A stretch of 41,498 nucleotides of DNA from Diploschistes diacapsis (Eukaryota), in assembly GCA_023645945.1 (NCBI GenBank), contig JALAIB010000047.1, positions 1 to 41,498 on the forward strand, in the 5' to 3' direction. The notes under the pieces were generated by a model. The model made no database searches. It was not told where the DNA came from and worked only from the letters and a program-made list of their open reading frames with translations. Positions 1 through 41,498 of the stretch are shown one piece after another. The position numbers were made by a program, and so were the translations under genes. The stretch's first letter is position 1, and the number at the start of each line of letters is the position of its first letter.

Positions 1-738
1 CTCCTCCTCGGCCTCTCCGGTCCCTCCTCATCCGGAAAAACCACCCTCGCCCGCCTCCTCCGCACCATCTTCTCCCCGCATCTGCTAATCCTGCACCAAG
101 ATGACTTCTACCGGCCCGAAGCCGAACTCCCGATCCGGCACGGCCTGCGCGACTGGGACTGTGCCGAGGCCATCGACATTCCCGCCTTCGTCTCTACCCT
201 ACAGTTTATCAAGGAGCAGGGCAGGTTGCCGGACGATCTCGTGAGCAAAGAGGACCAGAACACGGTCGGGGAGAGCGGCGTGAGCGAGGAGGAGGTGGCA
301 GGGCTCAAGGCTCGGGTGGTGCGGAGATGGGGGGAACGCAGGCTGGGTGAGAGGAGGATTGTGGTTGTGGATGGGTTTCTGTTGTTTGGAGAGAGCGTGC
401 CGGAGGTCAGGGAGATGTTTGACTTGAGGATCATGCTGCGGACGAGCTACGAGGTGGCAAAGGCAAGGAGGGAGGCAAGGACCGGCTACGTTACGCTGGA
501 GGGCTTCTGGGAGGATCCGCCCGGTTACGTGGACTTCATTGTCTGGCCGGGATATGTGAAGGAGCATAAGTACCTCTTCAGGGACAATGATGTGGAGGGA
601 CAGGTGGACGAGGACGTCACCAAGAAGCTTGGTATAGAAGTTTGCCCTGGCAAGGGCGCATCGGCGATGAAAGTCCTAGTAGGGTGGGCTGTTGACCTTG
701 TTGTTGAAAAATTGATGACTCTTGATGCACTGAAATGA
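1..738 (+). CDS. NRK1: Nicotinamide riboside kinase (uridine-kinase-like P-loop kinase), 5' end outside window
   Basis: Frame 1 is open from base 1: LLLGLSGPSSSGKTTLARLL (P-loop), HQDDFY, DWDC, VVVDGFLL, RREARTGYVTLEGFWEDPPGYVDFIVWPGY. Stop TGA at 736-738. Confidence 0.85.
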   Translation, partial: LLLGLSGPSSSGKTTLARLLRTIFSPHLLILHQDDFYRPEAELPIRHGLRDWDCAEAIDIPAFVSTLQFIKEQGRLPDDLVSKEDQNTVGESGVSEEEVAGLKARVVRRWGERRLGERRIVVVDGFLLFGESVPEVREMFDLRIMLRTSYEVAKARREARTGYVTLEGFWEDPPGYVDFIVWPGYVKEHKYLFRDNDVEGQVDEDVTKKLGIEVCPGKGASAMKVLVGWAVDLVVEKLMTLDALK

Positions 739-922
739 TACTTGTTCCAAGAGGGCATTTGTTCCGATTTGATTTCCTACCTGGGAGGAAAGCGTCGCCG
801 GCATCAGGATAGCGGCAAACCACTCAAAAGTTTAAGACGCGATCCGAGTAAACAAGATACAGCACCCAAGACAACAATCAGACCAATAATCAAGAGAGTG
901 CTGGAGAAGTCGAGCCTGCGCT

Positions 923-3900
923 TCAAATAGAAATAAACCAGCTCTTCTCTCCGTCATTTGGAACCACCACAGATCGCTTCAATATAGGGTCTACGCAACT
1001 CACTCTTATCCTTTCAGGGGTTGCCGGACTCTGCAAGCTGAGCACATCATCAACGCCATACTGCTCCCGAGCAGCTTTGAGAGCGTCCCTAATAGCAAAG
1101 AAGACCACGCTGCCCATGAAGAACGGTGGCTCTCCTACGCCTCTTGAGCGTTGAATTGTTCTTAGATTCTCCCACTCAACGTCTTTGAGCAGGCTCACAT
1201 TAAACTCTTGGGGAATATCCCTGAATCCGGGAATCTTATACGCTCCTGGGCCTTTTGTCCAAAGCTGGCCAGAGCTCCTCTGCCACAAGCTTTCTTCAGT
1301 AGTGAACAGCCCTTGACCTTGGATGAAGGCGCCTTCGATTTGACCGTAGTCAATAGCCGGATTAATGGACCTCCCAACGTCCATTTTTATGTCCGCTCGT
1401 AGACATGTCCAATCACCCGTAAGAGTGTCGACCTCGACTTCTGCAGCAGCCACTCCTTGAGTGAAGTAGAAAAACATTTGCCCCTTGTTCTCGCCCCACA
1501 CGTAGCCAATATCGGGAGTCTTGTAGAAGCCATTCGCCGAAAGATTAACACGATCGAAGTATGCCGCATGAGCAAGCTGCTTCATGTGAGCGTCTTTACC
1601 AAATTTCTCCCTATACGGGGCAAGCCTCCGGTTGAGCTTCTCACAGGCGTCAACAATGGCATAACCATTCAAATCACTCGACGCTGAGGCAGCGGTAGAG
1701 GAGGTATTGGCAACAGTGTTGGTAGCGCTTTCGGATATGTAGACATCTTCAAGCGGGATACCTAGAGCTTGTGCTGCCACCATGGTCATCTTGGTGTGCA
1801 GTCCTTGGCCCATTTCTGTTCCACCATGAGCGACCAGAACCGAGCCATCATGATAAATGTGAACCAAGGCACCAGCCTGGTTCAGAAACAAGGCGGTGAA
1901 GGAAATTCCAAACTTCGTGGGAATGAGGGCTATACCCCTCTTCCTCCATTTGCTCTGCTTGTTGAAAGATTGAATAGCTATTTTCCTTGAATCATAGTCC
2001 GATTCTTTCTTGACTTGCTTGTACATCAGCGGAACATACCAGTCCTTAAGTTCCTGGAGAAAGTGGGTCTTTTCGCCAGGCTCGTACATGTTTATACACC
2101 GCAACTCTTCTACTGGCATCTTTAATCTGTCCGCCACTTCTTCCATGAAGGATTCTGCGATGAACATGCCCTGTGGGCCGCCGAAGCCCCTGAATGCAGT
2201 ATTTGAGACTGTGTTCGTCTTGACTACTCTCCCACGAACAAATACGTTCGGTATCTTGTAACATCCGTCGATGTGAGACAGAGCCCTCTCACAGACAGCA
2301 CCACTGAGATCCTGGCTCCAGCCAGCGTTACAGAATATGTCCGCATCGAGAGCTTGGATCTTCCCATCTCCATTCACAGCAACCCTCCATCTTCCGAGGA
2401 AAGGATGTCGTTGTCCAGATGTCACCATGTCCTCATCCCTGTTGAGCATGCATCTAACTGGACGCTTTGTCTTCTTTGCTGCTACCGCACATATGGATGC
2501 CAGCTGAATTGACCGAGTCTCCTTACCACCAAACCCACCCCCAATTCTCTTCACTTTTGAGACAATCTTGTTAGCTGCGACGCCGGTTACTTTGGCCACG
2601 TACGATTGCCTTTGGTTATGAGTTACGAATTTCCAAGCAGGGAGTTCTTACTCACGTTTCTGTCGGGTTTTGAGTGCTACTCCAGATCTCCATTTCTCCA
2701 TCTTCTGGCTTGGGAATGGCAACGCACGCTTGGGTTTCGAGGTAGAAATGCTCCTGGCCCCCAATCCGAGCAATACCGCTGAAGACATGATCTGCTTCGC
2801 GGAAGGCCTTATCCACATCCCCATTTTTGATATAGCGATAGTGTGGGTGATAGCTTTCGGCGGCTATGGCCTCTTCTATAGTAAAGATGGTTGGTAGCTC
2901 TTCGTACTTTATTTTGACTGCACGGGCACCTGCCTCTGCCTGCTTAGCCGATGTCGCTAGAATCATACCAATAGGCTGTCCATGTGTGAAAACTTCGTCG
3001 AGGGCGAAGAAGGTCTCATCACAGTTTGGCGCACCCCACCAATTGACCTCAGGATTAGGCAAGTCCCTATGATCGACATAATCGACAACGCCGGGAACAT
3101 CAAAAGCAGGATCGGTATCTATGTCCAAAATCTTGGCGTGAGCCTTTGCAGAGAGAACCAAAACACCGTAAAGCTCGTTTTTCTGAACGGGTATGTCATC
3201 GGTATATTGAGCCTCCCCAGTACATTGCTTCAGCGCTGAAATGTGAGGTTTTGCTTTGCCTAGGATTCTTTGCTCATAAGCTTTTGTCGCTTCACTGTCT
3301 TTCTTTCCGAACGAGATTATCCGTTCGATCTCGGAAGTAGCATCGACCTCGAGGTTGGCAGAGTCTGTCTCAAGCTTCTGCAGTACCTCGTGATAAAATC
3401 TATAGAAAAATCCAAGGGCAAGCGACTTCCTGTAGGTTGGCATTCCCCCAGGGACACCGAAGCGAAGGTCAAAGTCCTCACTAAGTGCATCCATAACTCC
3501 TTCGAGAGTCTGGAGATCAGTAAACTTCTTGCCTTTCAAGAATTCGATTGCCCCCTGCGCTGCTTTTGTCGTCACTGCCAACCCGCCGTAGATAAGATTC
3601 GCACTTTCGACCTCTGCTCTGCTATCCAAAGAGACTCTAAGAGCTGCATTGACTATGGCAATATCGTCATCTTTCCTTTTTGCCTGCTTATAGGCGCGGA
3701 GGTACTCTCCATCTGGTCTAGCGATCGGTATCTTGAGCGCAGCAATGACGGCGTCTGCTGGCAGAGATGTGGTCCTATAGCCTTGAAAGAAATCTGACAT
3801 GGAAATCTCCACTGTTTTGTGCAAGGATTTTACCACCAAAACGGTATTCGTCGCCATAAAGACTGGGTTGAGATCCGATATTGGGGATGCCGTTGCCAGG

Positions 3901-5142
3901 TTGCCTGCTGGTGTCCCGACGTTGCGAATTTGGCGACCAGCAAAGTATCTGATTTGCTTGTAGATCGCCTGGAAAGGTTGGGCCTTGGCAGGACCGTAAT
4001 GCTCAATAGCTTTGACGCAGATCTCTTCAAGGTCTGTTAGCACGACATTCCCACCCAAAATAACATGGTTTTCTTCAAATGAGAATTGGCGTAGCTCTTG
4101 AATGTCTCCAACGTAGACACAGGGTGAGTAGTGTAATGCTTTGAATTTGACCTCGATCTGCGTCTCGGTACTTCCGCCAATAATCTTAGCCGAAGGATAC
4201 GCATTCTTGATCTCAAGAAGTTGCCTCAGCGTTATGGGTCGAAGCCACTTCTTTCTCTTGTTTCCAAAAGCGAGAGGTTTGAATTCATGTTTCGTAAGTG
4301 CAGGCGGAAAGATGAGCTCAGTGTCCGGGTTATATACAATGAAGCCGGGAGGAGTAAATCTCTTTACTGGTTGCTGGGAATCAGCTGCGTTGTCATCCTT
4401 CATGCAACATCCTGCACCGTTACTCGATCCATTTTCCATGCAGCACCCACTGCCACCATTAGAACCAGCTTTCCCGCACGATTTTTTAACGCTAAATGAC
4501 TGGGCAGCGTCAAGGATTGGCCGATAGCCCGTACAGCGACAAAGGTTTCCGTCGAAAGCCTCTTCTATTTCCTCCTCGGTGGGGTCTCCTGTGTTCCGTA
4601 ACAATGCATAAAGGCTCTATAGCCACTTAGCAGGACTTCATTGAGTACCAAACAACATCGTACCATGACTATCCCCGGCGTACAGAAGCCACACTGGCTA
4701 CCGCTGCCCATTGCAATTCGTTCTTGAGCCGGATGGGGTTGCTTAACATTTCCAATGCCCTCCACCGTAATGACATGCTTTCCATCGACACTAACTAGCG
4801 GTGCGAGACATGCATTGGTAGAAGCATGATAAACCCTCTTGGTCGTGGGGTTCCTTTGGGAGATGACCTCCAAGCCGTCAGGGGCAGTCTCGGGCAAAGT
4901 TTAGGATGGCAACTCACCACTGTGCAAGCGCCGCACCCACCCTCGGCGCAGCCAAGCTTCGTTCCTGTCAAGCCGACACCTCTGAGATACTCCAGCAGTG
5001 TGACCTCTGGGTCGATGGAGTCCAGGACAACTTTTGTTCCATTAAGGTAGAATCTGATAGTGTCGTCCCATTCGTCGGTAACATCTCGTAGGGAGGTCAC
5101 GTATTGGTTAGGGATGGCTGGTTCGACAATACCAGGGGCCAT
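923..5142 (-). CDS. hxA: Xanthine dehydrogenase (purine hydroxylase I), about 1358 aa, 4 exons
   Basis: Exons 5142-4918, 4867-4664, 4616-2656, 2609-923. 2Fe-2S motifs [18 protein letters not shown] and [12 protein letters not shown] domain [11 protein letters not shown]. Moco domain [35 protein letters not shown]. The FTAL motif (not FATAL) indicates HxA rather than HxnS. Confidence 0.96.
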
Positions 5143-5441
5143 GGCAAAGAATTAAGAGGAGAGCAAAATGAATATACGAGTTTTGAGCATCTAGAGTTCT
5201 CTTTCCTTTCGCTCATGTACACTACATGAAGGGTACACGGAACAGATTTGAGCCTGAACGAGGAAAATCACACAGATTAAGGAAGAATTTGCCTTTAAGG
5301 CGACCTCTGAATGAAGGAAGGCACATACGAAGGCGGCAAGTTCTAATATGAAATACGGATACCTTATCAATGTCTAGGATCCTGACGCGGACATTGTTAT
5401 TGGTAATGGGGGTGTAGGAGATATTAACTTAGTAGATGAGG

Positions 5442-5478
5442 TGACAGAATAGTTTAGTATGACGGAATAGTTTTAGTA
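5442..5478. repeat. Imperfect 18/19-bp tandem duplication in the hxA/RSM7 divergent promoter
   Basis: TGACAGAATAGTTTAGTA followed directly by TGACGGAATAGTTTTAGTA. Confidence 0.7.
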
Positions 5479-5672
5479 TTAATACCCAACTGTAGCTAGA
5501 ATTACAGTCACCTGACTGCCAAGACGCGAGCCAGCGGTAAAATGTTGTTGCGGATCTACTGCCAAGCCCAGGAGTCTTCCCGACATCGCTCTGTCAAAAG
5601 AATATCGGGAACACTTGCTACATGTAGTACGCATTACTCTTCACCTGCTACAGGCACCTCAACAACATTATT

Positions 5673-6772
5673 ATGCCTCCAAAGATCTTATCCAGCGCTG
5701 CTGCTCGGCACCTATCTAGCCGATGCAGGTTGACCATTCAAGACAAGCCCCTCTGTTTCCAATTCGGCTCGCGGCGGAATATCAGCCACGAAGAAAAGCC
5801 TTTACCAACGGCGGACAGGCCAGGCCCCGGCCCAAACGAGCAGCAGCTTCCACATGTTAGCGAAGAAGCCGCTACAATGAGCAAGATAACAGGCGATGAA
5901 GCTCCGGACCTGGGAAAGGGAACGCCTGTACAAGAGGTAGATGATCGGGCTACAACTATGTGTATATGAAGCTAAGCTAGGAGTCAGATCTTAAAGCGCG
6001 ACGAGAAGGGACAAGAGAAGGCCCCTGAGGTGTTGAAGTCAAGTGTACAAACCAATGCCCCAAAAGGCGCAAGATCGTTTTCAACCAACGCCGGGCGAGA
6101 GCTAGAAGAGGCCATAATTCCGATCCCTGGGCAAGACGTTGAGGGAACTGGCCACAAGTTCGGGATGCCTGCCCTTCCTCTCCATGAGCGATTGCATCTG
6201 AAGCATAGAGAAGATCCAGTTATACACCAGGTGACGCAGCTCCTGATCAAAGATGGGAAGAAGAGTCGCGCACAACAAGTAAGCAATGGCATAGTGGCCA
6301 AGCTTCACATTGGCTGAGTTTACTGCAGAATGTGGCAAGAATACTGAACCATCTAAGAACAATGAGGCCCCCAGTTATAAACCCAGAAAGACCGTTGATG
6401 CCAAATGCTCCTCCTGCGTCACACCTTCCCCTAAACCCAATCACCTACCTTACCTTGGCTATTGATTCCGTTGCTCCTCTGATCAAGATCAAAGGCTATC
6501 GTGGCCTGGCAGGTGGAGGACAAGCACTGCAAATACCCATACCCATGGCGGTAAAGCAGAGACGCCGGACTGCGCTGAAATGGATACTAGACACTGCGGA
6601 AAAGAAGCCTTTCAAGGGCAGTGGTAAGGGAGGTTTTGCTCAAAGGATAGCAGAAGAGCTTGTTGCTATCGTTGAGGGAAGAAGCGGCGTTTGGGAAAAA
6701 CGAGGGAGCATTCACAAGCTTGGTGTCGGGGCACGCTCGAATCTTATCAGGTTGGCTGCGCGCAAGCGATAA
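5673..6772 (+). CDS. RSM7: Mitochondrial small-subunit ribosomal protein S7 (uS7m), about 332 aa, 3 exons
   Basis: Exons 5673-5936, 5988-6278, 6329-6772. Arg/Ser-rich presequence-like N-terminus. S7 motifs LIKDGKKSRAQ, AIDSVAPLIKI, QIPIPMAVKQRRRTALKWI, IAEELVA...VWEKR..IHK...ARSN. Confidence 0.9.
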
Positions 6773-7061
6773 CCAACATAGTGGATATTCGGTTTTCTTA
6801 TCTTCTTCTTTTGGTATGAAAACTGGCGGTAACACTTTATTATTCACTAGTCTGAGGTTATACAATGATGATATTTGCTAACAGCTAGAAATCATTTGAG
6901 TGCGTAAAATACGCATTCCACGGAGGTACCTATAGTTTTTATGCATAAATATAGTACTTACTACTAGACTACTAGTTAGTACTACTACTACTATCTCTCT
7001 GCTTGTTCCTGCCTTATCTCCAAGGACAAAGCTTTATCCGATCCATAGCCAGGGCCAACGA

Positions 7062-7079
7062 TAATCCGATATCGGATTA
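7062..7079. promoter_or_regulatory. Perfect 18-bp palindrome with CCG-N4-CGG core, candidate transcription-factor site
   Basis: TAATCCGAT|ATCGGATTA, about 385 bp upstream of the Usp gene ATG. The palindrome is observed; its function is inferred. Confidence 0.35.
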
Positions 7080-7463
7080 CCTTCACAGTATACTAAGTAC
7101 CAAAGTACGGAGTACTTAAACCATCGATATTGCCCGTTGCGCCAAGAAGGATCGGTTCAATAGATCATCATAGCCATACCGTTGTATCGAGGGATTTAGA
7201 AGAAGGTCCCCACGTTCTCCAAGCTCCAAACTTCACTCCGTCTCTTCCCGCGGTTTCCATTTACCTCAAGTTGTAGTTGCCGCCTAGCGCTACGACTTCC
7301 CCGTGATGCTGCTGAGAAAACCGGTGGAGATCTTCACGTGAGTAACTTTCGCTGTGGACTGCGACTCAGTGGAGCATGAGGATCCGTAAAGAATCGAGAA
7401 ACTGAGACTAGACAGACCACTTCATTCTCCATAGCAGAGCTATTTGTCCTCTGCCTTTCGACC

Positions 7464-9738
7464 ATGTCCCTCGAATCAGCATTGGACGAGGAGAGGAGGG
7501 AGGTGCTGAATTTACTCGAAGGACGTCCAGCAAATCATGGCATATCAGGGAGGTCGCCGCCACCCCCAATCCGCACGGTCAGTCCTGCTCCGCCGGTGCG
7601 GAGTATGCTGGACATAGACTATGTCCGACCAAGACACGCATCGATCGCGGGCATCAATACCCGCATCACGAGTCCTCCCCTCAGTGCTCCTTTAACGGGT
7701 AGCATGTTGAATCCCTACAGCCCACCCCCACCGAAATTATCGCGTAGCGCTCAGACCTCTCCAGTGGATGGTGCGTCATCAGGATTATACCGGACGCGGT
7801 CCGATGCATCGACGGGTGCCGGTGGGGGACCTCGGGCCGGGAGCGACACGAAGTCCAAGTTACCGTACTCGAAAGATCAGTTCGATATGACCTCGACGGT
7901 GACTGGTCAAGTCAAGCCGAAGAGAGTCACACAAGGTGGCAAAAAGAAGTTATCGTCGATGGCGTCCATCATACAAGGCCAAGAACTAGAGCCAGTGTAC
8001 CCATCGTTAAGCGGAGACCGCGGCCGACACAACTCTACAGCGGGTCTTATGGGCCCTCACTCGTCCAGATCCCCGTCCTCGCGTTTGAACCGCCGCTCCG
8101 ACTCTCCCGGCACCAACATGCTCAATACCAACTCCTTCAATCCTATGCCTCTGCCTAATAAATTCGTTTCGGACAGCGGCAGAGTCATAGATCTAAGCAA
8201 TGCTTATCGGAAGCTCTCCGATGCCAACTTCTACAAGTCCGGGAGCGCTCTTTCTGCACAATCTGTGCAGGACCCCGCGGTACGTGCTCGCCTGGACAGT
8301 GGGGAGGTTCTATCTCCTACGGGTGAGGTCAGACTTGGGAAGGATTACTACGATGAGAACGATGAGGACGCTGTCGAGTCGAGCGACGAGGGCAAGACTT
8401 CTGACGACGAAGCGTGGGGCTCGAGGGGCCGAAGGCGTGGTCGGTCAAAGAAAGCTAGGGGAGAAGGCAGTCAAAGTTCGAGTCCGCAGGCTGCCCAAAG
8501 CCTTCTGGCAGCTGCCGAAGAGGAGCGTAAGTGGCGAGAATGTGTATCCGCTTCCTAGAGTCCCGTGGCTGATGTTATTAGGAATCAATGTTTCCACCAA
8601 GTACAAGGTCAAATCGCTTCTGGAACCAACAGTCACCGTCATAGGGCCGACAGGCGAGAAGATAATGTCGAAGAAACCCGGTGTGCATCCGAACACCAAC
8701 TACAACGCTCAGCTGTCCAGGGGTGGTAGCCCAGGCACGTCGGATTCCGAGGACCTGAGCGATATCAAGCGAGCCCAGAAACTAGCAATTCAGTCTTCCC
8801 CAATCGACAGCAGCATTTCCCACCGAGTGATTCAGACCATCATACGCGGAGAATTCTCGAGAATGCAGCAAGAAGCAGAGGAAGGCACGCGGCGCCTGCG
8901 AACCTACCTCGTGGCAACCGACCTCAGTGCGGAGGCTGCTTATGCGCTCGAATGGACCATAGGGACGGTTCTACGGGACGGCGATACCCTGCTTGCGGTC
9001 TACTGCGTAGACGAGGAAACCGGTACCGGCAAAGCTGGCGAGCCGGAACACTTCGTTCCCGGATTGCCCGTCGGCCAGGGCGGAGCAGCGATACAGGAGA
9101 CGGCAGCAACGATGGCCAAGCTCACCGAAGCGGCCAGGACGGCGCCTTCGATGCACCTTCACTCTCCCCTCGGGCTGGGCGTCCAGCAAACCAAGAGCAG
9201 CGGTAGCCGGCACAGCTCCAGCGACTCGAGAAACGTGTCCAAGGCGGGACAGGAGCGCATACACGCAATCGACGACATCTCGCAGACTTGCATCAGGTTC
9301 TTGCGGAAGACGAAGCTGCAGGTTCGGATCGCGGTCGAGGTCATCCACTGCAAGAGTCCCAAGTACATGATCACGGAGGCTGTAAGGCTCTGCCCCCTAT
9401 GCAGACCTGACTCGGACAGGCCGCTAACGATTGCAGATCGACGTCTTGGAGCCAACGCTTGTAATCCTGGGCTCTAGAGGACGAAGCGCTCTCAAGGGGT
9501 GAGTCCCATCTACGTCCTTTAGTCCGCCGTCGCTCAGTTACCCCTTGCTAACCGTACATGTACGCACAGCGTCCTCCTCGGCTCCTTCTCCAACTATCTC
9601 GTCACCAAATCCTCGGTGCCCGTCATGGTCGCCCGCAAGAAGCTCCAGAAGCCGAACGCAAAGGAGGGCCTGCCGCGCGTCCGTCTCGCCAACAACCTGA
9701 CGCCCCTGAGGAGCTTGGCGGAGGCCAAGATCGACTGA
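7464..9738 (+). CDS. Universal stress protein (Usp) domain protein with long low-complexity N-terminus, about 697 aa, 4 exons
   Basis: Exons 7464-8526, 8582-9381, 9437-9498, 9570-9738. Usp motifs YLVATDLSAEAAYALEWTIGTVLRDGD and LVILGSRGRSALKGVLLGSFSNYLVTKSSVPVMVAR. Confidence 0.88.
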
Positions 9739-10359
9739 AGAAATTGCCATTGAAGCTTCCCACCCTGCGTTACAGCAGCATTGTTTTTTTTTTGGTTTTT
9801 TTGGTTTTTTTGGGGGTTTGTTGACAGCATTCTTGTGTGGCTAGCGTTGCGAATATCGGTTTCTTCCTTTTGTATTGTGATGATAGCACAGAAGTACATG
9901 CCTTGGAAGCTAACCGAGTTCGGAATGGGAGGGTGAGAACAGGGGACCCCATATCTCTGGGCTGATAGCACCAAACCTCGAGGTTGTATACCCGGCCTTT
10001 CTATATCGTATGGCGCGGATGATCAAGTCATATTGCTTTACATACACGTCCAATTCCGATCGACCTGCCTCCTGTTTTGAACTATCTTACCACAACTTCC
10101 GTGGTCCGTGCTTTAGCGGTTCAAAGGGTGGCTTAGCGAAACCAAAGTCGCTCTGATTTTTTTGATATGACTTGTACTACAGCGGCACCTCTAAGATGTG
10201 GGCAGACTTTTGAAAGACCGCTTGCAGAGAAGACAGATAAGCTCAAGATCACGAGGGAGATCACGAGGAGAGTGGAGATCGATCACATGGCATAGATCGA
10301 CATTGAATCTAATAACACATTGCTTCCAAGAATGAAGTCCATATATTGTTCCCTTCGCT

Positions 10360-11311
10360 TTACTGGTTTCCCCTCTCCGCATCCTCCGCATCGTTTTTCG
10401 GGACAGACACCATCTTCGGCACAGAGACAGCGTTGAGCTTCCGCATGGCCTATGATAACCAGGTTAGCAATCCGTGCAAACTTTACGCTTTCCAGCAGCT
10501 TCATTTAGGCGGCAGCAGTAGCAGCAGCAGCAGATGAGCGCCTCCACGCACCTCCCACGGCCGCGTATACCACACAAAGCTCCAGGCCCAAAACGCCCAC
10601 GCCTCGTACCACCGCAGCCACCACCAGGGACTCAACAGCTGGCTCAAGGAACTCACGTCTTTGAAGCTGCTCTCGGGCAGGTTTCCGTCCCACTTGTCCT
10701 CCACCTTGCTGATCTTGCCGGTGCTCTCGTTGTAGAAGATGAGAACCTTGCTGTCGATCACCTGCTCTTTGTTGATGCCCTTGACGACATAGCGAGTTTT
10801 GAGGTCCATCGCGATGGGGTTCCCCGCGGAGGTCACGGAGTGGTGCAGGCGCTCGATGTTCGAGAAAGCGGTTTGGAGGCCGTACTGCGTCTTCTCAGCA
10901 ACCATCGACCTCAAGCAGAACAACCAGAGGAGTCTTACCCATTGTGGCTCATACTTGGACCGCCCTAACAGATGAGTAAGCCGCCTGGACATGATAGGGA
11001 CTCCGGGGCCATCCTCAACCTTTTGCAACGGTAATTGGATCTTCAAAGGTAGCGTCATCCTCCCATAGCTGAAGCTTCTTCAGAGAAGGACGCCCGGCAA
11101 AGAGCTGGACAAAGGTCAGTTGCTGCATTTGCCTCCCTTGAAATGACTTGCATCTAGGACGGATCCAACCAAGGTCCTTTGTGAATCGTTCAGGCTCACA
11201 CCCGGGTTGGTCTTGATCTCGGTGTTCTCAATGTTTGCTTCTTCGGTACGATCAGCGACGCTCGTTTACTAGCAGGAGAAGACAAGACTGACCGGTGTGG
11301 CCGGTAGACAT
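10360..11311 (-). CDS. Uncharacterised small protein, probable SnoaL/NTF2-like fold, about 178 aa (short isoform), 6 exons
   Basis: Exons 11311-11293, 11240-11152, 11104-11020, 10964-10939, 10884-10657, 10449-10360 (537 nt, in frame). Sequence includes VGSVLDLFAGRPSLKKLQLWEDDATFEDPITVAKGR..YEPQWYGL...KISKVEDKWDG...AMRKLNAVSVPKMV. The DDATFEDP and EDKW pattern is typical of SnoaL-like proteins. Intron 2 is GC-AG. Confidence 0.75.
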
Positions 11312-11665
11312 CTTGCGTGATTGGCGTGTTAGAATTGGTGAATGGGAAGATACTGTATATTCGTAGGGCCGATATATATTTTTAAGGAATCTCGAAATCA
11401 CTGGAGAAGATGCAGAACGCATGAGGAATTGAAGGGTTTAATGTGCCTTTGAAAGCAGTATGTCTAGGTAGGATACTATGTACCTACGCAGAAACAGAAA
11501 CGCTATCGATGGTAATGATGAAAGCAACATAAAGTCATGACGCAACTGCCCATGCTGGCCTGTGTTGTACATAGTAGGGAAATGCCTCAAAGTCAGATTC
11601 CTTTAACAGAACCCATCATCACACCGACAAAGCTCGTACAAAACAGATGGAGTAGCAGTCTATTA

Positions 11666-12193
11666 CTAATTCGATCGTCCTTGCACATGGCCTGTAGTGG
11701 CGACTGTCAAGATCTCCTCCTCGAGGCCAGGAACATGCACAACAGAGACCCCATTTGCCTCAAGCCTCTGCCTGCCATGGTTGTGCTCCACAAACTTGTC
11801 TGGCTCCCAAACCCCAACATAGACGGTCTTGATGCCACCGTTGACCCCCCGTCTCGTGCGCAGGATCCTGTCGACACAGGGTGCGTTATCGCTGAGTCGC
11901 TTGCTGCATGGCTCCATCGTGGTGTACAGGACAGTCTTCTCTGGAAGATCCTGCAGCACTGCTTCTGCTTCTGCTTCTGCTTCAGTTCCCTGTCCATCGA
12001 CCTCGATAAGCTTCTGAAGGCAGCACTGCTCGGCATGCGTGTTTCCAGGGAGCTCCAGAGTGTAGCCCGTGGCCAGAACCTTGTCCCCTGCCTCGTCGAC
12101 GATCAGGGCACCAACCCGGAAATTCGTAGGCTTTGGCGGGGACTTGTAGGCTTCGGCAAGCGCGAGACGCATGTACTCGCGGTGCTTATCCAT
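11666..12193 (-). CDS. Cytidine-deaminase-like protein, probable DRAP deaminase (stand-alone Rib2 deaminase domain; riboflavin biosynthesis)
   Basis: MDKHREYMRLALAEAYKSPPKPTNFRVGA...GYTLELPGNTHAEQC...LYTTMEPCSKRLSDNAPCVDRI. Carries the Zn-binding HAE and PC..C motifs. First in-frame ATG at 12193. Confidence 0.8.
   Translation of the reverse strand: MDKHREYMRLALAEAYKSPPKPTNFRVGALIVDEAGDKVLATGYTLELPGNTHAEQCCLQKLIEVDGQGTEAEAEAEAVLQDLPEKTVLYTTMEPCSKRLSDNAPCVDRILRTRRGVNGGIKTVYVGVWEPDKFVEHNHGRQRLEANGVSVVHVPGLEEEILTVATTGHVQGRSN
11959..11983. repeat. (GCTTCT)n microsatellite encoding EAEAEAEA in the deaminase
   Basis: About 4 copies of the hexamer inside the CDS. Confidence 0.8.
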
Positions 12194-12300
12194 GACTAGT
12201 GGTAGCTCTGTAGCCTCTGTACAAAGTGAAGAATCGTTCAACTTATTTTATCACATTGAATCTTGGCGACCAATTGACTCGGTGTTTACGGCCTTATCTC

Positions 12301-12309
12301 CACGTGACC
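12301..12309 (-). promoter_or_regulatory. Cbf1-like E-box (GGTCACGTG on minus strand) in the 244-bp divergent deaminase/DnaJ promoter
   Basis: CACGTGACC on the plus strand, roughly midway between the two start codons. Motif match only. Confidence 0.3.
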
Positions 12310-12437
12310 GAGGTCATATAAGCGTTTTGCTACGCGTCTCCCCCCCACCGCTCAACGCGTCCGTACTTAGAAGTGCACCTCATACAGTCTGAAGCTTACC
12401 GACCTCACCTGCCCTGTCCCTCTGTCACTTGCGAGCA

Positions 12438-13409
12438 ATGGCTAAAGAAGAGCTTGAAAACATGGAGCCTCCAACCTCGATAGATCCGTATGCAACTTTG
12501 AATGTCGGTCTCACAGCGACCGCTGAAGAGGTCCGTGGCGCTTACAGAAAGCTCGCCCTCCGTCTGCACCCCGACAAAGCTGCCCCGGATGACCGCAACA
12601 AGGCACACCGGGCCTTCCAGGATCTCGCCTTCGCATACGCCATCCTCAGCGACGAACGCCGTCGCAAACGCTACGATGCTACGGGCAACACCTCGGAAAC
12701 TTTGGATCTGGACGACGATGACTTCAACTGGGGCGACTTCTTCCGCACGCAGTACTCGGAGCTAGTGACGGCAGAGAAGATCTCCGATTTCGAGAAGACG
12801 TACAAGAAAAGTGAGGAGGAGAGGCTTGATGTGCTGAAGGCGTACCGACAACGCAAGGGGAACATGAATGGGGTTTTCAACGACGTGATGCTGAGCAACC
12901 CTCTGGACGATGAAGACCGCTTCCGCGAGTACATCGATCGGGCAGTCGAGGGCGGAGAAGTCGAAGCTTTCAAGGCCTATGCCGAAGAGTCAGACAGGAG
13001 TCGCCAGGCACGCATGAAGAAGGCACAGAAGGAGAGGACAGAGGCCGAGGACCATGTCAAGGAGATGGGACCTAGCGCGAGGGGGAAGAAGGAAGGAGGC
13101 AAGAAAATCAAAGGAAAGACGGAAGACATCGGCGACCTTGCGTTGATGATCCAGCAGCGCAACGGACAGAGACGGGACAACTTTCTCGAAGGTCTTTTGG
13201 ACAAGTATGGCGGAAAGGGGAAGAAGAAGAGAGGCGCTCCTCCAGATCTAGACGAGCCGAGCGAGGAAGCGTTTGCAGAGATGGGAAGGAGGAAGAAGCA
13301 AAGAACTACGAAGAAAGACCAGGATGAGGCTGCCGAGCATGAGGGCGGAGGTCCGATAAAGAGATCGAAGTCTCCGAGGACCCGGAATGCTAGGAAGGCC
13401 AAGGCATGA
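12438..13409 (+). CDS. DnaJ-domain protein, DNAJC9-like
   Basis: J domain DPYATL...AYRKLALRLHPDK...FQDLAFAYAILSDERRRKRYDATG. Followed by W.DFFR, FEKTYKKSEEERLDVLKAY and DDEDRFREYID, then a basic NLS-like tail. Single exon. Confidence 0.88.
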   Translation: MAKEELENMEPPTSIDPYATLNVGLTATAEEVRGAYRKLALRLHPDKAAPDDRNKAHRAFQDLAFAYAILSDERRRKRYDATGNTSETLDLDDDDFNWGDFFRTQYSELVTAEKISDFEKTYKKSEEERLDVLKAYRQRKGNMNGVFNDVMLSNPLDDEDRFREYIDRAVEGGEVEAFKAYAEESDRSRQARMKKAQKERTEAEDHVKEMGPSARGKKEGGKKIKGKTEDIGDLALMIQQRNGQRRDNFLEGLLDKYGGKGKKKRGAPPDLDEPSEEAFAEMGRRKKQRTTKKDQDEAAEHEGGGPIKRSKSPRTRNARKAKA

Positions 13410-14133
13410 AGCAGTGGAAAATTTCCGCAATGGGTATTGCAGCTTGATGCATAGCGACGGTCGGACTGGGACTGGGCTGGCAATGGTAGTAAGCTTGGCG
13501 TTGAATCTGGACAGTTAGCCATTCAATAAAGACAAGAAGCTCGCTTTGAGGCATGGTGGTCCCGACCCCGGGGGACACGGCTATCTATCTATGCGCCTCT
13601 TGACGAAATCGCAGGCGCTGTGCTCAATGAAGCGGACATTGGTGCCGGTGTACGGGGATCATGGATAATAAGTTAGATTGTTTGCTGCAGGGTTGAGTAA
13701 TCAGTAGTAGTGTGAGTACGGAAGCAGGCTTGGAACACTCCTTTCTACAGTTGCATCCAACTTCCCACTTCGCGGTACAGACCCGACAGCGGTGGATGAT
13801 GATGGCAGCATAGCTCATCCAGACAACCGGATTGATCTTGTATCATAACAGTATATATTTATATTATATTTCGCCAGAACTGCTTTTTGCAGTAACAGTA
13901 GCATAACGATAGTACTGATTTGGTGCTACTGGGTACTAGTAGGTCTACTCTAGCCCTCGCGTGTAGCTTTGGCCTTGTCCTTTCCTTCCCCTTCTGCCTC
14001 TTTATGTCCTGATCACCCTTGTCGTTGAGCACCCCTTGCCCTCCCACACACTTTACCAGCCCTCCAAGCCCATCGGCCTAGACATTTTTCTTCATCCTGC
14101 ACCCTCTCCCGCGCGCTCCCTTGATAGGGCCGG

Positions 14134-15625
14134 ATGATGGAAGGACTCGTACCAACGCAGCTGAGCGTGCCATTACGCTCGCGCTCGCACTCGCGCTCCA
14201 CATCGTCGCTCATAGAAGCAGATTCGGTGAGCTTTGCACACATTCACTCTCTCCAGCTCGAAGTCTGACAGACAGGACCAGATACCACCGGGGGAAAATG
14301 AAGAACAGTAGCTTGCTCGACGCTGATTCCAGACAACCGTACTGATCTGATCACTGAAGGTTCGACGACCTGTCTTCTCTGACCTCGAGCATAGTCGACT
14401 ACGAATACGAGAACGGCCGAAGGTACCATGCTTATAGAGCCGGCCGTGAGTGATTTCCTTTCTCTATGGTATGCTACCACTAGGCGTTGACAGGGCATTC
14501 CCTAGACTATCCGCTTCCGAACGACGAGGTGAGAACCCTAGATGGGAACTGGAAACACAAGAGAATCACTGATTGGCTGCCAGAACGAGTTGGATCGCCT
14601 GGATCTCCAGCATCATGTCATTACACTCTTGCTCAACGGAGAGCTGCATATGGCGCCCTTGCACAACCCCGAGGACGTCCTCGACATCGGCACTGGCACG
14701 GGTATTTGGGCCATTGAAATGGCCGACCGCTATCCGCATGCACGTATTGTCGGCACCGACCTGTCGCCTGTGCAGCCGACATGGTGGGTTTTGCTGCTAT
14801 ATGTACAAACGAGGTGGATGAATCTTGCTTACTATCCTTGCTTTGCAGGGTACCGGACAATGTTAGCTTCGAGATTGACGACGTTGAAAGCGAATGGCTC
14901 TATCCAAAGAACCACTTTGATCACATCCACGTCCGCTTCATGGCCTGTTCCATTGCGGATTGGAAGCGCATGATAGCAAATGCCTACAGGCGAGTTCTTC
15001 GGTCTTTTCAGGCCCAGGGCATGCCTAACTTATCGACAGTCACTGCAAACCTGGCGGCTATCTCGAACTATCGGAGATGGACCCAACATTGCTTTCGGAT
15101 GACGGCACCGATGTCAATTCTGTACACTACAAGGAGTTCATAAAGCTGATGTTCGAAGCTTCGGATATCTACAAGCGACCTATTCCGAGGAAGCAGGAAC
15201 TAAAACCCTGGGTCGAGGAGGCTGGCTTTGTCGATGTGAAGGAGCACAACTTCAAGGTCCCCGTTAACAGCTGGCCGAGAGACCGTAAGCTGAAAGAACT
15301 TGGAAAATACCAGTGCATGAACTACAGCGATGGGCTCGAGGCTATTTCAGTTGGTCTTTTTACGAGAGCCTTGAAATGGCAGCCCATGGAAATCTCCGTC
15401 TTCCTCCCACGGATACGGAAAGAGCTTAAAGACCGCGACCTCCATCTTTACCAATACTTGTCAGTAGATCATAGCGGCCACCGTACACCCTCGAGCTGAC
15501 TCCGCAGTAGTACGATCGTCACGGGGAGGAAACCCTTTCCCCAAGAAGTACAGCAGCGTAGCCAGCAATCTTCCTCACTTCCAGAGCTAAACAAGCGGTC
15601 AATCCACTCAAATGGATCATTGTAA
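14134..15625 (+). CDS. SAM-dependent methyltransferase, LaeA-like/TAM-domain family, about 370 aa, 8 exons
   Basis: Exons 14134-14226, 14276-14307, 14360-14445, 14506-14528, 14584-14783, 14849-14989, 15040-15459, 15508-15625. Motifs SLTSSIVDYEYENGRRYH, YPLPNDENELDRLDLQH, VLDIGTGTGIWAI, GTDLSPVQP.WVPDNVSFEIDD, FDHIHVR, KPGGYLE, EAGFVDV. The first two exons are less certain. Confidence 0.85.
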
Positions 15626-16699
15626 GATTCATCAGCAACACTACCAGGCCCATGCCGCAGCCAGAATTGTCCGCAAGTCAGGAATGGCCTCCAACCTCGG
15701 CGCAGCTGAACGGTTTTTGGGGCGTTCCACAGTATCCATCGATCCAATCTTTGGCAGAGATACTGTCCCTCATGCTTCCTCGGAAGATGCGGAAGCCTGG
15801 ACTTTCACAGGGTGCGGTTCAAGAGATGTCGCATTAGTTGATGCTCTCGATGTGCAGCAACGGCTCCGTTGCAGAGACTTTCGCTGCGGGCTGCGGCATT
15901 TTCGTTTTCGGAGACATATCTTACAAAACACATTGCCTAAATACTCAATCAGCTAGTCAACCTTACATTTACCTTTTTTTTCCCCCTCAAGCGGAGTTCA
16001 ATAGGGACGAAGAGTCCAGCTACGCAGGAAGACGTGCTTTTCGCGTTCGAGCGTTGGGGTGGTGTTGATTGGTAGATTCCCCCATTTCCAACTATCCATT
16101 GGCCACACCCACGACGCCCTCTCAAACGAGTTCCATGGTAGGTTAGCATAGAATGTTATGAAAGGGACGTTGGCACGCGGTCCGGGGAGTATACCGGTAT
16201 TGGCCAAAAAAGAAAGAGAAAAAAAAGGCCCTCGTTAGGCTCGAAAGCACAGCGGGCATAAGCTGCAGGAAGAAACATACAGGCATCGTGCGCCCGGGTT
16301 GATCCAGGCAAGGTTTTGGAGAAGGTAAACTATTGGCCAGAAGCGCTTCCTTCAAGACGCCATAGAAGGTCCTCTGCACATGCACACGCACACACAGACA
16401 CATGCCTTACGCCCCTCAAACGCCCTTCCTCTGTAAGTGAAGCTGTCCCAAAATAAAGAAAAAGGCAACAAGGCTTCGAAACGGAACCAGATCAGGAAGC
16501 CAATGAGGTTCTTTATTTAAAGAAAAAATTTCCAACCCGTGACCTCTTCCACACTCAAAAGCCCAGCCGGTCTAGACGTGGCGTGGCGTGGCTGATATAC
16601 GGCCCACACACAAACTCGTTCCCCTCATATATATAACTCATGATCTCGGCATAAAAGTTTCCATAACCCCCAAGTCCCGTGCAACACCAAATCGGCAGC

Positions 16700-16723
16700 G
16701 TAGCCGTAGCCGTAGCCGTAGCC
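16700..16723. repeat. (GTAGCC)4 microsatellite just downstream of the FAD oxidoreductase stop
   Basis: Four perfect hexamer copies. Confidence 0.85.
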
Positions 16724-16768
16724 ACGCGACGTTCCGCTGCTCCTTGTTCTCCTTCCTTGTGGACCATG

Positions 16769-18658
16769 TCATCGCTGCCCCAGAGCCTTCCTTCCAAACG
16801 CCCTCGCCACGCAGGCCCGGTCCGCTCGGAAAGTGCGGGGCAGCCACTCTCCCACCGACTCGCCCGCGCCCGTGACCATCAGCGCAAGAGCCTCGGCGGA
16901 GCGGAAAGCCAGAGCCATGCCTGCGGCGTGAGGCGAGGGAAGATTAGCGGGGCGTCCCGTGCGAAGACAAAGAAAGGGGGGGGGTGGGGGGTTGGATGAG
17001 ATGAAGCAGGCTTCGTTGTTGATAGAGGCATACAAAAAAAAAAGCCCAAGTGCGAAAAAGAGAGGAGGGGATCGTATCGTTGGAACAAGATGGGAGGTGG
17101 AGAAAAAAAACCCCGGGCTCGATCGAAGGAACGATGAAATATGATGGGAAGACGATCGCAGTTACCTACCGTGTCCGTTGAACCCTGCGCAAACCCACAT
17201 TCCCTTCTTGCCCGGGACTTCTCCAACAACCGGGTTCTCGTCCGGCGTCAGCCCCACGATGCCTGTCCACTCTCTCTCCACCTCCCCGCCCTTCTCACCC
17301 CAGTTCTCAGGCCCAAAATGCCGCTCCCGTAGCGCGGAGCCCAGATACGTCGAGATTCTCTCGTTCACCGTGGCGTCGTCCGTGCAGTGCCGCTCCCAGG
17401 TGGGCGAGAGGAAGCGGCCGCCGCCGAAGACGACGGTGCGGGCTTCCGAGCGTGGGTCGTGAGCAGCAGCAGCAGAGCGGACGCGCTTGCAGGCCATGTA
17501 GTCGCTTCCGTAGACGCCGGGCGTGTGCGTGGCGAAGACGAACGCCACGGAGTATTTGGCGAGGAAGGCTGGCGAGGCCGCGATGCGGTTTCCTGGACGC
17601 TGCGCGGTGCACTGGTTGCGGACGGGCGTGAGGAAGGCGGAGGCCTGCGGCAGGAGGTGCGAGGTGTAGCCGTTCGTGGCAAGCAGCACGGCTCCTGTCC
17701 GGATGTCGCCGCGGATCGTACAGACCGTCCACGACGGAGCTACTCCCGCCACCTCCTCCGCACTGGTAGCATCGGCAGCGGCAACGGCAGCAGCAGCGGC
17801 AGGCTCGATAGACAGCACGGGCGTATGCGTGTACAGCTCCAGCCCTTTCTCCAGTCCCCTCCGCAGCACCCCGCACACGAACTCGTACGGGCTCAGCGTA
17901 TACGCGCCGAAGCTCACCGCGCCGACAGCCCCGGGGGTACCAAACTTCCGCCTCGCCTCGTCCGCGCTCCACGCCCACCGCTCCTGCGCTTCCCCGCGCT
18001 GGATGTCCCCCGCCAGCGCGGCACGCCGCGAGGCCACGGCCGCCAGCGCCTCCGCGAAGGCGCCCTCGTCCTCGAACACGTCGACCGTCTCGACGTGTTC
18101 CAGGTCGCACGCGATCCCCTGCTCCCGCGCAAACGTCGCCACGCCGCGCACGTTGCTCTCCTCGAGGCGCGCGATCCGACCGGCCTCCGCCGTACCGTAC
18201 GCGGCGCTGTCCCGGGCGAAGCTCGTGTAGCGGCCGGGGCGGCAGTGGCCGCCTGGAGGGTGCTGTTAGCCTCGCTTCGATGCATGCATTTTTTTGAGGG
18301 AACAATAAAGTAGAAGAGAGATATGGACATAAAAGTAGTCTAGCAATGTGAAGGCGGCAGATGGTGTTCCGAATACGGAAAATCCGACCTGGGGGACAAC
18401 GCGCTCCATACCATTCCGTCCAGAGGCACCGCTACATGCGTCCCTAGCTTCCAACAGGACCACCTTGGCCGAAGGTTTTCTTTCGAGTAATCTGTACGCA
18501 AGGCTCGAGCCCGTGATACCTGAGCCGATGACTACATAGTCCGCAGATGTTGGGGGCACTTCGTTGCTAAGGTGGTCCCCAAGGGGACTCTTTGGGACTT
18601 GCCAGTGGCTTGTGGTGGGGTTCGCGCAGGGCAAATCAGCAGGAGAAGGAACGAGCAT
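16769..18658 (-). CDS. FAD-dependent oxidoreductase, DAO/glycine-oxidase family, about 493 aa, 3 exons
   Basis: Exons 18658-18412, 18252-17170, 16920-16769. Motifs DYVVIGSGITG (Rossmann), LLEARDACSGASGRNGGH, VLLATNGY, WTGIVGLTPDENPVVGEVPG, CAGFNGHGMA, WLP. Confidence 0.88.
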
Positions 18659-19023
18659 CGTGCACGTCTAGTTCGCTAAACTTGTTTCTCAAGTCAGGAA
18701 CTAAAAAGCATGGAGAACAGCAAGAATTGTTATGCTGTGCTTCCTGTATATATAAAGGGGGCGGAATAAGGTTCCGTGAACGTCGTCGGAGTTCGCAGAC
18801 CCAGTTCCGCAGATTTAACAGGACAAGTCGCTTTGCCTGTTGTTATAGAGCAGCCCTGTGAGGGCAACTTGCGCCCCCCCCCATTAAACCACCTAGAGTA
18901 CAGACGCTTGTCGTTCGCCAACTGCGGCTTGGGTAAACCCACCCTTTCTGCCTGTCCAATGGTTTTTATATAGTTATTACGCCCGGAAATCCAGGCGCAA
19001 GCTTCAATCGTGCACCAGCCATT

Positions 19024-20729
19024 TCACAGTGCAGGTGCAAGCCAAGCCTCTCGAAGTATCTTCATCAGCGCCGACTGCTTGTGAGGCAACGGAACTTCCC
19101 TCTCCTTGAAGAAGCCGGCCTCTTCGAGATAACTAATGAATCTGACTTTGTCAGACTGTATCACCTGCTTTCGAAGCGTCAGAACTTACTTGGGGTTGTC
19201 AATTCTCGGCTCCGCCAGCACTCTATTCGTTCTCTGATCGGCAAGCCAACAGTAATGTATGAGAGCGCTAAGCCAGACTTTCACCCGGTCTTTTCCTCGA
19301 AATTCCTGCTCGCCTATGAGAACATGAATGCCACGATCCCAGTCACCGGCAGCTCCACTATCGACAAGTGCTCCGAGCCGGTCTTCCTTTACCCAATATA
19401 TCTCGAAGTAGCCGAACGGTTTTCCATCCCAGCATCCAATGGCAGGAAAGCTGTGTCGACTGCTCAGAGAGGCGCGAAGAAATTCTTCCTGGACCGAGGC
19501 AGAACCTTGAACGCCCCAGAATGCACTGACCCGCGGCTCGTTCATCCATTTGTGTAAGAGCTCAAGGTCTGTAGGCGACTGGGGAGGGCTGTTGGCGACC
19601 CTTGACACGGAAGACGGTGTTAGAGCAGAGCCCGGTGGTAAGAACGAGGGCGAAGGCGTGGATGCTACAGGCCCCTTGTGCGAGACGGACTCGTTGGAAA
19701 GAGAGGCAACACGGAACGAAAGGTACTGGCCTGTGGACGGTACGTATCTTGTGTAGAATGTCTCCCCTTGACGGGGTGGTTTGGAGCGTAGAGGATGCCG
19801 AACGTTGTTTGTGTAGACGTATTGTGCTGGATGAGGTGGGTAGTATGTGGGTTGATGACTAGACGAGGCAAAGGGACCAGCATCGGGCGAGGGCGACCAC
19901 AGGCCTTGAGCTGGACCCTCAGCAAACACACGATTTGTCGGTGATTGTAGGCTCTCTCTGCTTGGCGAGCTCGGCCGTGAGCTATATGGAGTGCCAGGTG
20001 GGAATGGGGAGCCGTGAGTTGGACTCAATGTGAATAGAAAGATACGCGCGTCAATCTGCCAGAACGCCCTTTGACTCACGAAAATCTTCTCCCAGCCCTT
20101 GTCGTGCTTCTCATCTTCGGCTCCAACGCTAGAGATCTCAGTAGCGACCAGGCCCATACGCTCCAATTTGGGAAGCAGATGACGACCGTGGAGGATCCCT
20201 TCCCTCTTTATCCTTATCCGCCACTCGCCCTTTGGCCAACCGGAGCTGGCCGTTTTGGCAGACGCAGCTGTTCTCCGCTGAGCTTCAGGCTCGGACTTGG
20301 AGCAGTTAGCAAACGACGTACGCCGACCAACAAGATGCAAGACCCACGCACCTGGTGGAAGTACCACCACAGTGTCGCCCATAGCATCATCGCAATCTGA
20401 CGGGTAGGCGAGGATGCTGGCTTAAAATCGCTGCTACTGGGATTCGAGATGGACGAGATGAACAGGGCATCATTCTGCAGTGTTGGCCTTCTGTACTTGT
20501 GGATATGGCTCAATCTCGGTCGGTGTGTATCTTCTTCCAGATCAAGGCTGCTCTGGGGCTCCTCTTCGAAATCTTCATCATCTTCGCTATGTAAGACTAT
20601 AGTCCAGCCCGGGGGCATCTGAGAATGTTGGTGGACGTTGAGATCATTGAATTTGAAATACAGTCCACCATAGACCCCGGAGACGGTTATGGTCTGTCCA
20701 TTAGGAAGGTGAAGGATATTAGGCGCCAT
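19024..20729 (-). CDS. sidL: N5-hydroxyornithine acetyltransferase (IucB/AlcB-type C-terminal GNAT domain), SidL orthologue, about 533 aa, 3 exons
   Basis: Exons 20729-20352, 20295-19190, 19141-19024. C-terminal motifs [58 protein letters not shown]-terminal LPNGQ...PPGW...RPTLQND...[20 protein letters not shown] resembles SidL rather than SidF. No PTS1 and no adjacent NRPS. Confidence 0.8.
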
Positions 20730-21264
20730 CGGTCAAGAATACAAAAGCGTCACGATGGGCTATTTACTTCGTACTCACCGGTTGGCCGACATCATGGCTC
20801 TGGACCAAATTTCTTTGGAGAGCAGTAGGTCAGTAGATGCTGTAGACAGATGGAAGAACAGCCTGGAATTGTATAGCCACGAGTGGACCCGCGGTAAAAC
20901 TGGAGGAAGATCAAGACGACTTCCTCTGTTCTCCAGCTGCCCCAGAAAATACAGTCTGCATACAGAGTTTGGGGATTTTTCAGGATAGATCATACTCATC
21001 TACGACAATTTACATCTGCCCCCAAAAATAGCCTCATGCATATATTCATTGCGTTCACGTCGATGTCGATTTAGACACAATAAAGATCCCGGATTATATA
21101 CTAGAAATAGCCGCGATTCATGGATCTCCAAGCTTACAAGCTTCCAAATCTACCCGAATGCATCATTAATATCATTGCAAAATTGGACGCAAGTCAGAAC
21201 CATTCGGAAAAGGTCCCACCGCTATGAACGCCATCGCTATGCTCAAGAACAGCAGTCACGTTCA

Positions 21265-23698
21265 TCATGCGTAGCGCACGCTCTGGCCTGCGTAGCTACC
21301 ATGGCTTTGAGGTGGTGGAGCATTCCAGCCTCCGGTATGGCTAGGCCACTGCTGGTGGTGCATAGGAGTAGCACCCGCCTTTCCGGCTGGGCGTTTGGGC
21401 TTCCGACAGCTACGGATTATGCAGAAAAGGATCGATAGCACAAGGAGTCCTCCGATACCGGACGACAGGCCAATCACCAGCGCTTGATGCTGATTCACCC
21501 ACGACGAGATTTCGTTGCCGACGCTTGAGCCCTGACAAACTCCCTATTAACGGTCAGTCCAATCCGTAACACGGCATATCCAGAATAGCAACACTCACGT
21601 TCGAGCAAGAACCCCCTCCCCCGCAAGGGATTCCGTCCAAAAAATTCTGCTGCATCTGGTAGCATTCATTGGCCGGAAACTGGGGAGACGCGCAGGTCAA
21701 GGTGCAATCAGTGTCGTCGCAGGCATGGGTGTCGTTGTTCGTAGTCAGCGAACCCATGAGTGTCTTGCACTGCTGATCCCGAGAAGTGCATTGCCCACTC
21801 GCACACTGTAGACCACTGGCACATGATTGACCGTTCGGAGCCACTTGATCGGCAGGGCAAGCGGCGTTCGTTCCAGAACAAACTTCCTGCGGATCACAGA
21901 CACCCGTACTTGCTCTACACACTGTACCATTTGTAGAAAATTGACAGTTGTGGCAACAGTCCTCGTTGGCGTCATCGCAGACCGCGTTGTTGATGAACCT
22001 GCATGTCGTTGGGTTACAGCAACTATCGCCCTCGCAGCCGCCGGGACCTCCACAATCGCAGTCCTCGCCTTCTTCAACGATGCCATTGCCGCACTGTTGG
22101 CCGGTGATTGTCGTGACGCCTTTGTTGTCGGAGAGACAGCTCGACTGCACGCTGTTGAGTTTCATGGCTGAGCAAATGTTGCCAATGGTACAGGCGCTGA
22201 AGCTGTTGATGTTGCTGCCAGTGGATGGATTCATGATGAATTGTCCACCCGCATCACATGTTGTTGAGCTGAGAGGGCAACATTGCTGAGCCTGCACAGT
22301 CGTCCCATCGCTGCATGTTTGGCTGTCACAATCATGCACAGCACCGAACATGTGCCCGGATTCGTGCGCTATGACTTGCCATTCCGTGCTGGTTTTTGCT
22401 ACCACGTTTGCGCCCGAAGTGCTCTCGTTATTTCCCGTTGTGACCTTGTTCACGCAAAGCTCGCCCAGCCAAGACAGACCGACTTCCGCACCGGTGTTGC
22501 AATTGGTGAGGAGCATCCAATAGGCATTGTCGTCCTGAAATTGACCGCGCCACTGAGAGAAGGTGTTGAGTCGATCGGTTATGGTTGTTTCGCCGTCGCA
22601 ACCGATGTTCCAGGGCGCCGTGGAGGGAGGGGATCCCGGACAAGTCGCATTGCTCACTGTGAGGTTCTGCAGTCCCAGCGTTATGTTGAATGTCTTTTCG
22701 TAAACCTCGGATGCCGTATTGATCGTCTGAATGACGTGAGAGCGAGCATCCTCGTTGGAATTAAAGGTAGCAGTGTAGGTGCAATCTGTCGCTACGCCTA
22801 TCAGAGCAACCTTCCGCGTTGAAGGACAGCCAGCCGTCTGACCGATAGTGGAGATGAGATTTGCGCCTCCAGAATTTCCCCCGGTTGGCATGCCGCTGGT
22901 GTCGATCTGTCTCTTTGCAAATAACGAAGATAACGAGGTGGAACCCCATCTCGATCTCGACAGGTCTCGTTTCACCATGCCCCAATAAACGGGATGGTTT
23001 GGATTCGAGTTGAAGTGCAGCTGATCGGCAGAGCAAGCCAGTTCCCTCTCGCGCCTTTTGAGTCCTTGATGCCCGCCCCTTCTGATCGTATCAGAGTCCC
23101 GCCATAAAACCATGTCATTCTCAAAAGAAAGGCCCATAAGGGGGTCGTGCTCGTGCATTGTCTCAAGATATTTTGACCGTAGCTGGACATGATGGTTGTC
23201 GTGCACGATGGAAAAGGCACCCTCGAAAAGAGGGCTTGGTCCGTCCGTTACCACGTTAATCCTCGCCCATCCGACGTTACTCCAGCTTCCATCTCCGTTT
23301 TCGGCCCATACACCGCCCTTGAATACTCTGTGCTGGCTGCGATCGATGGGCTCCCACCTCTGAGCCTCGCCTTTGTCATTGAGATAAGTGACACCTGCGC
23401 CTTCGGGGATAATATCATAATTTGGCTCCAAGCTAAGCCTTGTCCGGCGCTCTGAACTGTGTATCCTAAAAACGATATCGAAGCGGGAGAGGGCATGAAC
23501 GCGATGGGATGGCGTATGTATTACCGGGTCATCGATAGTCAAGAGTGAGCGCAATGGCCTACGACTTTGAGAATGTGCTGAACTGTTATGTCAACGTGTT
23601 TGCTCGTCAACCGTAAGAGGTGTTTACAAACCAAGCGCAGAGTGGGAGAGAAAGACAACGAGACAAACAACAATAGTCAGCCGTGGCAAGAGTCGCAT
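21265..23698 (-). CDS. ADAM family zinc metalloprotease (ADM-B-like), about 774 aa, 3 exons
   Basis: Exons 23698-23632, 23577-21599, 21543-21265. Signal peptide, prodomain with KR sites, HESGHMFGAVHD zinc motif with Met-turn FIMNP, disintegrin CGNGIVEEGEDCDCG, Cys-rich domain, TM helix LVIGLSSGIGGLLVLSILFCII, short tail. Confidence 0.93.
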
Positions 23699-24500
23699 TA
23701 TTTTTGACTTCCACAAACCAACGCTCTCCAGGCACGTTAAGAACCTTCACAGCGCTTCCAGTTTGTCTGAACAGAGCACGGAATCAAGGAATGAAGTAGA
23801 AGCGAAGGCAAGAACATGCAAGACCGAGATCGAAACGAAGAATGATCCCTGGCAATAAGAGCCCATGGTCTCAGGCTGTATGTTGGGGAGGGGATGGTAA
23901 GACGAGCGTTACTAATATTGGGGGAAACTTGAATATGTAAGTTATGCGTACGTACTCCCCTTCCACTCGTGTCCGGTCGTTAGCGTATCCTGACACCTAA
24001 CACTAACGTCGAGGCAAACAAAGCTGCGTGTGCTAGCTCTATCTCATACGGCTGGCTGCTGGGTGTGCACTTGTGTATCAATATATGCCGATAATATAAG
24101 CCAGAGATTGAAACGAATTGAAAGTTGCATAGAGAGAGAAATAACGTCCCTATTAGATACTGCAATCATGACTCTCGTACAATGAACCATCGCATTCAGC
24201 GTATGAGATTCGGGAGCACTTCACCCTCATATATCATGAATACCAGATATCATTCAAAGGACCTATCGTAGCTGATAAGGAATGCTGGTTTCCTGAAAGC
24301 TAGGAGGAACATTGAGACCAAGTGCACGGCAATCAACCTAGTGTTAGAGGTATAACAATAATCAGACATACAGTTCAAGTCGCGCCTCGCCCTATAAGCA
24401 GTGGTGTTACGGTCAGACGTCCACTCATGTCCCCATCATCTATCTAAAATTTCAAACCTCAATCCCGAGTTCCCGCCCAGGTAGTCCGCTTTGTCTTGCC

Positions 24501-26776
24501 TCATTTCTTCTTGGAGCTGTGCACGGTCGCTATGATCTTGTCGACCGCCGAAGGGTCGGAAAGCTGTCGTCAATTAGTAGTGCTTGCTGCCAACTCCATC
24601 AGATACCAACGCATACCGTAGAAATGTCACCTAAAGAGTCTTCCTCGCCAGCCAAAATCTTTCTGAGTATGCGCCTCATGATCTTACCGGACCGTGTCTT
24701 TGGCAGGTCTTCGACCACGAAGACGGCTTTTGGTGCTGCAAATGGCCCGATCGACTTCCTTACCTGCACGATCAGGTCCTTGCGAACTTGTTCCACTGGC
24801 TCACCACTCTCTTTCAGGGAGACAAATGCGTTAACCGCCTGACCGCTAAGTTCGTCATGGACTCCAACAACAGCTGCTTCGGCAACAGAATCTGGCTTCC
24901 GTTAGTACGGCAAGCTGTCTAGGTCGGACGCACGTACGGTGTTCGATCAAAGCAGCCTCGATCTCGGCCGTCGACAAACGGTGACCAGAGACGTTGACGA
25001 CATCGTCGACACGCCCACGAATCCAGTAGTAACCCTCGTGGTCCCGACCAGCGCCGTCGCCCGTGAACTGTATCTCTGTGAGCGTCATTCAGGTAATGGC
25101 GGCATCAGTCATGCTCACGTAATATCCTTTGTACACATTCAAATACGTATCCATGTATCGTTTGTGGGCCCCCCAGACAGTGCGCGCCATGCTTGGCCAT
25201 GGCTTTTTGATGGCCAGGACCCCTTCCACGTCGTTTCCATGTATCTCTTCCCCAGATACCGGGTCGATAATGGCCGGCTCAATCCCCAAGAACGGCAGAG
25301 ACGCACTTCCAGGCTTCGTGGGCGTCACTCCAGCTAGCGGCGTGATAACATGAGATCCCGTCTCCGTTTGCCAGTATGTCTGCGTCTCCTTCAGCTTCGT
25401 TACCAGACAGAGGGGAGCAGCTCTATTCTACTTACGTCCACTATATGCGCTTCCTTCTTCCCAACAATGTCGTGGTACCATTTCCAGACCTCGGAAGCAA
25501 TCGGCTCTCCGACGGAGCCCAACACGCGCAGTTTTTTCATCGGAGCCTTGCAGTGCTCGTCACCCGCTCGCTTCAGCAGACGCAGTGCTGTCGGCGCCAC
25601 ATAGAATTGCGAGACGGCATGCTTATCGATAATCTCCCAATACCTTGAGAAGCTCGGGTACGCCGGCGTGCCTTCAAAGACTACGCTAGCGACGCCGAGG
25701 AGCAGAGGAGCATAGACAACGTAGGTGTGTCCGGTGATCCAGCCAACGTCTCCGCCACAAAAGAAGATGTCTTCGTCGTGGATGTCGAAAACGTACTTTC
25801 CCGTTGCAGCTGCACCAATTAGATAGCCCGCGGTCGTGTGCATCACCCCTTTAGGCTTCCCGGTTGAACCAGACGTGTATAGCAAGAAAAGAGGGTCCTC
25901 GGAGCTCATGGATTCGGGAGGGTAGTAATTTGGCCATTTCTCGACCTCTTCATGCCACCACCAGTCTCGTCCCTTGCTCCACGGCACATCGGCTCCCGTT
26001 CGTTTGAAGACCAGGCAATGCGTGACGCCGGGGCACTGCTTGAGAGCGTCGTCCACTATCTTTTTTGTGCCAATCAACTTACCTCCTCGCTTACCCTCGT
26101 CGCTCGTGATGACCACCTTGGATTGAGCGTCGATAACGCGGTCACGTAGCGAGTCTGCCGAAAAGCCGGCGAAGATGACCGAATGCACTGCACCAACGCG
26201 CGTGCATGCAAGGAAAGCCACAATGGCCTCCGGGACCATGGGCAGGTAAAGCGCCACGGTGTCACCTTTCTTGACGCCCATCTGCTTGAGAACGAAGGCC
26301 AGCCTCGACACTTCCCTCAGAAGCTCGCCATACGTAATGGTGCGCCCCTCGCCCGGTTCGTCGGCCTCGTAGATGATGGCCGGCTTGTCGGGGTTCTTGA
26401 TCGCGTGGCGATCGACGCAGTTGTACGAGGCATTGAGTCGCCCTTCTAAAAACCAGGCGCTGTCCCCATTCGTAAGAGTTCCGCTATGCACAGTCTGGAA
26501 GTCGCGTTCCCAAGTCAGGAGCTCTCTCGCGGTCCTCCCCCAAAACTTGTCCGGGTCCTCGATACTCTCCCTGTACAGAGCCTTGTACTCATCCAGACTG
26601 GCAAGATGGGTCTTGCTGGGATGCTTGTCGTAGAAAGCCTTTGGAGGATGGTACGTTTCTAGCTCCTGTCAGCTCAGAGCCTCTTACGCCACGTTCATCC
26701 TTAATAACGGACCGGCCTCATGCGCCTCGACGACCACCGCTGCGGGCTTTGGAGGCTCGACCCCGCCTTCTGACAT
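24501..26776 (-). CDS. facA: Acetyl-CoA synthetase, about 671 aa, 6 exons
   Basis: Exons 26776-26713, 26658-25436, 25379-25119, 25067-24938, 24891-24617, 24563-24501. Motifs [60 protein letters not shown]. Confidence 0.96.
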
Positions 26777-26986
26777 AGTTGTGAAAAGGGGCAGAGTCAA
26801 TGCTGCGTTACTCAATCTCCCACCCGCTCCTATGCAGCTGAGGAAAAAATCGCGAGGGATGCGCACACCTGCACCAGGTCGCTAGAGTTACGGGTAGTAT
26901 CCTGTCAGAGTTGTGAAGGAATCAACGGGATGACAGTAGACAGGCGCCGCGGGGTGAGAACTGGGATTGGAGAATAGAGAAATGCA

Positions 26987-27034
26987 GAAATGGAAATGGA
27001 AATGGAATTGGAATTGGAATTGGAATTAGAAATG
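26987..27034. repeat. Compound hexamer repeat (GAAATG/GAATTG), 8 units, in the facA upstream region
   Basis: GAAATG x3, GAATTG x3, GAATTA, GAAATG. Pyrimidine-rich on the facA sense strand, like CT-rich tracts near fungal transcription starts. Confidence 0.8.
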
Positions 27035-27654
27035 AAAACGGATCGAAGTCCCCTTTTATCTATCTATGCGAGCTGCAAGGCCAAACAAGAATGAATGGGA
27101 ATTCTAATGGTGGTGTTAACCTTTGGACCTGCGCTCTAGGGCGAAGGGAAGCTAGGTACAAAGTAACTACTGCTACCTTTTGTACCGCTGTATCCATAGT
27201 CCGAATTGACTTGGTCACTCGGGCCAGATTTCTAGCCTTCCCGGCTCGGGTGAAAGGGGCAACATAGGAGTTGGCCTCTGTAGACCGTATGTACCAGTTA
27301 GATACACTACAGGGTCGCCCATTCTTTGCCTTCGGTCACGGCCACGGTAATACCAGTTGCACTGGAAGGGACGAGGTTGATAGCATCGTGATGCTACAAA
27401 AACTTGAAGGCGCTATAGGGTACCAACTAGGCTATCATGGTAAACATACATCTACAAAGTATCTAGTACACATGTGGTCAACGGGTACTTATATACCCAA
27501 AAAAAACACCCAAAAAAAAAACACTAGAAAATTATGGATGCGCCTGGGAGTTAATCTGGAAAAACAGCTAGACTGGCCACCAACGCGCATACTTGCATTT
27601 GAGATGTACTGTACCTATACATGTAGCCACCGCGATAGCCTTTTGCCAACCTCC

Positions 27655-30600
27655 TCAGGTCCCAGTTTCCGTCTCCACATCTGGAGTTCTCCCTTCCAAG
27701 CCACCTGTTATCCTCTTCTTGACACGTTTTAGAGCGAATTTCGCTTGGTCTTTCGAGAACTGGGCGTTGCGCATTGGCCTCCACTGCATCAGGCCTCTTT
27801 GCTTTCTCTTCTCCGTCTTTTTGTTCGCCCTATCCATGCTCCTCCCACTGCCAGCATCATCAACACCTTGGCCCTGTCCATTCATCTGACCGGCATGGTC
27901 CGTATTCGTAGCGTCCTGGATTCCCAGTTCTTCCGACTCAGAATGAGAATCCGAACTGTAGTCATCCATGTCCTCGTCTTTGAGGTCAGGATCAATGGGG
28001 CCGTGAACAGGCTTGTCAGCCCCTGGCTCTGCCCGTTTGCGGCCTGTCGAGTCCATGTAGGCCTTCGGGTCGTGACCAAAGGCACCGGACCAGTCCTTCC
28101 CATCCTTCGCCAACCACTTTTTCCTTTCTTCGGGATCAGCTTGCTCGAGAATGTCTCGACCTTCGGTAAGACTCTGCTGGTGTGCGCTGTCAATCCTTTC
28201 GGGAACGACGGGTGAGACCTTACGTTGCCTCACCCCTTCGGCAAAACAAGCTTCCCACGTTTCGTGTGTCTCGCGCGAGTCATTATCGGTGACGAAAACT
28301 TCATGCGACTCGTCGGTTCCGGCTACAAACTGGCATCGGAACTGCAGTCGGCCAACCTCCTGTAGATCTTCAAGACCCGGAATGTCCTTCGCTTTGATAT
28401 TTTCTTCGCTAATGTAGTTTTGTGTCAGCCGATGTCCGTTATCCGTTGTCCAGATTGGAATATTGATGTCCGTAGATTCGTTATCCACGAGGTGGTGCAA
28501 CCATATCTGGGAGTAGGCTACCGGCCCTCTCTTATTGCGGACATGAAACTCGAATACCACGGGAGATCTGTAGCGAAACTTAACCGGTAGCTTCATAGCC
28601 TGTTTGTCCTTCGACAGGTCCCAGTAAACACCATCTCCCTCGTCGAGCTGATTGCACAGAGTCTGCGAAATCTTTCCTGTGCTCCCGCCCGTCCGAAGCT
28701 TGAGCTTCACCTGTGTGTTGTAACCGGTCGCCAAAATCCTCTTTGAAAGGAACTCGAAAGTACCCACGTCCCAGCCCAGCATGTTTGGGGGCAGCCTCGT
28801 CTCAACACTACGGAACAAAAGCGATATCCTGACACGACCAAAACCAACACCTCCATCGAGAGGGTACCAGCGGGTCACCTGAGAGCTTGTTTGAAGAATG
28901 TCGGTCAGGCGCAACGGTACAACACCCAAGATTGGATCATGTTGCCGATACCGTTGATCCCTGACGGTGACCGTCACAATGGCATTGCGCCAGTCCCGTA
29001 CAAAGCGTTCTGTGCCAGCATTAAATATTGGCTTGCTACTGACGGCTTTTGCTCTGGTGCGGTATACCAGCTGGTCGTTGTAGTGGATCAAACAGTAACT
29101 CGTAGGAAGATTTTTGTTCTCTTCTTCGGTATTTTCGCCCGCAGGTTTGGCCGGCTCGTATTCCCTACCCTTCCGTTTACCTTGGCTGCCTTTGATGTTT
29201 TCCAATTCCAAGTTTACGATCTGATGAACAATAACGCTGCAAATGCCACTCGGCCACAGAGGATCCGGTGGGGTATGGGCAACAGCATCATCCATTTCGG
29301 TGATAAGAGCCCCCTTGTCGTCTTGCAGTTCCTTCTTATCCGCCAATGCCTTTGGCAGGTTTCTGTCCCGCCCGTCGGAACGAAGGGCGGGCCTGAAACG
29401 TGGCTTTCCGAAGTAGCCAACCTCCCAGTGTAGCTCACCAGGCATTTCACTATCGGCACCCATACCGGTTAGTTTCGACACCTGCGGGTACATTTTCCCA
29501 GGATGCTGGATGAGCTTCTGGATAGACAGCTCCACTTTCCCAACAATATCGTCGGCCGTGTTACGATCAGAATCCCAAAGCTCAACGCTGAGTTGCTCGT
29601 CGGCTTTGATAACCTCGGGAGTGACAAGGATGGCGCAAGTTTCCTCAAATAGCGGGTTAAGATCATCGGTAATGACCCTCGTGCAGTACATGGGCTTTTG
29701 ATATTTTGAAAAGGATATAGTAATGTAGGGATCACTCCCGCCACCCTTGCTCCCACGTCTATCTTGCTTGCTGAGGCCGACGGCACGGTGGATACAAATC
29801 CACATAACACCAAGAGCATGAACGTCTTTCTCAATATCGTCTCCTTGCAACATTGCAGCTAGGTCGAGAGACATCGATTTGGGTGCGACATACATGCTGG
29901 CTGCAGCACCGATGGCGTAGTTCACGAAATTTGTAATCAACGGCAAGTTCAGGCTGTGGCAAAGCATTAGTCAAGGGCTACGCAAGGCACATGTAATGAG
30001 CTAAAGCTGCAGTTCTTTGAGTCATAGCTAGGACAACTCACATGTTCGGGCCACGCTTGTAGGCCGGTTAGCATACTCAAAACTGAAAGGGCCGAGAACG
30101 TCCTTACCTGAATCATGGGTACACAACCAGCAGCAACTTTGGGAACCCCCATCAGGGTGAATGTAAGGTTCTTAGCAAATGGCGGTTCGGGCGTCATTTG
30201 TAGCCGTATTCTGATAGTACCAACCAACTCTTGTAACTCAACAAAGATCGGCAAGGGAACACCAAAAAGGCCCTTCATTCCAAGGTAAAATACAAGCTGC
30301 ATATGCATGTTTCGTGCCTTCGACGACGTATTGCCCTGCGAGGTTGGCTTCGCGTGGTAGGCAAAAGAGCATTCAAGGTTGTAGTAATCGCCACCCTCTT
30401 CATCAGCGGCGGCCTCTTGTGGATCCTTCGTCTTCTTGTTCTCCTCATGTATACTCTGTTTTAGTTCCTTGACGTGGGAATCTGGAAGGGCACGCAGGCT
30501 GAGGATTCGGAAGGGATTGTTCCCTTGGTTGATTTCCGCAACCCGTACGTTTTCGATAACTCCTGGCACCGAGGCTTGCATGACATCTTCAAGTGTGTCT

Positions 30601-31717
30601 GCTACCGATGCAAACATCTCTGGGTTTATCAGGCCCCTTCAACTGTCAATAAGACGTCTTATGCATGGCTTCGAGCTTACCAAACTATCTCAAGGAAATG
30701 ATTCATCCATTCGACAGATTCCGGAAGCAGATTGGCTACTGCGGTCTGGCCTCGGCTCTGCTCGCTCGACCACTCGACCTCTCTCCCACTGCGGACCAAT
30801 TCTTTCATCCACAGCCAGAACCCGGATGCTATGCAAGCACCGAGAGGAATCAGGCCTTTCAGAGAACCTCCGAATAGCTTTCCAAGAACGATGATGGCTA
30901 CGAAGGCCGCCCCACATACTGCGCCAGCTCTCTTTTCCAACGATGCAAACATTGGCTCATAGCTGACCGATGGCGTCGGGTGAAAGAGGATATTCGTTTT
31001 CTCCCCTTGTATTGGAACATCAGAGGTGCTCCCTTCGGCAACAGGGTCTGGAGGGGCTGTGATATCCTGCTTCTCTTTATATTCAGGGTTTTCTTGAGAT
31101 GCGTCGGTCTTGACGGGCTAGAGCAGAATTTAGCTTTTAGCGCGTGAGCTCCAAACGCACCCACTTACTGTCGGCTTATTGAGGTTGGCATTGGGCACAG
31201 AGAGCTACGATAGGATGAGTGATGCAAGCCCCAAGACTACTGTAAGAGTGTACCTTCGGATCTCTAGCATTGCGCACAAAATCTTTATCGACAGAGGCGA
31301 TCTGGTTTATCGAATAAGTTTGGAAAATGTGAGGTATAGAGAGGAAAGCTACCTCGACCGTGTGACCCGTCACCGGATCTGTGACAGCCTTCGCCCCTTT
31401 GACAGTGGACGTTGCGGAGTGAGGGACGACATCTCCCCTAGCATCACCCTGAGGAGCCTTACGCTGCCTTAGTTCCTGGTCGATTCTGGCATCTCGATCT
31501 GATACTGTCAGACAGTCTTGTGGTGAACCAGCGAGGCCAGTGTACGTACCTTTTTTATCCCTGTCCAGGCTTTGTATGAATTTGCTGACAGTGGGGATCT
31601 TGTTCTGTCCTAATTTGCTTCCCCTTAGTCATAGAAAGCTAAGGGACAAGGATGTAGCAGCCTACCGCTGTAATGACCGCTTGGAGCATGCTGTTGCTGC
31701 GGCTCACGGTTATCCAT
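27655..31717 (-). CDS. C2-domain/SMP-type membrane contact-site protein, Mug190/tricalbin-like, about 1206 aa, 9 exons
   Basis: Exons 31717-31666, 31609-31550, 31498-31353, 31301-31254, 31204-31169, 31117-30681, 30636-30108, 30055-30042, 29953-27655 (3621 nt, in frame). TM hairpin followed by PESVEWMN (SMP start). C2 motifs SDPYITISF, LNPLFEE, VELWDSDRNTADDIVGKVE. Second C2 domain with TVRDQR..HDPILG. Confidence 0.85.
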
Positions 31718-32069
31718 GTTGATGGAAGTGCAGAAGAGTACCCAGGGATCAATGAACGACAATTCGCCGGAGTAGATTTGAAGAATGCGGAGGTAAATAG
31801 AGAAAGGGAATAGGAGATGAAAGATAAAGGAAAGTAGGTGACAATGATCTCGAATGAATATGGATAATGAATATGAAATTCAAGTTCCCAACGTGCTAAC
31901 CCGCCAGGGCGGGCTATGACGTATGTGGATGGGTTGAGCAGGTACCAGATTAGGCAGTGATTTACAGGCTTGTGGCCCGAGCTAGAAGCTTAAAACTCGC
32001 TTAAAACTATCTAGCGCATCTACAACGAAGCACATGGGAGGTGCTCTATTACGGGTGGCTGTTAAAGGC

Positions 32070-33036
32070 TCAAAGGAAATCCCCGTTGTACCAAGCCGCC
32101 GCCCCTAGCAACCAAACGACAACCATGGCATCCTCGACCACAGTTGTCCAGATTCCACTATACCTCCCAGCTAGTAAAAGCCTTTCCTTCCACGGCGGAG
32201 GGAGAAATCCGGCCAAAGTACCGATCGTTCCCCCATATTCTTGAACTCCCCCAAGAAGGTACCTCGCTGCCTGAAGACCTAGCTCTGCAGTCACGAAAGC
32301 CCAGAAGACACTCCCATCCAAGGTTGGATAGATGGATGTCACGCGTAGCCGAGACGCTAAAGAGCCGGTGAAAGAGTATGAGACGAGAATGTAGGCGCCA
32401 AGAGCAAGAGCGAATATTGCATGCAGGATCTTCCAGACATATGCATTTGTAGAAGTCGGTCTTCCAGCTTGCGTTCCGCCCGCTGCGCCTCCTCCAAGCA
32501 GAGTCGCTAAATTCGGAGGCAATGTGTCAGGTTCTGAGGCAGGGTTGGCGCCTGAAGGCGGCATGCCCATTATCTGTTGAATCAGGCGCACCATCGGTTC
32601 TTCGCCAGCCTGACCCTCGTCCTGGTCGGATAAGGCACCAGAGCTAGACTGGGTGTTGTGAACTGGCTCTGCACTCCGAAGCAATCTTCGTCTATCGGCC
32701 CCGACCTCGGTTTGGGTAGTAGAGTCGGGGCTCTTACCAGCCCCAACAGTCTGCGATGGGGGTTGCGAGACCTGCGTTCCGGCTTGAGTGGCCTCGGATG
32801 GGTCCAGGGCGCTAGATATTTCATCACCTGGTGGAGACGTATGGAGATCTATTTCAGGTGAGAAAACATGCGTGTAGATCCGCAGGCGAAGACTTACTCG
32901 GGTCGATCGGTCGACCTGACAGCGAAGTAATCTTATCGAGCCTTGAAGCGCCGCCTTCCAGGACCTTTTTCTCGCGCTTTTCACGCCGTAAACGTGCCTG
33001 TTTTTGAACTGGATTCTCTTGTTGTGAGGAGTCCAT
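32070..33036 (-). CDS. GET2: GET/EMC-type insertase receptor subunit Get2-like protein, about 305 aa, 2 exons
   Basis: Exons 33036-32898, 32848-32070. N-terminal basic helix QARLRREKREKKVLEGGASRLDKIT, long disordered linker, three C-terminal hydrophobic segments. This is the Get2/CAML architecture. Confidence 0.7.
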
Positions 33037-33552
33037 GATGATCCTTCCCCGTCTTTCCGTTATATGGTTGAGGAACCAGCTTCTTGTTACCGAGCCCCTC
33101 TTAGTTCACATAGGGTATCCAATCGAGATCCGAGACTTGTCAGTTTCGGGAGTCCGAGCGACACGAATTCTCCTTCTGTATGCGCTAATGGGTTGTCTGG
33201 ATGGAAGCGACAGCTAGTACGTTGGTTATGTGGGACGGAGGGCCGGAGGACGCAGGGAGACGCACTGAACATAGATTTACGTCAAGGGTGTTGCAGCCAA
33301 TACCTTCAACCGTTCCTTCTACTTTTCCATCATTGTACCTTTTAAACCACACTTGAAAGGCATGTAAACACAACTTTACCATGAAGCGAGCACGTGTGCC
33401 TTTTGGAAATGTTCCGAGATGATTTGTCTGACGATATTCCTTATACTCCAGTGAATTCGTTCATGCGCCGTGTACCAAATAATGCACTTAACTGGAAGTG
33501 CCGAAATACAGCGCACTGTACTTTGTAAGGCGGCAGAAAACTGTAGCTAATT

Positions 33553-34380
33553 TTACAATATCTTACTCGATAAGGAGGCTCTGTGACCCGCTGTCGTCTC
33601 GTCCCTCACAGCTATGTGACTCGTTGAGATCCCAATATCCAGGCCCGACTTCCTGGGCCAAGCAGCGCTCCGCTTCCTAGCAGTTTTCCCTGTCAAATTG
33701 GAGTGGGCGGAATCGGCTTTGATTCCCATTTCCCTCCACTTCTTGGGGGGCTTAATGCCCTTGGTTACTTTATCACTCCAAATGCGCTCTCCTCTCCGGA
33801 CCCAGCGACGCTGTCTGTCGGCTTGTTCGTCCTCCGTTGGCCTCCATTTACTCTTCAAGATGCGACGAACCGCTTCTGCGGACACCTTGAACTGTTCAGC
33901 TAGCGTTTCTGTAGAGTATCTTCCCGGGTCTTGCGCATGCAAAGCCCGAACACCTTCCATAGCATCAGGAGAGAGTCGTTTTGGGGGCTCCCAACTCTGA
34001 CCACCAAATTTTTTATCTAGTGCTTTTTTCTGGACCATCCAGTCTTCTTCCCGCGAAAGGCGTGCGTCTGTGGAAGTAAAGCGCACGGAGTACCGTTGGC
34101 CACTGCAATCCAAAGACGCTTTAGGCTCGCTTAAAAGGATCCTCGGCCGTTGCTGTGGACTATGAAGCCATTCAAGTATGCTGAGCTTGGTCGAACTGGT
34201 GCTGAATAGGCGCCTTGAGAGACTCTTCCTGAAGGGAGAGATCTCACAGCAATTTGTGGCAGAAGCAAATGTCAGAGTGCAGCCTAGTTGCGTTGAAAAA
34301 GGTCGAGCTTGGCGGCAGACTGCTTGTTGCTCTTTCAAGCGCTTGAACAGAGTACAGAGATGGAGGTGTTTTCTAGCCAT
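33553..34380 (-). CDS. RRG9: Required for respiratory growth protein 9 (neugrin domain), mitochondrial
   Basis: WMVQKKALDKKFGGQSWEPPKRLSPDAMEGVRALH...LAEQFKVSAEAVRRILKSKWRP...RW.RRGERIW...GIKPPKKW. The start could instead be the in-frame ATG at 34452. Confidence 0.85.
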   Translation of the reverse strand: MARKHLHLCTLFKRLKEQQAVCRQARPFSTQLGCTLTFASATNCCEISPFRKSLSRRLFSTSSTKLSILEWLHSPQQRPRILLSEPKASLDCSGQRYSVRFTSTDARLSREEDWMVQKKALDKKFGGQSWEPPKRLSPDAMEGVRALHAQDPGRYSTETLAEQFKVSAEAVRRILKSKWRPTEDEQADRQRRWVRRGERIWSDKVTKGIKPPKKWREMGIKADSAHSNLTGKTARKRSAAWPRKSGLDIGISTSHIAVRDETTAGHRASLSSKIL

Positions 34381-34932
34381 CAAAACTCTGCTAGATCTGG
34401 CAACTTCCAAGGGTAACCATGAGCTCGAACAAGCGCGTTGGTAAAAGCTCATGGTAAGTGGTTGGGGTCAGATGCAGCTCTTGATGCCGCGACTGGCCGT
34501 AAACAGAATTGATGATCTAGCAAGAGTGAACTCATCCATCGCTAGGACCTGGAACCATGTCATCAGCTTGTCTGAATGCGAGAGCTAAGAAAACCAAGCG
34601 CTTATAGATTTACAAGAACGTTATGGTTCCTGACAAAATAATTGCTGCCATTGCATTTCGAACATTGATTATAGGATATATTGCAACCTCGAGTGCTATG
34701 TCCACACCATGGATATACACTACGTCTGTATAATAATGGTCGAGTGGTAATAACACCTGTGCCGGTCCGGCCCGGACTGCTGACTGATACAACCACACTC
34801 GAGTCGCTCACTATCTCTATACCTTCGTACCGTTCAAATCATACTATCGAGCGTGCTTTGCATCGTCCTGTAAAAGCGATTCTACTGCACTACGCTCTCC
34901 ATCACGCGTCTTGCCAATATATGACCCTAAAG

Positions 34933-35807
34933 ATGCTTGCGCGGCAGCTTGTGTCCGGCGTCGCGAGGCCTGCTCAGGTGCAAAAGCGTAATGCCGTTGC
35001 CCAGTCTGTTCGCTTATACGCTCAAGCCTCAATTGCTGACACTAAACCGCCAATCCCTCTCTATGGCATTGATGGAACGTATGCCAGTGCATTGGTATGG
35101 TTTCTGGGGATCAGCATCCCAATTTAGCTGCAAAGCCTTTTTCCGTGCCTCGTCAGTCACTAACATGATCGAAGTACACTGCCGCTGCAAAGACGTCCGC
35201 TCTCGACAGCACTTCAAGAGCCCTTGCCTCCTTGTCGGATGTCTTAAAAAAGGACGTAAAGCTACCGATCATTCTCTCAGCGCCATCCCTCAGCCCCGAA
35301 GACAAATCTCAGATCATCCAAGAGCTCCAAAAGCACACCGGAGGAGCGGACAAAGGGGATACTATCAAGAATTTCCTGCAAACTCTGGCAGACAACAACC
35401 GCCTAGGAATCCTGGAAGGCGTGTGTGGAAAATTCGCAGAGCTGGTCGGCGCCGCCAAAGGAGAAGTTGAAATGGTTGTGACTAGCGCTGCGGTATGTCA
35501 CCTATTTTCTGCCCGCAGGTGCTTTGGCAGGCCCGTCTAATTCGAGGTTGAGCAGAAGCTGGATCCGAAGACTCTCCAGCGACTCGAAACAGCTGTGGCG
35601 AAATCAGAGTATAGCCAAGGGAAGAAGCTAAAAGTTGTGCCCAAGGTGATGCTTCCAGATATGTATTGGTAACAACGGCTGATCTTGACCAAGGTGAACC
35701 CAGACATCATGGGAGGTTTGGTAGTCGAAATTGCGGACCGGACAATTGATCTGAGCGTTTCATCGAAGGTGTCCAGAATGAACAAGCTTTTGACCGATGC
35801 CCTGTGA
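34933..35807 (+). CDS. ATP5: Mitochondrial ATP synthase subunit 5 (OSCP), about 227 aa, 4 exons
   Basis: Exons 34933-35094, 35175-35492, 35556-35645, 35694-35807. Presequence, then PPIPLYGIDGTYASALYTAA, NFLQTLADNNRL, VNPDIMGGLVVEIADRTIDLSVSSK. An in-frame ATG also lies at 34921. Confidence 0.95.
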
Positions 35808-36190
35808 GGATTCCCCACGGGGCTTTATTGCTTCCTCTGATGTTCTCGCCTTGGGAAGTGGGAAGTTGTGCATATTAGTGTAAAATACAAGAACGGATCG
35901 GTTCGGCTAATTTGGGCCTCCGCTGGATTCTACACCATGATTGTGAAGATCCTTATGAAACATTGAGCACAAATTCACGCTTCGCCTGAGATTCATGGTT
36001 GAGCCTTTTGTAAGAGTGGCGCACTGTCACAGGGACGCAAAATTCTTTGTTTTCATTCTATCTCTCAGTACGGTCTATACGAGCCTGAAGTCGATTGTAT
36101 CCACCTTGCCCTGCTCGCTGCTATGACATGGAGCCCTTATGGCTAGAAACACGATAGAGAACGGAAACGAGCAGCAGTTCGGACGACCAT

Positions 36191-39100
36191 CTAGTCATGC
36201 AGGCGTGCTTCCAGCTCGTCTTCGTGTATTGTATAAGCGTCGTTACTGCATATGCGCTCAATCTGACCGGCAACGTAACATGCGATGTGATGGTCGACAT
36301 TGTCATCCTCTTTCGCGCAGCAGCTTCCGTCCTCGACGGCTTCTCGACTCCCTTGTGAGGCTTCTTCATCTCCATCGGCCGACATGGCGAAGGAGCTTCG
36401 GCGGCCAATCGAGCGAAAGGTCGAAGAGCGTCTGTGGTGTGGAGACTTCCCACTAGTCGGTCTCACGAATCCGGTGAAGACCTCATCGAAATATTGGTTT
36501 GCGGCCATTGAAGGTGTCCTAGGAGTCTGTGGTAACCGACAGTTGATTCCTGTGTCTTGAATCATCTTGGCGATCAGGCCCGTCCATCCGCATTGGTGAC
36601 TCGCGCCGAGACCCCGCCCAGTATTCCCGTCGAAGAACTCGTAGAAGTGAAGGTACTCGCTCCAGTTCGGGTCGAAGTCCAGCATATCGTTTCCATCGTT
36701 GATCGCTCGTCTACCGTTATCACCACGGGTAAAAAGGTGTTGCAGTCTATGCTGGAGCTCCTCAGCTACATGACCCAGGTGCATATAATCTCCGGAGCCT
36801 GTAGGACATTCCACCTGAAGCGAATCGCCGTAGAACATGTATTGCCGCAGCAGGCTTTCCACCAGCAAAAAGTTCACTGCTACCCAGATAGGCCCCCGCC
36901 AATTACTGTTCCCACCGAAAAGGCCGCTGTCACTATCTCCCGGCACGTAGGCGACTCCAAAATGCTGCCCATTGACGTCCATTGAAAAAGGGTGAGCTCC
37001 ATGGTATTTTGAAAGAGAGCGAATGCCATGATCTGATAGGAACTCAGACTCGTCCAGCATCCTCGTCAAGATTTTCACAAGACGCTCTTTGCTAACTAGA
37101 GATAGCAGGATTCTGTTGCCCTTTCCACGTCTTGTCATACTTGCAATATTACGCTCAGCAATATCGTTACGGTTCTCGATGAACCAATTCATCCTCCTTT
37201 GGAATGAAGGGAATTTGTTGATTAATTCAGGCTCCAAGGTCAGAACTGCATACAGAGGAATCAGTCCCACAAGCGAGCGGATAGGCAGCTGCTGCGTCCA
37301 AGGAGGCCCCCAAGAGATCGCGTCATAATAGAATCTGCTTCCACATTAGTACCACATCAAATAGTTTAAGAGCCTGGAATTTTACCCATCAGCCTCGTTC
37401 CAGAGAGACTTTTCCTCTTTCCCATTTCGGTAAGTAAGCGCGTCACTTATTAATATGAAATGTTCAAAGAATTTCGACGCCACTTGTAACAGTTAGTCTT
37501 ACGGTCGAAACTGAAACCGAAACGGGCACACTTACTATCCTCGTATATGCGCCGATGCTTAGCCAGCTCCAGAGCAATGTTGAGCATGCATAGACTATAG
37601 AAAGCCATCCATCCCGTACTGTCGGCTTGCTCCAACACCCCACCAGTTGGCAAGGGTTCTGATCGGTTGAACAAAGCGATATTATCGAGCCCTAGGAAAC
37701 CTCCTTCGAATACGTTTTTCCCTTCAGAGTCTTTCCTGTTCACCCACCAAGTGAAATTCAGTAGTAATTTCTGAAAAACGCGCTCAAGGAAGTCTAGGTC
37801 TTCCCTTCCATACATTTTCCGTTCCATTTTGAAGACCCGATAGGCGGCCCAGCTGTGAACTGGGGGGTTTGTATCCCCAAAATTCCATTCATAGGCTGGC
37901 AGTTGACCATTTGGGTGCTGGTACCATTCCCGAGTGAGGAGGTCTAGCTGCTTCTTAGCAAAATCCGGATCTACCATAGTCAATGGGATGCAATGAAAAG
38001 CCGAGTCCCAAGCCGCAAAAAATGGATATTCCCATGAGTCCGGCATCGACAGTACATCATCCAAATGCATGTGTCGCCATTGAGAATTCCGCACAGATTT
38101 CCTTCCAGCCGGAGGGGGCGGCATCGCTGGATCGCCGTTTGCCCATTGGTCATATACGAAATGGTAGTATTGCTTTGTCCACAACATACCCGACAAGGCT
38201 TGGCGTTGTATGTTTCGAAGGTCTTTGGTCATTGGAAGCGGGCTGATGCGGTAGTAGAACTCATCGGCTTCCAGCCGTCTTTGCTCAATAGTACGGTCAA
38301 AAAGCTCTTCATCCAGGTATCCTTCGTATTTTCTCGACAATCGAAGACGAACAACGGCACACTCGCCGGGGGGTACTCCCCGATCTTCTGTGAAAGCGTA
38401 CCAAGCTGCGCTCTGACCGGAGAGATCGTGACGTATGATGAGCCTCGGAACAGTAGCATGGGGAAGTCATTAAACTTACCTTTGTCCCACGGTGGTCTGG
38501 ATTGATCGCGCCTTTCTCGCCCTTAACGACATAGCGGTGGAATGCGTCTTTAACGTAGCTTTGAGTATTCCGAGCGCCATAAAGAGCTTCGAAATTGGTG
38601 TCATTTTCTGTGAAGATCATCTCTGGCTGCACATCCTCACCACTCGGACCAGTGCCCGGCGAAGGAGCAAGCTGTACAAAGCGCTCCCCGAGCTTGGGAT
38701 GCCATGTTTGAGCAGCCAAAGGAGCAACTTGCCTAATTGTTGGTTTCTTACCAGCGTTCTTGTATCCCCAAGCCCATGTGTTCCTAAACCACACGTGAGG
38801 CACAATATGGAGAGGTGCTGGCTCTGTCCCACGGTTGTATGCTGTGACCCTGAAAAGAAGCTCCTCTTCGTCGTGCCCTTCTTTGGCAGTCTCGATGAAA
38901 ATGTCCCAGTAGCGGTCTTCATCGAACACACCTGTGTCAATCAATTGATACTCTCTATCTTCCTTACCTCTCCGGGCATTCTCAAGGACGAGTTCCTCAT
39001 ACGGAAACTTTCGTTGAGGGTACTTGTAAAGAAATTTCATATACGAGTGCTTCAACGATATCAAGTCAGAGAGTATCAAAGATAAAGGGGCTTTTACTCA

Positions 39101-39536
39101 CGCATGGTGTGTTATCAAGATGAAAATGAACCTCTTTGATGCTTTCTCCGTGATTGCCCTGCGGGTTCGACAAGCCGAATAAACGCTCCTTGAGGAAGTC
39201 ACTATGAGGACCATGTCAGTAACGACAGCACCCTCTATACTGGCCTCCAAATTACTCTTGCTCGTTCCAGAACGCAAAGGCCACGTTTTGAAGGCCATGG
39301 GTATCCGATACGCCGGCAACGCCATCCTCGCCCCATCGAAATGTCCGAGACCTGGCGTCGTCGTGCGTAAAATGGCTCCAGGCATCTCCATTCACAGAGT
39401 AATCCTCTCTTACTGTGGCCCATTGTCTCTCGGCAACATAAGGCCCCCATTTCTTCCAGTAGTGCTTGCGTTCACGATCGTCCCTCAATCGCTTTTCTTC
39501 CTCGCAGAGGTACTCCTGTTGATCAACAAGGACCAT
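36191..39536 (-). CDS. GH63-like (alpha/alpha)6 glycoside hydrolase, YMR196W-like, about 1022 aa, 6 exons
   Basis: Exons 39536-39256, 39201-39102, 39049-38480, 38412-37536, 37482-37386, 37334-36191. Motifs WGPYVAERQWATVREDYS, SMPDSWEYPFFAAWD, GQLPAYEWNF, FEGGFLGLDNI, GGNSNWRGPIW, FYEFFDGNTGRGLGASHQCGWT. Confidence 0.88.
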
Positions 39537-40309
39537 ATCGTCGGTCGTCAAACTTATTGCGTGTGCTTAGGAACCTTCTAGTGCTTTGACGACAGGGGCG
39601 TGGAGATAAAAGGTGGGTTGAGGGGACGTTGCAGAGAAAGACGCAAAATAAGATAGAGAAAGAAGTTACTTGCGAGTAACGAGAGTAAGACCGGACAACG
39701 ACGAGACCAAAACGACGAGCTACTGCGAAAAGTAATCGAAAACGAGACTGGGACAGAGCTCAAGGATAGAGGCAGAAGTCCTATGGTGGCGAGCACTCCA
39801 AGTCACCCTAGAAGTGTACAATAAAGAACGGAACCTCTATAGAGTAGGGAATTCTAGGCTCTAGGTATGTATGCTGAATAGCAGTAAGGCATGCTAGAAG
39901 GGGTGGGCACAACAGATGAAGCTTTCGTACTTATATATTGCTACAGTGTGTTGATCCCTCCTTCCTTCCGAGCTTCTCGTCAAGATATGGTTGGTCTTAG
40001 ACAGGCAACACAAACTTAATATCCGATATCCAAGCAGTAACGAGTAACCATGAAAAGCCTCGGGCTCCTACCGGCAACAAAGACTAAAGGAAAGTAACCT
40101 GGTGGTTATCACATCATCATCATAAGGTAAAGAAAGTTCGTGCTTGCCTTGAACAACATCACACTGCGTCTTGCACTGTGTTGTTCATCCGAGTTTGAGA
40201 TATGTAGCAGTAAGCCTCTGCCATGCTGTTGCGATTGAGTTTACCAAGAGGTTCTATGCCTGCCTCTACGGCAATTGGTTCTACTCACTACAAGGCCCAA
40301 CTACATGTA

Positions 40310-41498
40310 CAGTACTAGGCCAAAAGTAGTTAGGTCCACCATAAGCGGTAGTAAATAAACATTCAACTCTTGCTATTATTCTTCTAATTATGTCACCACA
40401 ACGCCGTTTGAAGCCCTTCGAGCGTTCGGAGCTCCTCGGCGCCCTCTATAACGATAATACTCTCAAAAATGTTGCTCAAAAGCTCAATATTCCCTATTCT
40501 ACAGCTCAATATACCAAAAAGAAAGTTTCAAAACGCGATAATAAACAGCATGATCTCGATTGCTCAAAACGACCCCGAATTACTACCGGAAATTAAGAAA
40601 ATAGGCTCTATCGACGCGCCAAGAGATAACTAGACATACAATAACACGAATTACTCGAAATAACGTCTGTTAACAAAAATATTATCCGCCGAAGATTCGC
40701 CGAAATCGACCCATTTTTTTAAAAATATCGAAAACGTTGGCGCCCTTATTTAAACCCTAAAGATACTATAAAACGCCTAAAATACTCTAGGGCATATAAG
40801 AACTGGCGTGCCGAAAATTAGATTAATGTTTAGTAAATAAATAAATACTTAATATAAATTAACAGCGGTAAGATACGATAATAAATTTAGAAGTATTTCG
40901 GGGAATAATAACTGCACGAGCATATCGTTATCAAATTTAAAAATAAGGAAAATATCATAATAATCGCTTTTATAAAAACAGACGGGCGCGTTGTGTAATA
41001 TTTCTTCGACGAATATTATATAAATAAACGAACAGCCACCGCCGAAGTATATTATCGATTTTTACGCGATATTTTACCCTAAATTTACGAGCCTGGACAA
41101 GCTTTTTTGCAAGATAATGCCTTTATATATATAGTTAATAGTATTAAAGCACTTCTGGAAGAATTAGGCGTCTAAACGCTCGATTATTCCTTTTATAGTC
41201 CGAATCTAAACCTTATCGAGCATCTATAACCTACGCTTAAAGAAAAGGTTTTAAAACTTTATCCAGAGCTTAAAACTATGCGCGAAGATAAGAAGAAGAA
41301 GATAAAGGCTTTAAAAACAGCAATTCGAGACGTTTTTAAGATGTTTCTAGGGGATAAGGAATAGGATTTACCTGCTAGATTAATGCATTTTATACCGAAG
41401 CGAATAAAGACTTATATCGACGCGCAAGAATGACAAACTAAATATTAATATAATCTACTATTTAAGAACTTTAAAATGATTTACTTTACGCATTCATT
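40310..41498 (+). mobile_element. Tc1/mariner superfamily (impala/Tc1-like DD34E) DNA transposon, RIP-inactivated; 3' end beyond window
   Basis: TA at 40308-40309 followed by CAGT, the typical Tc1-like terminus. Sharp drop in GC from here to the window end. A degenerate transposase follows. The matching 3' TIR is not in the window. Confidence 0.88.
40390..41448 (+). pseudogene. Tc1-like transposase pseudogene (about 352 codons, no frameshift, about 19 in-frame stops)
   Basis: Single frame with N-terminal HTH (NVAQKLNIPYSTAQY), KRPR (GRPR-like), QDNA and YSPNLNLIEHL* (YSPDLNPIE-like). There are 34 residues between the D of QDN and the E of IE. C-terminus *QTKY. Confidence 0.9.

What the first reader, a model, noticed from the sequence alone, without database searches (positions are those of the whole stretch)
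10450..10656. Candidate alternatively spliced Trp-rich cassette in an uncharacterised SnoaL-like protein
Seen in sequence: the last intron (minus strand, acceptor TAG at 10450, branch GCTAAC) has two good donors in the same phase, GAC|GTGAGT at 10656 and GAG|GTGCGT at 10551, exactly 105 nt apart with no stop between them. The 10656 donor gives a 207-nt intron, about four times the local norm. The 10551 donor inserts VSSLSQLLSPWWWLRWYEAWAFWAWSFVWYTRPWE (9 Trp in 35 aa) before the C-terminal AMRKLNAVSVPK segment. Full retention gives a third product ending ...VRGGAHLLLLLLLPPK* at 10501. This density of TGG codons in one frame is unlike intron sequence elsewhere in the window. Inference: splicing may switch a soluble protein to a membrane- or lipid-droplet-anchored form, or the cassette may couple expression to Trp supply.
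Basis: partly seen in the sequence, partly recalled or inferred. Interest (0 to 1): 0.75.

Follow-up and report, generated by a model that had tools for sequence, protein, structure and literature searches.

The report
Conserved alternative donor, Trp-rich cassette
The last intron of a small fungal gene has two splice donors, kept across distant fungal classes, that leave out or include a 35-residue tryptophan-rich, probably membrane-binding stretch; such old splice choices are rarely documented in fungi.

Summary

- **Gene:** a six-exon gene on the minus strand (11311 to 10360) for an NTF2/SnoaL-like protein.
- **Last intron:** one acceptor (10450) and two in-phase donors, GTGAGT at 10656 and GTGCGT at 10551. 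They give 178-aa and 213-aa products.
- **Cassette conserved:** the 105-nt Trp-rich stretch is kept in 175 related proteins and 30 related DNA loci. It shows frame-specific purifying selection: dN/dS 0.05-0.62, about 1-2 in the shifted frames.
- **Upstream donor conserved:** it is held at the nucleotide level inside the cassette. The Ser codon is AGT in 22 of 22 unique loci with Ser there (the 23rd has Gly, GGT), against 1/21, 2/20 and 7/23 at control Ser codons.
- **Related loci:** 31 have only a short intron at this exact site.
- **Transcript evidence:** one intron-free contig from a cassette-bearing relative joins the upstream donor to the acceptor.
- **Main gap:** no transcript carrying the cassette was found, and no RNA from this organism covers the junctions.

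I read this as an ancient alternative 5' splice site with a major short form and a minor Trp-rich form. Membrane anchoring and a mitochondrial location are inferences.

The parts
11312..11422 (-). Possible N-terminal extension: an in-frame upstream ATG at 11422-11420 followed by 36 further codons (37 in all), MRSASSPVISRFLKNIYRPYEYTVSSHSPILTRQSRK. It resembles a mitochondrial presequence.
   Evidence: Translation. Equivalent in-frame extensions of about 31-37 residues occur in about 30 distinct related loci, with K/R 4-7, D/E mostly 0, and many Ser/Thr. They are also present in intron-free contig ORFs P0135, P0147, P0274, P0222 and P0232. Use as a start codon is inferred.
11293..11311 (-). Exon 1 from the ATG that orthologue gene models use (MSTGHT, then a split codon).
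   Evidence: The boundary was placed by homology to orthologue N-termini. No transcript contig covers it.
11241..11292 (-). Intron 1, 52 nt, GTCAGT..AAG.
   Evidence: Predicted only.
11152..11240 (-). Exon 2.
   Evidence: Positions 11152-11223 are covered by the spliced contig, record 1 of run X1.
11105..11151 (-). Intron 2, 47 nt, with a GC-AG boundary (GCAAGT..CAG).
   Evidence: Joint 11104/11152 in the spliced contig of X1, side 72..
11020..11104 (-). Exon 3.
10965..11019 (-). Intron 3, 55 nt, GTTGAG..TAG.
   Evidence: Joint in the X1 contig, with the short side being the 26-nt exon 4..
10939..10964 (-). Exon 4, 26 nt.
10885..10938 (-). Intron 4, 54 nt, GTAAGA..CAG.
   Evidence: Joint 10884/10939 in the X1 contig..
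10657..10884 (-). Exon 5, common to all forms: the second half of the NTF2/SnoaL-like domain, ending ...SSFKD.
10651..10656 (-). Upstream donor GTGAGT. It also forms the first two cassette codons, Val-Ser.
   Evidence: Among 23 unique cassette-bearing loci the hexamer is GTGAGT in 10, GTAAGT in 10, and GTCAGT, GTTAGT and GTGGGT in one each. The Ser codon is AGT in 22 of 22. The same site is the sole donor in 31 loci that lack the cassette. The junction is used in contig ORF P0135 of a cassette-bearing species.
10552..10656 (-). Trp-rich cassette, 35 codons. It is intron sequence in the short form and coding in the long form.
   Evidence: Conserved in 175 proteins. No in-frame stop in 22 loci, against 13 and 12 in the other frames. 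dN/dS is 0.05-0.62 in frame and about 1-2 out of frame. Wimley-White interfacial sum is -14.5 kcal/mol.
10546..10551 (-). Downstream donor GTGCGT, in the same phase.
   Evidence: GT lies directly after the last cassette codon in 20 of 23 unique loci. The next codon is GTG in 19 and GTA in 1, and position +5 is G in 19 of those 20. No transcript evidence.
10450..10551 (-). Part of the intron removed in both forms. It holds the retention stop (10501-10503), a CTG-rich repeat (about 10505-10539), the branch site GCTAAC (10463-10468) and the acceptor TAG (10450-10452).
   Evidence: The repeat was flagged.
10360..10449 (-). Last coding exon, AMRKLNAVSVPKMVSVPKNDAEDAERGNQ plus the stop codon. This is the tail conserved across the family.

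Best explanation
The gene encodes a small NTF2/SnoaL-like protein. Its last intron carries an old alternative 5' splice-site pair that shares one branch site and one acceptor.

**Short form.** Splicing from the consensus donor at 10656 removes 207 nt and gives a 178-aa protein. In the model of a 178-aa orthologue (P0268), the domain runs straight into the conserved tail, and the junction sits inside a short helix. This is probably the main mRNA.

**Long form.** Splicing from the weaker donor at 10551 keeps 105 nt and inserts 35 residues, 9 of them Trp, at that point. This gives a 213-aa protein. The inserted stretch has the composition of an interfacial, membrane-seeking helix pair.

**Proposed function.** The choice of donor would set how much of the protein is membrane-bound. 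An N-terminal extension that resembles a mitochondrial presequence makes a mitochondrial membrane the likeliest place.

**Evolution.** The cassette is dispensable, because many lineages have lost it and kept only the upstream donor.

**What is shown:**
- both donors and the coding frame of the cassette are under selection;
- the upstream junction exists in an intron-free contig of a cassette-bearing relative.

**What is inferred:**
- use of the downstream donor;
- which form is major in this organism;
- membrane binding;
- the organelle.
For: 1. **Cassette is conserved coding sequence.** Of 302 related proteins, 175 carry it and 165 of those 175 begin it with Val-Ser. In 22 unique DNA loci, frame 0 has no stop, against 13 and 12 in the other frames. 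dN/dS in frame 0 was below 1 in 9 of 9 computable pairs out of 12 (range 0.05-0.62; the other three had saturated dS). The shifted frames gave mostly 0.5-4.
2. **Upstream donor is held at the nucleotide level.** The hexamer is GTRAGT in 20 of 23 unique cassette loci. The Ser codon is AGT in 22 of 22. Control conserved Ser codons in the same genes use AGT in 1/21, 2/20 and 7/23. The Val codon is GTR in 20 of 22, while control Val codons prefer GTC.
3. **Same site is the only donor where the cassette is absent.** This holds in 31 loci with introns of 53-100 nt, one of 191 nt. L070 and L073 are spliced copies of genomic L046.
4. **Downstream GT sits exactly at the cassette end, in phase.** It does so in 20 of 23 unique loci, while the bases after it vary.
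5. **Upstream junction is seen in a relative.** P0135 is an unspliced-style ORF from a 1,215-nt contig. It matches the Paraconiothyrium brasiliense model P0074 at 180 of 180 aligned residues and lacks exactly the residues between the upstream donor and the acceptor.
6. **Both products fit orthologues.** The window's short product (178 aa) aligns without gaps to 178-aa models. The long product (213 aa) aligns to the 212-aa P0014 with one gap.
7. **Patchy distribution.** On a weakly resolved tree the cassette label needs 7 changes. Some copies are decaying: L011 and L078 carry one stop each, and L060 is degraded.
8. **Composition and models.** The Wimley-White interfacial sum is -14.5 kcal/mol. 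The long-form model has helices at 158-175 and 178-194 with pLDDT 53-64 beside a confident NTF2 cone. In the short-form model (pLDDT 85.3) the junction lies in helix 145-154.
Against: - **No transcript with the cassette was found.** All 35 proteins in which the cassette is joined to the tail are NCBI gene predictions. By contrast, 24 of the 109 short joined forms have no NCBI source and come from contig ORFs (with the source columns).
- **Only one short-form contig is tied to a genome known to hold the cassette.** P0135 could in principle be DNA of a strain that lost the region.
- **Some cassette-bearing loci lack the downstream donor.** Two related loci (L006, L013) have no GT there, and L033 has TTGAGT. 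There the cassette could be expressed only by retention.
- **No RNA of this organism covers 10450-10656.**
- **Loci are related,** so the codon counts are not independent draws, although synonymous sites are saturated between most pairs.
- **The cassette models have low confidence.**
- **No localisation predictor was available.**
Confidence: 0.6

Rival explanations
1. The cassette is expressed by intron retention, not by the second donor. When the upstream donor is skipped, the unspliced mRNA is translated through the cassette into intron sequence. In this window the product would end ...PWEVRGGAHLLLLLLLPPK, 200 aa, without the conserved tail.
For: - L006 and L013 keep an intact cassette under selection (dN/dS 0.14) but have no GT at its end.
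- In L006, and in several contig ORFs (P0128, P0162, P0163, P0167, P0241), the rest of the intron is stop-free and in frame through to the tail.
- Retention is widely described as the commonest alternative splicing type in fungi; this is recalled, not checked here.
Against: - A GT stands exactly after the last cassette codon in 20 of 23 unique loci, with G at +5 in 19 of those 20, while the flanking intron bases vary. Retention alone would not keep that.
- What follows the cassette is not conserved in length or sequence, and it stops early in most loci.
Confidence: 0.15
2. The cassette is a constitutive part of exon 5. Only the 10551 donor is used, the real intron is 102 nt, and the GTGAGT at 10656 is just a Val-Ser codon pair.
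For: - 35 NCBI gene models include the cassette joined to the tail.
- The cassette is clearly coding.
- This was my first reading.
Against: - The Ser codon is AGT in 22 of 22 and the Val codon is GTR in 20 of 22, unlike control codons.
- P0135 lacks the cassette at 100% identity to a cassette-bearing species.
- 31 loci splice at exactly this site with no cassette.
- Cassette loss, or a stop inside it, is tolerated.
- Gene predictors split both ways for one species: A. pullulans P0212/P0220 against P0100/P0103, and P. minitans P0148, P0171 and P0170.
Confidence: 0.1
3. In this organism the stretch is now only intron. The short form is the sole product, and the open Trp-rich frame is a not-yet-decayed remnant of an ancestral coding cassette.
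For: - Many lineages have lost the cassette.
- L011, which shares the 207-nt layout, has a single TGA inside it. L078 has a TAA.
- No cassette-containing transcript was found in any species.
Against: - The window's cassette is intact, with 9 Trp codons, no stop, both donors present and the correct phase.
- Pairs that include the window still give dN/dS below 1 in frame: 0.33 with L005 and 0.62 with L004.
Confidence: 0.12
4. The run of Trp codons acts as a sensor of tryptophan supply: ribosomes stall on the long or retained mRNA. It would not act as a structural protein segment.
For: Only the density of TGG codons.
Against: - Substitutions in the cassette are conservative at the protein level (W/F/Y/L exchanges, a fixed S-P-W-W and W-S-F pattern), not simple preservation of TGG count.
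- No upstream-ORF or attenuator layout is present, because the cassette lies at the 3' end of the coding region.
Confidence: 0.03

Closest known systems
Alternative splicing at C-terminal introns of fungal genes that yields compartment-specific isoforms. Examples: peroxisomal GAPDH in Ustilago maydis, PGK in Aspergillus nidulans, malate dehydrogenase in Yarrowia lipolytica. Source: passages of review PMC3798809 read.
   Same: One gene uses two splice choices near the 3' end of the coding region. The two proteins share the catalytic or binding domain and differ in a short targeting or anchoring element. The arrangement is conserved across species.
   Different: Here the variable element is an internal 35-residue Trp-rich insertion, not a C-terminal PTS1 tripeptide, and both forms keep the same C-terminal tail. 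The event is a pair of 5' splice sites 105 nt apart. Neither localisation nor isoform ratio has been measured.
NTF2-like superfamily enzymes of the SnoaL / limonene-1,2-epoxide hydrolase type.
   Same: The predicted alpha+beta cone fold matches. Foldseek hits to LEH, Dcr3, NsrQ and NTF2-like proteins have E about 1e-5 and target-normalised TM 0.6-0.7. SnoaL_2 matches 56 of 62 family members at E<=0.01.
   Different: Sequence scores mostly fall below Pfam's gathering cut-off. No catalytic residues were compared. None of these relatives is known to me to carry a Trp-rich insertion or this conserved tail (recalled, not searched).
DUF2358 proteins (PF10184), including mammalian C6orf136/2310061I04Rik. 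The discussion of bioRxiv 10.1101/2023.08.10.552737 says it is listed in MitoCarta (passage read).
   Same: There is weak profile similarity: 26 of 62 members at E<=0.01, best 3e-4. This family's N-terminal extension makes a mitochondrial location plausible.
   Different: All scores are below the gathering cut-off (best seen 18.8 bits against 24.3). This is a lead, not a membership.
Trp-rich interfacial membrane segments, such as the membrane-proximal region of HIV gp41 and Trp-rich antimicrobial peptides (recalled from memory, no call).
   Same: Clustered Trp/Phe/Tyr with a few charges, and strongly favourable interfacial partitioning on the Wimley-White scale.
   Different: No sequence relationship. 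This is an analogy of composition only.

Membership tests
Alternative 5' splice-site event | Two donors in the same phase share one acceptor, and both products are open to the same stop codon. | tested here: met
   Donors at 10656 and 10551, acceptor at 10450. The products are 178 aa and 213 aa with no internal stop.
Alternative 5' splice-site event | Both donors are conserved in orthologues beyond what coding alone requires. | tested here: met
   Upstream: GTRAGT in 20 of 23 unique loci and Ser=AGT in 22 of 22, against 1/21, 2/20 and 7/23 at control Ser codons. Downstream: GT at the cassette end in 20 of 23.
Alternative 5' splice-site event | Transcripts use the upstream donor in a genome that holds the cassette. 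| tested here: met
   Met in a relative only. P0135 matches P0074 at 180 of 180 residues with exact excision. This could not be tested for the window's own organism.
Alternative 5' splice-site event | Transcripts use the downstream donor, with the cassette joined to the tail. | tested here: inconclusive
   None of the 35 cassette-to-tail proteins lacks an NCBI gene-model source. Assemblies drop minor isoforms, so absence is not proof.
Protein-coding cassette | Frame-specific purifying selection, no stops, and 3n length. | tested here: met
   dN/dS is 0.05-0.62 in frame and about 1-2 out of frame. Stops number 0 in frame against 13 and 12. The cassette is 34-35 codons in the aligned loci.
SnoaL_2 (PF12680), NTF2 clan | Pfam profile score at or above the gathering cut-off of 27 bits. 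| tested here: inconclusive
   The window's exon 5 alone has no SnoaL_2 hit. Orthologues score 16-24 bits and one cassette-less orthologue scores 27.4. 56 of 62 members match at E<=0.01.
SnoaL_2 (PF12680), NTF2 clan | Alpha+beta cone fold. | tested here: met
   AlphaFold2 models of orthologues: pLDDT 85.3 for the short form and 72.6 for the long form. Foldseek matches to LEH, Dcr3, NsrQ and NTF2-like chains have E about 1e-5.
SnoaL_2 (PF12680), NTF2 clan | Catalytic residues of SnoaL or LEH. | not tested
   No residue-level comparison was made.
DUF2358 (PF10184) | Pfam profile score at or above the gathering cut-off of 24.3 bits. | tested here: not met
   The highest scores listed are 18.7-18.8 bits. 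26 of 62 members match at E<=0.01.
Mitochondrial presequence | An N-terminal stretch of 20-60 residues that is positively charged, free of acidic residues, rich in hydroxylated residues, and translated. | tested here: inconclusive
   Composition fits in about 30 distinct loci and in contig ORFs. The window's own version has one Glu. No targeting predictor and no start-site data were available.
Membrane anchor or interfacial helix | Membrane partitioning of the segment. | not testable with these tools
   Only scale-based estimates (Wimley-White interface -14.5, octanol -13.6 kcal/mol) and low-confidence helices.

The most novel reading that the evidence does not exclude
An alternative 5' splice site has been kept since before the split of Lecanoromycetes, Dothideomycetes and Leotiomycetes-like lineages. 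It toggles a mitochondrial NTF2-like protein between a soluble form and a form anchored by a previously undescribed Trp-rich interfacial module. The splice ratio is regulated, and the module has been discarded repeatedly where that regulation is not needed.
Probability: 0.3. Interest if true: 0.72.

Novelty: new variant of a known kind. Interest (0 to 1): 0.6.

Why it matters
- **Rarity.** To my recollection (not searched), few alternative splicing events in filamentous fungi have been shown to be conserved and protein-altering, and most are treated as noise or as retention coupled to decay. This case carries selection signatures on both donors and on the optional coding segment across classes of Pezizomycotina. 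That makes it a clean natural example for testing whether fungal splice-site choice is regulated.
- **Annotation.** GenBank models of this gene split between 178-aa and about 212-aa forms, sometimes within one species. Most start at the second Met and so miss a probable presequence.
- **The Trp-rich module.** It is compact, with 9 Trp in 35 residues in the window's copy (a similar density in orthologues), and could serve as a membrane-interface tag if its behaviour is confirmed.

Tried and rejected
- **RNA runs.** No RNA holder is listed for this stretch. The single run laid (X1, kept as contigs, small share) has no cover of 10450-10655 or of the last exon. Junction use at the last intron could therefore not be counted.
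- **Spliced cassette-containing ORFs outside gene predictions.** I found none among the 302 proteins returned. Each search lists only the best 120 hits (of 328, 644 and 898).
- **Metagenome loci.** None of the 80 loci kept, out of 110 confirmed, has the cassette joined to the tail.
- **My first reading.** I dropped this.
- **Codon-model omega.** The estimate with a tree program did not run. Pairwise Nei-Gojobori values were used instead. The tree program worked later for the protein tree, which has only 76 columns and is poorly resolved.
- **First gene-model script.** Two exon boundaries were off by one. They were corrected.
- **Searches that gave nothing useful:**
  - Language-model look-alikes of the cassette scored at most 0.79.
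  - The profile against solved-structure sequences gave no real hit.
  - Earlier findings of this scan gave nothing in three look-ups.
  - No whole genome is held, so paralogues and genome-wide intron statistics could not be checked.
- **Literature.** Four searches (one search was a syntax error) found no paper on this family's cassette or its splicing. Only listings and abstracts were seen, apart from passages of PMC3798809 and of bioRxiv 10.1101/2023.08.10.552737.
- **Trp-supply sensing.** Considered. No test was possible and the layout does not suggest it.
Full report
**Observation.**

GAC|GTGAGT starts at 10656, GAG|GTGCGT starts at 10551, and the acceptor ..ATAG ends at 10450. A GCTAAC branch motif lies at 10468-10463. 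The 105 nt between the donors are open and read VSSLSQLLSPWWWLRWYEAWAFWAWSFVWYTRPWE. Read-through stops at 10503-10501.

The TGG density is unique in the window. All 24 of the 82,788 35-codon windows with 7 or more TGG lie here, and 30 shuffled copies of the window reached at most 4-6.

**Gene model.**

Homology and one spliced contig give six exons: 11293-11311, 11152-11240, 11020-11104, 10939-10964, 10657-10884 and 10360-10449.

Record 1 of run X1 is a 412-nt contig that differs from the window at a few positions. It carries three joints that match introns 2-4 exactly, including a GC-AG intron at 11105-11151. I laid it at 85% likeness, and two joints have a short side of 25 because exon 4 is only 26 nt long. 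All three joints fall on the boundaries predicted from homology.

The four upstream introns are 47-55 nt. The last is 207 nt or 102 nt, depending on the donor.

The short product (178 aa) aligns without gaps to 178-aa orthologue models (131 of 178 identical to P0268). The long product (213 aa) aligns to the 212-aa P0014 with 156 identities and one gap.

**What the protein is.**

Pfam gives only weak SnoaL_2 and DUF2358 matches. Across 62 short-form relatives, 56 match SnoaL_2 and 26 match DUF2358 at E<=0.01, mostly below the curated cut-offs.

AlphaFold2 models of orthologues show a confident alpha+beta cone: pLDDT 85.3 for the short form and 72.6 for the long form. Foldseek places the fold with limonene-1,2-epoxide hydrolase, the isomerases Dcr3 and NsrQ, and other NTF2-like chains at E about 1e-5. 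A sequence profile finds no solved relative.

**The cassette is conserved coding sequence.**

A search with exon 5 plus the cassette returned 328 proteins, and most of the 120 listed cover the query through ...PWE. Over three searches I collected 302 proteins:
- 175 carry a cassette;
- 109 are short forms, with the domain joined directly to the tail;
- 13 read into a short intron without a cassette;
- 5 could not be placed.

Named carriers include Lecanoromycetes, Coniocybomycetes (Chaenotheca, Sclerophora), many Dothideomycetes and a Claussenomyces.

In 22 unique DNA loci the cassette has no stop in its own frame, against 13 and 12 in the other two. In-frame dN/dS was below 1 in all 9 computable pairs of the 12 chosen (0.05-0.62; three had saturated dS). 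The same pairs gave mostly 0.5-4 in the shifted frames. The constraint is weaker than on exon 5.

**The upstream donor is conserved inside the cassette.**

The metagenome scan kept 80 of 110 confirmed loci. With the window added there are 81 sequences, and 76 have the anchor motif:

| Class | Number |
|---|---|
| Intact cassette | 29 |
| Cassette with a single stop (L011, L078) | 2 |
| Intron at the same site, no cassette (53-100 nt, one of 191 nt) | 31 |
| Domain joined directly to the tail | 12 |
| Cut by the contig end | 2 |

The five loci without the motif are:
- L031, an intact cassette locus;
- L018, L025 and L032, copies with stops also in exon 5;
- L037, a variant without the Val-Ser start.

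In the 23 unique cassette loci the first six cassette bases are GTGAGT (10), GTAAGT (10), and GTCAGT, GTTAGT and GTGGGT (one each). The Ser codon is AGT in 22 of 22. Three conserved Ser codons of exon 5 use AGT in 1/21, 2/20 and 7/23. The Val codon is GTG or GTA in 20 of 22, whereas control Val codons prefer GTC.

The hexamer spectrum matches that of the 27 unique loci where this site is the only donor: GTAAGT 12, GTGAGT 11, GTATGT 2, GTACGT 2.

The loci are related, so these are not independent draws. However, synonymous sites are saturated between most pairs: only 67 of 231 pairs gave usable dS.

**The downstream donor.**

A GT follows the last cassette codon in 20 of 23 unique loci. The forms are GTGCGT, GTGTGT, GTGGGT, GTGAGN, GTAAGT and GTGAAA, and G stands at +5 in 19 of these 20. 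The bases further on are not conserved.

L006 and L013 have GGAGGT at this position, and L033 has TTGAGT, yet all three keep the cassette open. In L006 the whole 156-nt interval is stop-free through to the tail. This keeps retention alive as a second route.

**Transcript evidence.**

Proteins from sources other than NCBI are plain ORF calls that read through introns. The window's own entry P0001 does this.

P0135 is such an ORF, from a 1,215-nt contig. It matches the Paraconiothyrium brasiliense model P0074 at 180 of 180 aligned residues and lacks exactly the 42 residues between ...SIQN and AFRHLN. I read it as a transcript spliced at the upstream donor in a species whose genome holds the cassette. 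A strain-level deletion cannot be excluded.

Other intron-free short-form ORFs come from Lecanoromycete-like organisms (P0274, P0275, P0222, P0232). They are 88-93% identical to cassette-bearing relatives. Whether their own genomes hold the cassette is unknown.

L070 and L073 are spliced copies of genomic L046, a locus without the cassette.

All 35 proteins with the cassette joined to the tail carry an NCBI gene-model source, while 24 of the 109 short forms do not (and the source columns). Predictors disagree within species: Aureobasidium pullulans P0212/P0220 against P0100/P0103, and Paraphaeosphaeria minitans P0148, P0171 and P0170.

So the short form is probably the main mRNA, and the long form has no direct RNA support.

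**Evolution.**

On a tree of exon-5 proteins (44 rows, 76 columns, many open forks) the cassette label needs 7 changes. Well-supported branches force at least 2. The cassettes of distant clades are plainly homologous, so repeated loss is the simpler reading. The single-stop copies L011 and L078 and the degraded L060 look like intermediates. Loss is harmless only if the upstream donor already works, which fits alternative use in the ancestors. This last step is inference.

**Likely role.**

The cassette sums to -14.5 kcal/mol on the Wimley-White interfacial scale. It is modelled as two helices of low confidence, detached from the cone. In the short-form model the insertion point lies inside helix 145-154. 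I infer an interfacial membrane-binding module.

Separately, about 30 distinct loci and several contig ORFs have an in-frame upstream Met. It is followed by 31-37 residues with 4-7 Lys/Arg, usually no Asp/Glu, and many Ser/Thr. The window has one at 11422-11312. This looks like a mitochondrial presequence. The weak DUF2358 link fits, because the mammalian DUF2358 protein is reported as a MitoCarta entry (passage of bioRxiv 10.1101/2023.08.10.552737). None of this was tested.

**Comparison and novelty.**

Alternative splicing near the 3' end that yields differently targeted isoforms is known in fungi (passages of PMC3798809). The new elements here are:
- an internal Trp-rich insertion;
- selection visible on both donors;
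- persistence across classes, with repeated loss.

Four literature searches found nothing on this family's cassette. I file it as a new variant of a known kind, with interest 0.6.

Noticed in passing
window 11312-11422 (-): An in-frame upstream ATG adds 37 residues ahead of the Met that orthologue gene models use. Equivalent extensions that resemble mitochondrial presequences are conserved in about 30 related loci and in intron-free contig ORFs. Most GenBank models of this family may therefore start too late, or two start codons may be in use.
   Followed up: partly
window 11105-11151 (-): This gene has a GC-AG intron (GCAAGT..CAG, 47 nt). The joint is present in the spliced contig of run X1.
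   Followed up: yes
window 10656 (-): The one spliced contig of run X1 ends exactly at 10656, the last base shared by the spliced and unspliced continuations. An assembly-graph fork could cause this, or low depth (4.3). One contig from one run is not evidence either way.
   Followed up: no
window 10505-10539 (-): A CTG-rich repeat lies in the part of the intron removed in both forms. It gives the Leu run of the retention product and is not conserved in related loci.
   Followed up: no
window 11669-12193 (-): The upstream neighbour is a cytidine/dCMP deaminase-type gene (Inv-AAD at 1.3e-51, dCMP_cyt_deam_1 at 5e-16). Two GenBank models from Teloschistaceae (P0235, P0237, 343 aa) fuse that domain to this family, so the adjacency appears conserved.
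   Followed up: partly
window 12438-13406 (+): A gene for a J-domain protein of the DNAJC9 type (DnaJ at 2e-19, HTH_DNAJC9 at 4e-24) lies on the opposite strand.
   Followed up: no
L018:1501-1980, L025:1501-1980, L032:474-950: These are extra, broken copies of the gene in metagenome contigs. They carry stops at Gln and Trp codons, including the same Gln codon of ...GKEQ... in all three. The pattern resembles repeat-induced point mutation of duplicated copies.
   Followed up: no
L006 and L013, about 100 nt after locus position 1728: This clade keeps an intact, constrained cassette but has no GT at its end. In L006 the whole 156-nt interval is stop-free and in frame with the tail, so simple retention would give cassette plus 17 residues plus tail.
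   Followed up: partly
proteins P0212/P0220 against P0100/P0103; P0148, P0171, P0170: GenBank annotations of a single species (Aureobasidium pullulans, Paraphaeosphaeria minitans) give the short, long or intron-retained product for what is the same gene at 100% identity in the shared part.
   Followed up: partly
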